This document shows, in pieces, positions 1-64,000 of a stretch of 64,000 nucleotides of DNA (positions within the stretch are counted from its first letter, which is position 1; every line of letters begins with the position of its first letter). This stretch comes from an uncultured Hyphomicrobiales bacterium (GTDB lineage: Bacteria > Bacteroidota > Ignavibacteria > Kapaibacteriales > UBA2268): positions 14,948 to 78,947 of the forward strand of contig CAZEMR010000005.1 in the NCBI GenBank assembly GCA_964513465.1. The letters are read 5' to 3'. The position numbers and the translations under genes are program-made. The notes beneath the pieces were generated by a model, which saw only the letters and a list, made by a program, of their open reading frames with translations, had not been told where the DNA came from and ran no database searches.

Positions 1-1
1 C

Positions 2-1135
2 GGCGGCCCGGGCCATTTCGATTCATTATGGCCTGCTTATATATTTTTAATAATCACAATGGCCCTCAATTTCTATGTGCTGGGGCGCGGAATCAGCCGG
101 GGGATCGAGATATTCGCCAAAATCGCAATGCCTATGCTGCTTCTGTTCGGCGTTGCGCTTGCCGTATGGGTATTCACAGTCGGCGCGCCCGATCCGGTCA
201 ATCACCCCGACCGCACGGTTGCAAAGGGCTTTGCGTTTATATGGAATCCCGACTTCAGCTTATTGAGCGACAGCAGCATCTGGCTGGCCGCAGCCGGCCA
301 GGTATTCTTTACGCTCAGCGTCGGAATGGGCACGCTTCAGGCATACGCAAGCTATTTGCCGCAGGATACCGACATCGCGCTTAGCGGCCTTGCCACCGCA
401 TCCATCAACGAATTCACCGAAGTCGTGCTCGGCGGAACGATCGCCATACCGATTGCTGTAGCGTTCTTCGGATTGGTGCAAACCCAGATGATAGCCTCGG
501 GCGACGCCTACGACCTCGGCTTCGTATCCATGCCGGTGATATTCCAGCAGATCCCATTCGGCAATCTGCTCGGTTTTATGTGGTTCTTCCTGCTATTTTT
601 CGCCGGGATAACCAGCTCGGTGGCTATGGCCCAGCCGCTGATCTCGTTCCTAAAGGAGCAGTTCCATCTGACCCATCGCAAAGCGACATGGATAATTGCA
701 TCGCTTATATTCATATCCGTCCATTTCGTGATGTTTTATTACCAATACGGATTCCTCGAAGAAATGGACTACTGGGCCGGCACGTTTGCGCTGGTCATAG
801 TGGCTCTGGTCGAAGTCATCGTATTTGCATGGATATTCGGCATCGACAACGGCTGGCGAGAGCTTACGCGCGGCGCCGACATCAAGGTGCCCCGATTCTT
901 CCGGCATGTTATCAAATACGTGACTCCGGCATATCTGCTGTTCATCCTCATATTCTGGACATGGCAGGAAGCAATCCCGACATTTATGATGGAAAAAGTC
1001 GACCCCGGAGAAATCACTTATCGCTGGGGCTCACGCGCCATGATGCTGGCGATACTGATAACGCTGCTGCTGATGATACGCGCAGGCTGGAAGCGCAACC
1101 AGAACAAAAATACTCATTTATATCCGGAGAAATAA
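2..1135 (+). CDS. NSS (neurotransmitter:sodium symporter) family sodium-dependent transporter, 5'-truncated at window edge
   Basis: Reading frame is open from nt 2, with no stop upstream of the listed Met at 59, so the gene begins before the window. Multiple hydrophobic TM segments. NSS-like TM6 region (QVFFTLSVGMGTLQAYASYLP) and FGNLLGFMWFFLLFFAGITSS. Stop TAA at 1133-1135. Confidence 0.8.
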   Translation, partial: GGPGHFDSLWPAYIFLIITMALNFYVLGRGISRGIEIFAKIAMPMLLLFGVALAVWVFTVGAPDPVNHPDRTVAKGFAFIWNPDFSLLSDSSIWLAAAGQVFFTLSVGMGTLQAYASYLPQDTDIALSGLATASINEFTEVVLGGTIAIPIAVAFFGLVQTQMIASGDAYDLGFVSMPVIFQQIPFGNLLGFMWFFLLFFAGITSSVAMAQPLISFLKEQFHLTHRKATWIIASLIFISVHFVMFYYQYGFLEEMDYWAGTFALVIVALVEVIVFAWIFGIDNGWRELTRGADIKVPRFFRHVIKYVTPAYLLFILIFWTWQEAIPTFMMEKVDPGEITYRWGSRAMMLAILITLLLMIRAGWKRNQNKNTHLYPEK

Positions 1136-1136
1136 T

Positions 1137-1262
1137 ATGCTTAGCGAACTAACTATTCCTGGATTGATTTTCTGGATAATCGGCTGGGGAGGCGTAAGCC
1201 TGATGGTCGGATACTGCATTTATAAAGTAATGCGCACCGGCCACCGCATCGACGAAGAATAG
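1137..1262 (+). CDS. MetS-like small membrane subunit of the NSS transporter (41 aa, not in the ORF track)
   Basis: ATG at 1137 lies 1 nt after the transporter stop, giving tight coupling. It encodes MLSELTIPGLIFWIIGWGGVSLMVGYCIYKVMRTGHRIDEE, a single TM helix with GWGG plus a basic tail. This is typical of the small subunits found downstream of MetP-type NSS transporters. Confidence 0.5.
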   Translation: MLSELTIPGLIFWIIGWGGVSLMVGYCIYKVMRTGHRIDEE

Positions 1263-1357
1263 CCCCTTTCGGCGAATTATGAAAATAATCCACCGATTCC
1301 AACGTGCTTATATAAATATAAGACCATTTTTCAATCTCTGAAATTTCCAGATTAATT

Positions 1358-2134
1358 ATGAATAAAAAAAGAGCAGGCCGCGGCCCAAAATTACCCCGGC
1401 CAACCCGGAAAGATACGTCCTCCGGATTAGTAAGATTAAACAAATTTCTCGCCGACGCAGGAATTGCATCGCGCCGCAAAGCCGACGAAATTATTGAATC
1501 AGGCGCAGTCAAAGTAAACAGCAAAGTCGTCACCGAGCTTGGCACAAAAGTGCGGCTCTCGGATTTTGTCACCGTCAAAGGCGATCCCGTCAGTATGCCC
1601 GAGAAAGATGTATATATTTTATTAAATAAGCCAAAAGATTATATCACAACGACTAAGGACGAATTCAACCGCAAAACGGTGATGGACATCGTCCGCAAAA
1701 AGCAGCGCCTCTTTCCGGTCGGGCGGCTCGACCGCAACACCACCGGCGCGCTGCTGATAACCAACGATGGCGAGCTGGCACACCGGCTGACACATCCCTC
1801 GTACCAGATAGTGCGCTCATATGCCGTGCGGCTCGACAAACCGCTCGAAACAGAGCACGCTTACAAAATTGCAAAAGGCGTGGAGTTCGAAGATTTCAAA
1901 AGCGCAACCGCTGAGATATTAATCGACCCCAAAGACAAAACCCAGGTTTTTATCAGCCTGATCGAAGGCAAAAACCACGAAGTAAAACGACTGTTCGAGC
2001 ACTTCGACTATCGCGTTAAACAGCTCGACCGCAAAAGCTTCGCCACTTTGGATACAGCCGGCCTCAGGCGCGGCGAATACCGCCATCTGCAAGGCCGCGA
2101 AATAGCCAATCTGAGGCGTTTGGTCGGATTATAA
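1358..2134 (+). CDS. rRNA pseudouridine synthase, RsuA/RluB family (S4 domain plus PseudoU_synth_2)
   Basis: N-terminal S4-like segment (LNKFLADAGIASRRKADEIIESGAVKVN). Catalytic motif RLDRNTTGALLITNDGELAHRL. Confidence 0.85.
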   Translation: MNKKRAGRGPKLPRPTRKDTSSGLVRLNKFLADAGIASRRKADEIIESGAVKVNSKVVTELGTKVRLSDFVTVKGDPVSMPEKDVYILLNKPKDYITTTKDEFNRKTVMDIVRKKQRLFPVGRLDRNTTGALLITNDGELAHRLTHPSYQIVRSYAVRLDKPLETEHAYKIAKGVEFEDFKSATAEILIDPKDKTQVFISLIEGKNHEVKRLFEHFDYRVKQLDRKSFATLDTAGLRRGEYRHLQGREIANLRRLVGL

Positions 2135-2168
2135 TAATTATATCGTAATTTTAAACAATATCAGAGTA

Positions 2169-2642
2169 TTGGAAATGATCCGAAAATTATTGCTGATAAT
2201 CATTTGCATTGGAATTGCATTCCCTGTATTTGCACAAACCGACATACCCGAATTCCCTATTGAGCGCAGAGCAAATATCAATATACCGCCGGAAATTAAG
2301 GATAGAACGGAACAATTTTTTAATACAATTCTCGAAGGCCGCGTTGAGTCTGCCTACCGCCAGTTTCTTAAAAACAGTCCGCTTGCCGAAAAAGAAAGCG
2401 ATATTGCCAATCTGATCACCGAAACCCGCAAATCATTCGAGCTTTACGGCAAAGCGCTGGAATTCGAGGCGGTCGAGGCCGAATACGTGACACCCTCTTA
2501 TATTCGATTGAAATACCTCGGGCTTAACGAGGATTATCCCACGCGATGGATGTTCACATTCTATAAATCACCATCCAAAGGATGGATCGTCACACAAGTC
2601 AAATTCGACGACCTTGCTCAATTCTATTTTTCTGATCAATAA
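2169..2642 (+). CDS. Hypothetical secreted protein (signal peptide)
   Basis: N-terminal hydrophobic leader MEMIRKLLLIIICIGIAFPVFAQ. No recognisable domain. Confidence 0.45.
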   Translation: MEMIRKLLLIIICIGIAFPVFAQTDIPEFPIERRANINIPPEIKDRTEQFFNTILEGRVESAYRQFLKNSPLAEKESDIANLITETRKSFELYGKALEFEAVEAEYVTPSYIRLKYLGLNEDYPTRWMFTFYKSPSKGWIVTQVKFDDLAQFYFSDQ

Positions 2643-2659
2643 CCCACAGGAGGTTATCC

Positions 2660-3367
2660 ATGCAAAACCGCAGACAATTTCTTACCGCAGCCGGCGCTAT
2701 GGCGGTCGCTACCGCTGCCTCGGGTGCATTCCCGGAGCCGGCTTCCGCACAGGACAAATCAGGCGGCTACGCCAACCACAAGCTCCCGCCGCTCCCTTAT
2801 GACTACAATGCGCTGGAGCCCGTCATCGACGAAACAACGCTCAGAACCCACCACGATATCCACCACCAGGGATACGTCAACGGCCTGAACAACGCCGAAG
2901 AGCAGCTTGCTATCGCACGAGTCAAAGGCGACTTTTCGATGGTCGATTACTGGTCGCAAAAATCCGCATTCCACGGCGGCGGCCACACTTTGCACTCGCT
3001 ATACTGGAAGTCAATGTCGCCCGATGGCGGAGGAATGCCAACCGGCAAAATTGCAGAGGCCATTTCGAAAAGCTTCGGCACATTCGACAAATTCAAACAG
3101 CAATTCTCCGCAGCGGCCAAATCCGTCGAGGGCAGCGGCTGGGCCATACTCGCGGCGCGCCCCGGAGACGACACTCTGCTCGTATTCCAGGTGGAAAACC
3201 ACCAGAAGCAGATTCCCCCGAATATAATGCCAATCATGGCAATCGACGTCTGGGAGCACGCCTACTATTTGAAATATATGAACAAACGCGGCGACTACGT
3301 CGACAAATGGTGGGACATCGCCAACTGGGAGCAGGCCGAGCAGTGCATGATGCGCCACAAAAAATAA
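2660..3367 (+). CDS. Fe/Mn superoxide dismutase with twin-arginine (Tat) signal peptide
   Basis: Tat motif RRQFLTAAGAMAVATAASG...ASAQ. SOD metal-binding motifs HHDIHHQGYVNGLN and DVWEHAYYLKY. Confidence 0.9.
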   Translation: MQNRRQFLTAAGAMAVATAASGAFPEPASAQDKSGGYANHKLPPLPYDYNALEPVIDETTLRTHHDIHHQGYVNGLNNAEEQLAIARVKGDFSMVDYWSQKSAFHGGGHTLHSLYWKSMSPDGGGMPTGKIAEAISKSFGTFDKFKQQFSAAAKSVEGSGWAILAARPGDDTLLVFQVENHQKQIPPNIMPIMAIDVWEHAYYLKYMNKRGDYVDKWWDIANWEQAEQCMMRHKK

Positions 3368-3424
3368 TCCGATTAACGCACAATCAAAAGGGGCAGCCGA
3401 ATCATCCGGCCGCCCCTTTTTAAA
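3312..3424. repeat. Direct repeat copy 1 (113 bp): native 3' end of sod plus its terminator
   Basis: Identical to 4848-4960 by direct comparison of the two stretches. Confidence 0.9.
3386..3424 (+). terminator. Rho-independent terminator of sod (GC hairpin plus T-run); part of direct repeat copy 1
   Basis: aaaaGGGGCAGCCGaatcatcCGGCCGCCCCttttt. Confidence 0.7.
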
Positions 3425-3443
3425 ATGACATTAATTCATATAA

Positions 3444-4748
3444 CTAATTTGTTTGAAGGTGGCCTTCTTTTTTCAATAATGAGATAGTTTCATTATATTC
3501 TTTTGCCTCAGCAATTTTTGTGAATTCAATTTTAGAACCATTGTGATTTGCAATTTGTTCAATTTCATTAAGAGTAACTCGGAAAAATTCTTTTCTAATA
3601 TTGATCCGGTTAACTCTCATTCTATCAAATGCTTTATGTAATTTATTTTCCAATTCCGGGGCATTATCAGAATAAATCATGGCATGAACATCGAAAGGGA
3701 AAGGTACAGATGCGTCGCCTAGTTCTTTAACTCTATCTAACGGATCAAGTCGGCGAGTCATACCAATTTTATATACATCTTTTCCGAAGGAGCCAATATT
3801 TGAAATAATATAAACATGACCGGATTTTGTAAGTTCTGCCTGTGAAATAGCTCTTTGGTTTTTCTCTTCGGCTTCTTTTAATTTTTCTTCAAGTTCAGTC
3901 ATTTTTTGCTGTATAGAGCTAATCTCTTCATCGGAAGCAATTTCCATTTCTTTTCTGGCTTGCTCAAGAGCCCGTATATACTGCTGTTCTTCCATTTGGG
4001 CTTCTTTTAATGCTTTTTCAATTTCTTGCTTCCGTCTGGCTTCTTCTTTCATCATTTCGCGAATTTCTCTTTGTTCTTCACGTTCTTCTTCCTTTTTCTC
4101 ATGATATTCATGAACAAGTTTTAGCTCTTCGATTTTTAAATTCAGGTAATCTACCGTAATATCACTATTTATACGAGTGGCAAGTTTATTAATTATTTCG
4201 AAATTTTTATTAATTCTTTCAATCATTTTAGTAATATTTTTATAGTTGACCTGGGAAGTGGCAGCGTCACATTCACCATTAAATGCCCTTAGCATTAATT
4301 TAAGATTTTCATTCGCCATTTTTTTGCCCTCGGCTTTGCTGCCGCCTAATGTCCATTCCGAATGGCACACCACTGCGGTCTTGTTCCTGATCATTGATTT
4401 TTGCTTTTCTCTTATTTCACTGATTTTTGATTTATATAATTCAGAATTTTCGAAGTTATATTCCGGTTCGTAATATCCGAATTCTATTGCTTCTTCATCT
4501 TCCTTAAAAATCGCGACGAGTTTTTTTAGATGTTCTCGTTCAGCTTCGAGAGCTTTGATTTCTTCTAAAAGAACTCTTTTTTTGGCGTTTATTTCTTCGT
4601 ATTCTTTTTCCGTATCTTCAATTTTTTGGTAGGGCTCAAAACGTTTTTTTAAGGTGTTTTTCTCTTTCAGTAGAGTAAATAAATATATCAGCACACAGAT
4701 TAAGACTAATAATAAAAATAATACCATATCGAGACTCCTATAAAACAA
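3444..4748 (-). CDS. Membrane-anchored DUF4041 coiled-coil protein with C-terminal T5orf172 / GIY-YIG-like nuclease domain (SNIPE-like candidate anti-phage nuclease)
   Basis: N-terminal TM helix (MVLFLLLVLICVLIYLFTLL). About 250 aa of E/K-rich coiled coil. C-terminal GHVYIISNIGSFGKDVYKIGMTRRLDPLDRVKELG...LHKAFDRMRVNRINIRKEFFRVTLNEIEQI, matching the T5orf172 (GIY-YIG-like) pattern. Strongly AT-rich codon usage unlike the neighbouring genes. Confidence 0.8.
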   Translation of the reverse strand: MFYRSLDMVLFLLLVLICVLIYLFTLLKEKNTLKKRFEPYQKIEDTEKEYEEINAKKRVLLEEIKALEAEREHLKKLVAIFKEDEEAIEFGYYEPEYNFENSELYKSKISEIREKQKSMIRNKTAVVCHSEWTLGGSKAEGKKMANENLKLMLRAFNGECDAATSQVNYKNITKMIERINKNFEIINKLATRINSDITVDYLNLKIEELKLVHEYHEKKEEEREEQREIREMMKEEARRKQEIEKALKEAQMEEQQYIRALEQARKEMEIASDEEISSIQQKMTELEEKLKEAEEKNQRAISQAELTKSGHVYIISNIGSFGKDVYKIGMTRRLDPLDRVKELGDASVPFPFDVHAMIYSDNAPELENKLHKAFDRMRVNRINIRKEFFRVTLNEIEQIANHNGSKIEFTKIAEAKEYNETISLLKKEGHLQTN

Positions 4749-4847
4749 ATAATTATGATATCATAAACTAATAATATTTTTTTATTTTTACTAAAAATTT
4801 CTTATTTCGCAAGATAATAAAGAGAATTTTGTATTAATTTGCGTAAG

Positions 4848-4960
4848 GGGACATCGCCAACTGGGAGCAGGCCGAGCAGTGCATGATGCGCCACAAAAAA
4901 TAATCCGATTAACGCACAATCAAAAGGGGCAGCCGAATCATCCGGCCGCCCCTTTTTAAA
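4848..4960. repeat. Direct repeat copy 2 (113 bp): duplicated sod 3' fragment (last 17 codons) plus terminator, now abutting the 3' end of the minus-strand OMP gene
   Basis: Exact copy of 3312-3424. The sod fragment here has no upstream coding sequence. Confidence 0.9.
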
Positions 4961-4979
4961 TAGCTTATATATAAATGAC

Positions 4980-5642
4980 CTAGAAGTAAATGCCGAGGGT
5001 CAGGGTGTAGTATGCCTTGGCTTCCTCGTCGCTTTCCTTGCCAATCAGATTGGCCTGATTGTATTTGCCCTCGAGATTGATCGTCAGAAGGCCGAGATCG
5101 AGGTCGGCGCCTGCGCCGAGTCCGAACCCAACGCGGTTATCCGTCGGCGAACTCGACAGCGGAATCGGAATGCCCTCGGATTCGTAATCCACCGAGGATG
5201 TTATATAATTATATGTCAGATCGCCGGTGGCGTAAACCCCGATGAAACTGCGCAAAAGATAGAAATTAATACCAGCGCCGATCGGGATAATATTCTGCGA
5301 CGATTTGAGAGTTGTCAGCACTTCGCCGGTTTCGGGATCAGTGACGTAGATATCGGTCTGCGGGAATTTGTTCCATGCGATACTTCCGACGAAAAGGACG
5401 TTGTCGGTCAGGCTCACACGGGCTTTCATTCCGATATGGTAGCCGGCTTTTGTGCCGTCTCGAACGAAATTGCGGGCAGAGTCGTTGTCTTCGAATCTGT
5501 CGCGGTTGTAAATATCATTGACCTGATCATTGGGTGTCGATAGTCCGAGGTGGAATCCGATATCGACCTGGGCATGAAGCCCGAATGCGGGAGCAAGCAT
5601 AAATGCTGCTGCAATGAGGAAAAATTTGATTGATTTGTACAT
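4980..5642 (-). CDS. Outer-membrane beta-barrel protein (OmpA-like/porin-family barrel, OMP_b-brl type)
   Basis: Signal peptide MYKSIKFFLIAAAFMLAPAFGLHAQ. Alternating amphipathic strands. C-terminal aromatic residue (…LGIYF). Confidence 0.7.
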   Translation of the reverse strand: MYKSIKFFLIAAAFMLAPAFGLHAQVDIGFHLGLSTPNDQVNDIYNRDRFEDNDSARNFVRDGTKAGYHIGMKARVSLTDNVLFVGSIAWNKFPQTDIYVTDPETGEVLTTLKSSQNIIPIGAGINFYLLRSFIGVYATGDLTYNYITSSVDYESEGIPIPLSSSPTDNRVGFGLGAGADLDLGLLTINLEGKYNQANLIGKESDEEAKAYYTLTLGIYF

Positions 5643-5803
5643 AAGGTCTCCAAAAATTTATAAACAAAAATAGGTTTCCGGAGAGAAAAGTAAAAAAAAT
5701 TATAAATGAGGCCGGAATTGATGCGTCAATATCTCAAATGCAAATTAATGAAATAATTGTTATCTTGCGAAAAAGAAATTTCAGCATCTATAAATATATA
5801 GGA

Positions 5804-7750
5804 ATGGCAATGAGGAAAATTATTTTAATCGCAGCATCACTGCTTTTGATCGCAAGCATGCTTTTAGCCCAGGAAAACGAGAGCCGAACAAGGCTGGGCG
5901 CATTTCTCGGCGGGAATTTTAATATGCACAGCCCCACGATGGAATATGATTATTCGCTCACAGGCGGCGGCAATTCGATATTCGATTTCGATCAGAACTC
6001 CACCAGTCTCGGCATTAACGGCGGGCTGATCGGCATTTTTCCGCTGAACCGCATACTCTCGATTTCGGGCCGTATCGGCTACCACGGCATGGGCGCCACG
6101 CTCGAAGGCCGCCAGGCGGGAATCGTTAATCCCGACGCCAACGAGATGGACGTCTCGCTTCATTATCTCGAAATTTCGCCTATTCTGCATTTTCATAATC
6201 TTATCCCCACAGAGGGCCTGTATTTCCTTGCCGGAATTGAAGTCGGAGTGCCGATTGTGGCCAATTACAACTGGCCTGTGGTATATGACGACGGCACCGG
6301 CGCCGCAACGCTCGAAACCATCGACTCTGATATCCCCGACAAAAGCGTCCGAGTGGCGTTTGCCCTCGGCGCGGGGTATGATATTCAATTAAGCAAAGAC
6401 ATGTTCCTGACGCCCGAGGTGTCCTTCCGGCTGCCGATGACCAATGTGTCGGCCAATGATAATTTTATGACATGGAACGTGCCGCAGCTCCGGCTTGGCG
6501 TTAATCTGACATTCTCCCTCGGCGGCGACGAAGAGGCAGCCGAATACGAAGATCATTTCCTCGAAGTCGGATTCGAAGACGTCCGCTATTACGACCAGAC
6601 GGGCGCTCCGCGCAAATTGGACAAAATCACGGTCGAGGAAGTCCAATACACCGAGATGTTTCCGATTGTGCCCTATGTATTCTGCGCAGAAAATCAGGCG
6701 AAGCCCGCACCTGCCACCCAGGATCTGGCCGCAGGCAGCGAAGCAGGCGAATTCACGATGAACAGCCTCAAACCCGACGCTCTCTCGATCAACCGCTCCA
6801 CGCTCGATATAATCGGCCGCAGGATGCAGGAAAACGAGCGCTACCAGGTGACCATCACCGGCACCCGCGACAGCAAAGCCGAACAGGGCAAGGAAGACCT
6901 TTCGTCGAACAGAGCGGAATTTGCAAAAAAATATCTTGTAGATAATTATAATATTATGCCCGGACGAATCACAACCAAAAGCCGCGGCCTGCCCGAAAAG
7001 GCATCCTCGACCCGCGTGCCCGACGGAGTCGCCGAAAACCGCCGGATCGAATTCACCAGCCCCAGCGGCGACCTTCTGAAGCCGATCACAATCGAGCGCG
7101 ACAAGCAGACAGTCGCCGAGCCGCGCATGATCGAATTCATCCCGTACACCGTCACCACCGACTTGGTCACAAGATGGCAGCTCGAAATAGTCCAGGCCGA
7201 CAAAACGATCCAGGACTACCGCGGCGCCGGATTCCCCGATACTCTGCAGTGGCTGATCATGCCCAACCAGCTTCAGCCCAGCCAGATACCGCTGGATTAT
7301 ATATTCACCGCCGAGACCGATTACGGAATGAAGGAAATGGCCACCGGCTCGATCCCGGTAGAATACTACTCGATTACACGCAAGAAAACCGAAGACCGCC
7401 CGGACAAAACGATATCGAAATTCAGCCTCATCGTGTTTGATTTCGACAGCCCGGAAGTATCCGCAAAGGATCGCGAAATTATTAACGACAACGTAATTCC
7501 CGCGATTAAATATAATTCAACGGTGCAGATATACGGATATACCGACCGCATCGGCGAGGATGAATACAACAAACGCCTTGCGAAATCGCGCGCCGAAAAC
7601 GTACGCAAAATACTCGAGAAAAGCGCCCCCACCGCGCAGTTCGAGGTCTATGGCGTTGGCGAGAACATCCTGCTCTACAACAACGAACTGCCCACCGGGC
7701 GCCACCTGTCGCGCACGGTGCAGATATACGTAATCACCCCAAAGGAATAG
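5804..7750 (+). CDS. OmpA family outer-membrane protein (N-terminal beta-barrel, central domain, C-terminal OmpA peptidoglycan-binding domain)
   Basis: Probable start MAMRKIILIAASLLLIASMLLAQ (ORF track Met at 5738 lies upstream). C-terminal OmpA_C signature (…NKRLAKSRAENVRKILEK…RHLSRTVQIYV). The TDRIGEDEYN segment aligns to the OmpA_C consensus region that usually reads GHTD. Confidence 0.75.
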   Translation: MAMRKIILIAASLLLIASMLLAQENESRTRLGAFLGGNFNMHSPTMEYDYSLTGGGNSIFDFDQNSTSLGINGGLIGIFPLNRILSISGRIGYHGMGATLEGRQAGIVNPDANEMDVSLHYLEISPILHFHNLIPTEGLYFLAGIEVGVPIVANYNWPVVYDDGTGAATLETIDSDIPDKSVRVAFALGAGYDIQLSKDMFLTPEVSFRLPMTNVSANDNFMTWNVPQLRLGVNLTFSLGGDEEAAEYEDHFLEVGFEDVRYYDQTGAPRKLDKITVEEVQYTEMFPIVPYVFCAENQAKPAPATQDLAAGSEAGEFTMNSLKPDALSINRSTLDIIGRRMQENERYQVTITGTRDSKAEQGKEDLSSNRAEFAKKYLVDNYNIMPGRITTKSRGLPEKASSTRVPDGVAENRRIEFTSPSGDLLKPITIERDKQTVAEPRMIEFIPYTVTTDLVTRWQLEIVQADKTIQDYRGAGFPDTLQWLIMPNQLQPSQIPLDYIFTAETDYGMKEMATGSIPVEYYSITRKKTEDRPDKTISKFSLIVFDFDSPEVSAKDREIINDNVIPAIKYNSTVQIYGYTDRIGEDEYNKRLAKSRAENVRKILEKSAPTAQFEVYGVGENILLYNNELPTGRHLSRTVQIYVITPKE

Positions 7751-7780
7751 TGTATAGCCCGAAAAATGATGTAAATACAA

Positions 7781-7816
7781 GGCTGCTTCGGAACTCTCCG
7801 GAGCAGCTTTTTTTGA
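7781..7816 (+). terminator. Rho-independent terminator after the OmpA-family gene
   Basis: GGCTGCTTCGGaactctCCGGAGCAGC followed by ttttttt. Confidence 0.65.
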
Positions 7817-7924
7817 TTAATCGTTTAAAAATATATGATTTTCTACTTGTATTAGGTTGGTCCTAAGAGTATATCGCAAATTTTACAAGTGTTCCGCACA
7901 ATAATGACCGGAATCTCAATTTAA

Positions 7925-8152
7925 AAAGCCTCGCCGAATCCTTCGCAGGACGAAACATTTATTTCATTTAATATTCCAGCAGGGGGCTTTGTCTCGCTGG
8001 ACATTTATGATATTTATGGGAAACGCCTGAATACACTAATCGACAATGAATTCATATCCGAAGGGCACAAAAGTATACGTCTGAATTCGGCTAAACTAAG
8101 CAATGGTATATATGTCTGCGTACTGAAATCAGGTGCTGAATTGAGCATATAA
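7925..8152 (+). pseudogene. Orphan T9SS C-terminal sorting domain (type A CTD) fragment with no start codon or upstream ORF
   Basis: Open frame KASPNPSQDETFISFNIPAGGFVSLDIYDIYGKRLNTLIDNEFISEGHKSIRLNSAKLSNGIYVCVLKSGAELSI* matches the Por secretion tail pattern. An in-frame TAA sits at 7922 and no ATG is present. Confidence 0.6.
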
Positions 8153-8176
8153 GATTGATGATTATGAGATAATTTC

Positions 8177-8216
8177 GTCAAAATTCCCAACTAAAAAAGG
8201 GATGTGGCCGATGCCT
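8177..8216. terminator. Probable bidirectional terminator between the CTD fragment (+) and the Rieske-like gene (-)
   Basis: aaaaAAGGGATGtggccgatgcctCATCCCTTaattttttt. Confidence 0.55.
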
Positions 8217-8263
8217 CATCCCTTAATTTTTTTGATATGCTGCTTTGTCGGTGCCGGATAAAA

Positions 8264-8725
8264 TCAGACGCTTACCAATATGTAGTCATCTTCCGTCGTT
8301 ACGGTGTATTTCGTAAGTGGCTTATCGGCCGGGCCCGCAAGCACGGAGCCAACTTTGCTGAATTTCGAACCACCAAAGCTGACGCATTCGAAACGGTTTT
8401 TGTCGTGCTGATACTCCAGCTCGCGGCCGCCGTGGGTGCATTTGTCCTCAAATGCCAGGTAGCTGTCGGCGTCGTCGCGTGCGATGATCATTTTGTGGCC
8501 TTTGCCGTCGGCCTCGAAGGAGAGCTTGACCGCGCCGCCGGCTTTTTCTAGCGGTTTGTTTTTGGCGAGTTCCAGCCGCAGCTTGCCGCCCTCGTAAGTG
8601 TAGCTGCCCGCTTCGGCGGTGGGGGTGGACGAAGTACCTGTGATAGCCGAACACGAACCCAGCGTACCGCATGCGCATACCGCCGCCGCCGCGCCGCCGA
8701 TTTTAATGAAATCTCTGCGTCTCAT
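8264..8725 (-). CDS. Tat-exported Rieske-like domain protein with a degenerate second cluster-binding box
   Basis: Tat signal MRRRDFIKIGGAAAAVCA. Box I CTHGG, then 15 residues, then CVSFGGSKF where canonical Rieske proteins read CPCHGSxF. The second His is replaced by Phe. Confidence 0.55.
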   Translation of the reverse strand: MRRRDFIKIGGAAAAVCACGTLGSCSAITGTSSTPTAEAGSYTYEGGKLRLELAKNKPLEKAGGAVKLSFEADGKGHKMIIARDDADSYLAFEDKCTHGGRELEYQHDKNRFECVSFGGSKFSKVGSVLAGPADKPLTKYTVTTEDDYILVSV

Positions 8726-8860
8726 AAATTCCTTTCCCTATTTATAATATCAGAATTTTTTGGAAAATAAGGGAGAAATATTAATTTTCAATAAATTTAA
8801 ATATAAATACCGTCCGAAGACGGTATTCTGTAAATGAAATGTTGCTAACGGGTTGCAGGA

Positions 8861-9415
8861 TTATTTGCCCTTATTGGGCTGATCCATCTGCTGGAGCTGC
8901 TGCAATTCTTTGATTTGCATTATTTCCGAGAGCTTCGAAATCTTGTCGAGCGACATCGCGCCGCTGATATTGACCAGAGTGGCTTCGTTTTCCTCGCCGA
9001 CCAGCACGAGTAACTCCTTGATTTCCTTTTGTGTTTGTTTGGCAAGTATCCTCACATTCGAGCCTTCGTCGTTGACCAGCACGAGGCTTTTGTATTCGCT
9101 CATCGGAACTTTCGAAAGGAAATCCTTATAAACTTCGCGGGCAAGACTTTTCTCGCGCTTCAGCTCTTTGTCGAATTTATAAGTCAATACGAGCATTGCG
9201 TTGATTCCGCTGAGCATTTCGTTGACTGCGCCATTTGTGCTGTCGCTCTTCATCATTTCGCCCATAGTTTCGAACATTTCCTTATTGATCAGTACGGTTG
9301 TGAAGCCCTTTTTGCCGGTGTATTTGTCGAACAGGCTGATATAGGGCGAGTCCTGTGCCAGTGCGGTTGCGGCAGTCATGACAACTGCCAGTGCGATTAC
9401 GATTATCTTTTTCAT
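8861..9415 (-). CDS. DUF4252-like secreted protein (the third gene of an ECF-sigma module, Bacteroidetes style)
   Basis: Signal peptide MKKIIVIALAVVMTAATALAQ. Pattern ...FDKY..KKGFTTVLINKEMFE...LVLT...DKISKLSEIM is typical of DUF4252. Position is immediately downstream of the anti-sigma gene. Confidence 0.5.
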   Translation of the reverse strand: MKKIIVIALAVVMTAATALAQDSPYISLFDKYTGKKGFTTVLINKEMFETMGEMMKSDSTNGAVNEMLSGINAMLVLTYKFDKELKREKSLAREVYKDFLSKVPMSEYKSLVLVNDEGSNVRILAKQTQKEIKELLVLVGEENEATLVNISGAMSLDKISKLSEIMQIKELQQLQQMDQPNKGK

Positions 9416-9921
9416 AGCGCTACCTTTGAAATATTAAAAAACTTGGTTTGATATTCATATATAATGGATAATTCTTTTGCGGGTTCAATGCTTTCGTTCA
9501 GTTTGCCGGATACATAGCCCAAAGTCTCAACTGCTTGTTTATACGCAATTTCGGGGTCTTTTGTTGCATACTTTTCGGCAATTACTTCCCCGGATTCATT
9601 ATTTTCGGAATTCTGATTTAAAAAGAAAACACCGAGCATAATAAATGCGCAGGCTGCGGCTGCCGCGGCGAACCACTGGATATTATACAGTTTGCTTAGC
9701 GGACGACGACTGATGCGCGAGATCGTGCGTTCGTCGAAGTCCTCGGATTCGATTCGTCCATCGCGTTGGGTGGTCATATACCGGAACAATTCCGAATACG
9801 GCTCAAGTTCGGGATCGATATGCTGAGAATCGAAATATTCGCGGAGCAATGCTTCTTCTGCGAGCGAGGTGTCGCCCTCGAAATATCTTTCGATTAATGG
9901 TTTAATGCTTGTAGTATTCAT
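9412..9921 (-). CDS. Putative anti-sigma factor (single-pass membrane protein)
   Basis: Overlaps the ECF sigma gene upstream and the DUF4252 gene downstream. Short cytoplasmic N-domain, one TM helix (WFAAAAAACAFIMLGVFFL), periplasmic tail. Confidence 0.55.
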   Translation of the reverse strand: MNTTSIKPLIERYFEGDTSLAEEALLREYFDSQHIDPELEPYSELFRYMTTQRDGRIESEDFDERTISRISRRPLSKLYNIQWFAAAAAACAFIMLGVFFLNQNSENNESGEVIAEKYATKDPEIAYKQAVETLGYVSGKLNESIEPAKELSIIYEYQTKFFNISKVAL

Positions 9922-10420
9922 ATTTATATGCCTTAAGTATTCTTTCTCTGATTAATTTCCGGGCGCGCGAAAGATTGGTACGAACCGCCTCGGACGTCAT
10001 GCCCATTATCTCTGCAATCCTTTGATTGGTAAGGCCTTCGATGTCGCGCAGATGAATGATTATCTTCTGCTTTTCGGGGAGCTTTTCAATTAATGTATTG
10101 ATTCGGTTCATTGTTTCGCTGCTCTCCATTTTTTCATCGGGTCTGATTGTATATATATTCGCATCATAATTCTCCCGAATTAATTCCCTGCGATTCCGGT
10201 CGGTCCGGATATAATCCAGACACAGATTCTTAGTACACCTGAACGCAAATGCCTCGAGCGATTCGATCTCCCGTTCATCCGGCGACTTCTGCCATAGCCG
10301 GACAAGAGTCTCCTGCACAGCGTCCTCGGCGTCGTCGGGACGGCCGAGCAGCCTCAGCGCCAGCCTGTATAATTTATCCCGGAGCGGGACTACCTTATTT
10401 ACAAATTCTTTCTCATTCAT
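9902..10420 (-). CDS. RNA polymerase sigma-70 ECF-subfamily sigma factor
   Basis: Region 2 (DAEDAVQETLVRLW) and region 4 (GLTNQRIAEIMGMTSEAVRTNLSRAR) motifs. Confidence 0.85.
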   Translation of the reverse strand: MNEKEFVNKVVPLRDKLYRLALRLLGRPDDAEDAVQETLVRLWQKSPDEREIESLEAFAFRCTKNLCLDYIRTDRNRRELIRENYDANIYTIRPDEKMESSETMNRINTLIEKLPEKQKIIIHLRDIEGLTNQRIAEIMGMTSEAVRTNLSRARKLIRERILKAYKYEYYKH

Positions 10421-10430
10421 CTTACTTATA

Positions 10431-10457
10431 AGACGAGTGGAATTTGCAAACGTTACA
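10431..10457 (-). promoter_or_regulatory. Candidate ECF-type promoter (AAC-N16-CGTC) upstream of the ECF sigma gene
   Basis: Minus-strand reads tGTAACgtttgcaaattccactCGTCTtataagtaagATG. GTAAC and CGTC are 16 nt apart, about 11 nt before the start codon. Confidence 0.35.
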
Positions 10458-10473
10458 TTCTGTGGATTTTTGG

Positions 10474-11571
10474 TTAAAATGCGAACATAAGCGAAAGGTT
10501 GTGTGATATTCCGCTTATCGAAACATATTCGTTCGATACGGAATAATCCAGATGCATGCGGAATGGGAGGTTTTCGATTTCGGGGCGAATTGAAGCGCCT
10601 GCGCCCCAGTAAGTCATCGGGAATAATTGAGATTCGCCCATTTTCGAGCCATATAAGGATATGCCGCCGCGAAAGACGATCATTTCGTGGGCAGCGGCTT
10701 CTACTCCGAGCACGAAGGTGGGGGCGGGCTCATGCTGGGTCAGAACTGCGTCGATGCCAACCAGCACATATCGTGTGGCGGGCACGTAGACCTGCTCGAT
10801 CTCGCCGGTGGCAGTCGAGCGTGTCGTGTAAACTTCGTCATTCAGGCCGTATTCCATCGCAACGCCGGCCCGGACGGTGTAGGGGATCATCTCGGTGCTT
10901 TCGGCGGGGTTGTTCCACATCATCATGCCGCTCAGGTTCTGTACGGCGACTCCGACGGAGAACATGTCCAATACGTTGAATTTAGTGCCGACGTCGATTG
11001 CGAATCCGTCGCCGTAATACTGCGAACCTATCAGGTTATTAGTCAGATATTTAAGGCCTACGCCGATAGAGGCGAATTCCTGACGGTAGGCGGCCACTGC
11101 CGAGATAGCGTATTGCCAGTTGGAATATTCGCCATAGGAATGTCCCATAGCGTCGCGGGCTTCGAACGAACCGGAATTGAAGCTGTTTATGCCGAATCCC
11201 AGGCCGATGCGGTCGTAGACCTCCTGACCCCAGGCGATTGTCGACTGGGTGCGGCCGAGCGAAAGGATCGAGACTCCGGTGCTGACCATAGGCTCAGGCC
11301 CGAAGAATCCCACCCCGGCGGGATTGTAAAATATTGCAGTGGGTTCATTGACGATTGCAGAATAAGCGCCGGCCATCGAAATAGCGCGTGCGCCCACATT
11401 GCGGAAGAGGTATGCCTCGGCGTATCCGCCGTCGGAAGTCTGCGCGAAAGCAGGGGAGGCCATCAGCAACGCTATAAAAAATGCTGCGATGCGCTTTGAG
11501 TATCGACAAATTGCTACCCGTTCGGCTGTAAGATTATAGCCAAAAGCATTTCGCTGGCGAATATTGGACAT
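10474..11571 (-). CDS. PorV/PorQ-family outer-membrane beta-barrel protein (T9SS-associated)
   Basis: Signal peptide. N-terminal motif LFRNVGARAISMAGAYSAIVNEPTAIFYNPAGVGFF resembles the PorV signature (DARSxGMG...WNPAGLA). Beta-barrel character. C-terminal aromatic residue (MFAF). Confidence 0.5.
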   Translation of the reverse strand: MSNIRQRNAFGYNLTAERVAICRYSKRIAAFFIALLMASPAFAQTSDGGYAEAYLFRNVGARAISMAGAYSAIVNEPTAIFYNPAGVGFFGPEPMVSTGVSILSLGRTQSTIAWGQEVYDRIGLGFGINSFNSGSFEARDAMGHSYGEYSNWQYAISAVAAYRQEFASIGVGLKYLTNNLIGSQYYGDGFAIDVGTKFNVLDMFSVGVAVQNLSGMMMWNNPAESTEMIPYTVRAGVAMEYGLNDEVYTTRSTATGEIEQVYVPATRYVLVGIDAVLTQHEPAPTFVLGVEAAAHEMIVFRGGISLYGSKMGESQLFPMTYWGAGASIRPEIENLPFRMHLDYSVSNEYVSISGISHNLSLMFAF

Positions 11572-11573
11572 TT

Positions 11574-12101
11574 TTACCTCGATACAATGAATTTCTCAGT
11601 ATCCCGGAAATTCGGTCCGTTGAGTATACATATATATACTCCGTTCGGAAGGTTGTAGGAATCGAACCTGTATTCGGCTCCTTCTGGCATAGCCGCGCCC
11701 CGGTGTATATCCTTGACTTTTTTGCCAAGCAGGTTGTATACGCTCAGTTCGATAGTTACATCATAGCTCGCAAGTTCGACTTTAACATAATAAATATCGT
11801 TCTGATGCCTTACCTGCGAAATATGATTGCCTGCAGTCGTTGTGTCCGAGTTCACTGCGTCGGCGTTTACCTTCGAATTTCCTTTACCGGAATTATCAGC
11901 AAATACTATGCCAGGGGGAGTAGGCGGGAGGTACATTGCGCGCTCAAGCAGGTTGCGGGCGTAACTGTTCAGCGGTATAGTCGGCTTGCTCTGGGCGATT
12001 GCCCCGGAGATAGCCGCCACCGCGAATAATATATATATAATCAGCCTGCTGATAGCTTCTGCCATTTTGTGTTTATAAACTATACTATAAATATAAGTCA
12101 A
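11574..12101 (-). CDS. Small secreted protein with T9SS C-terminal sorting domain
   Basis: Signal peptide. C-terminal IELSVYNLLGKKVKDIHRGAAMPEGAEYRFDSYNLPNGVYICILNGPNFRDTEKFIVSR matches the type A CTD. The true start may be the internal Met (MAEAISRL…). Confidence 0.65.
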   Translation of the reverse strand: MTYIYSIVYKHKMAEAISRLIIYILFAVAAISGAIAQSKPTIPLNSYARNLLERAMYLPPTPPGIVFADNSGKGNSKVNADAVNSDTTTAGNHISQVRHQNDIYYVKVELASYDVTIELSVYNLLGKKVKDIHRGAAMPEGAEYRFDSYNLPNGVYICILNGPNFRDTEKFIVSR

Positions 12102-12163
12102 ATTTACAAAATTTTACTTATAGAAAATTAACTATTCAGAAGATTTTTTATTGTCGATGATTA

Positions 12164-13729
12164 TTATTTTTTAGAAAACTTTGATTTCAATTTTTCGATT
12201 AATTCTTTGTCATCTTTAAGATTTTCCATTGCTTTACGCGTTTCCAGACTGCCCTTTTCTATCCCGAGTTTGCGGGCAATGTCGCTCAGCTTTCCTACAT
12301 CCGTCGGCAGCTCCTCACGGTCGAGGCTGCTAAGGTTCTGCTTCTTCAGTTTCTGCTGTTCATTGCGCAGATGCATAGCCAGCTCGATTTTTGGCGAATA
12401 CCCCAAAGATTTCTCCGATTCTTCATCACTATCTTCCGATTCCTCGATATCTTCCGGTTCTTCGTCGGATGTGTCGATTTTGCTGCGAATCTGCGAAAGC
12501 ATATCCTCCAGCTCTTTTTGCTCGAGCTTTTTGAGCTCTTCGGGCGATGGCCGCGAGAGCTTCGGCTCTTCCTCTTCGGGTTCGGGCTGCGGCTCGGGCC
12601 TCCCCCCATGAATACGTTCGGATTTCTTATATGTTTCGCTGGCGCGCTTTGCCCCAGTGCTGGCGTTTGCTTTTGCGCTTTCCAGGCTTTTGCGGAATTT
12701 TTCGCTGCGAGCGGGCTTTTTGGCGATTTTGTTCATCTCGTTTTTGCGCCAGCGGAAATAAAGCAACAACACTATTGCGGCCAGCGCAACTCCCGCCATA
12801 ATTATATAAGTCATCACAGTGAAATACCAGGGCTTTGCCGTAGATTCGATAGGCAATAGCGCCGAATCAGCGCGCGCGGTGTCCGCCGCCGGAGAATCGG
12901 CCGCAAGGTCGAAGCTCATGGAATCGCCGGTGAGCGCATGTATCGAATCGCCCGAAAATGGATCGTTCAGCCGGGCAACATGCGAGTATGCCTCGCTGCG
13001 GAGAGTGTCGTCGTCGGCAATCGGCGATATTTTTATTTTTGGGAATGATTTGATGCCGGTCATTTCTGCGAATTTCTGAGAATATTTATTCGCATTCTCA
13101 GTATCATTTTTAATTGAATAAATCTGGGATAATCCGGCGTATGCGTCCGGAATCTGCGTACCGTTGTTTACTGCGAATGTCAGATTATCCAACGCGTCGT
13201 CCAGCTCGCCCTCGCGGATGAGCAGTATTCCGAGCATTGCCGCAGCGTCTGCCGAGCCCTCCTTGACTGCGCGAACGAGCTGCTTTTTGGCTACCTGTCG
13301 GATGCCGTCCTCGATAGCGAGCAATCCGACCCGGTAGCTGTCCTCGGCTGCCGAAAGCGCATCCCATTTAAATACATCGATCATAAGAGAGCGGGAGTAG
13401 GGCAGCGGCACTGCGGTATAGCCCCGCTTGTCCTTCATTACTATATTGATCTCGAGGTCATCCTCTTTGGTCTGGACGTATACATCCTCGATGATTCCAC
13501 CGCCGCGGGTGATACGGGCCGAATCAACCACCCCGGCGTTATTGATTTTTACATTGACTTTCTTTTTATCTTCGGATAAATATGACTGGAATCCCGAGGG
13601 GATATCGCTGAAATAGATCATAGCCCTGTTCAGCGGGTCGATCTTGGTCCGCACCACCCTGAGCTGGCCGAACGACCTGAGCGGTAGTACGAGAATCGCT
13701 GCAATCAGAATGATGATCTTAATTTTCAT
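12164..13729 (-). CDS. Bitopic membrane protein: periplasmic AMIN-like plus TPR-like region, one TM helix, cytoplasmic K/E/S/D-rich acidic tail
   Basis: Signal peptide. N-terminal roughly 120 aa AMIN-like (…MIYFSD…KVNVKINNAGV…DDLEINIVMKD…). TM helix WYFTVMTYIIMAGVALAAIVLLLYF. C-terminal low-complexity acidic region. Confidence 0.6.
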   Translation of the reverse strand: MKIKIIILIAAILVLPLRSFGQLRVVRTKIDPLNRAMIYFSDIPSGFQSYLSEDKKKVNVKINNAGVVDSARITRGGGIIEDVYVQTKEDDLEINIVMKDKRGYTAVPLPYSRSLMIDVFKWDALSAAEDSYRVGLLAIEDGIRQVAKKQLVRAVKEGSADAAAMLGILLIREGELDDALDNLTFAVNNGTQIPDAYAGLSQIYSIKNDTENANKYSQKFAEMTGIKSFPKIKISPIADDDTLRSEAYSHVARLNDPFSGDSIHALTGDSMSFDLAADSPAADTARADSALLPIESTAKPWYFTVMTYIIMAGVALAAIVLLLYFRWRKNEMNKIAKKPARSEKFRKSLESAKANASTGAKRASETYKKSERIHGGRPEPQPEPEEEEPKLSRPSPEELKKLEQKELEDMLSQIRSKIDTSDEEPEDIEESEDSDEESEKSLGYSPKIELAMHLRNEQQKLKKQNLSSLDREELPTDVGKLSDIARKLGIEKGSLETRKAMENLKDDKELIEKLKSKFSKK

Positions 13730-13833
13730 TGAATAGAATTTCCCCGGGACTAACCGAATATGTAAATGAAGAATATTTACAATTATATAAAAAATATTTA
13801 ATAAAGCAGCAAAAAATATAAGATATTATTGGG

Positions 13834-15192
13834 CTATTTCGATTTTTGGGGAAATGTGATACGATAGGTGGCGCCTTTGCCCGGATGGGAGTGAACAGAA
13901 ATCTCGCCGCGATGCTGGCCGATAATACTGTTCGATAGAAACAATCCGCGTCCGGTGGGCTCATCGCCCGGCCTTAGCGAGAAGTTCGGGTCGAATATCC
14001 GCGCAAGCATATCCTCGTCGAGCCCGATGCCGGTATCGCGTATGCTGATGACGATTTTTTTGCGTTCTCCTGCGAAAACGCCGATATATATAGTGCCGCC
14101 GTCGGGCATGGTGTCGCGCGCATTAAGCAATATATTCAAAAATGCCTGCTCGAGCTGCGGCTTGAATCCGAATACAATCGGTTTTTCGATTGCATAATCG
14201 CGCTCGAATCGAATGCCGTCGCGTTGCATTTGGGCTTCGGAAAACAGCAGAACCTCGTCGATAATCTGGCAAATATTTATATCCGAGGGCTTTTGCTGAG
14301 GCGATGTGCCCGCCAGCTCTGATAGCTTGCGGTTGATCTGTCTCATGCGGTCGAGCTCTTTGCGGATAAGCTCGAATCTGCGTGCGGGATCGCCTACGCC
14401 TGTTTCGATGAATGTCAGATTGCCGTCGATAATATCGAGCGGAGACTTCAGCTCCGAGGCGATCGACGCTGCCAGCTCGCCAATAGAGAAGTAGCGCGAT
14501 GATTGCAGCATCTGCTTATTAAGAGTGCTCAGGCGTTGATTCATACGGGTGATTTCGCGCGCCGAGCGGATATTGTCCACCGCGGCTGCGGCGTGACCGG
14601 ATATTTCGAGCAGATCATAAAGCTCTTCGCCGGGGATTTCATCAGGCGTTCGGGTTGTCAGTGCGGCGAACAGCCCGATTTCGCGGCCACGAAGAAATAC
14701 CGGTATCAGAATAATGTGTTGTGGGATAGTCGCATCGGCAGAAGCAAGATCGGGCACCACACTTGTCTCGCCTTGTTCTATAGCCCAGTCGAGTATGCCT
14801 TCCTCTTCCATATGCAGTATGCTTTTATCCATACGGCTGGCGGCATCTCCGGGGGCCACAGGCGCAATCCTGCGGTCGGCGCTGAAAAAATACAGATTGC
14901 TCTCGGCAATATTCAGATCGCGGGAGATATTCTCGTGCATTCGCGCAATGACTTGCTCTTCCGAAGCGGCTGCATAGAATTGCCGCGCATCGAATGATAT
15001 ATGATGCGGCTGGGGCTTGTCTTCCGGATGGGGGGGGGTGCCGCCGGATATGCTGCGTAAATGCTCAACCTCGCGTTGCAACAGGTCGAGCGCCGACTCC
15101 AGCGAGCGGATGTATTCATCGCGGTCGTGCACGAACTCGTCCATTTTGGCGAGGCCGGAGTGTGTGTTTTTATTGTTGCTGGATTCGGACAT
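13834..15192 (-). CDS. Cytoplasmic sensor histidine kinase with GAF-like sensory domain
   Basis: HATPase_c motifs (IRDTGIGLDEDMLARIFDPNF…GRGLFLSNSIIGQHRGEISVHSHPGKGATYRITFP). HisKA segment (SIASELKSPL). No TM segment. No cognate response regulator adjacent. Confidence 0.8.
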   Translation of the reverse strand: MSESSNNKNTHSGLAKMDEFVHDRDEYIRSLESALDLLQREVEHLRSISGGTPPHPEDKPQPHHISFDARQFYAAASEEQVIARMHENISRDLNIAESNLYFFSADRRIAPVAPGDAASRMDKSILHMEEEGILDWAIEQGETSVVPDLASADATIPQHIILIPVFLRGREIGLFAALTTRTPDEIPGEELYDLLEISGHAAAAVDNIRSAREITRMNQRLSTLNKQMLQSSRYFSIGELAASIASELKSPLDIIDGNLTFIETGVGDPARRFELIRKELDRMRQINRKLSELAGTSPQQKPSDINICQIIDEVLLFSEAQMQRDGIRFERDYAIEKPIVFGFKPQLEQAFLNILLNARDTMPDGGTIYIGVFAGERKKIVISIRDTGIGLDEDMLARIFDPNFSLRPGDEPTGRGLFLSNSIIGQHRGEISVHSHPGKGATYRITFPQKSK

Positions 15193-15200
15193 AAATTAAA

Positions 15201-16136
15201 TCAGAATAATGGTTTTTCGGGTAATTCGCTGAGCACACCGGCCTTTTGATATTCTTCGTCGATTTCGAATTTCAGAGCCTCGATAGCGCTGTCGGCTTCG
15301 TAAATATTACTGTCGGAGATCGACTCAAGAGTCTCGTTCGCCAGATAAAGCGGCGAAAACGTTTGTTCCTGAGTCCAGTTCATATATCCCATCTCGCGTG
15401 CGAACCATTCTGTCATTGCTACTATCACTGCAAGCGTCTGCTCGGCCGATTCGGGCATCAGCACCGGCCCTTCGGCGGCCTCGATTTCGTTCAACTCGCG
15501 GTAGGGGGTATGATGGAAACGTATCGCATTGCCCAGGTGTGCCGGGAGGTTCCACTTTTCCGACAGCCATGCGCCGATTTCGGCATGAGTGCCGCCGAGT
15601 ATTTCGGTTTCCGCCTGACAAAGAGAAAGGGATTGCGAATTTTGTAATTCTCTGATTTTTTTAAATTTATTCGAAAAATATTCTATCATAATAAGATAGC
15701 CGATGTCGTGCATCAGTCCCGCAACAAAAGCTTCCCCGGCCAGCCGGTAGCCCATCTTGCGTGCCAGCAGCCTGGCCGCCGCGCCGCAAAATACGGAATA
15801 CTTCCAGAAATCGCGCACATCGAACGTACCACGGCCGATATTTGCAAAAAATCTTTGAATAATCAGGCTCATCACGATTTCCTTGATCGCATTTGTGCCC
15901 ATTACGACCACCGCAAGGTCGATGGTCGATATCCTCCTCGAAAACCCGTAGAATGGAGAATTCGCCACCCTCAGAACTCGGGCGGTAAGAGTCTGGTCCT
16001 GTTCTATAAGACGCGCTATCTGCCCTGCGCTGGTATCGGGATTATCCAGAATATCCAGCACGCGGGAAATTACATGCGGAATTGCCGGAAGCTCGCTGAG
16101 CGACTCCAGCTTGCGGGTGACCGGACGCTCAAGCAT
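15201..16136 (-). CDS. HDOD domain protein
   Basis: LPAIPHVISRVLDIL…TLTARVLRVANSPFYG…MHDIGYLIM. The 5' end overlaps the fliA stop by 8 nt. Confidence 0.8.
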   Translation of the reverse strand: MLERPVTRKLESLSELPAIPHVISRVLDILDNPDTSAGQIARLIEQDQTLTARVLRVANSPFYGFSRRISTIDLAVVVMGTNAIKEIVMSLIIQRFFANIGRGTFDVRDFWKYSVFCGAAARLLARKMGYRLAGEAFVAGLMHDIGYLIMIEYFSNKFKKIRELQNSQSLSLCQAETEILGGTHAEIGAWLSEKWNLPAHLGNAIRFHHTPYRELNEIEAAEGPVLMPESAEQTLAVIVAMTEWFAREMGYMNWTQEQTFSPLYLANETLESISDSNIYEADSAIEALKFEIDEEYQKAGVLSELPEKPLF

Positions 16137-16908
16137 TATCGAACTCGTACAATTTCTTGCGCATATCCGATACGACCTGGGTATGGATCTGGCATATCCG
16201 GCTTTCTGATACGTTAAGCACCTTGCCGATGTCTTTAAATGTCAGATTCTCGTAATAATATAGCATCATCACCAGGCGTTTGCGTTCGTTTAGGTTTTTG
16301 AGCATATCTGTCAGAAAATTAATCCGCTCTTCGTTTTCGATTTTCGTCAGGAAGTCTTCCTGGTTCATATCGGCTATTTCCTCGAGTGGATCCGTATCTT
16401 CGTCGCCGCCTCGACTTAGCGAGGTTGGCTCCGATAGCGATAGCGAAGCTTTTGCGGCAGCGGCCGCATGAAGGTACGACTGATATTTCTCCGGAGATAC
16501 GTCAAGCTTGCGGCGGATTTCCTCGGCGGAGACCTCGCGGCCGACCTGACTGCGTAGCTCGTCGGATACCGTCAGGTATTCGTGGGCTTTCTTGCGGGCA
16601 GTTCGCGAGAGCCAGTCGAGCTTGCGCAATTCGTCCTGAATTATTCCCCTGATCCGCGGAATGGCATATGATTCGAATTTTACCCCACGCTCGGGTTCGA
16701 ATCTCTCTATTGACTCATGAAGCCCGAGTATGCCGATATTCAGGAAATCTTCGTCGGTAAGTATCGAATTGCTCGGAAGCGTCATCTGATGGAGGACGTA
16801 CTTCACCAGCCAGATGTAATTAAGCAGCAGGGAGTGCTTATACTCCAGCTCGCGTCTTTCTGTATATTCTAACCAAATTTGCTGTATTTTAGGGTCTACC
16901 GGGGTCAT
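16129..16908 (-). CDS. fliA: Flagellar sigma factor FliA (sigma-28, group 3 sigma-70)
   Basis: Region 2.4-3 (YAIPRIRGIIQDELRKLDW) and region 4 (LTFKDIGKVLNVSESRICQIHTQ). Genomic context with flhF/flhG. The likely start is the internal Met MTPVDP at 16908, preceded by GGAAG. The ORF track starts at 16995. Confidence 0.8.
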   Translation of the reverse strand: MTPVDPKIQQIWLEYTERRELEYKHSLLLNYIWLVKYVLHQMTLPSNSILTDEDFLNIGILGLHESIERFEPERGVKFESYAIPRIRGIIQDELRKLDWLSRTARKKAHEYLTVSDELRSQVGREVSAEEIRRKLDVSPEKYQSYLHAAAAAKASLSLSEPTSLSRGGDEDTDPLEEIADMNQEDFLTKIENEERINFLTDMLKNLNERKRLVMMLYYYENLTFKDIGKVLNVSESRICQIHTQVVSDMRKKLYEFDNA

Positions 16909-17015
16909 ATTCTTCCAGTTTTCAAATAAATATAATTCACAGACTAAAATAGTGTTTTGCCGATATTTAATCAAGCTGTACCGAATAAAAATCATTCTGG
17001 CTATATTGTTTCGTT

Positions 17016-17783
17016 TTAGCTTTTACCGCTTTCGGATTCTTCGAACTCCTCCATCGACGGTGGCTCCTCGGGGAAAGGCATTTCTTCCTGATTCATGCTC
17101 TGCTCGGGATATTCATCATGCATTTTGCTGAATATTTCCTGGTCTTCGTCGTCGCCGGGGAAATCGGAAATATCTTCCATTTCGAATTCGGGCAGCATAT
17201 GGCCTTCGAGCTCTTCATCCTCGCCTTCGGAGGATTGTGCTGCGGATTTGCCGGGCAGTTTCTTGCTTTCCTTCATTTCTTTACGGCGCCGGGCTTCGAT
17301 TTCGCGCTGGATATTTTCAAGTTCGGTCAGCTCTGCTTCGTGGCGGGCCTCTTCTTCTTTTTCGAGTTCGGCCTGTTTGCGAAGCTCTTCCTCGAGCTCT
17401 TTCTCCTTATCGAGCGAAATCAGATAGAACACGCTGACCATAGCGATGCCGCCTCCGCCATAGAACAGAAAAAATACGAGAAATACGTAAAACACGATCT
17501 CGCGCGGAGTATAGGTGCCCGGATAAACGAAAAAAATCAGAAACAAAGTGGCAGCCAGCACACTTATATAAAAATGGATTTTGTACGGAAAATTGATTTT
17601 CTTTTTAATCCGCTTTTGCTCCTGCTTCAGCTTTTTTTTCTGACGGGCTTCGCGGCGCTTCTGGCGTTTCTGCTTTTCTTTCTGCTTTTTCTTAAGTTCG
17701 GCATACTCCTTCTTTTCGCGCTCGCGGCGTTCCTGTTCCCGCTTTTTTTCTTCGGGGGTCAGTTGTTTTTTTTCTTTAGCCAT
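17016..17783 (-). CDS. Charge-dipolar membrane protein (basic K/R/E-rich N-terminus, 2 TM helices, acidic C-terminus) inserted between flhG and fliA
   Basis: Low-complexity charged regions flank hydrophobic helices (YISVLAATLFLIFFVY; VFYVFLVFFLFYGGGGIAMVSVFYLI). No domain recognised. Confidence 0.55.
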   Translation of the reverse strand: MAKEKKQLTPEEKKREQERREREKKEYAELKKKQKEKQKRQKRREARQKKKLKQEQKRIKKKINFPYKIHFYISVLAATLFLIFFVYPGTYTPREIVFYVFLVFFLFYGGGGIAMVSVFYLISLDKEKELEEELRKQAELEKEEEARHEAELTELENIQREIEARRRKEMKESKKLPGKSAAQSSEGEDEELEGHMLPEFEMEDISDFPGDDEDQEIFSKMHDEYPEQSMNQEEMPFPEEPPSMEEFEESESGKS

Positions 17784-17801
17784 AATTTGGCAAATCCTTG
17801 A

Positions 17802-18575
17802 TTATGCTAAATATTGTTTTTCCGTGACCGCGATCATTGACGTTAATTTGTCAGCAATCTTTTCTATCGATACACTCACTTCGCTTGCTGGGTCGGTTTC
17901 CGTAAGTAATTCCTGACGAATGATCGACTGACGCACAACCCGATCGTAGGGGACGAATCCCACAAGATCGAGCTCGAGCCCGAGGAATTTCCCCGTGGCC
18001 AGATTCAGCTTAGTCGAGATTTCGTCGGCGTCTTCCATATCAATCACATTGTTGACCAGCATCCGGATGCGCTCCGGCGGCGTCATACCGAGCAATATCT
18101 TGATCAGCGCATAGGCATCGATAAGCGACGTCGGCTCGTCTGTTATAACCACATTGACAAAATCGGCCAGCCTGCAGCATTCGATAACTTCGTCGGATGC
18201 GCCCGCCGGGGTATCTATCAATATAAAATCCATTTCGGTGAATGCAAGTATTTCGTTATATATTTTGCGAATTTCCTGCGGCTCGAAGTCCTCGTGGCGA
18301 CCGGAAGCGGGCAAATCCGCCAGCAGTCTGAAATTCTTCCTGACCCGGAACATTGCGTCTTCTACTGATACATGCCCGGCATAAACGTCGCTCATCCTCA
18401 CTGGCGGCTCGACCCCCATAAGAAGATGCTGATTGGGGAAATTCATGTTTGCATCCCACACCAGCACCCGATGACTGCGGGCGAGCATATTCGCCAGATT
18501 GGCAGTGAGCACGCTTTTGCCGACTCCGCCTTTGCCGCTTGCTATTGTGATTGTAATAGGTCTGTTAATTTCCAT
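17802..18575 (-). CDS. flhG: Flagellar number regulator FlhG (MinD/ParA-family ATPase)
   Basis: Deviant Walker A SGKGGVGKS. MinD-like fold. Immediately downstream of flhF. Confidence 0.8.
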   Translation of the reverse strand: MEINRPITITIASGKGGVGKSVLTANLANMLARSHRVLVWDANMNFPNQHLLMGVEPPVRMSDVYAGHVSVEDAMFRVRKNFRLLADLPASGRHEDFEPQEIRKIYNEILAFTEMDFILIDTPAGASDEVIECCRLADFVNVVITDEPTSLIDAYALIKILLGMTPPERIRMLVNNVIDMEDADEISTKLNLATGKFLGLELDLVGFVPYDRVVRQSIIRQELLTETDPASEVSVSIEKIADKLTSMIAVTEKQYLA

Positions 18576-18614
18576 ATTATTTCATTGTAAATTAAATGGT
18601 CATATTTGGATAAA

Positions 18615-19748
18615 TTATTTGGCTTCTGCAGAATAAAAGCCAATATCATCCGGCAGCAGCAGCTCTCCGAGTTTCTCTGCCGACGCAGGCTCGATATCCT
18701 CCGGTATCTGCTGGCCGGTGGTGAAATACATCAGCGGAATCGGCTGCGATTCGAGCGCCGATATTGCCTCGCCCACTCCCGGGGTCTCGTCCAGCTTAGT
18801 CAGTATCATCGATGTCGGGCCGGTCGCCCCGAATTTGCGGATTACCTCTGCCAGCATAGATTGACTGGCGCCCGCCGGCTGCACGAGAAACACGTTGTCG
18901 GCCGAGGACTTACGAACGTATTCGCTGATTTCCTGCAAATGCTTTTTATTCTGCTGGCTGCGGCCTGTTGTGTCTATATATATAAAATCAAAATTTTTCT
19001 CCGAACGAACGATTTCATCCAGCTCCTCCGGCGAATATGCCGAACGATAGGGGAGATTGGCAATCGAGGCGTAAGTCTCGAGCTGCTCGGCGCCGCCTAC
19101 CTTATGCGTATCGGCCGATACGACAAGCACCCGCGCCTGCATTACCAATCTTGTGATAATGGCCAGCTTAACGAGGGTCGTAGTCTTGCCAGAGCCCGTT
19201 GTGCCAGTAAATACGGCAATCTTACGGCCATCGGCCTGCTGAAGCGGCTCGACGCACCGGATATGCTCTGTGGCCAGCCTCCGTCCCTCCCTGATTGCCT
19301 CGGTCAGATCGCCCGGGTCTGCGCTGCCGCTTATCTTTCCGGCAATCCGGAGCGCGAGATTTTCCTCCATGCCGGACTTGCGCAATGCGAGGAAAATCCG
19401 CCCGGGAATGTCGCCGAGCGAGGCAGCATATTTATATTTCACCGAATCGGACACACCGCTCAGCAGCGTTCTGATCTTCTCGATTTCAGAGAAAATATCG
19501 CCTGCAGTTTTGACAAATGTCCGGGCGTCGGAATGCACCTCAGGGCGCGGCTCTTTTGGCGGTGCTTTCGCAGTTCTACGGTTTTTGCCGGGGCGGTCGT
19601 CTATGGCTGCCACGAGCTCTACACCCTCTCCATTCTCGGAGTCGTGCACCGTGCGGCTGGAGAGCACCACTGCGTCTTCGCCGAGCTCGGACTTGATCAG
19701 CGCTTTGCCTTCGGCGAGCGATTTTGCTTTATATTTTTTAATTCTCAT
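18615..19748 (-). CDS. flhF: Flagellar biosynthesis GTPase FlhF (SRP-type GTPase)
   Basis: G-motifs GTTGSGKTTT, DTTGR, TKLDE. B-N-G domain layout. Confidence 0.85.
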   Translation of the reverse strand: MRIKKYKAKSLAEGKALIKSELGEDAVVLSSRTVHDSENGEGVELVAAIDDRPGKNRRTAKAPPKEPRPEVHSDARTFVKTAGDIFSEIEKIRTLLSGVSDSVKYKYAASLGDIPGRIFLALRKSGMEENLALRIAGKISGSADPGDLTEAIREGRRLATEHIRCVEPLQQADGRKIAVFTGTTGSGKTTTLVKLAIITRLVMQARVLVVSADTHKVGGAEQLETYASIANLPYRSAYSPEELDEIVRSEKNFDFIYIDTTGRSQQNKKHLQEISEYVRKSSADNVFLVQPAGASQSMLAEVIRKFGATGPTSMILTKLDETPGVGEAISALESQPIPLMYFTTGQQIPEDIEPASAEKLGELLLPDDIGFYSAEAK

Positions 19749-20011
19749 ATTGCATTAAATATAATATTCCCATGGTATTTTCAGGGAATCAACAAGAAAA
19801 AACTATGCCAGAGTTAATTCCATTATTTTTGCAAATTAATTTCAAAATTCCGATCCATCAAGTGGTAAAAGTACGTAAAACCATGAAGGATATTATTTTG
19901 AGTAAATATAATCTTAATATAAGATTAAAAATGTGTTAATCAACAAGGTAAATTTGATAAATTTTCGTACCTTTGAGTTTCCGTATTTTACAGAATTTGC
20001 GAGAAAGGATC

Positions 20012-20893
20012 ATGGCAATAAAAGTTGAATTTCCCGACACTACTTTCGAGAACAAACGGCGCTCGCCCGACGAATTTGCGCCAATCGCCAACGAAATCCG
20101 CCAGGATATTATAAAAAGCCTCGTGCTCGCCGGATCCGGCCACAGCGGCGGTCCGCTCGGCATCAGCGACATCATGGCCGTCCTCTATTTCGGCGGATAT
20201 ATGCGCTATAAATCAGACGACCCGCGCTGGAACGGCCGCGACCGTTTCGTGCTAAGTGCCGGCCACATGGCGCCCGTGCTCTATTCCACGCTCGCCCGCG
20301 CAGGATTTTTCCCCGCAGAAGAGCTTTCGACTCTGCGCAAATACGGCAGCCGGCTGCAGGGCCACCCCGGATTCGATATGGAGCTTCCAGGCATCGAGAC
20401 TTCGAGCGGCTCGCTGGGCCAGGGCATCTCGATTGCCGTCGGAATGGCCATGAGCGACAAACTCGTCGATAAGTCCGACCGCCTCGTGTTTTCGATCACC
20501 GGCGATGGCGAAATCCAGGAAGGCTCGGCATGGGAGGCCGCTATGAGCGCTGGCAATTATAAATTGAACAACCTATGCTGGATTGTCGACAACAACGACT
20601 GCCAGATAGACGGCCGGGTGAAGGATGTCATGAGCATCTATCCCGTGGATAAAAAATTCGAGGCCTTCAATTTCGATGTAATCAATATCGACGGCCATAA
20701 TTACGAAGAAATTGTAGCAGCATTCGATAAATTCATCGAAAACAGCAAAGCCGAATCCGGCCGCCCGACCTGCATAATAGCGCAGACATATATGGGCAAG
20801 GGCGTTTCGTTCATGCACGACCAGTTTTCCTGGCACGGCAATCCGCCCAACGAACAGCAGGCCGAAAAAGCGCTCGCGGAATTAAATAAATAA
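20012..20893 (+). CDS. Transketolase, N-terminal (TPP-binding) subunit of a split enzyme
   Basis: GHSGGPLGISDIMAVLYF and GDGEIQEGSAWEA motifs. Start at 20012 is preceded by AAAGGA. The ORF track Met is at 19973. Confidence 0.85.
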   Translation: MAIKVEFPDTTFENKRRSPDEFAPIANEIRQDIIKSLVLAGSGHSGGPLGISDIMAVLYFGGYMRYKSDDPRWNGRDRFVLSAGHMAPVLYSTLARAGFFPAEELSTLRKYGSRLQGHPGFDMELPGIETSSGSLGQGISIAVGMAMSDKLVDKSDRLVFSITGDGEIQEGSAWEAAMSAGNYKLNNLCWIVDNNDCQIDGRVKDVMSIYPVDKKFEAFNFDVINIDGHNYEEIVAAFDKFIENSKAESGRPTCIIAQTYMGKGVSFMHDQFSWHGNPPNEQQAEKALAELNK

Positions 20894-20927
20894 GAAATTA
20901 TGTTGAAATAAATATATCAGAATTGTA

Positions 20928-21947
20928 ATGAAAAAGTTTGAAAAGCTTGGCAAAAAGCCCACACGCCATGGATTCGGCGAAGGACTGGTCGAACTCGGCC
21001 GGCGCCACGACAACGTAGTCGTGCTCGGCGGCGATATCACCGGCTCGGTGATGACATCGTATTTCCGGGATGAATTCCCCGATCGCTTCTTCTCTATCGG
21101 AGTGGCCGAACAAAACGCCACCACAATCGCCGCGGGAATGGCCCTTTCAGGCAAGATCGCGTTTTTCTCGAGCTACAGCGCATTTGCCGCCTTCCGCAAT
21201 GCCGACCAGCTCCGGATTTCCGTTTGTTATAACAATATCGACGTCAAAATCGGCGGCGGACACTCCGGCATCACCGTCGGCCCGGACGGCGCCACCCATC
21301 AGTCGCTCGAAGAAGTCTCCCTATTGCGCGCGCTTCCGAATCTGACGCTCGTCGTTCCCTGCGATTTTGCGGAAGCCAAAAAAGCCACAATCGCCGTCGG
21401 CGAAAAGCCCGGTCCGGCATATATCCGCTTCGGACGCTCGGCAGTGCCCAAATTCACGACCGAGGATACCCCATTTGAGCTTGGCCGCGCTGAAGTATTC
21501 CGCGAGGGCAATGACGTTACGCTCGTCGCCTGCGGACTGCTCGTATGGGAGGCGCTGCTCGCAGCCGAGGAACTCGAAAAACGACACGGAATCCAGGCCC
21601 GAGTGATTAATAATCATACGATTAAGCCGATCGACAGCCTGACCCTTACCCAGGCCGCCCGCGAAACCGGCGCAATAGTCACAGCCGAAGAGCACCAGGT
21701 GCACGGCGGACTCGGCGCAGCGGTAGCCGAAGTAGTCGTCAAAAATTATCCCGTGCCGATGGAATTCGTCGGAGTCAAGGATCAATTCGGCGGCAGCGGC
21801 GAACCCGAAGAGCTTCAGGTCAAATTCGGCCTGACTTGGAAAGAAATATACGCATCGGCCATCCGCGCGATCGAGCGCAAAGACCGCGGATTCAACGGCG
21901 AAGTACGTAAATTGACCGACATTGCCGAATTTTCCGAAGGATTATAA
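20928..21947 (+). CDS. Transketolase, C-terminal (pyrimidine-binding and C-terminal domain) subunit
   Basis: FFSIGVAEQNATTIAAGMALSGK… Directly follows the N-terminal subunit gene. Confidence 0.85.
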   Translation: MKKFEKLGKKPTRHGFGEGLVELGRRHDNVVVLGGDITGSVMTSYFRDEFPDRFFSIGVAEQNATTIAAGMALSGKIAFFSSYSAFAAFRNADQLRISVCYNNIDVKIGGGHSGITVGPDGATHQSLEEVSLLRALPNLTLVVPCDFAEAKKATIAVGEKPGPAYIRFGRSAVPKFTTEDTPFELGRAEVFREGNDVTLVACGLLVWEALLAAEELEKRHGIQARVINNHTIKPIDSLTLTQAARETGAIVTAEEHQVHGGLGAAVAEVVVKNYPVPMEFVGVKDQFGGSGEPEELQVKFGLTWKEIYASAIRAIERKDRGFNGEVRKLTDIAEFSEGL

Positions 21948-22060
21948 TTTTTTGAGAAAATAATTTTTAAATTTAATAGTTTTATATATATAACACATGA
22001 TTAAGGCGGTTCGGGGAATCGCCTTTCATGTTTTACCCAAAAATTATCCCGGCAAACAAA

Positions 22061-23572
22061 ATGAAACAGTTTTTAATCATAAATCTCCTCGTAATTTTTA
22101 TGTTATCACCCCTTTTTTCACAGGATGCTCCCGGCCCGGACGCAATCAGCTATCGCCCGGCGGCTCTGGCCGGCGCTTTCTATCCGGCCGACCCGGATAC
22201 TCTCCGCAAACGAATCAATGAATATCTCGACCCCGACAAAGCCAAACGAATCCGCCCCGAAGCCGCAATCCACGGCATCGTAGTGCCCCATGCCGGCTAT
22301 GACTACAGCGGATGGGTGGCCGGCCGCGCCTTTCGCGAGATCGAAGGCCGCGGCTATGACGCAGTCGTCGTAATCGGGCCCAGCCACCGCGAGGTATTCG
22401 AAGGCGCGTCTATATACGACGGCGAGGCATACACCACCCCGCTCGGCAATGCGATGATCGACCAGGAGCTGGCCGATTCGATCGCCGCGGCGGATAATAC
22501 GATAATGCGTTCCCGCAAGGGCCACAGCCACGACCGCGGCAATTTCGAGAATTCGATCGAGGTGCAGATACCATTTCTGCAGGTCGTATTGCCGGATGTG
22601 CCGATTGTCCCCATCGCAATGGGAGCGCAGAATTACCACTCATCCGACGTACTGATGCAGGCAATCGTAAAGGCCGCCGAAGAGACCGGTCGCAGAATCC
22701 TGCTCGTCGGCAGCACCGATCTCTCGCATTATCATGATGTTACCGGCGCCCGCGAAATGGACATCCCGCTGGTGCAGACATTCGATAATTATGATTATAT
22801 GAAATTGTCATATAAATTATTTGCGCGCGAATGGGAGGCCTGCGGCGCCGCACCGATGATCGCGGTTATGCTCACCGCAGAGCAGCTTGGCGCAAACAAC
22901 GCAACCCCTTTGCTGTACGCAACATCAGCCGAAGCCCCCGGCGTAAAAACCAGCGACGACCGCGTCGTCGGCTATATGAGCGGCCTTTTGATGGAAGCGG
23001 ATTTTGACCCCTTCGGTAAATTCCCCGAACTCGACGAAGAGGAACGCGCGCGGCTGCTCGAAGCCGCAAAGGAATCCGTCAGCCGGAGCGTTGGCGCCGA
23101 CACCACAGCCGAACCCGGTGTGAGACTGGTCGATAAAGACCTGAGCGGACAATCTGCCGCATTCGTAACCCTTAAGAAAGAAGGCCAGTTGCGCGGGTGC
23201 ATGGGCCACACTATTGCCGAAAAGAATTTATTGATGGAGGTCGAGGAATCCGCACGGATGGCAGCCACCCGCGATATGCGATTCCGGCCGGTGGCCCCCG
23301 ACGAGCTCGATTCGCTCGATTTCGAAATCACCGTGCTGTCGCGCTTCAAACGCGTACTCGACACCGCTGAAGTCGAACCAGGCCGCGACGGCGTGTACCT
23401 CAGGCTTGGCCGCAGCGCAGGACTCTTCCTGCCGCAGGTGGCCACCGAACAGGGCTGGGACCGCGAGGCGCTGCTCGAAAACCTCGGCCAGAAGGCGGGG
23501 CTATCCCAAAACGCATACCAAATGCCCGAGGCCGAGCTGTTCATCTTCCGCTCTCTGATAATCGAGGAATAA
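22061..23572 (+). CDS. Fusion of MEMO1-like (AmmeMemoRadiSam system protein B) and AMMECR1 domains with predicted N-terminal signal peptide
   Basis: N-terminal MKQFLIINLLVIFMLSPLFSQ. Memo-like region (IVVPHAGYDYSGWVA…VVVIGPSHRE). C-terminal AMMECR1 region (AAFVTLKKEGQLRGCMG…GLFLPQVATEQGW). Confidence 0.75.
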   Translation: MKQFLIINLLVIFMLSPLFSQDAPGPDAISYRPAALAGAFYPADPDTLRKRINEYLDPDKAKRIRPEAAIHGIVVPHAGYDYSGWVAGRAFREIEGRGYDAVVVIGPSHREVFEGASIYDGEAYTTPLGNAMIDQELADSIAAADNTIMRSRKGHSHDRGNFENSIEVQIPFLQVVLPDVPIVPIAMGAQNYHSSDVLMQAIVKAAEETGRRILLVGSTDLSHYHDVTGAREMDIPLVQTFDNYDYMKLSYKLFAREWEACGAAPMIAVMLTAEQLGANNATPLLYATSAEAPGVKTSDDRVVGYMSGLLMEADFDPFGKFPELDEEERARLLEAAKESVSRSVGADTTAEPGVRLVDKDLSGQSAAFVTLKKEGQLRGCMGHTIAEKNLLMEVEESARMAATRDMRFRPVAPDELDSLDFEITVLSRFKRVLDTAEVEPGRDGVYLRLGRSAGLFLPQVATEQGWDREALLENLGQKAGLSQNAYQMPEAELFIFRSLIIEE

Positions 23573-23703
23573 TCCGGCAAAATATCTATATATGGGGTGG
23601 CTGCGAACCGGCCATCCTTTTTTTGGGAATGTAATATATATTTCTTGATGAGTTCAGTTGGATTCTATTTAAGAGTATACATTATTATTCAATAATAAAA
23701 AAA

Positions 23704-24429
23704 TCAAATTAATAATACCCAGAAAATATTCGAAATAATATTAATAAGAATCGAAATTAATATAGTAAACAAAATTGAAGCAAGAGGATACTTTTTGATA
23801 AACAGTTCGAACTTTAGAAGTCTTGGCTTTCTTATTTTCTTAAGCTCCCTTTCTAATTTATGGATATATTTTTCTGGTAGAGCTTTCATTCCAAAAAAAG
23901 CCTTACAAGAATCGCAAATTACAGGATTTTCAGTATTATATATAACATCGTATTTATAGCCATTCATGTCAAATAAACATCCCCGTGTATCTCTATGTAC
24001 AATACTGTAAACATCATCATTTGATATATCTTTAAGTGCCATTTTGATTAAGATTATTTCATAGATATTCTTTAATATAAAGTTTTCTATAGAAATATTA
24101 TTGATAAATAGTAAATGATCAATATCCGCTATAGACAGGCAAGCACAATTTTGTCCGGTTCTATGCAGATAGAAATTATCATCGAAACGATAATTCATAA
24201 TACCTAAAACAATATCAGAATATTTAATATTCTTCATGATATCCTCAGTCTCATCTCTTGAATAAACGATATCATATGTACCATAATCATTCGTTGGCCT
24301 GGGAAGATTATCAAGTGTTTCGATCTGATCGATTATAAACAATTTTGATTTGAATTTCTTAAGTTTTTTTAAATCAAGTTCATGCCGCAGATTTCCCAGA
24401 ATGACTATTTTAATTTTTGTTATTGACAT
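23704..24429 (-). CDS. AT-rich orphan hypothetical protein with C-terminal TM anchor (likely horizontally acquired)
   Basis: Codon usage is visibly far more AT-rich than the flanking genes. Soluble N-domain with Cys pairs (…GQNCAC…, …CDSCKAFF). C-terminal hydrophobic helix YPLASILFTILISILINIISNIFWVLLI. Confidence 0.55.
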   Translation of the reverse strand: MSITKIKIVILGNLRHELDLKKLKKFKSKLFIIDQIETLDNLPRPTNDYGTYDIVYSRDETEDIMKNIKYSDIVLGIMNYRFDDNFYLHRTGQNCACLSIADIDHLLFINNISIENFILKNIYEIILIKMALKDISNDDVYSIVHRDTRGCLFDMNGYKYDVIYNTENPVICDSCKAFFGMKALPEKYIHKLERELKKIRKPRLLKFELFIKKYPLASILFTILISILINIISNIFWVLLI

Positions 24430-24888
24430 TCCTTCCTCCTGTTAAGCTGTTTACGACTGATAATATGATTTTCGGTTAAAAATATTTTGGAATTAACTGG
24501 TAAAGATGATATTTAAATAAGATACGAAATATTATAAAAATATATTCGATAAATATTGAAATCTTGCTTTATTACAAAATATTAGAAATATGTGGTTTTA
24601 AAATTAGAAATGTCTTGCAAAGATTGCATGGACTGAGTGCTTGATTATTTCAATTACAGAAATTTCATGAAAAACTGGCGAACTTCCCGCCGGCACTCAC
24701 GAATTCCGCTGGAACTCCGCGGCCATAGCCCCCGGCGCATATAATTGCGTGATAACAGGCAGGGGAGATGTCAGCGCAGAAAGAATCATCATCACGAGGT
24801 GAGCCGATGCCCGCGTGAAATATTATCCGAAAAAATTCGTTTCTTAATAACTTATCGGATATGATTTCAAACGCTGACTTATATATTT

Positions 24889-26418
24889 ATGGCAAATTTC
24901 GAATCGAATGAATCCCCCAAAAAACGTCCCCGCATGAGGCGCCGGACGGTGGTCTCGCAGTCAAAAATCGATAATTTGAACATCCCGCTCGATGAGGATA
25001 TTTTCCGCCGGCTCGGGCGGCTGGCCGAGGACGCAGGCTATAGGATATACCTCGTCGGCGGCTATGTCCGCGACCATTTTCTGAAGCGCCCGAATACGGA
25101 TATCGACTGCTCGGTGATCGGCGATTCGATTGATTTTGCCAAACGCGCCGCAGAGCGGTTTAATTCCAAAGCCGTGCTCTACGAAAAATTCCGCACCGCG
25201 CTTGTGCCGGTCGGGGAGTACAAGATCGAATTCGTGGGCACCCGCAAGGAGGAATATCTGCCCGATTCGCGCAAGCCGATCGTCACGGTCGGCACGCTCG
25301 AGGACGACCTTCGCCGCCGCGATTTTACGGTCAATGCGATGGCCGTTTCGCTGAACGAAGACAATTTCGGAGAAGTGATCGACCTCTTCGGCGGGCTTCG
25401 CGACCTCGACGCAAAGCTATTGCGAACGCCGCTCGATCCGGTGGAAACATACAGCGACGACCCGCTGCGGATGATGCGGGCCGCAAGGTTTGCCGCGCAG
25501 CTCGGATTCACAGTCGATCCGCCTTCGTTCGACGCAATCGGGAGAATGGCCGAACGCATCAAAATCGTATCGCAGGAGCGGGTCACGGACGAAATGCTGA
25601 AAATCCTCGAATCGCCCAATCCGGCTCATGGCTTCCGCATACTTCACGCAAGCGGCCTGCTTAAATATATATTCCCCGAACTCGAAGAGCTTGCCGGGGT
25701 GGACATCGTCCAGGAAGACAGCAAAACATTCGGCCACAAAGACGTATTCAACCACACGCTGCAGGTGCTCGAGAACGTCGCAGGGCGTTCGGATAATCTC
25801 TGGCTGCGCTTCGCAGCTCTGGTGCACGATATTGCCAAGCCCCGCACCAAGAAATACGTGCCCGGCACCGGCTGGACATTCCACGGCCACGAAGAGCTCG
25901 GCGCGCGATATATGAAAAAATTATTCCGAAAAATGAAGCTTCCGATGGAGCATCTGCCGTACGTCGAAAAGCTCGTCCGGCTGCACCAGCGCCCGATGGC
26001 CCTCGTTGACGAGGGCGTTACCGATTCCGCTGTCCGCCGCCTGGCCGTTGCCGCCGACGATGCGCTCGACGACCTCTTTCTGCTATGCCGTTCGGACATC
26101 ACCACCGGCAACCCGCGGCTGACCGAGCAGTATATGAATAATTACGAAATCGTCTGGCATAAGGTGCTCGAGGTGCAGGAAAAAGACCGCCTGCGCGCAT
26201 TCCAGTCGCCCGTGCGTGGCGATGAGATCATGGAGGTGCTGGGTATCGAACCCTCGCGGATAGTCGGTGCAATCAAATCGGAGATAGAGGAGGCAATACT
26301 CGACGGCGTAATCCCGAACGAATACGATCCCGCCCGCGAATATTTTATGTCCCACAAGGACGAATGGCTGGAAAAATATCGAATGGAATTTAAGAATTTC
26401 CGGAAAAACCGGAATTAA
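24889..26418 (+). CDS. cca: CCA-adding tRNA nucleotidyltransferase / poly(A) polymerase family with HD domain
   Basis: Head domain GGYVRDHFL…DIDCSV…RRDFTVNAMAV. HD motif HDIAKP. Confidence 0.8.
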   Translation: MANFESNESPKKRPRMRRRTVVSQSKIDNLNIPLDEDIFRRLGRLAEDAGYRIYLVGGYVRDHFLKRPNTDIDCSVIGDSIDFAKRAAERFNSKAVLYEKFRTALVPVGEYKIEFVGTRKEEYLPDSRKPIVTVGTLEDDLRRRDFTVNAMAVSLNEDNFGEVIDLFGGLRDLDAKLLRTPLDPVETYSDDPLRMMRAARFAAQLGFTVDPPSFDAIGRMAERIKIVSQERVTDEMLKILESPNPAHGFRILHASGLLKYIFPELEELAGVDIVQEDSKTFGHKDVFNHTLQVLENVAGRSDNLWLRFAALVHDIAKPRTKKYVPGTGWTFHGHEELGARYMKKLFRKMKLPMEHLPYVEKLVRLHQRPMALVDEGVTDSAVRRLAVAADDALDDLFLLCRSDITTGNPRLTEQYMNNYEIVWHKVLEVQEKDRLRAFQSPVRGDEIMEVLGIEPSRIVGAIKSEIEEAILDGVIPNEYDPAREYFMSHKDEWLEKYRMEFKNFRKNRN

Positions 26419-29400
26419 AAATCTTCGATTTCGCCCATTTCTTTCTTCCGGCATAAAGGCCCGAAAGCGCAGTAAGTGCATGAATTTCCCGAAGGATCGA
26501 CGGGGAATTGCCCCGCGCGGATATCCTCCACGATTTCTTTTGCCATTTTGATACTTGATTCCACGGCATCTTCGGCGGAAACCAAATTTCTCGAACCTGA
26601 TATATTTATATTTTTTTTAAGCCCGGTATTCATTGATAATTTTGATCGATCATCTGCCAGAACGGCTTGCTCGTATTTAAATTTCGAATTCTTTTTATCA
26701 TAATACGGATCAAAGGGATAATATGCTGCGCCGCCGAATTCAATGGAAGTATGATACTTATCACTCATAAATTGTTTGGCCGCAGCAAGGTATAACGGCA
26801 TCTGAAAAGATTTTCCCTCAAGTATGTTTCCGGTCGATGATGCGCTGCCAAGCGATGTTTTGTAATCGCCAATGAGCAGTTGGGGCGTGTCCGTATCGGG
26901 GTCAATTTCGATGCGGTCGATTTTCCCCCTCAGGCGGAATCCGTCGAATTCGACCGGCGGCAGTGACTGTGCGTGGTTTCGCGACGGCATACCGAACGAG
27001 AATTCGAATAAACCCGGCGTATATGGCCAGCCCATTCGTATTCGGCGGAGCTCGGCGCTGAGCCACGACCTAAGATACCCCGGGGTGGTCGGTGTGCCCA
27101 TTATCCTCTGCTCTTCGAGACCGAAGAACGGGTGATCGAATTTCAGGCGTTCGATCTCCTCGCGTGCAATTTCCATCAGCCTTTCGCGGTATTCATCCTC
27201 GCGGTCGGGATCGAGCCTTGTTAATATGAAATCCGGCAGATATAACTCTGTTGGATTTATCCGGCGTCCGCCCTCGGATTCACGCAATTCGGAATAGAAT
27301 CGAAAAACGATTTTGTGGAGCGTATTGCCGGTTTCAAGCGGCGATAGCGCCAGCTCTGGCTCTTCGTATTTTTTAATGCGCAGCTTTTTTTCTACGAAAT
27401 AGGCGTAAGGGCATTTGGCGTATGAATCCAGATCGGAGACTGATATTGCCAGATTCGTACTCTTCGAATAATCTGCGGCGATTTGCTCAGGCAGCTTCGA
27501 AACGAGTATCACACCTTCGGGAACGGCATCCTGTTTTCTGATTCTGGCTTGGTCGATAAACCGGATTTTATCGCCAAGTCCGGTTTTTTCGGCTATGTCG
27601 CGCAGCTCCCGGTTTTCGGGATCAATATTTTGAAATTCGCAGTATTTTTGTAATAATTCCTGGCGCGAGGTGATTGTATTTACAAATTCATAGCCACCCG
27701 GAATCTGTCCTCCCGATAGATCGGCCAGGCAGCCATCGGCCTGAAGCGTGGTGATTTTGAGCAGTTCGTCGACGAAGGAGGAGCGCACCAGTTCGCGTTC
27801 GTTTTCGCGGGCGGGAAAGGTAATATATATTTTTTTCGATCCGGAATTAATTATCTCCGGGGCATTGGCAAGGAACTGGTAGAATTGCAGGCGTTCGGAC
27901 TGTATATGCCTCAATTCGCTGCCGTAAAGCTCTTTGCCGAGAAATCGCTCGGAGCGGAATGCCAGAGGAAATTCCCCATCGAGCGCCCCGCAAAGTATCA
28001 TTACTTTATAAGGAATTGAGCGCGTCTGCTCGATGGCGGTCACAGTCACGCCATATCTCTGCTTTTCGCGGATCTGATATTTTGCGCCCGAAACGGCCGT
28101 TCGCAGCCTGTCGGCATAGAAAGCGGGGGAATAACCGCTGACCGGATTTCCCATGCCCGAATCGGCGTCGGCGGTGGCGCGGTCTTCGAGTATGAAGGTC
28201 ATTTCGTCGATAGCTTCGTTCAGCGCTGCGAGGGCGTGAGCATTTTTTTCGGCATCTTCCTGGTAATAAATGAATTCGGTGTTTGTTCCGATTTCCGATC
28301 TGTTGATGCTTTGTTCGTAATAATCGCGAATATTTCCGGCCACATGATGCCGCATGATTATATCATTTTTTATAAAATCGGAGAATTCACGCGGGCGAAG
28401 CTTACCGGCCGATAGCGGCAGCGAATTGATGAAAATATTAAAATCATACAGCGCCAGGCGGACTTTTTCAAGCTGAGTCCGTGCCACCATCATATCTATT
28501 TCTTCGGTCTCCTGGTACTTTTCCATCAATTCGATTTCTTTTTCAATTCGGTCGATAGTGCTCTCCAGACGGGCAATCCAGCCCTTATGAGCTCCGCGGG
28601 CATATCCGCCGATTATTCGTAAATCCTGGGCGACTTGTATCAGGTTTATAGTGTTGATTTCTTCGTCGGCGTTTTCGTCGCGATAAAATTTCAGATATTT
28701 GCTTTCGAGTGCGCGCTGGACGTCTGAGCCTCGGAAGCCTTTTGCGATGCAGTCCAGCAGAGCGAATACGCCCACAGTCACAGGCGATTTTTCCAGCGGA
28801 AATCGGTCGCTGATATTGACAGGTATATTATGCAGAAAAAATATTTCTCGGAACAAATCCGAGTAATTTTCTGGCTTTCGCATCGTGACGCATATATCCG
28901 AAGGGCGATAGCCGTTTGCGCAGAGATAGCGGATCAATTTGGCGAGAAATCGAACTTCCTCGATTCGGTCTTCGGTTTTTACAATACGGATCATCTCAGA
29001 AAAATTCGGATTGCGAATATCTTTTTCCGCGTTGAACAGCCATTTGCGAAGGTATTCCGTCCGTTTTGATTTGTCGAATTCTTCCTTCTCTTCGGATTCA
29101 ATCACGAATTTATCCGTGGACCTCTTTGCGAATCCGGATTTTTCGAGCGCAGCCATAGTCTCTCGAAGATTGCCGTAAAGCGGGCCGTTGTCGTGGCGAT
29201 AGTCAATATTGAGCGCAAGTCCGGCCTGGGCATCAACGAAAGCAGATAGGAATTCTCTTTCGGGCAGGCGGAATTCGGTGAATTCATCCAGAAATATCAC
29301 ATTATCGGAACCGAATATTTCGTTCAGCCTGTCATTTCCGTCCGATTTGCTCAGAATAGAATTCACCAGGTAGATCATGCCTGGTTCGTCGAGATATTTA

Positions 29401-29942
29401 TCGCCGAGCAGCTTTTCATATTCTTCATATATATTCGCAATATCCTGCAAACGCGTGGGATCGAAGATCGTATCGTGTGTGATGTCGGAATCTTCCAGCT
29501 CTTTGCGCAATTCTTTGGTTCTGATCCCATCTTTTCTGAGACCATATATCACATTGGCCAGACGCTGGATCAGAGCGGTTGAAACCCGCTGACCACCCTG
29601 CTTATAGAATTGTAAATCAGCGTTGGAAATCGCCTCGCCGAACATCGCAAGGCGATAGGCTTCGCTGACGATATGGTACTGTCCCAGATCGACCAGACTA
29701 CCAGCGCAGCGTTCAACGAATTGCGAGAATGTATATATACCAAAAGTTCCGGCGGGCTTTTTGTGATAATCGAAATATCTGCGGATCGAATCGAAGCGTA
29801 GCTTTCGAACCAGCCGGCCGGTTGGCACTATTAGACTAAGGCAGTCGATTGCGCCGTTTTTCAGAAAATGATCCAATATCCCGGCAGCTTCATCAGGATA
29901 TGCATCAATTGCGTAAGCTTTATTATATAATATCTGGGCCAT
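26415..29942 (-). CDS. AddB/RexB-like PD-(D/E)XK nuclease family protein with C-terminal Fe-S nuclease domain (no AddA-like partner in window)
   Basis: Degenerate N-terminal P-loop-like LIVPTGRL. C-terminal Cys ligands (…KCPYAYF… CTYCAFGPLC). About 1175 aa. Confidence 0.6.
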   Translation of the reverse strand: MAQILYNKAYAIDAYPDEAAGILDHFLKNGAIDCLSLIVPTGRLVRKLRFDSIRRYFDYHKKPAGTFGIYTFSQFVERCAGSLVDLGQYHIVSEAYRLAMFGEAISNADLQFYKQGGQRVSTALIQRLANVIYGLRKDGIRTKELRKELEDSDITHDTIFDPTRLQDIANIYEEYEKLLGDKYLDEPGMIYLVNSILSKSDGNDRLNEIFGSDNVIFLDEFTEFRLPEREFLSAFVDAQAGLALNIDYRHDNGPLYGNLRETMAALEKSGFAKRSTDKFVIESEEKEEFDKSKRTEYLRKWLFNAEKDIRNPNFSEMIRIVKTEDRIEEVRFLAKLIRYLCANGYRPSDICVTMRKPENYSDLFREIFFLHNIPVNISDRFPLEKSPVTVGVFALLDCIAKGFRGSDVQRALESKYLKFYRDENADEEINTINLIQVAQDLRIIGGYARGAHKGWIARLESTIDRIEKEIELMEKYQETEEIDMMVARTQLEKVRLALYDFNIFINSLPLSAGKLRPREFSDFIKNDIIMRHHVAGNIRDYYEQSINRSEIGTNTEFIYYQEDAEKNAHALAALNEAIDEMTFILEDRATADADSGMGNPVSGYSPAFYADRLRTAVSGAKYQIREKQRYGVTVTAIEQTRSIPYKVMILCGALDGEFPLAFRSERFLGKELYGSELRHIQSERLQFYQFLANAPEIINSGSKKIYITFPARENERELVRSSFVDELLKITTLQADGCLADLSGGQIPGGYEFVNTITSRQELLQKYCEFQNIDPENRELRDIAEKTGLGDKIRFIDQARIRKQDAVPEGVILVSKLPEQIAADYSKSTNLAISVSDLDSYAKCPYAYFVEKKLRIKKYEEPELALSPLETGNTLHKIVFRFYSELRESEGGRRINPTELYLPDFILTRLDPDREDEYRERLMEIAREEIERLKFDHPFFGLEEQRIMGTPTTPGYLRSWLSAELRRIRMGWPYTPGLFEFSFGMPSRNHAQSLPPVEFDGFRLRGKIDRIEIDPDTDTPQLLIGDYKTSLGSASSTGNILEGKSFQMPLYLAAAKQFMSDKYHTSIEFGGAAYYPFDPYYDKKNSKFKYEQAVLADDRSKLSMNTGLKKNINISGSRNLVSAEDAVESSIKMAKEIVEDIRAGQFPVDPSGNSCTYCAFGPLCRKKEMGEIEDF

Positions 29943-30952
29943 TAATATTTCCGCTTATCGATTTTGTCGACCAGCCAGCGCAGCATGTCCACATAAAATC
30001 CGTCGCTGAATTCGCTGATATATTTCCGCGCATTATCGAAATGCAATTTGATCTCTTCGCCAGCGCTGTCGAATACTCCGAGCCGTTCGAACAATTCGCG
30101 CATAACCGGCGCTTTATCAATGGGGAGACCGTTATTTTTGTAAAATTCATTGATTAATTCAACATCTTCCTGGCTGGTGGCGCGCTCTTTAGCCGTTATA
30201 ATCAGAAATGTTTTTTTGCCTTCGGCAATATCAAGGCCGATTGTTTTGCCAAGCTCCGCCTGGTCTGCGAGTATATCCAGCAGGTCGTCCTGAAGCTGGA
30301 AGCCGAGGCCCAACTCGCGGGCGAATAATTCTGCCGCACTGGCGATACGCTCCGGAGCATTTGCGCAGTGAACGCCGATAACTGCAGCGGTCTCGAGCAG
30401 ACGCGAGGTTTTTTTGCCGATCATATTCATATAATCATCGATCGATACATCTCGGCGCTCGTTGAATTGCATATCGAATGCCTGGCCTTCGCATACCTCG
30501 ATTAGCCCGCGAGTGAATGCCCGGTTGATCTCGGTGGCGCGGGCATGTTCATTGCATCCGGGCAGCAGGGCATAAGCATGGCCGACCATGACATCGCCGA
30601 GCAGGATGGCGGTCGGGGTGTCCCATTTTTCGTGGACTGTCTGGCGGCCGCGTCGCATAGGCGAGTCGTCCATGATATCGTCATGGACGAGTGTGAAATT
30701 ATGCATAATCTCCACAGCGGCGGCGGGCTTCAGTGCGGATTCCGGCGGCGCACCGCATGCCCCTGCGCAGATCATCGCCAGCACCGGACGGATACGCTTG
30801 CCTCCGGCTGTAAGTATATAATTAAACGGGTCGTACATGCAATCCGGATTATCGCCCTTGTGATAATTCGCCAGCAGATTTTCGACCAGCAGCAGCAGTT
30901 CGTTATATTTTTCCTGGAATAGATTGTTGTCCTTCATGTCATTCTGTTTCAT
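29942..30952 (-). CDS. Polyprenyl diphosphate synthase (trans-isoprenyl diphosphate synthase family)
   Basis: FARM motif LVHDDIMDDSPMRRG. SARM motif FQLQDDLLD. Confidence 0.85.
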   Translation of the reverse strand: MKQNDMKDNNLFQEKYNELLLLVENLLANYHKGDNPDCMYDPFNYILTAGGKRIRPVLAMICAGACGAPPESALKPAAAVEIMHNFTLVHDDIMDDSPMRRGRQTVHEKWDTPTAILLGDVMVGHAYALLPGCNEHARATEINRAFTRGLIEVCEGQAFDMQFNERRDVSIDDYMNMIGKKTSRLLETAAVIGVHCANAPERIASAAELFARELGLGFQLQDDLLDILADQAELGKTIGLDIAEGKKTFLIITAKERATSQEDVELINEFYKNNGLPIDKAPVMRELFERLGVFDSAGEEIKLHFDNARKYISEFSDGFYVDMLRWLVDKIDKRKY

Positions 30953-30963
30953 ATATTTATATA

Positions 30964-32097
30964 CTATTTATTTCTGATATAATATTTCCCTGGAAGCTGC
31001 CGCGCAAGGCCTTCGAATTCGAGATTCAACAGGCGTGGCAGGATTTCCGGCATGTCTAATCCTGTGCGGTCGGCCAGCTCGTCAATATGCAATGGCTCGA
31101 GATTGAGATTTTCGTAAATAATTTTGTCCAGCTTATTCGTAAAGCTGATCACCTGCTGGGAATTGCCGTTCTTCTGAGCGGCGGTCAGCCCCAGCTCGCC
31201 GAGCACCATTTCGGGGTTTAATGCGATATGCGCCATTTGTTTATGGATTAATTTATTAGTGCCCTCGCTCTTTTCGGCATTGATATTACCCGGCACCGCG
31301 AAAAGCTCGCGCTGGTGATCGAATGCGAAGTTTGCCGTAATCAGAGCTCCGCCCCGGGCCGCGCTTTCGACCACGAGAGTGGCCATAGAAATCCCGCTGA
31401 TAATGCGGTTGCGCTGGGGGAAATATCCCGGCCTCGCCTTGGTGCCGCATGGATATTCCGAAATAATTGCCCCGCCGGATTCGACAATTTTCTCCGCATT
31501 GCGTACGGAAACTGCCGGAGAGATCGAGTCGACCCCAGAGGCGATAACCGCATAAGTCGTTCCGCCAGCATCGATTGCGGCCATATGCGAGGCGGTGTCG
31601 ATGCCATAGGCCAGGCCGCTGGTGACGATTACACCCGCGCGCACGAATTCTTTAGCAAAGCGCTCGGCGGTCAGTTTGCCGTACGTTGTGCAGCGCCGTG
31701 TGCCAACCATCGCGATCGAAACGGTTTCAGGCGATTCCAGCCGCCCCTTTATATATAAAACGACCGGTGGATAGGGGATATCGCGCATCAACCCGGGATA
31801 TTCATCGTCCCATATTGTGATAATATCGACATCTTCGCGGCGGCATAGCTCAAGCTGCTGTCTTGAGGCCGCCTGCGCCGGGCCGACGGGCGACGAAAAG
31901 AGATCGCCCTGGCTGAGCTTTGCGGCGAGCGCCGGAGGCAGATCGGCGTCCAGCACATGATCGAGCGATTCGTAGGTCTCGATGGTCTGCCGCTGGATAT
32001 TTACGTTGATGCCGCGTATATAGCTAAGCGCGAGTATATTTTCGAGAGTCCAGTTGCCGGGTAGTGACATATTCGATTTTTTTGATTTTTTCTGCAA
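30964..32097 (-). CDS. dprA: DNA-processing protein DprA (Smf)
   Basis: Rossmann-like DprA core (VGTRRCTTYG…SGLAYGIDTASH…GGALITA). Confidence 0.85.
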   Translation of the reverse strand: MQKKSKKSNMSLPGNWTLENILALSYIRGINVNIQRQTIETYESLDHVLDADLPPALAAKLSQGDLFSSPVGPAQAASRQQLELCRREDVDIITIWDDEYPGLMRDIPYPPVVLYIKGRLESPETVSIAMVGTRRCTTYGKLTAERFAKEFVRAGVIVTSGLAYGIDTASHMAAIDAGGTTYAVIASGVDSISPAVSVRNAEKIVESGGAIISEYPCGTKARPGYFPQRNRIISGISMATLVVESAARGGALITANFAFDHQRELFAVPGNINAEKSEGTNKLIHKQMAHIALNPEMVLGELGLTAAQKNGNSQQVISFTNKLDKIIYENLNLEPLHIDELADRTGLDMPEILPRLLNLEFEGLARQLPGKYYIRNK

Positions 32098-32113
32098 TTT
32101 ACGAAAAAATGTA

Positions 32114-32899
32114 TTAAATAATTAATCCCGCGCGGTGCAAAAATATTCCCGATGCCGCAGCCACATTGATCGAGGGGATATTAGCGGAAATCGGGATATG
32201 CACCACATGATCGGCGCTTTCGACGATTGCCGGATCGATGCCCGGGCCTTCACTGCCGAATACGAGAGCGAATTTTTCGGGAAACCTGAATTCATTTAAG
32301 GGAATCGACTTCGGCGTAATCTCAGCCGCGATTATTTTTATATTATTTTTATAAAAATATTCATAGCAATCAGAAATTTCCGTAACAGAAGAAATATGCG
32401 TGTAAAAAACTCCGCCCATCGATACCCTTACGGCGCGGCGCAGCCAGGGCGATGATGTCGCGTTGTCGTGAACGATCGATCGGATGCCAAACCCGGCGCA
32501 ATTGCGGACTATGGCGCCGACGTTTTCGGAATCGACAATGGCATTCATCATTACGAACGGTGGCTCAAGCGAGCGATAATCAATTGGCGCTGGTATTTCG
32601 CCGATAGCCATAATGCCCGAGTGCAGGCGGAACCCCACGATTTGATTCATTAATTCAATTCCGGCGAAGTATTGATTATCTTCCGGAATATTTTTATTAT
32701 TGATTAATTCCGAATATTCTTCATAGAACTCCGGCAATGCGAACACCGAGCGCACACGGACGGAGCTATGCATCAGCCGCTCGAAAACAAGCCGCCCCTC
32801 GGCGACGAATACATCGTTATCGATATGCGACTGCGGTGTGCGGCGCAGCGTGCGATACAGCGCAATCCGCGGATCGTTAATATCTGTTATTTCTGTCAT
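32114..32899 (-). CDS. TrmH/SpoU-family RNA 2'-O-methyltransferase
   Basis: SPOUT motifs (FALVFGSEGPGI…HIPISANIPSINVAAASGI). Confidence 0.8.
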   Translation of the reverse strand: MTEITDINDPRIALYRTLRRTPQSHIDNDVFVAEGRLVFERLMHSSVRVRSVFALPEFYEEYSELINNKNIPEDNQYFAGIELMNQIVGFRLHSGIMAIGEIPAPIDYRSLEPPFVMMNAIVDSENVGAIVRNCAGFGIRSIVHDNATSSPWLRRAVRVSMGGVFYTHISSVTEISDCYEYFYKNNIKIIAAEITPKSIPLNEFRFPEKFALVFGSEGPGIDPAIVESADHVVHIPISANIPSINVAAASGIFLHRAGLII

Positions 32900-32963
32900 A
32901 AATGATTATTCAAATAACCAACTATACCCTCTACCCCAAAGTAGTGGCTGGTGGTTAAATTAC

Positions 32964-32997
32964 AAAAAAGCCCCCGATATATATAACCGGAGGCTTT
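32964..32997 (-). terminator. Rho-independent terminator downstream of the P5C dehydrogenase gene (minus strand)
   Basis: Minus strand reads aaaGCCTCCGgttatatatatCGGGGGCtttttt. Confidence 0.55.
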
Positions 32998-33018
32998 GAT
33001 TTATTCGATCAAATTTGA

Positions 33019-34584
33019 TTATTTGACTTTTTCGCTGATTGCTTTGCCCTGCATGAAGAGCGAGAGATAGTCGCGGCTTCCGGCTTTGGAGTCGGTACCG
33101 CTCATATTGAATCCGCCGAAGGGGTGGACGTCGACCACAGCGCCGGTACTCTTACGGTTGAAGTAGAGGTTGCCGACGTGGAATTCGCTGCGTGCACGAT
33201 TCAGCTTGTAGCGGTTTTCGGAATATACCGAGCCGGTGAGGCCATAAATCGTGTTGTTGGCGATTTCGAGTGCGTTGTCGTAGTCCTCGGCTTTGAGAAT
33301 TGCGAGCACGGGGCCGAATATCTCTTCCTGGGAGATTCGGGCGTCCGGGGCGATATCCTTGATGATCGTCGGCTGGATAAAGAATCCGTCCATATCTTTG
33401 ACCTTTTCGCCGCCAAGGATCAGTTTGCCTTCTTCTTTGCCGATTTCGATATAGGAAAGGATCGATGCTTCTGCGCGCTCGTTTACAACCGGGCCGCAGT
33501 AGTAATTGTCGACCGGGTCGCCGCTTTCGAGCTTGCGGGTGGCTTCGACGAGTTTTTCGCAGAATTCGTCATAAATCATTTTGTCGACTACTGCGCGAGA
33601 GCATGCCGAGCACTTCTGGCCCTGGAATCCGAATGCGGATACCATAACGCCATGGACTGCTGCGTCTATGTCGGCTTCGGAATCCACGATGATGGTGTCT
33701 TTGCCGCCCATTTCGGCGATTACGCGTTTGATCCAGATCTGCTCCGGCGGTGTCTGAGCGGCCAGCTCATTGATGCGCAGACCGACTTCCATCGAACCGG
33801 TGAAGGAGATAAAGCGTGTATGAGGATGCTTGACCAGATAGTCGCCTGCTTCGGCGCCGCTGGCCACAAAGAAGTTCAGCACGCCCTTGGGCAGACCGAC
33901 TTCGTGCATTATGTCTGCGAACAGATAGCCCATCATCGGCGCGTCGGACGAAGGTTTCATCACAACTGTATTGCCGGCTGCGATTGCCGCGCTGGTGATG
34001 CCAACCATAATGGCAAAGGGGAAGTTCCACGGCGGAATGCAGATGCCAACGCCAAGCGGCACATAGAAGTATTCGTTCTTTTCGCCGGGATAGGGTGTAA
34101 GCGGCTGCGGTTCGGAATAGCGTATCGCCTCGCGTGCGTAGAATTCGAGAAAGTCGATTGCTTCGCAGGTATCTGCGTCGGCTTCGGCGTAGTTTTTGCC
34201 AACTTCCGCGATCATCCATGCGTTGATTTCGAGGCGGCGCTGACGGCATACTTCGGCTGCTTTAAGCAGGAATTCCGCACGGTCTTCCGCGCGGGTATAG
34301 CGCCAGATGTCGAATGCATTATAAGCGGCCTGGATGGCTGCTTCGGCGTCTTCTGCGCCGCCGCGCTGCAATCCGCGCTGGAACAGTCCGACCAGCTCTT
34401 TTGGGTGCGCCGGGTTATAAGATTCGGTTTTGCTCTGCGTAAAGACGCGCTCGCCGTCGATAATATTCGGGTATTCCTTGCCGAATTGCGAACGAACTTT
34501 GTCGATAGCTTCTTTTTGCTTCTTAGCGATTTCCGGATCGGAAAAATCGTAAGGCGTAAGGTTTTCAAAAGGTTTTAAATCCAT
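33019..34584 (-). CDS. L-glutamate gamma-semialdehyde (1-pyrroline-5-carboxylate) dehydrogenase, RocA/PruA type aldehyde dehydrogenase
   Basis: Aldehyde dehydrogenase catalytic motifs (ELGGKD-like IAEMGGKD; FGFQGQKCSACSR). Length and N-terminal extension are typical of RocA-type P5CDH. Confidence 0.8.
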   Translation of the reverse strand: MDLKPFENLTPYDFSDPEIAKKQKEAIDKVRSQFGKEYPNIIDGERVFTQSKTESYNPAHPKELVGLFQRGLQRGGAEDAEAAIQAAYNAFDIWRYTRAEDRAEFLLKAAEVCRQRRLEINAWMIAEVGKNYAEADADTCEAIDFLEFYAREAIRYSEPQPLTPYPGEKNEYFYVPLGVGICIPPWNFPFAIMVGITSAAIAAGNTVVMKPSSDAPMMGYLFADIMHEVGLPKGVLNFFVASGAEAGDYLVKHPHTRFISFTGSMEVGLRINELAAQTPPEQIWIKRVIAEMGGKDTIIVDSEADIDAAVHGVMVSAFGFQGQKCSACSRAVVDKMIYDEFCEKLVEATRKLESGDPVDNYYCGPVVNERAEASILSYIEIGKEEGKLILGGEKVKDMDGFFIQPTIIKDIAPDARISQEEIFGPVLAILKAEDYDNALEIANNTIYGLTGSVYSENRYKLNRARSEFHVGNLYFNRKSTGAVVDVHPFGGFNMSGTDSKAGSRDYLSLFMQGKAISEKVK

Positions 34585-34806
34585 TATGCCATCTCCTGAT
34601 GTTGTTATATAAATATTAGATCAAACATTACATTCCGGATAAATTATAAAAAACCGCACAAAATGCGGTTTCATCGGACTGCGATCCTTTATAGATTACA
34701 AAGTTAACAAAATCTTAGAAATTTAAAACACTTCGAGAGAAAAATCGGTAGATTTTTGAATCTTTTATTCAAATTCTTTTTGTTTAAACGATTGGGAATA
34801 ATGGAA

Positions 34807-36531
34807 TTACTTTTTGGGATTGATTTCAATCATTACCCGTCTTTTGTATTCATTATCGACCGCGGTGCGGCGGTCGACTCCCTCGCCCATTATTTCCCAT
34901 CTGACCTTGTCAGAAATTTTCCGGTATTCGGGGAATTCCCTCAGCCTGCGTTCCAGGTAGCGGGCGGTATAATACGCCCTCAGCGAGGACAGCAGCCGGT
35001 TGTTCATTTTGGCTCCCCGATCTATCCGGAATCCGAATTTCTCGTCGTCGATGCTTTCTTCCGCAAATCGCGCAACTGACGAAATTTCGCGCGGATCGGA
35101 ATACCCTCGAAGACGAAGATGCAGATTTTCTATTTGCCTGCCGCAGCCCGCATCAGGAATTTTGACGTGTTTAAGTATGAATTTCATAGCGTCGCTTAGT
35201 GCGGATTCGACCTGTGGGACGTACTGGTTATAACGCTCGCCGGGGTCTTCGATATACCTCGTCGAGTCGCTAATGCCGAGCAGTCCGTAATCGAATTTCA
35301 GGCGCAGCGAGGATAGATTCTCGGTGGTGTTGGGTTTATAATATCCGGTTACAAAAAAGGGGATATCATATTTTTCGAATGTGAATTTTCCGGGAATTGT
35401 CCGGAAAGATTCTTTTACCGTATAAACAAAAGATGTGTTATCGGAGCATTCCGCATGGAAACGAAAAACCTTGTCGTTGCCGGGGAAGCAATCATGCGAG
35501 ATAATTAATTCATATTCGTCGCCCGGATTAAGCTGGTTTTCGAAATGTCCGTCGGCAGCTTCTATTGTTTCTTCTATGCCGGAGCTGATGTTTATCAGCG
35601 CCACATCGGCCGGGTAATCGACCGCATCGGGCAGGGAAATTTCGCCGCGAATAAGGGCGGCTTTGCAAATAGGATAGCGGTAGATATCATAGCCGCCCAT
35701 CCCACCTGGCCGATTCGAAGCGAAATATATATAATTATGATAAATCGCGGGGCCGGTTTCGTCCGAAGGGCTGTTGACAGGGGCTGGCAAAATTTCTGGA
35801 GATGTCCACGATCCGGCTTCGTCCGGATGCGCTCTGATTATCTGAAAATCACCATTTTCGCCGAATCCGCGTGATGCGTAATATAAATTGCCATTAGCGC
35901 CGATATATGGCGAAAGCTCCCGATCGGCGGTGTTAATCGGCTCGGGAAGCAGAGCAGGATCGCTCCATATCCCGTCAGCGCCTCGCCGGCTAATCCATAT
36001 ATCAATATCTCCGATGCTGCCCGGACGGTCGGAAGTAAACATAAGTATATTTCCGTCCGGCGAAATCGTCGGATGAGATTCGTAGTATGGCGAATTTATT
36101 TCCTCGAGGGCAATCGGGGCAGACCATAACCCGCCCTCGCGGATAGCAAAATATATATCGCGGTGGGTCCGGCCAGTTGATTCATTAGTTGCTGCAAAAT
36201 ATATCTCAGCCCGGTTGTTCAGAGTGTCCGAGTAAAAAGATGGCACACCGCCTGCTGGCAGGCTGTGCAAAGGCAGCGATTTATCCGGCCGTGGATCGAC
36301 AAAATCGTTTTTGATAATTTCAGTTCTGTAAACCTTTTCGATTTTGTCTTCGGCCGAAAGCACCGCGTAAAACATAGTGCTGTCGAGAAACGAGGGCTCG
36401 TATTCATCCGATGGAGTATTTACAGACATATTGCCGCCCATAGTAATTCCTCCGGACTGACCTGTGGAGCCGCACCCAGCGGCCAATCCGAGCAAACCCA
36501 TGAAAAACAGCGCTGTATAAATATATTTCAT
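34807..36531 (-). CDS. Lipoprotein with PD40/TolB-like beta-propeller and C-terminal degenerate OmpA-like domain (PorE-like architecture)
   Basis: Lipobox LAAGC. PD40 repeats (FTSDRPG…DIWIS…; YYASRGFG…). C-terminal …LRLRGYSDPR…NNRLLSSLRAYYTARYL…RRVMIEI aligns to the OmpA_C pattern. Confidence 0.55.
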   Translation of the reverse strand: MKYIYTALFFMGLLGLAAGCGSTGQSGGITMGGNMSVNTPSDEYEPSFLDSTMFYAVLSAEDKIEKVYRTEIIKNDFVDPRPDKSLPLHSLPAGGVPSFYSDTLNNRAEIYFAATNESTGRTHRDIYFAIREGGLWSAPIALEEINSPYYESHPTISPDGNILMFTSDRPGSIGDIDIWISRRGADGIWSDPALLPEPINTADRELSPYIGANGNLYYASRGFGENGDFQIIRAHPDEAGSWTSPEILPAPVNSPSDETGPAIYHNYIYFASNRPGGMGGYDIYRYPICKAALIRGEISLPDAVDYPADVALINISSGIEETIEAADGHFENQLNPGDEYELIISHDCFPGNDKVFRFHAECSDNTSFVYTVKESFRTIPGKFTFEKYDIPFFVTGYYKPNTTENLSSLRLKFDYGLLGISDSTRYIEDPGERYNQYVPQVESALSDAMKFILKHVKIPDAGCGRQIENLHLRLRGYSDPREISSVARFAEESIDDEKFGFRIDRGAKMNNRLLSSLRAYYTARYLERRLREFPEYRKISDKVRWEIMGEGVDRRTAVDNEYKRRVMIEINPKK

Positions 36532-36700
36532 CGCAGTAGAATTTTTTTAATTTATTATAATTATTTAATTTACAAAAATTTTACGAGAGTTCCTTCGCAA
36601 AGGGGGCCCGGCGAGAATAAAACAGCGTCCGGAATTGACAAGGAACTAAAATAATTCGATACAATTTCGTAATTAATTCTTTTGGAATTCGTATAAGTAT

Positions 36701-36735
36701 TTATCGGCATAAAAGGGAAGAAAATTAGTCATGCG
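36701..36735 (-). promoter_or_regulatory. Candidate sigma-28 (FliA)-type promoter on the minus strand upstream of the PorE-like lipoprotein gene
   Basis: Minus strand reads cTAATTTTCttcccttttatGCCGATAAata. There is a perfect GCCGATAA -10 element with a TAAtTTTc -35 element 11 nt upstream. It lies about 170 nt upstream of the start codon, and a chance 8-mer match is not excluded. Confidence 0.25.
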
Positions 36736-37843
36736 CAGCACAATTGCAGAGATCGACCTCTCGGCCATCAGGGACAATTTGCGTTCCATCAGAAGCTATA
36801 ACTCAGGAATTCCGATAGTTGCCATCGTCAAGGCCAATGCCTATGGCCATGGAATTATCGAAATATCTCGCGTATTGCGTAGCCAGAATGTGCGCTTTTT
36901 GGGCGTTGCATTCGCCGAAGAGGCAGCCGCCCTACGCGATTCCGGAGACAATGGCGATATTATGCTAATCGTGCCGCCCACGGCGTTCGATGCCGAACTC
37001 GTTGTGCGCCACCGCCTGCATATTGCCGCTGCCGACTGCTCCGCGCTAGAAGCCATATCCGCCCGCGCCGCCGATGAGAATATAAAAATCCCCGCCCATA
37101 TATTTATAGATACCGGAATGCACCGCGACGGAATTCATCCCGACGAGGCATCCGATTTTTGCGCATTCGCTAAATCTTTGCCAGGTATATATATAGCTGG
37201 GGTAATGACTCATTTTGCCACAGCAGATAGCCCCGACCGCGCTTTTGCGCTCGGACAGCTTGCCGTGTTTAATCGAACAGTTGCCGCGCTACGCGCAGGC
37301 GGGTACGAATTCGAATTCGTTCATGCCTGCAATTCCGCCGGAATGATCAATTTCCCCGAGGCATGGTTCAATCTCATCCGGCCGGGAATATCATTATACG
37401 GGATGCTGCCCGACCCCGCGCTGCACGGGAAAATCGAGCTGCGGCCCGCGCTGCGCCTTGTCTCGCGCGTGATCAAGACCAAATCCGTCCAGCCGGGCGA
37501 AACAGTCGGCTACAGTATGAAATTTGTCGCCGAATCGCCCACCCGTATAGCAGTGGTACCAATCGGTTATGGCGACGGATATTTTCGCGCGCTGACCAAT
37601 AAAGCGCAATGTATTATCAAAGGGTGCAGTTATAATCTTATCGGGTCTGTTTGTATGGATCAATTGATGGTCGATATCGGCGACGGCGACGTCGAAGTGG
37701 GCGACGAAGTTGTGCTCATCGGCACCGGCGGCGGGGAATCTGTCACTGCGAACGATCTGGCCGGGCTGGTCGATACGATCCCCTACGAGATAACGACGTC
37801 GATCCTCCAGCGGACTCCGCGGCGTTATATCAATGCGGAATAA
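36731..37843 (+). CDS. alr: Alanine racemase
   Basis: PLP-lysine motif VKANAYGHG. Fold-type III layout with C-terminal beta domain. Confidence 0.9.
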   Translation: MRSTIAEIDLSAIRDNLRSIRSYNSGIPIVAIVKANAYGHGIIEISRVLRSQNVRFLGVAFAEEAAALRDSGDNGDIMLIVPPTAFDAELVVRHRLHIAAADCSALEAISARAADENIKIPAHIFIDTGMHRDGIHPDEASDFCAFAKSLPGIYIAGVMTHFATADSPDRAFALGQLAVFNRTVAALRAGGYEFEFVHACNSAGMINFPEAWFNLIRPGISLYGMLPDPALHGKIELRPALRLVSRVIKTKSVQPGETVGYSMKFVAESPTRIAVVPIGYGDGYFRALTNKAQCIIKGCSYNLIGSVCMDQLMVDIGDGDVEVGDEVVLIGTGGGESVTANDLAGLVDTIPYEITTSILQRTPRRYINAE

Positions 37844-37967
37844 GCGGGTTATGCACATTTTGGGTCTGTGCGTCTGGAAGAATTGTGGAAAACTTCTGCG
37901 CCGCGCCGACCAGAAAATCCGTAAATTTGAAATTATATTTATAAAATAATTAAATATATTTAATTAA

Positions 37968-38690
37968 ATGTATAACATAAAACTGCCGAATTTCGAGGGG
38001 CCATTCGACCTTTTGCTGTATTTCATCAAAAGGGACGAGATCAATATATACGATATCCCCATCGCCAGGATCACCGAGGAATTCCTCAATTACATCCGGC
38101 TGATGAAGATATTCGATCTCGAGCTGGCCGGCGAATTCGTACTGATGGCAGCAAATCTGATGTATATCAAAACTCAGATGCTGCTGCCGCGCTATAAGGA
38201 CGAAGAAGGCGAGGAGATCGAAGACCCGCGTACCCAGCTTGTGCAGCGCCTGCTCGAATATAAGCAGTTCAAAGAGGCCTCCGGCGAAATGGCCGAAATG
38301 GCCGAAGAGCAGCGCTATGTCTATTATCGCGAAGTCTTCGAGGCCGACGAGAATCAGGCCAATCCATCTGGATTTTACAAAAATGCCTCGCTTTTCGATC
38401 TCGTGAAGGCTTTCGGTCAGGTTATCAATCGCGGCGGCAAAGAGGAACCCCAGGAGCATGTGGTCAACTTGTTCCCGATTACGGTGGACGAAAAGAAGGG
38501 GTATATCCTTAAAGTGCTCGGCAAGCGCCATCGCATCAGCTTTTTCGATATTACCAAAGGCGAGAGCAGGCCGGGCATCGTGGTCACCGTATTGTCCCTG
38601 CTGGAGCTGATGCGCAGCCAAAAAATAATTTGTATGCAGGGCGAAGTATTCGACGACATCGTGATTGCGCTTAATCCGGATTTGAATTAA
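37968..38690 (+). CDS. scpA: Segregation and condensation protein A
   Basis: N-terminal FEGPFDLLLYFIKRDEINIYDIPIARITEEF. Confidence 0.85.
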   Translation: MYNIKLPNFEGPFDLLLYFIKRDEINIYDIPIARITEEFLNYIRLMKIFDLELAGEFVLMAANLMYIKTQMLLPRYKDEEGEEIEDPRTQLVQRLLEYKQFKEASGEMAEMAEEQRYVYYREVFEADENQANPSGFYKNASLFDLVKAFGQVINRGGKEEPQEHVVNLFPITVDEKKGYILKVLGKRHRISFFDITKGESRPGIVVTVLSLLELMRSQKIICMQGEVFDDIVIALNPDLN

Positions 38691-38704
38691 TCAGGTAAAT
38701 ATAT

Positions 38705-39526
38705 ATGCAGCAGGCAGATAAACCATATTTTCTAAAACTCGGCAAGGACGAACAAAAAGCCGCCCTCGAGGCCGTCATTTTTTCGGCCGAGGAGCCGCTT
38801 TCCGCCCGGGCATTGCTCACCATACTGATAGGAGAAGAGCTTCCGCTCGATGTAAGCGAAACCCCCGAATCCGACGAATCCGGCAAGCCGCGCGGCGGCC
38901 AGATGTCGCTCGAGCAGGCAATATTCGACCGCTACCAGATTTCCCGCGAAACGATTTCAGATATGGTCGCCGAGATAAATGCCGATCTGGCAATCACCGG
39001 GCGGCCGTTCCAGATAGTGCATTACGGCGGGGGATACCAGTTTGCCACCCGCCAGGAATACGGCGAGCTTGTTACCCGCTTGATGAAATCCCGCACACGT
39101 CGCCGGCTTTCGCAGGCCGCGCTCGAATCGCTCGCGATTATCGCATACCGCCAGCCCGTCACCAAACCCGAAGTGGAGCAGATTCGCGGCGTCAATTCAA
39201 ATGAAGTAATCAATTCTCTCGTAGAAAAGAAGCTGGTGCGCACAGTCGGACGCAAGGATGTGCTCGGCAAACCGCTGCTGTATGGCACAACGCCCGAATT
39301 TCTGATAACCTTCGGACTAAACACACTGGAAGACCTGCCCAAGCTCCGCGAGATCGAAGAGCTTGCCGGCGATCTCTCGTCGATGAAAGAGAATTTGCAA
39401 GATATCACCATCAATATCGTCGATAAAGATAAAGACGAAGCCGCGGAAAACACCGAAAATGATTCTAAAGCAGAAGAAAACCCCCGGATTGAAGAATCCC
39501 AAGATATTGAAAATTCAAACGATTAG
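38705..39526 (+). CDS. scpB: Segregation and condensation protein B (with acidic C-terminal extension)
   Basis: Winged-helix motifs (ALEAVIFSAEEPLS…LESLAIIAYRQPVTKPEVEQIRGV). Confidence 0.85.
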   Translation: MQQADKPYFLKLGKDEQKAALEAVIFSAEEPLSARALLTILIGEELPLDVSETPESDESGKPRGGQMSLEQAIFDRYQISRETISDMVAEINADLAITGRPFQIVHYGGGYQFATRQEYGELVTRLMKSRTRRRLSQAALESLAIIAYRQPVTKPEVEQIRGVNSNEVINSLVEKKLVRTVGRKDVLGKPLLYGTTPEFLITFGLNTLEDLPKLREIEELAGDLSSMKENLQDITINIVDKDKDEAAENTENDSKAEENPRIEESQDIENSND

Positions 39527-39539
39527 ATGAATCTTATAT

Positions 39540-39600
39540 AAACTATATTACTGCACAGCAATATAGTTTTCATGTCTACGTCATTTCTCTCAAATGACGT
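39540..39600. promoter_or_regulatory. Two perfect inverted repeats upstream of trxA (candidate operator sites)
   Basis: AAACTATATT-N10-AATATAGTTT (39540-39569). ACGTCAT-N9-ATGACGT (39578-39600). Confidence 0.4.
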
Positions 39601-39642
39601 GCTTCTTATTTTTTTAATAAATATCCATAAGGAATAACTCGT

Positions 39643-40026
39643 ATGGAACATCTCACAAAAGACGAATTTCTCAGCAAAGTTTTCGATTATGAAAACAACA
39701 AAGAGTGGAATTTCCAGGGCGACAAACCCTGCGTGATCGACTTCTACGCCGATTGGTGCGGCCCCTGCAAAATGGTCAGCCCTATCATGGAAGAGCTTTC
39801 GAAAGAATACGAAGGCAAGGTCGATGTATATAAAATCGACACGGAAACCGAACAGGAACTCGCCGCGGTATTCGGCATTCGCAGCATCCCCTCGGTGCTC
39901 TTCTGCCCGACCGACGACAAGCCGCGCATGGCCGTTGGCGCTCTGCCCAAAGACGGCTATATCCAGGCCATCAAAGATGTTTGCGGTGTGGAACATCCCG
40001 AAAAAGGCGACACCCGCAATAACTAA
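39643..40026 (+). CDS. trxA: Thioredoxin
   Basis: Active site WCGPC. Confidence 0.9.
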   Translation: MEHLTKDEFLSKVFDYENNKEWNFQGDKPCVIDFYADWCGPCKMVSPIMEELSKEYEGKVDVYKIDTETEQELAAVFGIRSIPSVLFCPTDDKPRMAVGALPKDGYIQAIKDVCGVEHPEKGDTRNN

Positions 40027-40040
40027 TTTGCGAGCAGACA

Positions 40041-40265
40041 ATGAATAAATATATTCAGATAGTAATCGGCGGAATCATGGGCGCGCTGCTCGGATATGCA
40101 TACTTTTATTTTATTGGATGCAACACCGGGAGCTGCCCGATCACGTCGAAGTGGGAGGTATCCACCCTCTATGGCGCTTTTGCCGGAGCGATTGTGGCAT
40201 GGCCATCCCGCAAAAAGAACAAGAAAGATTATGGAAAAGACACAGCAGAAACCAAAGATAACTAA
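40041..40265 (+). CDS. Small membrane protein with conserved Cys pair (CNTGSC)
   Basis: Two hydrophobic helices flank IGCNTGSCPI. Basic C-terminal tail. Confidence 0.4.
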   Translation: MNKYIQIVIGGIMGALLGYAYFYFIGCNTGSCPITSKWEVSTLYGAFAGAIVAWPSRKKNKKDYGKDTAETKDN

Positions 40266-40449
40266 GGACACATCGATCGAGGAGATGACCAATCTCATTC
40301 CTCAGTCGGTTACCTATCTGATGAAAGAAGGCATCAGGTGTATTCGCTGCGGCGACCCGATATGGGGTACACTCGAATCCGCCGCAATCGAGAAAGGCTT
40401 TACGCCACAGGATGTCGAACGATTCGTCAGAGAGATCAACCAGCTTTAG
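40231..40449 (+). CDS. DUF1858-like redox-disulfide domain protein (ScdA N-domain / hybrid-cluster-protein-associated type)
   Basis: MEKTQQ… with the characteristic LMKEGIRCIRCGDPIWGTLESAA motif. The ORF track Met at 40096 is an out-of-frame overlap with the previous gene, and the likely real start is 40231. Confidence 0.55.
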   Translation: MEKTQQKPKITKDTSIEEMTNLIPQSVTYLMKEGIRCIRCGDPIWGTLESAAIEKGFTPQDVERFVREINQL

Positions 40450-40576
40450 AATAACCCCTTTTCTATCGAACTGCCGCGAATGCCTAAGAGGCGTTCGCGG
40501 TTTTTTATTTACTGCATTGCTTCTTTTTTTATATTTTTGCTGATACTGATTTCGTGAATATATAAACCGGAGGATA

Positions 40577-42040
40577 ATGCTCGCCCGCCTGAAATCGCTT
40601 TTATCCGATACAATGATCTACGGTCTGTTCAATATCGTGGGGCGTTTTCTGGCGTTTCTGATATATCCATTCTATTCGAATTACCTTGCCCAGGGCGTAA
40701 TCGGCGATATTTCGAACATTTTCGCAATAATTGCATTCCTCAATATAATATATTCATTCGGGCTTGAATCCGCATTTTTCCGATTCTACAAAAATGATGA
40801 CCCGGAATACAGCAAAGTCGTTTTTACTCAATGTCTTGGCGGAATACTAATCGTCAGCGGACTCGCGTCGCTTGCGATCTATCTCTCGGCAGAGCGGATC
40901 GCGCCCGCAATGACCAGCTTTGGCGATCCGGTGGCGGTAGTGCGCATGGCCGCATTCATCCCGTTTTTCGATGCGATGATCCTTGTGCCCTACGCGCTTT
41001 TGCGGATGACCCGCCAGGCGATGAAATTCGCATTAACCCGCTTTCTGCTGATCGTAATATATGTAGTTATGAATCTCTGGCTGGTAATCGCAATGCGGAT
41101 GGGCATCGAAGGCGTATTTTTGGCCAATCTGATCTCATCGGTCAGCGGAGCGGTGATTTTTGCCGGATTAATAATTAAGCATCTTAAATTCAGATTAGAT
41201 AAAGATTTATTAAAAAAATTGCTGCGATTCGGAATTCCGACAATCCCCGCAAGCCTGGCCGCAATCATACTTCAGGTGGCCGATAAGCCCATACTCAAAT
41301 CGCTGGCAGGATCCGCCGAACTGGGCATTTACAGCATTAATTACAAGCTCGGCATCCCGATGATGATGATGGTCACCATATTCGAATACGCATGGAAGCC
41401 GTTCTATTTGAATTACTACAAGGAGGAAGGCTCGGGCGGGATGTTCGCGCGGGTGCTGACCTACTTCACGATGGCCTGTGCGGGGCTGTTCCTTGCCGTA
41501 TCTTTGTTTATCGATTATATCGTCCGGATACCATCGCTGGGCGGCCCGTTTATCAATCCGAAATTCTGGGAGGGGCTGGGCATTGTGCCGATAATCCTCG
41601 CGGGGTATTATTTCAACGGAATGTTCAATAATTTCGCCGCCGGGATTCAGATAAGCAAGCGCACGGAGTTTTTCCCGATTGCAGTCGGCGCTGCGGCAGC
41701 AGTCAATATCGGCATGAACTTCGCTCTGATCCCCGTATTCGGATATGTGGCGGCGGCATGGGCAACCCTTGTGGCCTATCTCGTCAGCGCTGGAGTATTA
41801 TATATATTCTCCCGGAAATTATACGAAATAAAATATGAATGGAAGCGCATCGGGATAATCATCGCCGCTACGATGCTGGTTTATTTCGGCTCGCAGATCG
41901 TGACCTCGGGCATGACGCTATGGCCGGCCTTTTTCGTCAAAATCGCCTTTCTGATTGTATTTTTTATATTATTAAAAATAATGAAATTCTTCACCGCCGG
42001 AGAGATAGCCCGCATCAAAAAAATATTCCGCCGGGGATAA
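40577..42040 (+). CDS. Oligosaccharide/polysaccharide flippase (Wzx/MOP-superfamily) membrane protein
   Basis: About 14 TM helices. N-terminal MIYGLFNIVGRFLAFLIYPFY pattern of polysaccharide biosynthesis (PST) proteins. Confidence 0.7.
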   Translation: MLARLKSLLSDTMIYGLFNIVGRFLAFLIYPFYSNYLAQGVIGDISNIFAIIAFLNIIYSFGLESAFFRFYKNDDPEYSKVVFTQCLGGILIVSGLASLAIYLSAERIAPAMTSFGDPVAVVRMAAFIPFFDAMILVPYALLRMTRQAMKFALTRFLLIVIYVVMNLWLVIAMRMGIEGVFLANLISSVSGAVIFAGLIIKHLKFRLDKDLLKKLLRFGIPTIPASLAAIILQVADKPILKSLAGSAELGIYSINYKLGIPMMMMVTIFEYAWKPFYLNYYKEEGSGGMFARVLTYFTMACAGLFLAVSLFIDYIVRIPSLGGPFINPKFWEGLGIVPIILAGYYFNGMFNNFAAGIQISKRTEFFPIAVGAAAAVNIGMNFALIPVFGYVAAAWATLVAYLVSAGVLYIFSRKLYEIKYEWKRIGIIIAATMLVYFGSQIVTSGMTLWPAFFVKIAFLIVFFILLKIMKFFTAGEIARIKKIFRRG

Positions 42041-42041
42041 A

Positions 42042-42788
42042 TCAAAACACTCCAAGCAGCTTCAGAGACATAATAAATATGGCAACGATCAGCACGTAGC
42101 GGATCAGCTTGTCGCCTTTTTTGACAGAGAACTTAGCTGCGAACCAGCCGCCTGTGGCGTTGCCCGCTGCCAGCGCAAGCCCCAGCCCCCAGTTGACGTT
42201 ATCAGTTAAAATGAAGACCACCAGAGCGGGAATTGTATAGACCAGCACGACGAAAACCTTGTGCATATTCACGTTCGCGAGCGAGATTTTCAGGAGGTTA
42301 TAGATCGCGGCCATAAGCAGGAATCCCACGCCGACCTGGATGAACCCGCCATAAAATCCGATGCCGAACATCGCCGCATAAATCCAGGGCGAGGTCTTTT
42401 CGGCGGGAGCCTCGCCGGTGATCTTTTTACGCGGTATCAGCATACTTATCACAACGCCGATCATAACAAAGCCGAGGATGGTCTGGAATAATTCGTCGGA
42501 AATCCGCACAGCGAAAATCGCGCCGGCGATGCCTCCGGGCAACGTGAATATCGCCATTTTCATACTCGTTTTGAATTCACTGTATTTTTCCTGGCGGAAC
42601 GAAGCAATAGCCGATACGTTTTGCAGCGCGATTGCCACGCGGTTGGTGCCGTTCGCCACCGAGGGGTCAAGCCCGAGAAATATCAGAATCGGCAGGGCAA
42701 TCGTCGAGCCGCCGCCCGCCATTACGTTCATAAACCCGGCCGCTATACCGACCCCAAGGAGAAGGAGGATGCTGGAGATGTCGATCAT
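42042..42788 (-). CDS. TauE/SafE (TSUP) family sulfite/anion exporter
   Basis: GVGIAAGFMNVMAGGGSTIALPIL and internal repeat. Confidence 0.8.
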   Translation of the reverse strand: MIDISSILLLLGVGIAAGFMNVMAGGGSTIALPILIFLGLDPSVANGTNRVAIALQNVSAIASFRQEKYSEFKTSMKMAIFTLPGGIAGAIFAVRISDELFQTILGFVMIGVVISMLIPRKKITGEAPAEKTSPWIYAAMFGIGFYGGFIQVGVGFLLMAAIYNLLKISLANVNMHKVFVVLVYTIPALVVFILTDNVNWGLGLALAAGNATGGWFAAKFSVKKGDKLIRYVLIVAIFIMSLKLLGVF

Positions 42789-42880
42789 TGTCTGAATTTA
42801 TTAATTTCTGAAAAAATCTTGTATTTTTGAAAATCTCAAAAAGCAAAAATATCAAATTGACAGCAAATGGAGAAATCCTA

Positions 42881-43771
42881 ATGAAATATATATTGCCCGA
42901 CCACGACGAGCCTCTATTCCGTCCGCCAAGCGAGGCCGCATCGCTGATATTCCAGATCACCCGCGGCTGCTCGTGGAATCGATGCGCCTTCTGCGAGATG
43001 TACACCACCAAACGGTTCAGCGTCCGCCCCGAAGAGGAAACGCTCGAGGAAATCCGCCGGACTGCCGAAATCGCCGCGGACGCCCGCAAGATATTTCTCG
43101 CCGATGGCGACGCGATGGCGATATCCACCCGCCGGCTAATAAATATATTGAACGAAATAAATAAATATTACCCAAAAGCGAGGCGAATATCGGCTTATGC
43201 ATCGCCGCGGAATCTGCGCGACAAATCCGTCGATGAGCTGATCGAAATCCGCCGCGCAGGGCTGGAGCTGATTTACGTCGGCATCGAATCCGGCGACGAC
43301 GAGGTGCTTCGTATGGCAGATAAGGGCGAGACATACCAATCCACAGCCGAATCCATGCTGAAGGCAAAGGAGGCCGATATAAAAATCTCCTCGATGATAA
43401 TTACCGGCCTCGGCGGCAGGCGATACTCCGAGCAACACGCCATAAACTCCGCAAGGCTGGTCAGCCGGATCGGGCCGGAATTCCTGTCGACTCTGGTGCT
43501 CAGCTTCCCGTTCGGCGTCGATCATTTTCGGGGGCGCTTCGATGGTGAATTCGAGGAAATGGGGATGATGGATTTATTGCGCGAAATGCGCTTATTTATC
43601 GAAAATCTGGAGCTTGCAGGCTCGATATTCCGCAGCGACCATGCCTCGAATTATTTATCGCTCCGTGGAATTTTATCTCGGGATAAGGCGCGATTGCTTG
43701 AAAAAATTGATTATGCGCTAAATAATCCCGGTTCGGCTGGTTTGCGCCCCGAATGGATGCGCGGACTTTGA
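42881..43771 (+). CDS. Radical SAM domain protein with noncanonical Cx4Cx2C cluster motif
   Basis: QITRGCSWNRCAFCEMY. Downstream glycine-rich SAM-binding segment (IFLADGDAM) and IYVGIESGDDEVL. Start at 42881 is preceded by GGAGA. The ORF track Met is at 42827. Confidence 0.7.
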   Translation: MKYILPDHDEPLFRPPSEAASLIFQITRGCSWNRCAFCEMYTTKRFSVRPEEETLEEIRRTAEIAADARKIFLADGDAMAISTRRLINILNEINKYYPKARRISAYASPRNLRDKSVDELIEIRRAGLELIYVGIESGDDEVLRMADKGETYQSTAESMLKAKEADIKISSMIITGLGGRRYSEQHAINSARLVSRIGPEFLSTLVLSFPFGVDHFRGRFDGEFEEMGMMDLLREMRLFIENLELAGSIFRSDHASNYLSLRGILSRDKARLLEKIDYALNNPGSAGLRPEWMRGL

Positions 43772-43818
43772 AATTAATTTAATATATTTGTTTTTTTATT
43801 AATTATTAAAAATAAATA

Positions 43819-44658
43819 ATGTCAAATCTTAAGATCGAAGATAAATTACTTCCGACTCTTGCCCAGCCGGTTTCTCAGCTCGTTACCGAAAATCAATTCA
43901 ACGAGCCGGTTTATGACGAATGGCTCGACGAAATCCGCGAAGCAAAACGAATGCACCGCAAGCAGTGGGAATTTATTTATATACTCCGCTCGCTGGATTC
44001 GCACGGCCAGCTTCGCACCGGGCAAAAGGGCATCGGATTCGGAGTGGGGTCGGAGCCGCTGCCGGCCGCAATGGCAAAACGCGGCTGCAAGGTAGTCGCC
44101 ACAGAGATCAACATCCAGAAGCGCCACGAGAAGGGCTGGGTGCGCAACCAGACAGTCGAATCGCAGCTTGCCAAACTCAACGAACGCGATATTTGCCCGC
44201 CGGATCAGTTCCGCGAAAACGTCAGCTACCGCGATGTGGATATGAACGACATCCCTGCCGATCTGCGCCGAGGGGAGTTCGATTTCGTGTGGTCTTGCTG
44301 CGCGCTGGAGCACCTCGGTACTATGGAGAAATGCACCGAATTCATATTCAAAAGCCTCGAATGCCTGAAGCCCGGCGGGGTGGCATCGCATACGACAGAA
44401 TATAATACCTTCGGTTTCTGGACGGTGCGGCATGGCTCGACCGTTTTTTTCCGTCGGAAGGAAATCGTCGATATCGCGCGCCGACTGACCGAATCGGGCC
44501 ACCATATAGAGCTTAATCTTAACAAAGGCCGCACCAGGCTCGACCGCCACTACGACTGGCCGCCATACAAACAGGACAACCACCTGAAGCTGATGGTATC
44601 CAAGCAATGGAAATTTATCGGCGCGACCTCGATCGGGCTGACTATTCGCAAAAAATAA
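43819..44658 (+). CDS. Putative class I SAM-dependent methyltransferase-like protein
   Basis: Motif I-like GIGFGVGSEPL and acidic loop KVVATEI. The opposite-strand ORF was judged to be a shadow. Confidence 0.5.
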   Translation: MSNLKIEDKLLPTLAQPVSQLVTENQFNEPVYDEWLDEIREAKRMHRKQWEFIYILRSLDSHGQLRTGQKGIGFGVGSEPLPAAMAKRGCKVVATEINIQKRHEKGWVRNQTVESQLAKLNERDICPPDQFRENVSYRDVDMNDIPADLRRGEFDFVWSCCALEHLGTMEKCTEFIFKSLECLKPGGVASHTTEYNTFGFWTVRHGSTVFFRRKEIVDIARRLTESGHHIELNLNKGRTRLDRHYDWPPYKQDNHLKLMVSKQWKFIGATSIGLTIRKK

Positions 44659-44708
44659 AGCTGCCCCGCGCATTGCAGAGCAGCCTTAAGCAATTCAATT
44701 ATATATAT

Positions 44709-45770
44709 TTATGCGATCGTTATGCTGGTGTCCAGATAGACATCCTGGATCGTATTAAGCAGCTTGACGCCATCGGCCATCGGGCGCTGGAATGCCTTGC
44801 GGCCGGAGATAAGCCCCATGCCGCCTGCGCGCTTGTTGATCACCGCGGTTTTGGCTGCTTCTGCGAAGTCGTTTTCGCCGGATGCCCCGCCGCTGTTGAT
44901 CAGTCCGCAGCGTCCCATATAGCAATTCGCCACCTGGTAGCGCGCAAGGTCGATCGGGTGGTCGCTAGTAAGATCGGTATACATCTTTTCGCTGAATTTG
45001 CCATATTTTTCGTCCTTATTTATCGCTTTGTAACCGCCATTGTTCTGCGGCAGCTTCTGCTTGACGATATCCGCCTGGAGCGTAACGCCGAGGTGGTTGG
45101 CCTGGCCGGTCAGGTCGGCGGATGTGTGGTAATCCTTGTCCTTTTTGAAAGCGGAATTGCGCAGGTAGCACCACAGCACTGTCGCCATGCCCAGCTCGTG
45201 CGCATACTGGAAAGCTTCTGCGATTTCGACGATCTGCGGGTTGCTGCCGTCGCTGCCGAAGTAGATTGTTGCCCCCACTGCGGCCGCGCCCATGTCGTAG
45301 GCCTCCTCGATATTTCCGAACATAATCTGGTCGTAATCATTCGGATAGGAGAGCATTTCGTTGTGGTTGACCTTTACGAGGAAAGGAATCTTGTGGGCAT
45401 ATTTGCGCGACATAATGCCGAGCACGCCAAAAGTCGAAGCCACTGCATTGCAGCCGCCTTCGATAGCAAGCTCGATAATTTTTTCCGGATCGAAATAAGC
45501 CGGATTGGGCGCAAAGCTGGCGCCGGCGGAATGCTCGATGCCCTGGTCGACGGGCAGGATCGAGAGATAGCCCGAGCCGCCGAGCCGTCCGTTGTTGAAC
45601 ATCCACTGCAGATTGCCGAGCACGCGGTTGTTGCGGTCGGAATTCATCCAGATGCGGTCGACGAAGTCGTGACCGGGCTTATGAAGCTGTTCTTTAGAAA
45701 TTTTGGGATTATCAAATCCGAGCAAATATTCAGTCTCATTGCCGAGAAGCTGTTGAATATCAGTACTCAT
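44709..45770 (-). CDS. Class I fructose-bisphosphate aldolase (FbaB/DhnA type)
   Basis: …[46 protein letters not shown]… is typical of class I FBA. About 350 aa. Confidence 0.75.
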
Positions 45771-46035
45771 AAATACCTCCGGTTAGGGTTAAAAATATAT
45801 AAAAGAAGCGAGAGTGACTGGATTAGCCTGATGCAAAGATAACATTAAAACATAAAAAAAAATTTGCTAAAAGCAAAAAAAACATCCATAAAAATGCTAT
45901 TAAATGCGGAATGACACGGAAGATTCTACTCAATTATATAAATATTTTTCAACCAATTTGCTTCGTTTCTACAAAATTCTCTTTAAATTATTTATATTGA
46001 ATTAACCTAATTGCAATTAACGTATCGGAGAAATT

Positions 46036-46968
46036 ATGAATAATCCTTCCTCTGCTTCCACCTGGGCGGCGCAGTTCCGGGCGCCATTTTTGCTGCTGGC
46101 GGTAGTGCTTGTGCTGATTGGCCTTGCATTTGCAGTAAAATATCCCGGCCCCGACGGATTCAGTCTGCTCCGTGCCGTGCTGCTGATGATCGGCGTGGTT
46201 TCGGCGCATGCTTCGGTCAATCTATTCAATGAATATTCGGATTTCCGGACAAAAATCGATTTCCATACCCATCGCAATCCATTCAGTGGGGGCAGCGGTA
46301 TGCTGACCGAGGGCCGTACAACGCCGCGCGCTGTGCTGACTGCGGCGATCGTGATGCTCGCTATCGGCCTGGCGATTGGTATATATTTCATAATCGTATC
46401 GCACTGGATATTGCTGGCTTTGATAGCCCTCGGCGCGTTTGCGACTGTGTTCTATTCTTCGCTGCTGGCGCGGATTATGCTTGGAGAGCTGTTCGCAGGT
46501 CTGACCCTCGGGACATTTGTCGTGCTGGGCACATATATCGCTATGACGGCTACCCCGGGGATGGATTGGGGCGGACTGCTGCCGCGCGAAGTCTGGGTGC
46601 TGTCCATTTCGCCGGGCATTCTTACTGCGCTTTTGCTGCTGCTAAACGAATTCCCCGACGCCGAAGCCGATATCAAAGGGGGCCGCCGGCATCTGGTCAT
46701 TGTCTTTGGTATTCGCGGTGGAGCTATTATATATATAGCCGGGCTGATTGCGACTTATGCTATCATATTCTTTGCGCCGCTGGCAGAGATCAGCTCCTAC
46801 TGGACGTGGATTGCGCTTGCCACCATACCAATAGCTTCGAGAGCGAGCGATACGGCATGGAAACACGGCGGCGAGGTCGATCTTATCATCCCTGCTATGG
46901 GGCAGAATGTGATCGTAGTGCTCGCCACCGATCTGCTTATAGCTTTAAGTGTATTTGTTTCTGCGTGA
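46036..46968 (+). CDS. UbiA-family prenyltransferase (MenA-like)
   Basis: About 8-9 TM helices. Asp-rich motif NEYSDFRTKID. Second motif region with D/E cluster (NEFPDAEADIKGG). Confidence 0.7.
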   Translation: MNNPSSASTWAAQFRAPFLLLAVVLVLIGLAFAVKYPGPDGFSLLRAVLLMIGVVSAHASVNLFNEYSDFRTKIDFHTHRNPFSGGSGMLTEGRTTPRAVLTAAIVMLAIGLAIGIYFIIVSHWILLALIALGAFATVFYSSLLARIMLGELFAGLTLGTFVVLGTYIAMTATPGMDWGGLLPREVWVLSISPGILTALLLLLNEFPDAEADIKGGRRHLVIVFGIRGGAIIYIAGLIATYAIIFFAPLAEISSYWTWIALATIPIASRASDTAWKHGGEVDLIIPAMGQNVIVVLATDLLIALSVFVSA

Positions 46969-46978
46969 TTAATTACAA

Positions 46979-48061
46979 TTAATCCGATGTCTCATAAATT
47001 CTTTTTGCAAGGGTGCGTCCGGCGGGCGTGCTAAGCTGGAATTTGCCCTGCAGCTTTGCTTCAGTCGTTATTGCCACAATCAGCTCCTTATCCGGAAATA
47101 CGAATATCAACTGACGGCCATTGCCCGACATAAAGTATGTGCCATGCTCCGGATAACTCCACCAGAGATAACCGAATTTCTTGTCGCCTGCGTCATTAAG
47201 CGGCGAGATCATTTCGCTGACCCATTCACGGCTAACGATTTGCTCATCATTCCATTCGCCTCCGTTAAGCACGAACTGTGCGATTTTGGCCATTTCGCGC
47301 GGCGTGGAGAGTATGCCATAGCTGCCGATTGTGACGCCCGATTTGTAGCGCAGCCAGTCATAATTCGTAAACCCAATTTTGCTGAATAATACCTCGTTTG
47401 CCCATACATCAGTGGGTTCTCCGACGGTGTTCTGGATTGCAGCGGAAATAATCATCGGGTCGCTGTCTTTATAATCGAATACTTCGCCAGGCTGGCTGGC
47501 GTATGGTTTTGCGAGTGAATATTCGACAAAAGAATCGGGGATTTCCTGCAATACCTGGAAGTCGTCGCCATCAAGCCCATAATTATCAAACGCAAGGCCG
47601 GATTGCATCATCAATAAATTGCGGATTGTAATTTTGCCTTTGTCGGGATGCTTTTCAATAATTTCGGGTAAATACGCGGCTATGCTGTCCTCGATCGATC
47701 CTAAAACGCCGTTTTCGATAGCGATTCCGGCCAGTATGCCTGTGATCTGTTTGGTGCACGACCAAAAGCCCCGCGGGGTGACCCGGTCGGATTCGTCGCG
47801 GGTATAGGATTCGGCGACGATTTTGCCATGCCTGAATACGCTGAAGCTGCGTATCATCCAAAGGTCGGGATCGTTATGGACATCTTCGAATACTGCGGTC
47901 AGCGTATCGCGGTTGATTGCTGCGTCTTCAGGCGAGATGATTTCCCAGCCATCATTAATATCGACAGGCTCGAAACCTGCGAAATCGTTCCTGATCGGGT
48001 CCTCGGTCATACAGGCAGTCATCGAAATCAGCAATGCTATATATATTATTTTTGCTTTCAT
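46979..48061 (-). CDS. Serine hydrolase, beta-lactamase/transpeptidase-like family (lipoprotein)
   Basis: Lipobox MTAC. SxxK motif (SCTK). Confidence 0.7.
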   Translation of the reverse strand: MKAKIIYIALLISMTACMTEDPIRNDFAGFEPVDINDGWEIISPEDAAINRDTLTAVFEDVHNDPDLWMIRSFSVFRHGKIVAESYTRDESDRVTPRGFWSCTKQITGILAGIAIENGVLGSIEDSIAAYLPEIIEKHPDKGKITIRNLLMMQSGLAFDNYGLDGDDFQVLQEIPDSFVEYSLAKPYASQPGEVFDYKDSDPMIISAAIQNTVGEPTDVWANEVLFSKIGFTNYDWLRYKSGVTIGSYGILSTPREMAKIAQFVLNGGEWNDEQIVSREWVSEMISPLNDAGDKKFGYLWWSYPEHGTYFMSGNGRQLIFVFPDKELIVAITTEAKLQGKFQLSTPAGRTLAKRIYETSD

Positions 48062-48063
48062 GA

Positions 48064-48810
48064 TTATTTTTCTCCCCAGTAATATTTAAAATTCAGGCTG
48101 TGATTCAGGTAATCGAATTCGGGTTCGTCGAAATAATTCAGGAATCTGAATGAGTATCCGACCGATAGGAAGGGATCGTCCTTATCGAAAATATAATTCA
48201 TTTCGTAATAAAGATTATTGAAAAGATTTAAGCTCCCAGCGCGGAAATTAGAGTGCAGATCGGATATTATATCGCCAGTGCGCAGTGAAAAAATATACTC
48301 CGGCTTTTCCTTGTCGGGACGCGATACAAGCCCCAGTATCGAATTCGAGGGCTTTATTTCGATTTCGTCGTTGCGATAGGGGATATAAGCCCTTAGCTCC
48401 GGCGAAACCGAATACGAAGTAATCCAGAAATCATGGCCCATCTGCAGATCAGGATACAAAGACAACTGATAATATGCTTCGAAATTTGCGCCGGCATAGG
48501 TTGTGATATTATCCATCCAATCAGTCTTCCAGCCGTAAAATACTTTTATCGGAGTCAGCGCCAGATTGAGCCCGATAATGTCCTTGCCATGATTAAATCC
48601 GCCGCGAAGCCACGACTCAATCTCGAATTTATTATTGCCGCAGATTTCCGAATACGCGTAGCCCAGGCTGACTTCATAGCCGCTGAAAATTATTCCATGA
48701 TTGAATGCATCCTTATTCTGATGCCAGTCGAAATTGAGCATAACCTTGTTTTCCGCTCTGATCTGACTTGCAATCAGTAAAAAAAACAGCACAAAAATGA
48801 TTTTTTTCAT
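48064..48810 (-). CDS. Hypothetical secreted/outer-membrane protein
   Basis: Signal peptide MKKIIFVLFFLLIASQIRA. Tyr/Phe-rich alternating segments. No domain recognised. Confidence 0.45.
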   Translation of the reverse strand: MKKIIFVLFFLLIASQIRAENKVMLNFDWHQNKDAFNHGIIFSGYEVSLGYAYSEICGNNKFEIESWLRGGFNHGKDIIGLNLALTPIKVFYGWKTDWMDNITTYAGANFEAYYQLSLYPDLQMGHDFWITSYSVSPELRAYIPYRNDEIEIKPSNSILGLVSRPDKEKPEYIFSLRTGDIISDLHSNFRAGSLNLFNNLYYEMNYIFDKDDPFLSVGYSFRFLNYFDEPEFDYLNHSLNFKYYWGEK

Positions 48811-48905
48811 TTCTCCGAAACCTCATTTTTTTTGTATGAAATTATTTATGTACATTTGTAAGAACCCAAATATAAGGAATTTAGAAATACTAACAAAGTT
48901 AGTTT

Positions 48906-49493
48906 ATGCCAAGAAGAAATTATAAAGAAGATATTGTAAAGTCTGCCAAAGAATTATTATCCAAATATGGCTATGATCACATAAATATGCGCAAAATCGC
49001 CCAGGGTGCGGGCATAAAAGCGGCAAGTATATATAACCATTTCAAAAATAAAGACGAGATTTATTATACATTGATTCTCGATGGGCGATTGCTGCTTGCA
49101 AAAAGAATTCGCGAATACATAGATCAGTACGACGACGTCGAGAGCAAACTGAAAGCATATGTGGACGCATATCTCGATTTCGGATTCGAAAACCCCGAGT
49201 ATTATCGCATAATGTTCATGCAGTCATACCCCGAAAAAGCAATGGCGCCGGTGAAGGACAAAATCGCCCGCGAAATCGAGCCCGGACTGAATACGCTAGC
49301 TCAGTTTCTTCAGGAATATACCGGACTGGGCGCAAAAGAGGCCATGAACCTTGGCGAGGCTTTCTTTCATATACTTCATGGGCATGTATCGCTCTCCATT
49401 CTAAACCGCGCCGATTTTTTGTTCGACGTCGAAGCCGCCGGCAATAAAATCAGAGAAATCATCCGGGTATATTTGAGCAGCATCAAAAAGTAA
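48906..49493 (+). CDS. TetR/AcrR family transcriptional regulator
   Basis: HTH YGYDHINMRKIAQGAGIKAASIYNHFKNKDEIY. Confidence 0.85.
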   Translation: MPRRNYKEDIVKSAKELLSKYGYDHINMRKIAQGAGIKAASIYNHFKNKDEIYYTLILDGRLLLAKRIREYIDQYDDVESKLKAYVDAYLDFGFENPEYYRIMFMQSYPEKAMAPVKDKIAREIEPGLNTLAQFLQEYTGLGAKEAMNLGEAFFHILHGHVSLSILNRADFLFDVEAAGNKIREIIRVYLSSIKK

Positions 49494-49736
49494 CCCTACC
49501 CAAATATAAATGTACCCAAATTCATGGGAAATATTAATCTTCCGCCACAAAACAATTCGGCGGCGGGCTGTTCGTTGATTAATACAGACATCCGGACTTC
49601 ACAACCGGATTCCTCGTTTTTTTAATCCCGAATTTGCAAAACAAAATCACCGCTTTTTTTGATCTCTATAAATTATTGAAATAATAAGATTTATCCATAT
49701 ACCCACTTTTTATTCATCATACCACAGGAGCTATTT

Positions 49737-49988
49737 ATGCAACCAGCACTTCAAATCAGATTCGACGACGACAAACAGAAACTGCACTGGGATAGTATCG
49801 ACGGCGCCCAGGAATACCTGATCGAAGGTAAACCCGAAAAAAGCACTAACTGGGCGAAAATCTATCAGGGCACTGACACCGAGGCCAAATACACATTCCC
49901 GCCGGATATTCACGAAATCCGCGGCAAAGTTAAAAAGGATGGCGAGTGGAGCGACTTCAGCTTTGTGAGCAAGATCACCACCGTATGA
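49737..49988 (+). CDS. Small FN3-like hypothetical protein (83 aa)
   Basis: Strong RBS AGGAG. Pattern KLHWDSIDGAQEYLIEGK resembles a fibronectin type III strand pattern. Confidence 0.45.
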   Translation: MQPALQIRFDDDKQKLHWDSIDGAQEYLIEGKPEKSTNWAKIYQGTDTEAKYTFPPDIHEIRGKVKKDGEWSDFSFVSKITTV

Positions 49989-50016
49989 TTCGGCCAATTT
50001 AAAAAACATCAATGCG

Positions 50017-50046
50017 CATCGGAAATTGTCCGGTGCGCTTTTTTAT
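50017..50046 (+). terminator. Rho-independent terminator
   Basis: GCGCATCGGaaattgtCCGGTGCGCtttttt. Confidence 0.6.
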
Positions 50047-50124
50047 TGCTATATAATTTATTTATATGCTTAATCGGGATATTTTCATTAAATTTATGAA
50101 TTACCCACAAATAAAAATTCGGTT

Positions 50125-50607
50125 ATGTACAGACAGATTCTGATTGCAGCAATTATCGCTCTGGCTCTGGCAGGATGCGGCGAAGGCCTGGCGCCGACCG
50201 CCGACGACGGCCGCACAGCATTCGGCGGCACAATCCGCTTTATCCCGCATGATGGCTGGCCGCCTCCGGATTCGGTGATGGATGTGCGGGTGATCGCATT
50301 CAAAAAATTTCCGCCTGAAGATATCATCCAGGCAGTCCTCAGCGGCGATGCTTATTTCGTGCAGAACAGCATCCAATACGGTGTCGATTCCGCAAATTAC
50401 GAAATCGAAATCGAGGAGCCGCCGGAGACTCTCGAGTATATCGCAGTTGCGCTTCAATTCGGAGGTATCTACGACTGGCGGGCAATCGGGGTGTATTCGT
50501 CGCACGATGACTTCGCACCCGACTCGCTTCACCTCGAAGCCGGAGAAGTACGCATGGATATAAATATAACAGTCGATTTCAACAATCCGCCACCCCAGCC
50601 ATTCTGA
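50125..50607 (+). CDS. Hypothetical lipoprotein
   Basis: Lipobox LALAGC. No domain recognised. Confidence 0.55.
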   Translation: MYRQILIAAIIALALAGCGEGLAPTADDGRTAFGGTIRFIPHDGWPPPDSVMDVRVIAFKKFPPEDIIQAVLSGDAYFVQNSIQYGVDSANYEIEIEEPPETLEYIAVALQFGGIYDWRAIGVYSSHDDFAPDSLHLEAGEVRMDINITVDFNNPPPQPF

Positions 50608-50624
50608 TATAATGGAGTATAAGC

Positions 50625-52838
50625 ATGAATCTGAAAATATTTTCGATAGCTCTGATTTTTTCCCAGATAGTATTAATTCAAATAGCATCCGGGCAGCAAT
50701 ATGATTTAAATGGCCGGGTTCTCGACGAATCGGGCGAGCCGCTCGCGGGGGCGAGCGTCAGCATAGTTGGTGCGCCCAAAGGCTCATATGCCGATAAAGA
50801 CGGAGGGTTCAGTCTTACCGGGATTGAAGCCGGAACATATAAATTAAAAATATCAATGATTGGCTATTCTGTTAAATCGGTTACGATAAATGTGCCGCTG
50901 CCCGAGCCGCTGATTATCCGCATGGCTGAACAGCCGCTGCGCACCAGCGAGGTCGTCGTTTCGGCAAATAAACGCGTTCAGGCGGTGCAGGAGGTGCCCA
51001 TATCCATATCGGTGGTCAGCCTCGAAAGCATTATCGACCGCGGTGTGGTCAAACTCGACAATGCTCTGGCATATGTGCCCGGCGTGGAAATTTTGGGCGA
51101 AGACGTCAGCATCCGCGGATCGGCGGGGTTTACCTTCGGGCTGGGCTCGCGCGTAGCGATGCTGGTGGACGGCTTCCCGATGATGTCCGCCGATAATGGC
51201 GATATTAAATTCAACCAGTTGCCAATGTTCGAAATCGAGCGCATCGAGGTGGTCAAGGGCGCAGGATCGGCGCTATACGGCACCAGCGCTCTCGGCGGGG
51301 TTATAAATATAATCACGCGCGATCCGGAGAAAGATTTCGGAAAAATCAGGGGATTCACAGGATTTTATACACAGCCGCGATACGAGCAGTGGCAATATAC
51401 GGACAATATCCGCCAGCGCAGCGGAGTAGAGCTTGGCGGCGCAGCCGATCTTTTCGGGATCAGCACATTGGTTTCGGCCGGACTATTTACCGACGACAGC
51501 TACACACGGTATCACGACCAGAAGGGCGGGAATATTTTCGCAAAATTTTCCCGCGATTTAAGCGAACGGACCTCCGTATCGCTGACCACGAGCGGGGCTT
51601 TCGGCGACCGCGCCAATTGGGTCTACTGGAAAAGTCTCGACAGCGCGACAATCCCCTCAGAGGGCACAGACGAAAGCGTCCGGCTTTTGTCGAATAATTC
51701 GACCATATTCGGCGAAGTTCGGCATTTCCTTTCGGATGAGGATTTTATGACATTTCGCGCGGGAGTGTTCAATTCATTTTTCGAGACCAGCCACTTAGAG
51801 AGCGATCCCGAGAAGCGGCGATCTCAGTCGAATTCAATAAATTCGATGCTGCAGTTTAATATTACCCTGGCCGAGAATTTGCTGCTTACCACTGGTGCGG
51901 ATTTCCGGTATAATTATGTAGAATCAATAATTTACGGTGGGGAGTCATGGCAATCGATTGTGGCGGCTTATGCCCAGGCCGAGGCGAAATATTTCGACGC
52001 ACTCAATCTTACGCTCGGCGCACGGGTCGACCAAGAGCAAACCGGCGAATACACAGGCGATACCGATTATCCTGATCATCTGGAAATTTCTCCCAAATTC
52101 GGGGCGAATTATGGATTGCCCTTCGGCATGATGCTGCGGGCCTCGGTTGGCAAGGGATTTCGCGCAGCGTCGATCGCCGAGAAATTCTCAGCAGTGCAGT
52201 TCCAGGGATTCGAAGTAGTGCCCAATCCCGATCTGGCCCCCGAGCAGAGCTGGAGCTACGAAATCGGCGCTTCGTATGAATTTACAAATGCAGGGTTCCC
52301 GATTGAATTAGATATATCTATATTCCGCAATGAATTGATTAATTTAATAGAGCCATCCATATTAAATCAGACCCAGGGATCGATCCGCTTCGAAAATGTC
52401 ACACGTGCCAGGGTAAGCGGTGTGGAATTCACCGCCCGAACGTTCCTGTTCAAAACGCTTGGCTTCGAGACGGGAATTACTTATATGGATCCGCGCGATC
52501 TGACCAACAACGAAATATTGAAATACCGATCAGAATTGCTATGGTACTCGCGGCTTTTATTGCCGCTCGGCGCAGTCGAGCTTCAGGCGGATTATCGATA
52601 TAAATCGGAATTCAAAAATATTGATGAAGAGCTTAAATTCCAGGTGCGCGATTACGATGCCCGGGTGCCGGTGCACGTGGTCGATGTCCGCGCTTCGCTC
52701 GATCTTGGCAAAATGACGGAATACCCGCTGAAGCTGACGCTGAACGCGGAGAATCTGCTGGATTATTATTATGTAAATATGGTGGGCAATCTGGCCCAGA
52801 CCCGCCATATCAGTCTTCAGATGGAGATGGATTTTTGA
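50625..52838 (+). CDS. TonB-dependent receptor with N-terminal carboxypeptidase-regulatory-like domain
   Basis: CarbopepD_reg-like NGRVLDESGEPLAGASVSIVGAPKGSYADKDGGFSL. Plug domain. 22-strand barrel. C-terminal Phe. Confidence 0.85.
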   Translation: MNLKIFSIALIFSQIVLIQIASGQQYDLNGRVLDESGEPLAGASVSIVGAPKGSYADKDGGFSLTGIEAGTYKLKISMIGYSVKSVTINVPLPEPLIIRMAEQPLRTSEVVVSANKRVQAVQEVPISISVVSLESIIDRGVVKLDNALAYVPGVEILGEDVSIRGSAGFTFGLGSRVAMLVDGFPMMSADNGDIKFNQLPMFEIERIEVVKGAGSALYGTSALGGVINIITRDPEKDFGKIRGFTGFYTQPRYEQWQYTDNIRQRSGVELGGAADLFGISTLVSAGLFTDDSYTRYHDQKGGNIFAKFSRDLSERTSVSLTTSGAFGDRANWVYWKSLDSATIPSEGTDESVRLLSNNSTIFGEVRHFLSDEDFMTFRAGVFNSFFETSHLESDPEKRRSQSNSINSMLQFNITLAENLLLTTGADFRYNYVESIIYGGESWQSIVAAYAQAEAKYFDALNLTLGARVDQEQTGEYTGDTDYPDHLEISPKFGANYGLPFGMMLRASVGKGFRAASIAEKFSAVQFQGFEVVPNPDLAPEQSWSYEIGASYEFTNAGFPIELDISIFRNELINLIEPSILNQTQGSIRFENVTRARVSGVEFTARTFLFKTLGFETGITYMDPRDLTNNEILKYRSELLWYSRLLLPLGAVELQADYRYKSEFKNIDEELKFQVRDYDARVPVHVVDVRASLDLGKMTEYPLKLTLNAENLLDYYYVNMVGNLAQTRHISLQMEMDF

Positions 52839-53697
52839 TGCCGCGACGGGCGATCATACGCATGACTCCGATAGTAACCGTTAGCCCGCCAAAGAAGAAT
52901 GCCAGCGAATACGATGGCGGCAAATCGGGCGTTGCCTGATCCATCTGCTCAAGTTCGGGGACATTGATTACGACAATTGCCAGCGCGTTATTAGCAAAAT
53001 GCAGTATTATCGGCACTATGATCGATTTTGTGTAATACGCGAAAAATCCGAGATAAAATCCGATATACATCAGCGGGATGACGTCGATCGGATTCAGATG
53101 AATAAGCCCGAAAATTGCGCCGGCGATCAGCATCGCCTTCCAGGGGCGCAGCTTTTCTTCCATCGTCCGCTGAAGGAATCCGCGGAACAGCAGCTCTTCG
53201 GCAATCGCCGGGATAGCGGCTCCGATAATCAGGCCGCGGATCATCGCCCAGGCGGTGCCGCCGCCGAGCATTGTTACGTATAAATCGCGGATATTTTCCC
53301 GCAGATTTTCGTAAATTCCAAGTAGTTTATCCGGCACAAGAAATTCCTGCAATCCGGCCCATCCACTGACGAGGAACTGCATTCCTATTATTCCGAACAA
53401 TCCGAGCAGGATTTCCCGCAGCCGCGGGTTTTCCGCCAGCCGGAAGAGCTCTGAGCGCGGAATGGGAATGAAACGCGCGGCCAGCATCACCGGCACAAGC
53501 ATAAACAATAACTGTGAAATTCCCTGAATATATGGAGCAAGTGCGCCCTTCGGGTCGAAATTCATCGCAAAGAATAATGATGCGCTGGCTGAGTGGTAGA
53601 GCATCATTATCCCCAGGGTGACTGCTATCGGAAAGAAAACATAGGGAAAATTTCTGACTTGCTGAATTTCCTGATAAATATCCGGCTTCTTATCCAT
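52810..53697 (-). CDS. CPBP family intramembrane glutamic endopeptidase (CAAX protease-like)
   Basis: Motif EELLFRGFLQ. Multiple TM helices. Confidence 0.8.
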   Translation of the reverse strand: MDKKPDIYQEIQQVRNFPYVFFPIAVTLGIMMLYHSASASLFFAMNFDPKGALAPYIQGISQLLFMLVPVMLAARFIPIPRSELFRLAENPRLREILLGLFGIIGMQFLVSGWAGLQEFLVPDKLLGIYENLRENIRDLYVTMLGGGTAWAMIRGLIIGAAIPAIAEELLFRGFLQRTMEEKLRPWKAMLIAGAIFGLIHLNPIDVIPLMYIGFYLGFFAYYTKSIIVPIILHFANNALAIVVINVPELEQMDQATPDLPPSYSLAFFFGGLTVTIGVMRMIARRGIKNPSPSED

Positions 53698-53777
53698 AAA
53701 TACTATTTTGATTTAATTTTACAATGTTTATATTGCCGCAATTACAAATCTAATTATAAAATATTATTTTATTAGCA

Positions 53778-56700
53778 ATGAAAAAAATCCTGCTCGTTTT
53801 TTCCGCAATATTCCTTCTGTCGATATACATTACGAAGGCCGATCCGGCTGTAGTCATCAGCGAATACGCCAATGGCGAGAGCGCCGGCGACGAATGGACC
53901 GAGCTGCTTGTCATAGGCGACCACGTCGATATGCGTGGCTGGAAGCTGCACGACAACAGCGCCACCGGAAGCTGGCAGCCCGGCGTCGAATTTGCCGATG
54001 TCCGGCTATGGTCCGACCTTCGACGCGGCACTGTGATAGTAATCCACCATCGCAGCAGCGTATTCTTTCGCGACGCTACCGGACTCGACGGCGCGATCGA
54101 AGTGGCCGCGCTCGATAGCGATATTTTCAACCGGGCGATGTTTGGCCATCCGGAGAACGAGTGGAATATTCGCGCGCTCAATATTAGCAAATCTCAGGAA
54201 ATAATCCAACTTGTTGATTCTGACGGCAACCATGTTCATGCGCTGGCGCACGGCCCGGAAAGCGATGACTACCGCAATATAAGCGGCCATAAGGCACGGT
54301 ATCCGGGCGGAATTCCGTCGATTTCGTCGGTCAGAATTGCGCCGGGGCTTAGCGTATCGTCATATTGGAACGGCGGCGCCCCAGCGACCGTTTATGCGGA
54401 TTCGCTGGAGACAACGGCGCTGCTGACAGGGCTGCCCAATCTGCGGCCCGGCGGCGATCCGGGTTATAATAATAATTATAAATTATGGCAAAAATTGCGC
54501 GAGCCCGAATGGGACGATCCTCAGACTTATGCCTGGCCCTCGAATAACGGGGTGAAACTCGACTGGAAGGCCTGCGAATCTATCGATCCCGACGGTTTCA
54601 ATGAGGGATATATTATTACGAAAACCTCGGAGGACAGCCTCTCGATGGCCGGGCACCCCAAGGACGGCTGGGTTTATAAAAAGCATGATATGATCGGCGC
54701 AACTCATGTGGTGGCAACCGTTTCGGCTGGTTCGACCACATTTATGGATAATTTTCCGATTCACGGCCAAAAATCATATTATTATCGCGTATATGCCTAC
54801 AGATATAATAAAGATGATCAGAATTTATTTACAAATCAGGAAAATGCTTATCTATACGGTCGCGGCCGTGCTTATAACCAGGATGATTTTGCCGAAATGC
54901 GGGTCACATTCTACAATCCGCCGGAGCCACATATCTGGGTGAAGGACGGCAGGGATACATTCTGCCTGGGCGATACGACGGTTCTGTACCTCGATCTCGA
55001 GGCGGGCGATTACCACGTCGAATGGTTTCGCGGCGGTTCCATCCAGGTGCAGAATCAGGATTCGCTGGTTGTGCGCCAGACCGGAACCTACCACGTCAAG
55101 GTCTCATATGGCGACGAGGAATATGTCTGGTCGAACGAAATATATATACATGTGATCGACAGCCCCGATGCGAAGATTTATACAGACGGCGGCCGGGCGA
55201 TTACGAGGGATACTTCGATAATCTCATGCGGAGCCGAGCCGATCAGGCTCGAAGCCGCCGGCGGCGACCGCTATGAATGGTACCGCGGCGGCCAGCTCGT
55301 CGATGACGGCCCGGCGGAATATCTGGCCGAAGAGGCCGGCAAGTATTATGCAATTGTCTGGATGGAGGATAAATGCTTCGATACGACTACCTCGGTGGAT
55401 GTTGTATTGAAAGATGTTGATTTTGCATTCCGCGAGGATACGGTCGCGATATATTTATATAATATGCAAAGCCAGCGCCAGGTGGACGCCGCATTGATTA
55501 ACAATTCCGACGCAGAGCTGACCATAACGCCGGAGGATCTGGATATTCCGGCTTCATTTTCGATTATCGCACCGTCATTTCCATGGAAGATAGCGCCGAA
55601 TTCCCAAATGACGTTTACTATTCGCTTCTCGCTATCGACTGTCGGTGTGATGAAGGGGCATTTGATATACAATGGTCCCTGCGACAAAAGCGACAGCCTC
55701 TGGCTTTACGGCGAAAAGCGCGACCAGCCATTCGACGCGAACCCGGCAAAGCTCGAGATTACCGACCTACTGCCATGCAATCCGCCGCTGGATACCACGC
55801 TGACAATCATTAACCGCGATAAATTCGAAATGACATTCGAAGAGCCGCAGCTTGGATTCCCGTTCGAAATCATCGAGCCGGAATTCCCTTACTCATTAGA
55901 AGCGGGAGATACATTATATATTAAATTGCGCATCTATACGGGTTTTGCGGGCTGGGAGAAGGTGAGCATGAGAATGCAATACAGCCATCCCCAGCAGAGC
56001 GGCGATGCATGGTTCGACCTCAGCGCATATTGCCATACCCTCAGATTCGAATTCGAAGAAGATACCCTTCGGCTGGGCGAATCGCTGGCCTGCAAGGATA
56101 CGATCGAAACAAGCGTAGTTATCAAAAATACAGGCACACATGAATTAATATTCGACCAGCAGCCCGCAGGAGGGAATATCGAAATCCTCGATTTACCGAT
56201 TTCGATTGCAGCGGCTCAGCAGCGGGAGGTATTCATACGCGTAAAGCCTTCGGGAGGTGGGGATTATACGATTGCCGACAGCATATTCGCAGAGCCATGC
56301 CAAACTGCATCGGAGATTATCTGCACCGGCAGCCTAAGCGGAGCATATACTATCGAAATGAAGGACACATTCAATCTGTGGGTTAGCAGCGTATGCTCGA
56401 GCGCGACCTTTATTACGCCAAGGGGGATTAAAATCGGGGGAGATGTGCCGGAGGATATTCAGGTCTCGATCGAAGGCAGCAATCCGAATTTCAGCTTGTT
56501 TGTTGTTTATGAAGAGGATCATCCGGATTCGTTGACATTATTTTCGCGGTTCCATCCGCAGGAAGGCGAAAGATATTATAGTCAGGAATATAAGCTTACT
56601 TTCCAGCCCTGCGGATTTGTAAAGAAAATATATGCCCAGGGACTGGTCACGGATATTTATTATACATATTCGCCCGCAGCCTGCGATTTCGGAGATATTG

Positions 56701-57683
56701 AAATCAACACGTCAAAAACGATGAGCATTAATATTAAAAATGATTCTCTGCTGGCGATCGAAATTATCGATATTCCCGACGTACCGCCATTCGAATACGT
56801 CGGCCCCGATTTGCCAGTATATATAAAAGGCGGCGAGGACGCCGATCTGGTATTCCGATTTTCACCCGGAATTGCGGGGTCTTATTCAAGGGATATCGAA
56901 TTCATCACCGACTGGCCCTGCGGCGATACATTGCATTATTCTCTGACCGGGCGTGGCTTCGATTATCCCGATCCGAATATATTTTTCTATCTGCCGGAAA
57001 TCATCGAATCCAAACCCGGCGAAATATTCGAGCTGCCGATTGGCATCCGCGGGGCATCGACCGAAACCCTGAACAGACTGGCGATGGATTCGATTTATCT
57101 GGAAATCGGATTCGACCGAAAACTCGTCGAGCCACTGTCCGTGCGTACGGGAAATATCAATGACGGAATTGATGTGGAATTCGAACACACAGCCGGCGGC
57201 GCGGCGGTAACTCTCGATATTTCAGGTGAATTCGCAAATGCCACTGGTGATCTTGTCTGGCTGCGCTGCCTGACGCTATGGGGCGATAAATACCGTTCCG
57301 ATCTGACAATTGATTCCATCATCATTCGCTCTGAATATAATACTGCTCCCACGGTAGAAAACGGCGAGCTAATAATCAAAGGTACCTGCCAGCCAGACCA
57401 GCGCCGGATCGCATTTGGCGAGGACGTCGCGCTTTATACCAGCGGCGGCAATCCGCTATCGGACGCCGGCTCGGCGATATTCCGCACGGCGGTCGAAACC
57501 CGCACCACTCTGGAATTATTCAGCAGTCTTGGGGTCAAACTTGCCACTCTGGCCGACGGCTCGTTTTCGCCAGGCGTTCACGAACGCCCTCTGCCAGTCG
57601 GGGAGCTGAATTCGGGAGTGTATTTCTTAATATTGCGCACCGGCAATGCTGAAATAGTCCGGCGGATAATCATTACCAAATAA
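53778..57683 (+). CDS. Giant (1301 aa) secreted protein with N-terminal lamin-tail domain (LTD), multiple beta-rich repeats and a T9SS C-terminal sorting domain
   Basis: Signal peptide. LTD pattern AVVISEYANGESAGDEWTELLVIGDHVDMRGWKLHDNS…FADVRLWSDLRRGTVIVI. C-terminus …SGVYFLILRTGNAEIVRRIIITK (type A CTD). Confidence 0.75.
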   Translation: MKKILLVFSAIFLLSIYITKADPAVVISEYANGESAGDEWTELLVIGDHVDMRGWKLHDNSATGSWQPGVEFADVRLWSDLRRGTVIVIHHRSSVFFRDATGLDGAIEVAALDSDIFNRAMFGHPENEWNIRALNISKSQEIIQLVDSDGNHVHALAHGPESDDYRNISGHKARYPGGIPSISSVRIAPGLSVSSYWNGGAPATVYADSLETTALLTGLPNLRPGGDPGYNNNYKLWQKLREPEWDDPQTYAWPSNNGVKLDWKACESIDPDGFNEGYIITKTSEDSLSMAGHPKDGWVYKKHDMIGATHVVATVSAGSTTFMDNFPIHGQKSYYYRVYAYRYNKDDQNLFTNQENAYLYGRGRAYNQDDFAEMRVTFYNPPEPHIWVKDGRDTFCLGDTTVLYLDLEAGDYHVEWFRGGSIQVQNQDSLVVRQTGTYHVKVSYGDEEYVWSNEIYIHVIDSPDAKIYTDGGRAITRDTSIISCGAEPIRLEAAGGDRYEWYRGGQLVDDGPAEYLAEEAGKYYAIVWMEDKCFDTTTSVDVVLKDVDFAFREDTVAIYLYNMQSQRQVDAALINNSDAELTITPEDLDIPASFSIIAPSFPWKIAPNSQMTFTIRFSLSTVGVMKGHLIYNGPCDKSDSLWLYGEKRDQPFDANPAKLEITDLLPCNPPLDTTLTIINRDKFEMTFEEPQLGFPFEIIEPEFPYSLEAGDTLYIKLRIYTGFAGWEKVSMRMQYSHPQQSGDAWFDLSAYCHTLRFEFEEDTLRLGESLACKDTIETSVVIKNTGTHELIFDQQPAGGNIEILDLPISIAAAQQREVFIRVKPSGGGDYTIADSIFAEPCQTASEIICTGSLSGAYTIEMKDTFNLWVSSVCSSATFITPRGIKIGGDVPEDIQVSIEGSNPNFSLFVVYEEDHPDSLTLFSRFHPQEGERYYSQEYKLTFQPCGFVKKIYAQGLVTDIYYTYSPAACDFGDIEINTSKTMSINIKNDSLLAIEIIDIPDVPPFEYVGPDLPVYIKGGEDADLVFRFSPGIAGSYSRDIEFITDWPCGDTLHYSLTGRGFDYPDPNIFFYLPEIIESKPGEIFELPIGIRGASTETLNRLAMDSIYLEIGFDRKLVEPLSVRTGNINDGIDVEFEHTAGGAAVTLDISGEFANATGDLVWLRCLTLWGDKYRSDLTIDSIIIRSEYNTAPTVENGELIIKGTCQPDQRRIAFGEDVALYTSGGNPLSDAGSAIFRTAVETRTTLELFSSLGVKLATLADGSFSPGVHERPLPVGELNSGVYFLILRTGNAEIVRRIIITK

Positions 57684-57828
57684 TTGAATAAAAAATTCGT
57701 GCGGAGACCGTCGCTTTCATTTTGCGACAATATCTTTTTTCCATATCTTTGAATTTTGGTTAAAAGCATATTTTTAACAGAAATACAGGCATTCGAAATA
57801 ATTTTTTAATAATTCAAAAGGAGAAAAG

Positions 57829-58734
57829 ATGAAAGTATTAGTAGCAGACGGAATCCACCCAAAAGGCGCGCAGATGCTGAAAGACGCCGGACTAGAAGTA
57901 GTCGAACAGAAGCTCAGCCCCGAAGAACTCATGGAGCAGATTAAGAATTACGACGCTATCATCGTTCGCTCGGCAACCAAAGTGCCCAAGGAAGTGATCG
58001 ATGCCGGCAATCTGAAATGCATCGCACGCGGCGGTGTTGGCCTCGACAATATCGATACGAAATATGCTGCCGAAAAGAATATCCCCGTGCTGAATACGCC
58101 CGGCGCATCCTCGATCTCGGTCGCAGAGCTGGCGATTGCGCATATGCTCGCATCGTGCCGCTTCCTGAACCGCAGCAACGTGGAAATGCTCGAGGGCAAA
58201 TGGCCCAAGAAAGATTACAAAAAAGGTATTGAGCTGACCGGCAAAACTCTCGGTCTGCTGGGTATTGGCAATATTGGCAAAGAAACCGCCAAGCGCGCCA
58301 TCGGCATGGGTATGAAAGCAATCGCATTCGATCCTTTCGTCAAGGAAGTCGATATCGACGTCGAAATGGTCGATAAGGACGAACTGCTTTCGCGCGCAGA
58401 CTTTATCTCGCTGCACATGCCCTTTATCAAAGAGCAGGGCCCGACGCTCGGTCAGGCCGAATTTGCCAAAATGAAGGACGGCGTTGTGCTCGTTAATTGC
58501 GCCCGCGGCGGTGTGGTTGACGAAAAAGCATTGCTCGAAGCCCTCAACAGCGGCAAGGTCGCCCGCGCAGGCGTGGACGTCTGGGAAAACGAACCGATCA
58601 CCGATGCGCAGATGGAACTCGTCCGCCACGATAACGTTAGCGTTACTCCGCACATCGGCGCCTCGACGCAGGAAGCCCAGGAACGCGTCGGCACCGAGAT
58701 TGCTCAGAAAGTAATTGATTGCTTGAAAAAGTAA
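57829..58734 (+). CDS. D-3-phosphoglycerate dehydrogenase-like 2-hydroxyacid dehydrogenase (short form, no ACT domain)
   Basis: NAD-binding GLLGIGNIGKETA. Catalytic RGG…H motif region. About 300 aa. Confidence 0.8.
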   Translation: MKVLVADGIHPKGAQMLKDAGLEVVEQKLSPEELMEQIKNYDAIIVRSATKVPKEVIDAGNLKCIARGGVGLDNIDTKYAAEKNIPVLNTPGASSISVAELAIAHMLASCRFLNRSNVEMLEGKWPKKDYKKGIELTGKTLGLLGIGNIGKETAKRAIGMGMKAIAFDPFVKEVDIDVEMVDKDELLSRADFISLHMPFIKEQGPTLGQAEFAKMKDGVVLVNCARGGVVDEKALLEALNSGKVARAGVDVWENEPITDAQMELVRHDNVSVTPHIGASTQEAQERVGTEIAQKVIDCLKK

Positions 58735-58835
58735 ATTCTTTATTTTAAAATAGTTATGTCATTCCTGCCAAACGGCGGGGATGACATACTTTGTGTTTAT
58801 TGTTTAAAATATATATATAATATTGAGGTAGTAAT

Positions 58836-60077
58836 ATGGCAACTTTCAAACCGTTCAAGGCATACAGACCGCAACCGGACGAAGCCAAAGATGTGGCAGC
58901 GCCGCCCTATGACGTAATCAATTCCGAAGAAGCCCGCGAATACGTAGAGGGCAAGCCGCTCTCTTTCCTGCATGTGGGCAAACCCGAAGTCGATCTTCCC
59001 GAAGATATAGATCATTACGACAAAGCAGTTTATCTGAAGGGCAAGGAAAACCTGCAGAAACTCATCGACGACGGCCACCTGGTCGAAGATCAGAAGCCCT
59101 GCTTCTATCTTTATGCACAGACGATGAATCACCGCACCCAGTACGGCCTGGTGGGCTGCGCTTCGGTCGATGATTACTGGGATGACACAATCAAAAAGCA
59201 CGAAAAAACCCGCAAAGTCAAGGAAGAAGACCGCGCCAACCATGTGCGCTTTACCAATGCCCACAGCGGCCCCATCTTCCTGACATATCGCGATGTGGAC
59301 GAAGTTAATCAGATCGTCGATAAAGTAAAAGCATCGACTCCGGCAAACGACCACATCGCCGAGGACGGCATTCGCCACACCTCCTGGGTGATCGACGATC
59401 CGGCGGTTATGCAGAAAATCGAAAAAGTGCTCGAAGGAGTGGATTATTTCTATGTGGCCGATGGCCATCATCGCTCGGCAGCCGCAGCAATCGTAGGCCG
59501 CGAGCGCCAGGAAGCCAATTCCGATCATAAGGGCGACGAGGAATATAATTACTTCCTTGCGGTGCTGTTTCCGGCCAGCCAACTGCAGATATTCGACTAC
59601 AACCGCGTTGTCAAAGACCTGCACGGTATGGACAAAGACCAGTTTATTGAAAAGCTGAAGAAGCATTTCTCGGTCGAGAAAGTCGATACGATATATAAAC
59701 CCGACAAAAAAGGCCGCATTGGTATGTATATCGGTGGTGAGTGGTATAAGCTCCAGGCGGAATCTGTACTCAGCAACAACCCCGATCCGGTCGAGTCCCT
59801 CGACGTAGCAATTCTGCAGAAATACGTGCTCGACGAAATTCTCGGCATCCAAGATCCCCGCACCGACGAGCGCATCGACTTCGTTGGCGGCATCCGCGGC
59901 CTGGGCGAACTCGAGCGCCGCGTTAACTCCGGCGAGATGAAGCTGGCGTTCTCGATGTATCCCACATCCGTCGGCGAGCTGATGGCAATTGCCGATGCCG
60001 GCGAAATCATGCCGCCCAAATCGACATGGTTCGAGCCTAAGCTCCGCGACGGCCTGTTCGTGCATTTCCTTGACTGA
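58836..60077 (+). CDS. DUF1015 family protein
   Basis: N-terminal FKPFKAYRPQPD…APPYDVI pattern typical of DUF1015. Gene neighbourhood with serA-like. Confidence 0.7.
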   Translation: MATFKPFKAYRPQPDEAKDVAAPPYDVINSEEAREYVEGKPLSFLHVGKPEVDLPEDIDHYDKAVYLKGKENLQKLIDDGHLVEDQKPCFYLYAQTMNHRTQYGLVGCASVDDYWDDTIKKHEKTRKVKEEDRANHVRFTNAHSGPIFLTYRDVDEVNQIVDKVKASTPANDHIAEDGIRHTSWVIDDPAVMQKIEKVLEGVDYFYVADGHHRSAAAAIVGRERQEANSDHKGDEEYNYFLAVLFPASQLQIFDYNRVVKDLHGMDKDQFIEKLKKHFSVEKVDTIYKPDKKGRIGMYIGGEWYKLQAESVLSNNPDPVESLDVAILQKYVLDEILGIQDPRTDERIDFVGGIRGLGELERRVNSGEMKLAFSMYPTSVGELMAIADAGEIMPPKSTWFEPKLRDGLFVHFLD

Positions 60078-60228
60078 TATATATTTATATAAAATCACAA
60101 TAGCCGCGGCGCCTGACTGGGTCGCGGCTTTTTTATTTTTTTCTCACAAATGATTGGCTGAAAACTGAAACTTTCGCTATTTTGTGTGCGTATTATTAAT
60201 AAAAAAGTTAATTAATAAATCCCGGCAT

Positions 60229-61860
60229 ATGAAAAAATTACTCTGGCTTATGCTTTTCCCCTCGATGCTTTTGCTCTGCGGCTGTCCGGGTATATTGGTC
60301 GATCAGCTCGAAAAAGCCGATAAGGAAATGACAAAGCAGCGCGAAAAAATGCCGGTCTATCTCAATCCATCCTCAACATATACCGATGTTTCGCATTTCG
60401 AACAATTAATGAATTCATACAAAGCGGACACCACGCGATTTGCGATGGATACCATGAGCCGTGATAGCCTTCCCGTCCGCAAAGTAGAGCGGAAGGGCGA
60501 TACTGTGTCGATTTCGATTTCGCTTCCATTTGGCGGCAAAGCCGATGTACCTGTTGTCGACACCTCCGCTAAAGCCGGTCGCAAACCTGCCAAGGCAAAG
60601 CAGCATGAGGATTATCCCGTCAATTTCGAGATTGCAAATATCGATGATTCTGATTATCCCGAAGAGATTCGCGTGCGTGCATTGGTTTACGACCGCGAAG
60701 GCCGATATATATATGGTCTGGCGCCGCCCTACTACAAAGGCGACGACTGGCATAAATACTGGCCGAAAGTCGAAGATTCATGCCTCGGTGAAAAAGCAGT
60801 TATCCGCGGCTTTTCGGTCGAGGAAATCCGAGAGGGCAGGGGGGCGCCTTATGCGCTGTCGTTCGTGCTCGATCATTCGCCGTCGATGGGCCAATCCCGG
60901 ACGCTACAGCTCCAGAAGGCCGTCAAGGTGATTCTTTATGCAATCAAAGAGGGCGATTATGTCTCTGCGATTAAATTCACCTCGGATATGTTCATCGAGG
61001 TGCCGCTGACCGACGACCGCCAGACATATCGCACAGGTTTTACAGTAGACGGCTTAAGCAAAAAATACGGTGGAGGAACGGCATTTTATGACGGAGCGAT
61101 TGCGGGTATAAATGAAGTTGCCAAAGCTCCCGCCAGTCACCGCCGTGTAGTCATTCTATTCAGCGATGGGATGGATAACACATCAAAAAATAATATCGAT
61201 TCTTTAAAAATTGCCGCCCAGCGAGAAGATGTATCTATATATACAATAGCTTACGGCCACGCTGCCGAAAAGCCCCTGCGCGAGCTTGCCGAATTCTCCG
61301 GCGGTCGGTTTTATCAGATATTTTCCAGCAATGAATTTCCTTATGTTTTCCGCGATATATATTTCTCTCTGAATAATTATTATTTAATCAAATATGCGCC
61401 GCCGCGCTGCGAGGATCTGCACACGGTGACCGCTTATCTCGCAACGCCGAATGCGGGTATCACTCCGATTGCGGCAAGCGGGGAGTACGACAAATCTCTA
61501 TTCACGCGCTACGATCCGGTGGGCACCACGGCATTTGTCAATATCGAATTCGAGACCGGAAGCGCCGAAATCCGCGACACCTCGATATATCTCGTCGAAA
61601 AAGTAGCGCGCTCGATGAAGAACAATCCCGAATTGAAGCTTCGAATCGCCGGCCATACGGACGATGTCGGCACCGATGAATTTAATCAGGAGCTAAGCGA
61701 ACAACGCGCAAAGGCGGTATTCGATGCGCTGGTCGGAATGGGCATAGACCCCGCGCGCTTGGAGACCGTCGGCTACGGCGAATCCCGGCCTCTGGCGCCG
61801 AATACGAGCGAAGCCAACAGACGAAAAAATCGCAGAACAGAATTAATTATCATAAGATGA
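60229..61860 (+). CDS. Lipoprotein with von Willebrand factor A domain and C-terminal OmpA peptidoglycan-binding domain
   Basis: Lipobox LLLCGC. vWA MIDAS motifs (VLDHSPSMG…GGGTAFYDG…ILFSDGMDN). C-terminal OmpA_C (LRIAGHTDDVGTDEFNQELSEQRAKAV…RRKNRRTELII). Confidence 0.8.
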   Translation: MKKLLWLMLFPSMLLLCGCPGILVDQLEKADKEMTKQREKMPVYLNPSSTYTDVSHFEQLMNSYKADTTRFAMDTMSRDSLPVRKVERKGDTVSISISLPFGGKADVPVVDTSAKAGRKPAKAKQHEDYPVNFEIANIDDSDYPEEIRVRALVYDREGRYIYGLAPPYYKGDDWHKYWPKVEDSCLGEKAVIRGFSVEEIREGRGAPYALSFVLDHSPSMGQSRTLQLQKAVKVILYAIKEGDYVSAIKFTSDMFIEVPLTDDRQTYRTGFTVDGLSKKYGGGTAFYDGAIAGINEVAKAPASHRRVVILFSDGMDNTSKNNIDSLKIAAQREDVSIYTIAYGHAAEKPLRELAEFSGGRFYQIFSSNEFPYVFRDIYFSLNNYYLIKYAPPRCEDLHTVTAYLATPNAGITPIAASGEYDKSLFTRYDPVGTTAFVNIEFETGSAEIRDTSIYLVEKVARSMKNNPELKLRIAGHTDDVGTDEFNQELSEQRAKAVFDALVGMGIDPARLETVGYGESRPLAPNTSEANRRKNRRTELIIIR

Positions 61861-62561
61861 AAATTTTAATTTTAAATATAATCCTCATGATATTAGTGGC
61901 GAATCCCGCTGCGGCATGGGATATTGCGGCTGGCGAGGCAAGCGGTAAGCCGGGCGATACACTCGGCATCAGGCTCACAGTTGACGGACTCGGGCCGGAC
62001 GCGGAATATGAAATTTCCGGGCGCATTAAGCTTGGCGGTCCCTCGATTTTTATTCCACTCTATGCAATGCCCGAGGGCTTAGCGCTCGATCAGCATTCGG
62101 ATTCGTTATATACATTCTCCGGGATGATCTCTTCGAATAATAATGAAATTGATATATATGGACTTGCGCTCGCAGGGGCTGATACGGTCTGCGAGATGAT
62201 TTTCCATAATATTTATATTGATTCAATTGTGGCGGGGGAGGCGACCGGCCGGATATTGGTCGATCGGCAGTATCACCAGCGCCCATATATCCGATTTTTA
62301 GATGTTGGTAACAATTATCCAAATCCTGTCTGGCCGGGGCAATCGACGCGCTGGTCATTCCGGCTCGATCAGGCATCGGATATTGATGTGAAGATTTATG
62401 ATAATGCGGGGAGAGCAATCCATAGCGAGAAATTCCGCCACGAATCCGGCGCCGCCGAATACATATATACTCCGCCGATCGGGATTTCCGCAGGAGTATA
62501 CTGGATTCGTTTCAAAACGGATGTGGGCAATAATGTCCGGAGGTTTATTATCCTGAAATGA
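61857..62561 (+). CDS. Secreted protein with T9SS C-terminal sorting domain
   Basis: ATGA start/stop overlap with the upstream gene. C-terminal NYPNPVWPGQSTRWSFRLDQASDIDVKIYDNAGRAIHSE…AGVYWIRFKTDVGNNVRRFIILK. Confidence 0.7.
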   Translation: MKILILNIILMILVANPAAAWDIAAGEASGKPGDTLGIRLTVDGLGPDAEYEISGRIKLGGPSIFIPLYAMPEGLALDQHSDSLYTFSGMISSNNNEIDIYGLALAGADTVCEMIFHNIYIDSIVAGEATGRILVDRQYHQRPYIRFLDVGNNYPNPVWPGQSTRWSFRLDQASDIDVKIYDNAGRAIHSEKFRHESGAAEYIYTPPIGISAGVYWIRFKTDVGNNVRRFIILK

Positions 62562-63559
62562 AAAAATTAATAATCATATTGATAATGATTGTTTGCGGCC
62601 AGCAGGTTTACGCGCAAAAACAGCAGTCGCGGCTTGATTCGCTGCTTTCGACCATTCCGGCGGATTCTACGCTCGATCTGAATACGATTATCCGCGATAG
62701 CGTGGTCGATCTGGGAACTGACTACGAAATGCGATATTCATACGGCTGGTTTCCGATGCCGTTCCCTGGGGATTTCAATCTTGAAATTTTGTTCGGGGAT
62801 GGTGATATATTCGATTCGGCCTTCGACATCCGACCGAAGGATTTCGCACCCGGAGGTCATTTTTATGGCGGCAATGACCCTACGCACGACGACGAGCGCG
62901 AAATTAAATATGCATATACTAAAGAGGGATGCGAGGACGAATATCCCGAGACCGATTACGAATCATATTTGCTTGAATTCCGGTTCTCGACCTATTTCCC
63001 GGCTCTGATTAATCTGAAAGCAGGCATTTCATTGCGCGAGGGGATATTGTTCGCAAAGCATCCCAAAAAGCCCTTCGTTAAGCCGGATGGCTCGGTCGAA
63101 TTATTCCGCGAGTACGGTATTGCCCACCTCGATGAAGTGATGTTCGACTATGGCGCTGGGTTTATCATCCCATTCTATGGTGCATTTATCGACGAATTCG
63201 TCCCGGTAAGCTCCTTTTATTATATATATTTAGGCTATCAGGGCAGCTACCCTCTGCAAAGCCGCCTGACCGAATTCGTGCAGATTGGAAATCACAAGGA
63301 ATATCTCCGGTTCGACAATGGCCGCGACACCGTTCGCCTGAGGAACAAAATCACGATGAGCCAGCTCGAATACAATCGGCATTTTATCGACATCGGGTTG
63401 GGGATGGAGGCGTCGGCGTCGAATATCGGGACGCGCTGGGAATTATTCATGAAGGTACCTGTCAATTCCGTAATCCGCGACGAGGAGTGGAAGCAATATG
63501 TTGTGGGGTTCAAATTCACCCTCGGAATTTATGGCATATTACGCGAGATTTTCGAATAA
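62558..63559 (+). CDS. Hypothetical secreted (probable outer-membrane) protein
   Basis: Signal peptide MKKLIIILIMIVCGQQVYAQ. ATGA overlap with the upstream gene. No domain recognised. Confidence 0.5.
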   Translation: MKKLIIILIMIVCGQQVYAQKQQSRLDSLLSTIPADSTLDLNTIIRDSVVDLGTDYEMRYSYGWFPMPFPGDFNLEILFGDGDIFDSAFDIRPKDFAPGGHFYGGNDPTHDDEREIKYAYTKEGCEDEYPETDYESYLLEFRFSTYFPALINLKAGISLREGILFAKHPKKPFVKPDGSVELFREYGIAHLDEVMFDYGAGFIIPFYGAFIDEFVPVSSFYYIYLGYQGSYPLQSRLTEFVQIGNHKEYLRFDNGRDTVRLRNKITMSQLEYNRHFIDIGLGMEASASNIGTRWELFMKVPVNSVIRDEEWKQYVVGFKFTLGIYGILREIFE

Positions 63560-63584
63560 ATTTATTTTGAATATTTTCCATAAA

Positions 63585-63617
63585 AAAAGCCCGGACCGCT
63601 ATCGGCCCGGGCATTTT
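63585..63617. terminator. Probable bidirectional rho-independent terminator
   Basis: aaaaaAGCCCGGaccgctatcggCCCGGGCatttt. Confidence 0.6.
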
Positions 63618-63636
63618 AATTGTCGGCTTCGGAGAA

Positions 63637-64000
63637 TTATTTATAATCATCCGAAAGCAGGGTATAAACCAGGTTGTCGTTATCTGCCGGAACATACGGA
63701 TTTGCATTGAGTTCGCTTTCCGGATAAATGAACCGGAAATTCGTTTCCGGAACGGGATCCGGCATCGTACCAGTGCGGCGCATATCATGATATGACTGCG
63801 CTTCCAGATAAAGCTCCATATGCTTCTGGTCGAGAATCTCCTGAATGACTGCTGCCTGGTCGTTGACGTCGATACCGAGGGTGGATTCTGCCAACTCGGG
63901 CAGTCCGTTCATCGTACGGACAATATCGACATCGGAGACTGCGCCGGGAAGATCGCCCGTGCGGGCTTTGCACTCGGCGCGAATAAGCAAATTCTCGGCA
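63637..64000 (-). CDS. RagB/SusD-family nutrient-binding outer-membrane lipoprotein, C-terminal part (gene continues beyond window)
   Basis: C-terminal SusD-like pattern …LIRAECKARTGDL…ELYLEAQSYHDMRRTG… The reading frame runs to the window edge. Confidence 0.55.
   Translation of the reverse strand, partial: AENLLIRAECKARTGDLPGAVSDVDIVRTMNGLPELAESTLGIDVNDQAAVIQEILDQKHMELYLEAQSYHDMRRTGTMPDPVPETNFRFIYPESELNANPYVPADNDNLVYTLLSDDYK

Follow-up and report, generated by a model that had tools for sequence, protein, structure and literature searches.

The coding sequence at 22061-23572 (+ strand, stop codon included) of the window, by which we mean the whole 64-kb stretch of DNA analysed, encodes a 503-aa precursor in which a Memo domain is fused to an AMMECR1 domain, the proteins B and A of the AmmeMemoRadiSam system. 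Judging from the sequence, it represents a known system that is as yet uncharacterised, in a variant form that is apparently exported and detached from its operon. We consider it likely that the product is a Sec-exported, SPase-I-processed periplasmic two-domain enzyme of a widespread B/A branch of the AmmeMemoRadiSam family, which has become detached from its operon in a Kapabacteria/Ignavibacteria-like clade.

The Memo domain (TIGR04336) covers aa 32-308 (22154-22984, +) and scored 240 bits in the profile search of the 503-aa fusion, against a curated cut-off of 26, and the AMMECR1 domain (TIGR04335) covers aa 331-498 (23051-23554, +) and reached 149 bits, the cut-off being 99. With both models above their curated cut-offs, the original prediction of a true B-A fusion stands; Pfam also gave Memo (PF01875, 175 bits) and AMMECR1 (PF01871, 151 bits). 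The AlphaFold model of the fusion protein has a pLDDT of 92.7 and a pTM of 0.90, and the Memo domain of the mature protein is predicted to pack rigidly against the AMMECR1 domain. Foldseek matched this model to human MEMO1 (TM 0.78-0.80) and to archaeal AMMECR1 homologues (TM up to 0.81, for 1VAJ), the latter being also matched by the AMMECR1 domain at E values of 1e-14 to 1e-18. Five residues of the Memo domain (H77, H109, D220, H223 and C261) show no variation among 44 relatives, and the window protein keeps the complete predicted His/His/Asp/His/Cys metal site. H77 and H109 align with His49 and His81 of human MEMO1, and D220, H223 and C261 presumably correspond to motifs of MEMO1. The conserved Arg-x-Cys motif of the AMMECR1 domain is kept as well, within LRGCMG (R378, C380, G382); R378 and G382 are invariant in the 44 relatives, and for C380 conservation is 90% or more. 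The likeness to MEMO1 (PDB 3BCZ; 7KQ8, iron-bound; 7L5C, copper-bound) extends to the fold and the metal-binding His49/His81 equivalents at about 24% identity, whereas MEMO1 is a cytosolic protein that lacks both a fused AMMECR1 domain and a radical SAM partner. Similarly, the archaeal AMMECR1 homologues (PDB 1ZQ7, 1WSC, 1VAJ) share the domain with its LRGC(I/M)G motif but are stand-alone, cytoplasmic proteins.

Regarding the N-terminus, a Sec/SPase I signal peptide is predicted at aa 1-20 (MKQFLIINLLVIFMLSPLFS; 22061-22120, +) on a comparative basis, with cleavage before Gln21. The sequence reads MKQFLIINLLVIFMLSPLFS/QDAPG, as first described, and is laid out as M-K, then QFLIINLLVIFML, then SPLFS/Q, with a hydrophobic core of 13-14 residues, small residues in positions -3 and -1, and a Gln in position +1. 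This order of an N-terminal basic residue, a hydrophobic core, small residues and Gln corresponds to the Sec/SPase I Q-rule pattern, which is documented for Ignavibacterium album (Q-value 77%; PMC5837995). In the AlphaFold model aa 2-15 of the leader form a helix that is detached from the rest, and pLDDT is below 50 at aa 17-20. A Tat motif was also looked for in this leader, but it contains just one Lys, and RR/KR-x-F-L-K is absent. A full leader is annotated in 76 of the 120 best database homologues of the fusion protein, with divergent sequences, and around 35 more of the 120 begin within the end of the leader, retaining a ...SQD or ...AQD remnant. A small residue followed by Gln after the hydrophobic core was found in 50 of the 76 leader-bearing homologues, and the same ending occurs on 14 of the 25 leader-like ORFs of the window. 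In a 74%-identical relative (L090) the leader is in frame, with one whole-codon indel and hydrophobic substitutions. A survey of fused B-A proteins for leaders, as had been suggested, gave SPI-like or lipobox-like leaders, unrelated in sequence, on 51 of 65 fusions in other phyla, in addition to the 76 homologues above. The homologue leaders, the reading frame in L090 and the Q-rule ending indicate that the leader is very probably a true export signal, as originally proposed, and that the fusion is apparently exported. Cleavage at ...LFS/QDAPG would leave a mature protein beginning with Gln, which in this lineage would probably be cyclised to pyroglutamate.

The two domains had been described as normally encoded by separate genes, which is an overstatement, since the fused architecture was found in all of the 120 best database homologues and the fusion has a name in JGI annotation. 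Judging from these databases, the B-A fusion is common and widespread in bacteria and already known by name. Such fusions are called 'protein B/protein A' in the JGI annotation. A scan of genome collections, in which the matches listed came mostly from distant phyla instead of the clade of the window, gave relatives encoded by 599 of the 600 genome matches listed; 80 loci were kept, of which about 65 encode full fusions. A metagenome scan for close relatives added one partial locus, which yielded no gene context, and the gene contexts of the clade come from eight exact-protein look-ups. Compared with AmmeMemoRadiSam, defined by TIGR04335 (A), TIGR04336 (B) and TIGR04337 (radical SAM), the window fusion has A and B with the catalytic motifs intact. 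It differs from the textbook system in having A and B in one polypeptide, an arrangement common in databases, in bearing an export leader, and in having no TIGR04337 in the 64 kb or close to the fusion at the clade loci.

The fusion gene of this clade would have left the TIGR04337 operon and now lies between two terminator-like hairpins. The first (22003-22025, +) is in the gap between the gene for the transketolase C-terminal subunit and the fusion gene, and its stem is conserved in L090; the second, intrinsic-terminator-like and with a T-run (23594-23628, +), directly follows the fusion gene. An Rfam scan of the whole window, including the upstream hairpin, returned no match. Synteny in the clade consists of split transketolase genes upstream, the fusion gene, and a CCA-adding-enzyme gene as the conserved downstream neighbour; in the window this last gene (CCA-adding enzyme/PolyA_pol-HD, 24889-26418, +) is separated from the fusion gene by an inserted island. 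A functional tie between the fusion and the CCA-adding enzyme beyond clade synteny was considered and rejected, their adjacency being found in 0 of the 80 wider loci.

No ORF of the 64-kb window matched a TIGR04337-seeded profile at E<=1e-5, which upholds the claim that no AmmeMemoRadiSam radical SAM gene is adjacent, and no TIGR04337 gene was found within about 10 kb of the fusion gene at any of seven loci of the clade. The only radical SAM gene of the window (42827-43771, +), which is not part of the feature, lies 19.3 kb downstream of the fusion gene and matches PF04055 with 70 bits; it is not TIGR04337, and its resemblance to B12-type radical SAM families is only weak, with every score falling far short of the respective cut-off. 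Its distance and different subfamily had been correctly predicted. Two neighbours that recur elsewhere, a multi-TM spermidine-synthase-like protein and a DUF362 protein, are likewise absent near the fusion genes of the clade.

The situation in other phyla is different. A TIGR04337 gene lies within 10 kb of 34 of their 51 leader-bearing fusions, in many cases immediately upstream, compared with none of seven in the clade (Fisher p=0.001, uncorrected for relatedness). When the 29 with good flanks are considered, TIGR04337 is directly adjacent on the same strand in 12 and a nearby radical SAM gene is missing in nine. Exported fusions in an operon with TIGR04337 were found in Acidobacteria, Planctomycetes, Omnitrophota, Bacteroidales, KSB1 and others, often with the multi-TM spermidine-synthase-like protein also present. 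In four such operons (L088, L047, L018 and L004) a twin-arginine-like TIGR04337 gene is followed by the leader-bearing Memo-AMMECR1 gene, with or without the spermidine-synthase-like gene. The window fusion shares the architecture, kind of leader and conserved residues of these proteins, at 35-41% identity, and unlike them its clade has no adjacent radical SAM gene or spermidine-synthase-like neighbour, showing the CCA-adding-enzyme synteny instead. At one further locus (L027) radical SAM, Memo and AMMECR1 form a triple fusion.

The radical SAM proteins near exported fusions frequently have leaders of their own. An N-terminal export-type extension, twin-arginine-like or Sec/TM-like and mostly the former, was identified in 23 of the 34, compared with none of four radical SAM proteins beside leaderless fusions; the remaining 11 of the 34 have no leader, so that co-localisation is not universal. 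By motif, 103 of 120 partner sequences have an export-type N-terminus. In the leader motif of the partners R5 and F7 are invariant and K9 is nearly so. The Tat profile TIGR01409 reached its cut-off in one of ten partners tested and PF10518 matched four of 55 at E<=0.1; because this profile support is weak, the twin-arginine call rests on motif conservation. Many of the Bacteroidota partner sequences have KR instead of RR. These twin-arginine-like motifs were confined to radical SAM partners from other phyla and are absent from the window protein.

These results change the interpretation of the leader. It had been argued that export would separate the pair from any cytoplasmic Fe-S partner and would speak for a partner-independent function. 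This inference does not hold, as 34 of the 51 exported fusions of other phyla have TIGR04337 within 10 kb and 23 of those 34 partners have export-type N-termini: export does not imply partner independence, because exported fusions elsewhere adjoin a TIGR04337 gene that is often itself of the export type. The extracytoplasmic location would belong to the whole fused branch and would be no mark of partner loss. Partner-independent function is possible for this clade. The chemistry of its fusion is probably the same as that of the radical-SAM-linked relatives, because every catalytic residue is kept; conservation of at least 90% holds at 59 positions in the clade of the window and in the radical-SAM-linked fusions alike. 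A residue that might be a modification target, kept in the linked fusions and lost in the clade, was also sought, and only conservative or peripheral differences were found. The fusion would be a metal-dependent, probably redox, enzyme whose substrate lies in the cell envelope and whose Memo and AMMECR1 active sites function as one unit.

As to the partner, we lean slightly towards a complete system, with the TIGR04337 gene located elsewhere in the genome and the fusion either matured in the cytoplasm before Sec export or met in the periplasm by an exported partner. The operons in many phyla support this, as does the identical conservation in linked and unlinked groups; the triple fusion of L027 argues for direct physical cooperation, and partners with and without a leader both occur beside exported fusions. 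A precedent for cytoplasmic maturation is anSME, a radical SAM maturase that acts on sulfatases in the cytoplasm before their Sec export, because of which the export of a target leaves room for a radical SAM partner; it is an analogy only, its families being unrelated to Memo-AMMECR1, and we know of no modification of Memo-AMMECR1. Against this reading are the empty window and the seven empty clade loci, and among the best 120 of at least 8000 TIGR04337 homologues, obtained with an FCB-biased profile, all were Bacteroidia/KSB1-like and no Ignavibacteria or Kapabacteria name appeared.

The same absences, that of the two recurrent neighbours and the comparison with other phyla count in favour of a second and somewhat less probable reading, in which TIGR04337 has been lost from the clade and the fused pair is a periplasmic enzyme sufficient in itself; eukaryotes, which have Memo and AMMECR1 but not this radical SAM enzyme, offer a parallel. 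However, the absence of TIGR04337 covers local neighbourhoods only, unlinked arrangements are common elsewhere (the nine of 29 above), and the lack of clade names among the best 120 of at least 8000 matches is a weak negative. In addition, the fusion lies well above the cut-offs of the system-specific TIGR04335 and TIGR04336 models, and no conserved or catalytic position is relaxed relative to the linked relatives. More doubtful still is a wholly extracytoplasmic AmmeMemoRadiSam system, composed of a Tat-exported, folded radical SAM enzyme, the exported fusion and the multi-TM spermidine-synthase-like protein, of which the clade would keep a self-sufficient fusion alone. The radical SAM enzyme would then work at the membrane or within the periplasm, together with a fusion exported through Sec or as a lipoprotein. 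To our knowledge, no radical SAM enzyme has been described that works outside the cytoplasm, remote from the SAM pool and the reductants of that compartment.

Two other explanations concern the leader itself. It is unlikely, although the idea fits most of the data as well as a cleaved leader does, that the leader is an uncleaved signal anchor tethering the enzyme to the outer face of the inner membrane instead of leaving it free in the periplasm. The core is modelled as a helix, the lipobox-type leaders of other phyla suggest that membrane attachment may matter functionally, and the recurrent partner elsewhere is a multi-TM protein; on the other side, the small residue and Gln that follow the core in 50 of 76 leaders, a pattern also seen on other secreted proteins of the window, are the SPase I signature under the Q-rule (PMC5837995). 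Very improbable is a cytoplasmic protein like that of the classical system, with the leader untranslated or no export signal and the true start at Met14, as chosen by the NCBI pipeline (P0001, 490 aa) and resembled by the short N-termini of about 35 of the 120 homologues, since all of these begin inside the end of the leader with the remnant kept, the upstream codons of L090 are in frame with only a whole-codon indel and hydrophobic substitutions, 76 of the 120 homologues have complete leaders (K/R, hydrophobic stretch, cleavage site or lipobox), as do 51 of the 65 fusions of other phyla, and the Memo domain begins no earlier than aa 32. The Met14 codon (22100-22102, +) cuts through the leader. 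With regard to the concern that an alternative start might remove the leader, the start at 22061 is supported by the comparison with L090. The NCBI entry, starting at Met14, conceals the leader. An upstream in-frame ATG (22028-22030, +) was rejected as start, as in L090 a 2-nt indel shifts this codon into another frame.

Conservation of Memo and AMMECR1 extends from archaea to humans, each has a link to human disease, and we know of no biochemical reaction assigned to either. In the literature searched we found no functional studies of the AmmeMemoRadiSam system, and Burroughs et al. 2019 may already note exported versions. Export apparently extends to a large branch of the fused proteins in bacteria, a feature that public annotation often conceals through late start codons. 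Archaeal AMMECR1 homologues have been tied by genomic context to RNA modification (PMC4075521), a link that fits poorly with an exported enzyme. If export is true, the substrate of the fused branch would sit in the cell envelope, in conflict with the proposed RNA-modification role. If the twin-arginine-like leader of the partner is confirmed, radical SAM chemistry would take place outside the cytoplasm, which would surprise enzymologists. The clade with its lone exported fusion would be a natural experiment on whether Memo-AMMECR1 needs the radical SAM enzyme.

The open reading frame of the fusion lies on the forward strand, ends with a stop codon at 23572 and has in-frame ATG codons at 22028, 22061 and 22100. 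The 503-residue product translated from 22061 matched TIGR04336 (protein B; residues 32-308, 240 bits, cut-off 26) and TIGR04335 (protein A; residues 331-498, 149 bits, cut-off 99) in NCBIfam, as well as Memo and AMMECR1 in Pfam, bearing out the B-A fusion proposed from the sequence. An AlphaFold model computed with 44 relatives as input is one confident two-domain body (pLDDT 92.7, pTM 0.90), in which the two domains are shown as rigidly packed. Foldseek matched this model to human MEMO1 (TM 0.78-0.80) and to archaeal AMMECR1 homologues (TM up to 0.81), and no solved Memo-AMMECR1 fusion structure was among its matches. In the alignment with MEMO1, H77 and H109 correspond to His49 and His81, and D220, H223 and C261 are invariant; judged by alignment, the predicted Memo metal site and the AMMECR1 Cys motif are shown to be intact.

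Comparison with relatives supports 22061 as the start and the leader as a real predicted export signal, in agreement with the original prediction. L090, a relative with 74% identity, keeps the reading frame ahead of Met14 and differs there by an indel of one codon and by substitutions that are hydrophobic (MKKLLIIIAALTMFSSLFSQDAPGP). A full leader, with a basic residue, a hydrophobic core and then a small residue, is annotated in 76 of the best 120 homologues; about 35 more begin within its end, retaining an ...SQD or ...AQD remnant, and only a handful appear truly leaderless. Fifty of the 76 full leaders finish on a small residue followed by Gln, as do those of 14 of 25 further window ORFs with leader-like N-termini. 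Such an ending marks signal peptidase I substrates that follow the 'Q-rule', for which the reported figure in Ignavibacterium album is 77% (PMC5837995). Among the alternative starts, that of the identical, 490-residue NCBI protein ('Candidatus Kapaibacterium sp.', P0001), Met14 at 22100, cuts into the hydrophobic stretch, and 22028 was rejected because an indel of 2 nt puts its L090 equivalent in another frame. Public gene calls often begin at a Met inside the leader (22100 in the window, P0001, P0002, P0012-P0015, P0028 and others), so automated annotation hides the export signal. The AlphaFold model shows the leader as a helix (residues 2-15) detached from the rest, and confidence is lowest at residues 17-20, the predicted cleavage region; the putative leader may be cleaved or may instead serve as a signal anchor.

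The fusion had been regarded as unusual, a view not borne out by the best 120 of 7,925 matches, all of which are Memo-AMMECR1 fusions of 450-560 residues (some named 'protein B/protein A' by JGI), and by a genome scan that found at least 599 relatives. Eighty loci were kept, from Acidobacteria, Zixibacteria, delta-proteobacteria, Omnitrophota, Planctomycetes, Latescibacteria, KSB1, Bacteroidales and others. In these other phyla leaders are present on 51 of 65 fusions. Their leader sequences are unrelated, in part SPase I-like and in part lipobox-like (LxGC); predicted export is conserved across the fusions and the signal type is variable. One locus encodes a leaderless triple fusion in a single reading frame (L027:8933-11377, forward strand), with a TIGR04337 radical SAM domain (N-terminal 340 residues, 350 bits) followed by Memo and AMMECR1, which suggests physical cooperation of the three components.

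With the L027 sequence as seed, 38 of the 80 loci gave TIGR04337-like ORFs, and such an ORF lies within 10 kb of 34 of the 51 leader-bearing fusions. Where at least 3 kb flanks the fusion gene on both sides (29 leader-bearing fusions), the partner is the immediate same-strand neighbour in 12 and lies within 10 kb in 8 more; the locus from a 5.5-Mb genome (L088) is arranged likewise. Before the first Cys cluster, 17-18 partners have an N-terminal extension with a twin-arginine-like motif (RRTFIK, RRGFLK and RRQFLQ, for example) and a mildly hydrophobic stretch, six have a Sec/TM-like extension and 11 have none. The twin-arginine-like partners lie beside the fusion gene in L003, L004, L005, L024, L029, L032, L044, L045, L047, L052, L053, L058, L061, L064, L072, L074, L077 and L088, and no such extension occurs in the four partners of leaderless fusions (Fisher p=0.018). 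Among the 120 database homologues that scored best against a radical SAM profile biased towards FCB, 103 fit the motif and the remainder are near variants; in an alignment of 55 of these 120, R and F of the motif never vary. Six full-length examples of these database homologues scored 373-395 bits on TIGR04337, with 35-78 N-terminal residues outside the match. Generic Tat-signal profiles are seldom significant on the partners (TIGR01409 in 1 of 10, PF10518 in 4 of 55). The database homologues P0121-P0240 and the paired-locus partners have in common a 35-78-residue extension, a (R/K)R-x-F-(L/I)-K motif and a mildly hydrophobic stretch, features suggesting that a radical SAM enzyme is exported by the Tat pathway. 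In four Prevotella loci (L048, L057, L063, L070) the fusion leader is lipoprotein-like and the radical SAM gene directly 3' encodes a leaderless, shorter protein (~290 residues), so different compartments are predicted for the two.

Export of the fusion had been taken to argue for independence from the partner. The comparative data indicate that putatively exported fusions normally retain a radical SAM partner, which often looks exported too; given the frequency of nearby TIGR04337-like ORFs and the partner extensions, export is no argument for partner independence. By analogy with anSME, which acts on sulfatases before their export, a cytoplasmic radical SAM enzyme could also act on the fusion before export.

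Partner independence is possible in the window's own clade. As originally noted, no radical SAM partner is adjacent: a search whose profile seed was a validated TIGR04337 sequence gave no match in the window at E<=1e-5, and no TIGR04337 was found in the available flanks (up to 10 kb) of the window fusion and seven relatives (L001, L082, L083, L084, L086, L087, L090). The radical SAM genes of L087 are HydG/HydE, beside HydF. None of the best 120 homologues of the FCB-biased profile bears an Ignavibacteria or Kapabacteria name, a weak negative for a TIGR04337 gene elsewhere in the clade genomes. The window's sole radical SAM gene (42827-43771) is indeed distant, at 19.3 kb, and of another kind, a generic PF04055 member that weakly resembles B12-type families. 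It encodes 314 residues, in which a regex found no canonical CxxxCxxC, and the next genes 3' encode a class I methyltransferase (43819-44658) and a 411-residue protein lacking a family match; 42827-45842 is a small cluster unrelated to the fusion gene. At least 90% conservation in both the clade and the radical-SAM-linked relatives was found at 59 positions, and the two groups conserve catalytic and structural positions to the same degree.

Outside the clade, 24-25 loci have a multi-TM spermidine-synthase-like neighbour of the radical SAM/fusion pair (~700-850 residues), as in L088 (11535-13949, reverse strand; NF037959 'fused MFS/spermidine synthase', 67 bits), L077 (1945-4443, forward), L032 (11450-13627, forward) and 21 further loci. 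In 6-7 loci a DUF362-type protein with a clear twin-arginine leader (SRRDFLK) is encoded 5' of the radical SAM gene (L004:7581-8648, forward; also L005, L022, L047, L061 and L088, with PF04015 in L088). Neither neighbour is present at the window or clade loci, where split transketolase genes lie 5' of the fusion gene. A CCA-adding/PolyA_pol-HD gene lies 3' on the same strand in each of the clade members examined (24889-26418, forward, in the window), with a spacing of -8 to +84 bp in five relatives (L082-L084, L086, L087), the 8-bp overlap being in L084. Because this adjacency is missing from all 80 wider loci, it is taken as clade synteny, probably with no functional link. The two genes are contiguous in relatives; in the window they are split by a 1.2-kb island (23620-24800) of 26-28% G+C amid flanks of 55-60%. 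Its orphan ORF (23704-24429, reverse strand; 241 residues, hydrophobic C-terminus), also in L001, has no match in Pfam or NCBIfam. Terminator-like hairpins stand on both sides of the fusion gene. The one at 22003-22025, 35 nt 5' of the start, has a 10-bp stem and a T-rich tail, is kept in L090 (about 5905-5930) with a different loop, and has no Rfam match; it could be a transketolase terminator or a 5'-leader element.

The fusion would be a periplasmic or envelope-facing metal-dependent enzyme whose Memo and AMMECR1 domains act jointly, with the same chemistry as the operon-encoded versions. Burroughs et al. 2019 reportedly linked Memo to nucleotide-base and isoprenoid modification, a contextual proposal. 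RNA base modification has been proposed for AMMECR1, also from context (PMC4075521). As the enzyme is predicted to be exported, an envelope lipid or isoprenoid substrate would fit better than RNA. On the predictions made here, the feature belongs to a known but uncharacterised system, of which it is an exported variant detached from the operon. Of the by-products, the apparent extracytoplasmic form that the complete system takes in other phyla is the most interesting.

What the first reader, a model, noticed from the sequence alone, without database searches (positions are those of the whole stretch)
23573..24888. AT-rich orphan island encoding a tail-anchored protein between two housekeeping genes
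About 1.3 kb of visibly AT-rich DNA, in contrast to the GC-rich genes on either side, holds a single minus-strand gene (241 aa) and long AT-rich flanks. The product has no family recognisable by eye. It has a soluble N-domain with two Cys pairs (GQNCAC, CDSCKAFF), a basic linker and a C-terminal hydrophobic anchor. That layout is seen in membrane-disrupting effectors of abortive-infection systems and in toxins. Together with the compositional contrast, this suggests a horizontally acquired defence or toxin gene of unknown type.
Basis: partly seen in the sequence, partly recalled or inferred. Interest (0 to 1): 0.6.

Follow-up and report, generated by a model that had tools for sequence, protein, structure and literature searches.

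The report
Inserted gene for membrane-anchored dead metalloprotease
A 1.3-kb AT-rich insertion in a Kapaibacterium genome carries one mobile gene, also found as an integron cassette, for a membrane-anchored protein that looks like a zinc protease without its catalytic site; it is a plausible but untested phage-defence or conflict gene.

Summary
Window 23573-24888 is the most AT-rich stretch of the 64 kb: gene GC 0.275, GC3 0.24, against about 0.57 and 0.67-0.70 for both neighbours (z = -4.3). It holds one minus-strand gene, 23704-24429 (241 aa).

It is an insertion. In the closest relative found, the same Memo-AMMECR1 gene (74% identical) is followed after 22 bp by cca.

The protein belongs to an unnamed family: 119 clusters at 90% identity, 351 at 50%, with no Pfam, NCBIfam, PADLOC or PHROG hit.
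- It is scattered over more than 15 phyla.
- Its GC is lower than the surrounding DNA in 80 of 85 loci.
- It has no conserved partner gene.
- It is a true integron cassette in Vibrio species and on a Tenderia plasmid.

Two AlphaFold models (pLDDT about 90) both match archaemetzincin (peptidase M54) best, and a profile-profile alignment agrees. The family lacks HExxH and the Met-turn but keeps a His-Cys3 zinc knuckle (H145, C151, C172, C175). A basic linker and a C-terminal transmembrane helix follow.

Horizontal acquisition is well supported. A defence or abortive-infection role is plausible (about 0.35-0.4) but unproven.

The parts
23573..24888 (.). AT-rich island, a 1,316-bp insertion between the Memo-AMMECR1 fusion gene and cca
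   Evidence: GC profile. The empty site in relative L093 has only a 22-bp spacer between the two genes.
23704..24429 (-). Gene for the 241-aa tail-anchored protein (identical to MFP4528169.1, Candidatus Kapaibacterium sp.); stop codon at 23704-23706
   Evidence: ORF list. Identical protein P0001. Family of 119 clusters at 90% identity and 351 clusters at 50% identity.
23875..24429 (-). Residues 1-185: cytoplasmic alpha/beta domain with a degenerate archaemetzincin (metzincin, M54-like) fold. No HExxH and no Met-turn.
   Evidence: AF2 pLDDT 89.7. Foldseek top hits are 2x7m, 4axq and 3zvs, E 1e-4 to 2e-3, TM(target) 0.61. Replicated with relative P0112, E 4e-6, with all four archaemetzincin entries in ranks 1-5. 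hhalign E 1.1e-4. No HExxH at the helix in any of 264 family members.
23905..23997 (-). Residues 145-175: predicted zinc knuckle H145-x5-C151-x20-C172-x2-C175, with invariant D154
   Evidence: Conserved in 146, 146, 145, 144 and 146 of 146 sequences. Aligns with the H-C-x4-C...C-x2-C segment of archaemetzincins. Metal binding is inferred, not shown.
23788..23874 (-). Residues 186-214: basic juxtamembrane linker (conserved LExELKxIxKP motif, E195 in 142 of 146) and an amphipathic helix
   Evidence: 11 K/R against 4 D/E. Helices 188-196 and 203-213 in the model. Conservation.
23707..23787 (-). Residues 215-241: single C-terminal transmembrane helix (tail anchor). The protein ends inside the hydrophobic segment.
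   Evidence: Highest hydropathy windows start at 215-223. Helix 215-240 in the model. P215 conserved in 137 of 146.
24435..24440 (-). Shine-Dalgarno AGGAGG, 5 nt upstream of the ATG. It is the strongest SD among the 53 long ORFs of the window.
   Evidence: Sequence. SD survey: 12 of 53 by loose criteria.
23594..23628 (.). GC-rich hairpin flanked by a T-run (+ strand) and an A-run. Probably a bidirectional terminator for the convergent Memo-AMMECR1 gene and the 241-aa gene.
   Evidence: Terminator scan: 10-pair stem with 6 GC pairs, followed by TTTTTTT. Function inferred.
24430..24679 (-). AT-rich (GC 0.256) non-coding region upstream of the gene, presumably holding its promoter
   Evidence: Composition. 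No ORF longer than 35 aa. No Rfam match.
24680..24830 (.). GC-rich (0.563) 150-bp segment of unknown origin inside the island
   Evidence: Composition. No ORF, no Rfam hit, fold z-score about 0, no similarity to any fetched locus. Absent from the empty site.
22028..23572 (+). Left flank: AmmeMemoRadiSam system protein B/A fusion (Memo + AMMECR1), a host gene
   Evidence: NCBIfam TIGR04336 and TIGR04335. Pfam domains listed.
24889..26418 (+). Right flank: CCA tRNA nucleotidyltransferase-like gene (PolyA_pol + RNA-binding + HD domains), a host gene
   Evidence: Pfam. NCBIfam TIGR02692, below cutoff.

Best explanation
The island is a horizontally acquired 1.3-kb insertion. It split a formerly adjacent gene pair, Memo-AMMECR1 and cca. 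It carries one self-contained mobile gene.

The product is a tail-anchored inner-membrane protein. A cytoplasmic N-terminal domain (residues 1-185) has the archaemetzincin (peptidase M54, metzincin) fold. It has lost the HExxHxxGxxH catalytic zinc site and the Met-turn. It keeps the family's second, structural zinc site as a His-Cys3 knuckle (H145, C151, C172, C175). A basic amphipathic linker and one C-terminal transmembrane helix hold this domain against the inner face of the membrane.

The gene belongs to an unnamed family that moves alone. It is an integron cassette in Vibrio and on plasmids, and an AT-rich singleton elsewhere.

Most likely function (inferred, not shown): a stand-alone conflict or anti-phage protein. 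The dead-protease domain would act as a binding or sensor module for a foreign protein or peptide. The anchor would either place it where it blocks infection or, on clustering, damage the membrane (abortive infection).

Confidence by step:
- insertion and horizontal origin: about 0.9
- tail-anchor topology: about 0.85
- archaemetzincin-derived pseudo-protease fold: about 0.7
- defence or conflict role: about 0.35-0.4
- the specific sensor-plus-membrane mechanism: about 0.2

The overall confidence given (0.4) is for the whole statement including the defence or conflict role.
For: Insertion.
- L093, the closest relative, has Memo-AMMECR1 at 74% identity and the same upstream SRP54 and transketolase genes. 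Its Memo-AMMECR1 stop codon is followed 22 bp later by the cca start, MASADQSNKGKKRPRIRGRR.
- L094 (53% identity) also lacks the gene.

Composition.
- GC3 is 0.24 against 0.67-0.70 in the neighbours, z = -4.3.

Family mobility.
- 77 species loci over more than 15 phyla.
- No recurrent neighbour in about 85 loci.
- Gene GC below the flanks in 80 of 85 loci, mean -10 points.
- One cluster at 90% identity is shared by V. metschnikovii, V. vulnificus and V. parahaemolyticus.
- In L009 the gene is bracketed by 125-nt attC-type repeats. A repeated element also sits directly after the stop codon in L003, L098 and L099.
- An integron integrase (TIGR02249, 398 bits) lies next to it in L098.
- It occurs on two mobilizable plasmids.
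- A second, divergent copy occurs in another Kapaibacterium (L079).

Fold.
- Searches give archaemetzincins as the top hits for two different family members.
- hhalign gives E 1.1e-4 over 161 columns. It pairs H145, C151, C172 and C175 with the H-C-x4-C...CxxC segment.
- The motifs can be read directly.
- No HExxH in 264 members.

Conflict context.
- In Vibrio arrays the gene lies between HigBA and ParE/Phd cassettes and near NERD and Mrr_cat cassettes.
- A 61%-identical homologue sits directly after a type I R-M operon.
- At least 11 differently named PADLOC families hit the 133 immediate neighbours.
- The same window has a second AT-rich single-gene island, which is PD-Lambda-1.
- In V. cholerae, 18% of the tested unknown-function cassettes of the chromosomal integron had anti-phage activity (bioRxiv 10.1101/2024.07.02.601686).
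Against: - No experiment and no homology ties the family to defence. PADLOC, Pfam, NCBIfam and PHROGs are all empty.
- Many loci are singletons among housekeeping genes.
- Integron cassettes carry many functions, and most tested ones were not defensive.
- The fold link is remote. TM(query) is 0.46-0.48, hhalign probability is only 57% against a 5-sequence template, and the two AF2 models share one alignment.
- Zinc binding and loss of catalysis are inferred from motifs. S28, H145 and D154 are invariant and could form a new active site.
- No coordinates were available to check the geometry.
Confidence: 0.4

Rival explanations
1. It is still an enzyme. The archaemetzincin scaffold acquired a new active site, for example around invariant S28, H145 and D154 or conserved E115 and Y123. 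The protein would be a membrane-tethered hydrolase acting on a host or foreign substrate, either as a toxin-like effector or in an accessory metabolic or processing role.
For: S28 is conserved in 145 of 146, H145 in 146, D154 in 146, Y123 in 138 and E115 in 122. That is more conservation than a passive scaffold needs. Only three Cys are available for a tetrahedral zinc site, so either H145 or D154 is free for another role.
Against: All three His of HExxHxxGxxH are missing from the helix, and the Met-turn is replaced by C-L-F. H145 lies exactly next to the position of the missing first Cys of the archaemetzincin Cys4 site, which fits a role as a ligand. No hydrolase family matches.
Confidence: 0.2
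2. It is a mobile accessory membrane protein with a role outside conflict. For example, it could be a membrane-tethered scaffold or regulator that sequesters a cytoplasmic partner, anti-sigma-like, or a stress-adaptation factor. It would be carried by integrons like many other adaptive cassettes.
For: The architecture is a cytoplasmic Zn-binding domain followed by one TM helix. Some relatives add Sel1-like or WG-like domains beyond the TM (P0188, P0252), as signalling proteins do. Many loci lie in housekeeping surroundings. Most integron cassettes tested are not defensive.
Against: No conserved partner such as a sigma factor lies nearby in about 85 loci. A host-integrated regulator is hard to square with the extreme patchiness and persistently foreign composition. 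The neighbours are enriched in TA, R-M and defence-type genes.
Confidence: 0.25
3. It is the toxin of a toxin-antitoxin or addiction module whose antitoxin is unannotated: a small ORF or an RNA in the 459-bp upstream region, possibly the GC-rich 24680-24830 segment with its terminator-like hairpin.
For: The upstream non-coding region is long and contains an unexplained GC-rich segment and a minus-strand terminator-like hairpin at 24691-24677. The Vibrio copies lie among TA cassettes.
Against: The gene has no conserved adjacent small gene in any locus. The Vibrio cassettes hold this ORF alone between attC sites. The GC-rich segment shows no structure signal (z about 0), no Rfam hit and no conservation. 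Membrane toxins of RNA-antitoxin systems are usually small peptides, not 241-aa proteins (general knowledge).
Confidence: 0.05
4. It is not a real gene: a chance ORF or a decaying pseudogene in AT-rich junk DNA.
For: None, apart from the lack of annotation.
Against: The ORF is 241 codons long in 27% GC DNA and has a strong SD. There are hundreds of full-length relatives with invariant motifs, down to 24% identity. The predicted fold is confident.
Confidence: 0.02

Closest known systems
Archaemetzincin (AmzA/AMZ; MEROPS M54; Pfam PF07998 Peptidase_M54; PDB 2x7m, 4axq, 3zvs, 3lmc)
   Same: It is the best and only significant structural match for two family members. The beta-strand motif is shared: D-x-Y..NFVFG in archaemetzincin against DDNFYLHR here. 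So is the C-terminal H-(C)-x4/5-C ... C-x-x-C zinc knuckle with near-identical spacing, 18 against 20 residues.
   Different: HExxHxxGxxH is absent. The first Cys of the Cys4 site is replaced, probably by H145. The Met-turn C-x-M is C-L-F. About 12 residues are inserted after the long helix. A basic linker and a transmembrane anchor are added. It does not hit the Pfam model. It is a mobile bacterial gene rather than a conserved archaeal or eukaryotic one.
Catalytically dead metzincins used as binding modules (e.g. ADAM22, present in the hit list as 5y2z, 8hpy, 3g5c)
   Same: A metzincin fold that, by general knowledge, is catalytically inactive and is attached to a membrane. This is a precedent for a protease scaffold reused for binding (weak hits).
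   Different: ADAM22 is eukaryotic and extracellular, with type I topology. The relation is only at superfamily level. The analogy is functional and comes from general knowledge; it was not tested here.
Single-cassette anti-phage proteins of Vibrio chromosomal integrons with a transmembrane segment and no known domain (e.g. 'Brigantia' of V. cholerae; LDILCD_22380 of V. vulnificus)
   Same: One gene per cassette, a membrane segment, no database annotation and a Vibrio integron location.
   Different: No V. cholerae member of this family turned up. LDILCD_22380 is described as 'small'.
PD-Lambda-1 (DUF4041 + T5orf172), present in this same window at 3444-4748
   Same: An AT-rich (GC 0.33) single-gene island in the same genome, and it is a recognised single-protein anti-phage system.
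   Different: The protein is unrelated, has no membrane anchor and carries a nuclease-type domain.
Lit (e14 prophage zinc metalloprotease, abortive infection)
   Same: A stand-alone protein of a mobile element, built on a zinc-protease scaffold and used in phage exclusion (general knowledge).
   Different: Lit has an active HExxH site and cleaves EF-Tu. There is no sequence or fold match here, and the protein studied lacks HExxH.

Membership tests
Archaemetzincin / peptidase M54 | Metzincin alpha/beta fold closest to the AmzA structures | tested here: met
   Foldseek: 2x7m E 1.2e-4, prob 1.0, TM(target) 0.61. For relative P0112: E 4.2e-6, with 2x7m, 4axq, 3zvs and 3lmc in ranks 1-5. hhalign E 1.1e-4, prob 57%.
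Archaemetzincin / peptidase M54 | Catalytic zinc motif HExxHxxGxxH | tested here: not met
   The long helix 114-132 reads IENFILKNIYEIILIKMAL. None of 264 family members has HExxH there. Only H145 matches the third His.
Archaemetzincin / peptidase M54 | Met-turn (C-x-M) below the active site | tested here: not met
   C151-L-F153-D154. Position 153 is F in 131 and Y in 13 of 146.
Archaemetzincin / peptidase M54 | Second, structural zinc site of four Cys (HC-x4-C ... C-x2-C) | tested here: inconclusive
   Three of the four Cys are conserved at aligned positions. The first is missing, with invariant H145 adjacent. Metal binding was not measured.
Archaemetzincin / peptidase M54 | Match to the Pfam PF07998 or NCBIfam sequence model | tested here: not met
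   No hit at E up to 10 for the protein and at E up to 1 for 146 relatives.
Integron gene cassette | A single promoterless ORF bounded by attC recombination sites in an array next to intI | tested here: not met
   In the window there is no repeated or attC-like element, no array and no intI. The island lies between two housekeeping genes. Homologues do meet the test: L009 and L003 (Vibrio attC-type repeats), L099, and L098 with an integron integrase.
Known anti-phage defence systems (PADLOC-DB v2) | Match to a defence-protein model | tested here: not met
   No hit at E up to 10. DefenseFinder models were not available.
Tail-anchored membrane protein | A single transmembrane helix at the extreme C-terminus, no N-terminal signal peptide, and a cytoplasmic N-terminal domain | tested here: met
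   The only hydrophobic segment is 215-241, and the protein ends within it. It is preceded by 11 K/R (positive-inside rule). The N-terminus is a beta-strand of the domain. The topology itself is inferred.
Type II toxin-antitoxin module | A conserved adjacent small partner gene | tested here: not met
   No neighbour family recurs in more than 5 of about 85 loci, and none recurs directly adjacent. The Vibrio cassettes hold one ORF.
Phage-encoded gene (e.g. superinfection exclusion) | Presence in phage genomes or phage protein families | tested here: not met
   tblastn finds nothing in 50,697 phage records. No PHROG hit. Nothing significant in BFVD.

The most novel reading that the evidence does not exclude
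The family is a previously unrecognised stand-alone anti-phage (abortive-infection or exclusion) system. A protease-dead archaemetzincin domain, tethered to the inner face of the membrane, recognises a phage protein as a pseudo-substrate. It then acts through its anchor. The gene spreads through bacteria of more than 15 phyla as a minimal one-gene integron cassette.
Probability: 0.3. Interest if true: 0.7.

Novelty: new variant of a known kind. Interest (0 to 1): 0.45.

Why it matters
If the defence reading is right, this is a very compact module of about 730 bp. It would be a broadly distributed immune gene built on a fold not so far linked to bacterial immunity. It would also be a bacterial example of a pseudo-protease used as a sensor.

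Even without that, the work gives three concrete results.
- It defines an unnamed protein family: at least 351 clusters at 50% identity, absent from Pfam, NCBIfam, PADLOC and PHROGs.
- It gives the family a fold, a probable metal site, a topology and a mode of spread (integron cassettes).
- It gives archaemetzincins, whose own cellular role is poorly understood, a large set of divergent bacterial relatives.

The locus itself is a clean before-and-after example of a single-gene insertion between two housekeeping genes.

Tried and rejected
- Sequence-model searches of the protein found nothing: Pfam, PADLOC, NCBIfam and PHROGs. A Pfam scan of 146 relatives gave only scattered CxxC-type noise (DUF6485, Fin, Gin).
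- A family-profile search against PDB sequences gave only spurious C2H2 zinc-finger matches to the TEKPxxC stretch.
- My third and last homologue search used a 42-aa archaemetzincin motif and returned nothing. That search was wasted. I worked around it with two plasmid-borne bacterial archaemetzincins and PDB alignments.
- A regex search for attC sites failed even on known Vibrio arrays. I replaced it with repeat detection.
- Target-site duplications or terminal inverted repeats at the island ends: only low-complexity AT matches.
- Rfam and folding of the island's non-coding parts: nothing.
- Similarity of the non-coding parts to phages or to other loci: nothing meaningful.
- A conserved partner gene: none. 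The small PD-(D/E)xK-like neighbour appears in only 2 loci.
- Literature: nothing links archaemetzincin to phage defence, and locus tag Palpr_0524 appears in no paper. The integron-defence papers could not be linked by sequence.
- Rejected: the GQNCAC Cys pair as a functional motif.
- Rejected: the ORF as a chance product.
Full report
**1. The observation**

The coordinates are exact. The Memo-AMMECR1 fusion gene (AmmeMemoRadiSam B/A) ends at 23572 and cca starts at 24889. Between them lies a single real ORF, 23704-24429 on the minus strand (241 aa, ATG).

GC in 300-bp windows drops from 0.55-0.65 to 0.25-0.33.
- The gene has GC 0.275 and GC3 0.244.
- The two neighbours have GC 0.57/0.56 and GC3 0.67/0.70.
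- Among 726-bp windows of the 64 kb (mean 0.490, sd 0.050) the gene is the minimum, z = -4.27.
- The only other stretch at or below 0.33 is at about 4.0-4.9 kb.

The island is not uniformly AT-rich: 24680-24830 has GC 0.563. The gene has the strongest Shine-Dalgarno (AGGAGG, 24435-24440) of the window's 53 long ORFs, most of which have none. A GC hairpin at 23594-23618, with T- and A-runs on either side, looks like a bidirectional terminator for the two convergent genes.

**2. It is an insertion**

The window protein is identical to MFP4528169.1 of a Candidatus Kapaibacterium sp. MAG (Bacteroidota).
- The closest relative of the Memo-AMMECR1 gene that I could find is P0266, 74% identical, on contig L093. 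L093 has the same upstream gene order (SRP54, then the two transketolase halves).
- In L093 the stop codon is followed 22 bp later by an ATG. The product, MASADQSNKGKKRPRIRGRRKLVS...PLEDDIFQKLGKIAEKAGY, is the N-terminus of cca. The window has MANFESNESPKKRPRMRRRTVVS...PLDEDIFRRLGRLAEDAGY.
- A more distant relative (L094, 53%) also has a PolyA_pol-family gene 66 bp after Memo-AMMECR1 and no 241-aa gene. That contig looks rearranged.
- A third relative (L092) carries different AT-rich cargo after the AMMECR1 end.

I found no target-site duplication, terminal repeats, attC site, integrase or tRNA at the island ends. The mechanism of insertion is therefore unknown.

**3. The family**

The word-indexed search found 119 clusters at 90% identity. 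The exhaustive HMMER search found 351 clusters at 50% identity with E up to 1e-3, 241 of them at E up to 1e-10.
- Nearly all members are 235-260 aa and match over the full length. None has a Pfam domain.
- Pfam, NCBIfam, PADLOC and PHROGs give nothing for the protein. Pfam gives nothing for 146 relatives either.

A species-level scan returned 77 loci. They cover:
- Bacteroidota, Chlorobiota, Campylobacterota, Desulfobacterota and Bdellovibrionota;
- Gamma-, Beta- and Alphaproteobacteria;
- Planctomycetota, Acidobacteriota, Nitrospirota, Armatimonadota, Lentisphaerota and Kiritimatiellota;
- Omnitrophota, Bacillota, Mycoplasmatota and Patescibacteria;
- a second, only 33%-identical, copy in another Kapaibacterium.

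All-against-all comparison of ORFs within 4 kb in about 85 loci found no recurrent neighbour. The gene is poorer in GC than its flanks in 80 of 85 loci: mean -10 points, and in 78% of loci with long flanks the gap exceeds 5 points. It is absent from 50,697 phage genomes and present on two mobilizable plasmids.

**4. It travels as an integron cassette**

- In V. parahaemolyticus (L009) the gene at 8001-8783 is bracketed by two copies of the array's 125-nt attC-type repeat, at 7850-7972 and 8786-8907.
- The same holds in the V. metschnikovii chromosome-2 array (L003), where it lies between HigBA and ParE/Phd cassettes.
- The same holds on a V. campbellii plasmid (L099).
- On the Ca. Tenderia electrophaga plasmid (L098) it is the second gene after an integron integrase (TIGR02249, 398.6 bits, cutoff 265). 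A 45-49-nt repeat follows each gene.
- One cluster at 90% identity is shared by V. metschnikovii, V. vulnificus and V. parahaemolyticus.

The window copy itself shows no cassette features.

**5. The protein**

AlphaFold2 with a 43-sequence alignment gives pLDDT 89.7 and pTM 0.85.
- The model has a mixed beta-sheet with helices (residues 1-110) and a long helix (114-132).
- A loop region follows that carries the conserved H145-x-[DE]-T-R-G-C151-L-F-D154 motif, then a knuckle with C172-x-x-C175.
- Helices 188-196 and 203-213 follow, then a final helix 215-240.

Foldseek against the PDB returns archaemetzincins first: 2x7m at E 1.2e-4, probability 1.0, TM normalised to the target 0.61, then 4axq and 3zvs. 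Weak adamalysin/ADAM/fragilysin hits follow, so all hits are metzincins. I repeated this with a relative only 28% identical (P0112; pLDDT 90.5). Again all four archaemetzincin entries filled ranks 1-5, with 2x7m at E 4.2e-6. The two models share one alignment, so they are not fully independent.

The archaemetzincin signature, read from PDB alignments, is HE(I/L)GHxxGLxHC-x3/4-C-x-M-x16-C-x-x-C. I built a small archaemetzincin alignment from two plasmid-borne bacterial members and three PDB fragments. hhalign against the 146-sequence family profile gave E 1.1e-4, probability 57%, over 161 columns. It pairs:
- H145 with the third His of the catalytic motif. That His directly precedes the first Cys of the Cys4 site;
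- C151 with the second Cys;
- C172 and C175 with the CxxC.

The strand motif DDNFYLHR also lines up with D(L/I)Y..NFVFG.

What is missing is the catalytic machinery.
- No member has HExxH in the helix.
- The Met-turn residue is Phe or Tyr.

In 146 diverse sequences:

| Residue | Conserved in (of 146) |
|---|---|
| H145, C151, D154 | 146 |
| S28, C172 | 145 |
| C175 | 144 |
| E195 | 142 |
| G12 | 141 |
| Y123 | 138 |
| P215 | 137 |
| E115 | 122 |

My reading is a protease-dead archaemetzincin derivative that keeps the structural zinc site as His-Cys3. Zinc binding and inactivity are inferences.

The C-terminal 27 residues are the only hydrophobic segment, and 11 K/R precede them. The domain should therefore face the cytoplasm, which also suits a Cys-ligated zinc. 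A few relatives continue beyond the helix with Sel1-like or WG-like domains or extra helices.

**6. What it probably does**

Firm: it is a self-sufficient mobile gene that hosts acquire repeatedly and do not assimilate in composition.

Suggestive of conflict or defence:
- the integron location among TA, NERD and Mrr-type cassettes;
- a 61%-identical homologue directly downstream of hsdR-hsdS-AAA_13-hsdM;
- PADLOC hits among the 133 immediate neighbours to PDC-M01A, PDC-S13, PDC-S15, PDC-S31, SoFic, NsnA, PtuA, PD-T4-2_A, HEC-01B, a type I specificity subunit and methyltransferases, with integrases, transposases and HipA beside them;
- the other AT-rich island of this window, 3444-4748, which is PD-Lambda-1 (E 2e-166);
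- the report that 18% of the unknown-function cassettes tested from the V. cholerae chromosomal integron protect against phages (bioRxiv 10.1101/2024.07.02.601686).

Against:
- no homology to any known system;
- many singleton loci in housekeeping surroundings;
- cassettes have many other roles.

I put a defence or conflict role at about 0.35-0.4. The specific idea is a pseudo-protease sensor on the membrane that blocks infection or kills the cell on clustering. I put that at about 0.2. Rivals are a rewired hydrolase, a non-conflict membrane scaffold or regulator, and a toxin with a hidden antitoxin.

**7. Comparison with what is known, and novelty**

By fold it descends from, or is related to, archaemetzincins. 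It fails their defining catalytic features and their sequence model, so I do not file it as an M54 peptidase. It resembles dead metzincins such as ADAM22 only by analogy.

It may or may not be related to TM-containing integron defence cassettes already tested (Brigantia; LDILCD_22380). I could not obtain their sequences.

It is best described as a new variant of a known kind: an uncharacterised mobile accessory or defence-candidate gene on a known fold. Interest is moderate. The horizontal-transfer story is ordinary. The family, its fold and its cassette lifestyle are new and readily testable.

Noticed in passing
window 3444-4748 (-): A second AT-rich island (GC 0.333, GC3 0.278) encodes a 434-aa DUF4041 + T5orf172/MUG113 protein. 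It matches the PADLOC PD-Lambda-1 models at E 2e-166, so it is a known single-gene anti-phage system in the same window.
   Followed up: partly
window 24680-24830: A 150-bp GC-rich (0.563) segment inside the AT-rich island. It has no ORF, no Rfam hit, a fold z-score of about 0 on both strands and no similarity to any fetched locus. A terminator-like hairpin lies on the minus strand at 24691-24677. The segment is absent from the empty site.
   Followed up: yes
L092 470-2251: In a relative (AMMECR1 end 62% identical), the position after the Memo-AMMECR1 gene holds different AT-rich cargo: a 233-aa Cys-rich secreted-looking protein and a 210-aa protein. The site may be a recurrent landing place.
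   Followed up: partly
L100 1-7900: A 61%-identical homologue (P0009) lies directly downstream of a type I restriction-modification operon with an embedded AAA_13 ATPase (hsdR-hsdS-AAA_13-hsdM). Three small unknown ORFs lie around it.
   Followed up: no
L008 8895-9323 and L014 7495-8001: Two homologous small proteins (142 and 168 aa; BLASTP E 1e-8; EVExG(K/R) motif, both ending in IIGY; possibly PD-(D/E)xK-like) lie next to the family gene in a Halarcobacter and in an unnamed metagenome scaffold. They occur in no other of about 100 loci.
   Followed up: yes
L098 4309-6618 (Ca. Tenderia electrophaga plasmid CP013100.1): A plasmid-borne integron. The integrase matches TIGR02249 at 398.6 bits, 45-49-nt repeats follow each gene, and the family gene is the second cassette.
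   Followed up: partly
proteins P0188, P0225, P0130, P0252: Longer family members (354-430 aa) continue past the transmembrane helix with extra domains: Sel1-like repeats in P0188, and further helices plus a WG-like motif in P0252. This suggests that in some lineages the C-terminus is a sensing or binding module outside the cytoplasm.
   Followed up: no
L094 9557-10801: In a 53%-identical relative, the cca-like and polyprenyl-synthase genes appear as truncated, re-oriented ORFs next to Memo-AMMECR1. This is either an assembly chimera or a real rearrangement of this neighbourhood.
   Followed up: no
L013 7289-7993: A LOG/'LDcluster4' (SLOG-type) gene ends 7 bp before the family gene in one metagenomic contig. 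It has a weak PADLOC PsyrA hit (E 2e-7). This pairing was seen only once.
   Followed up: partly
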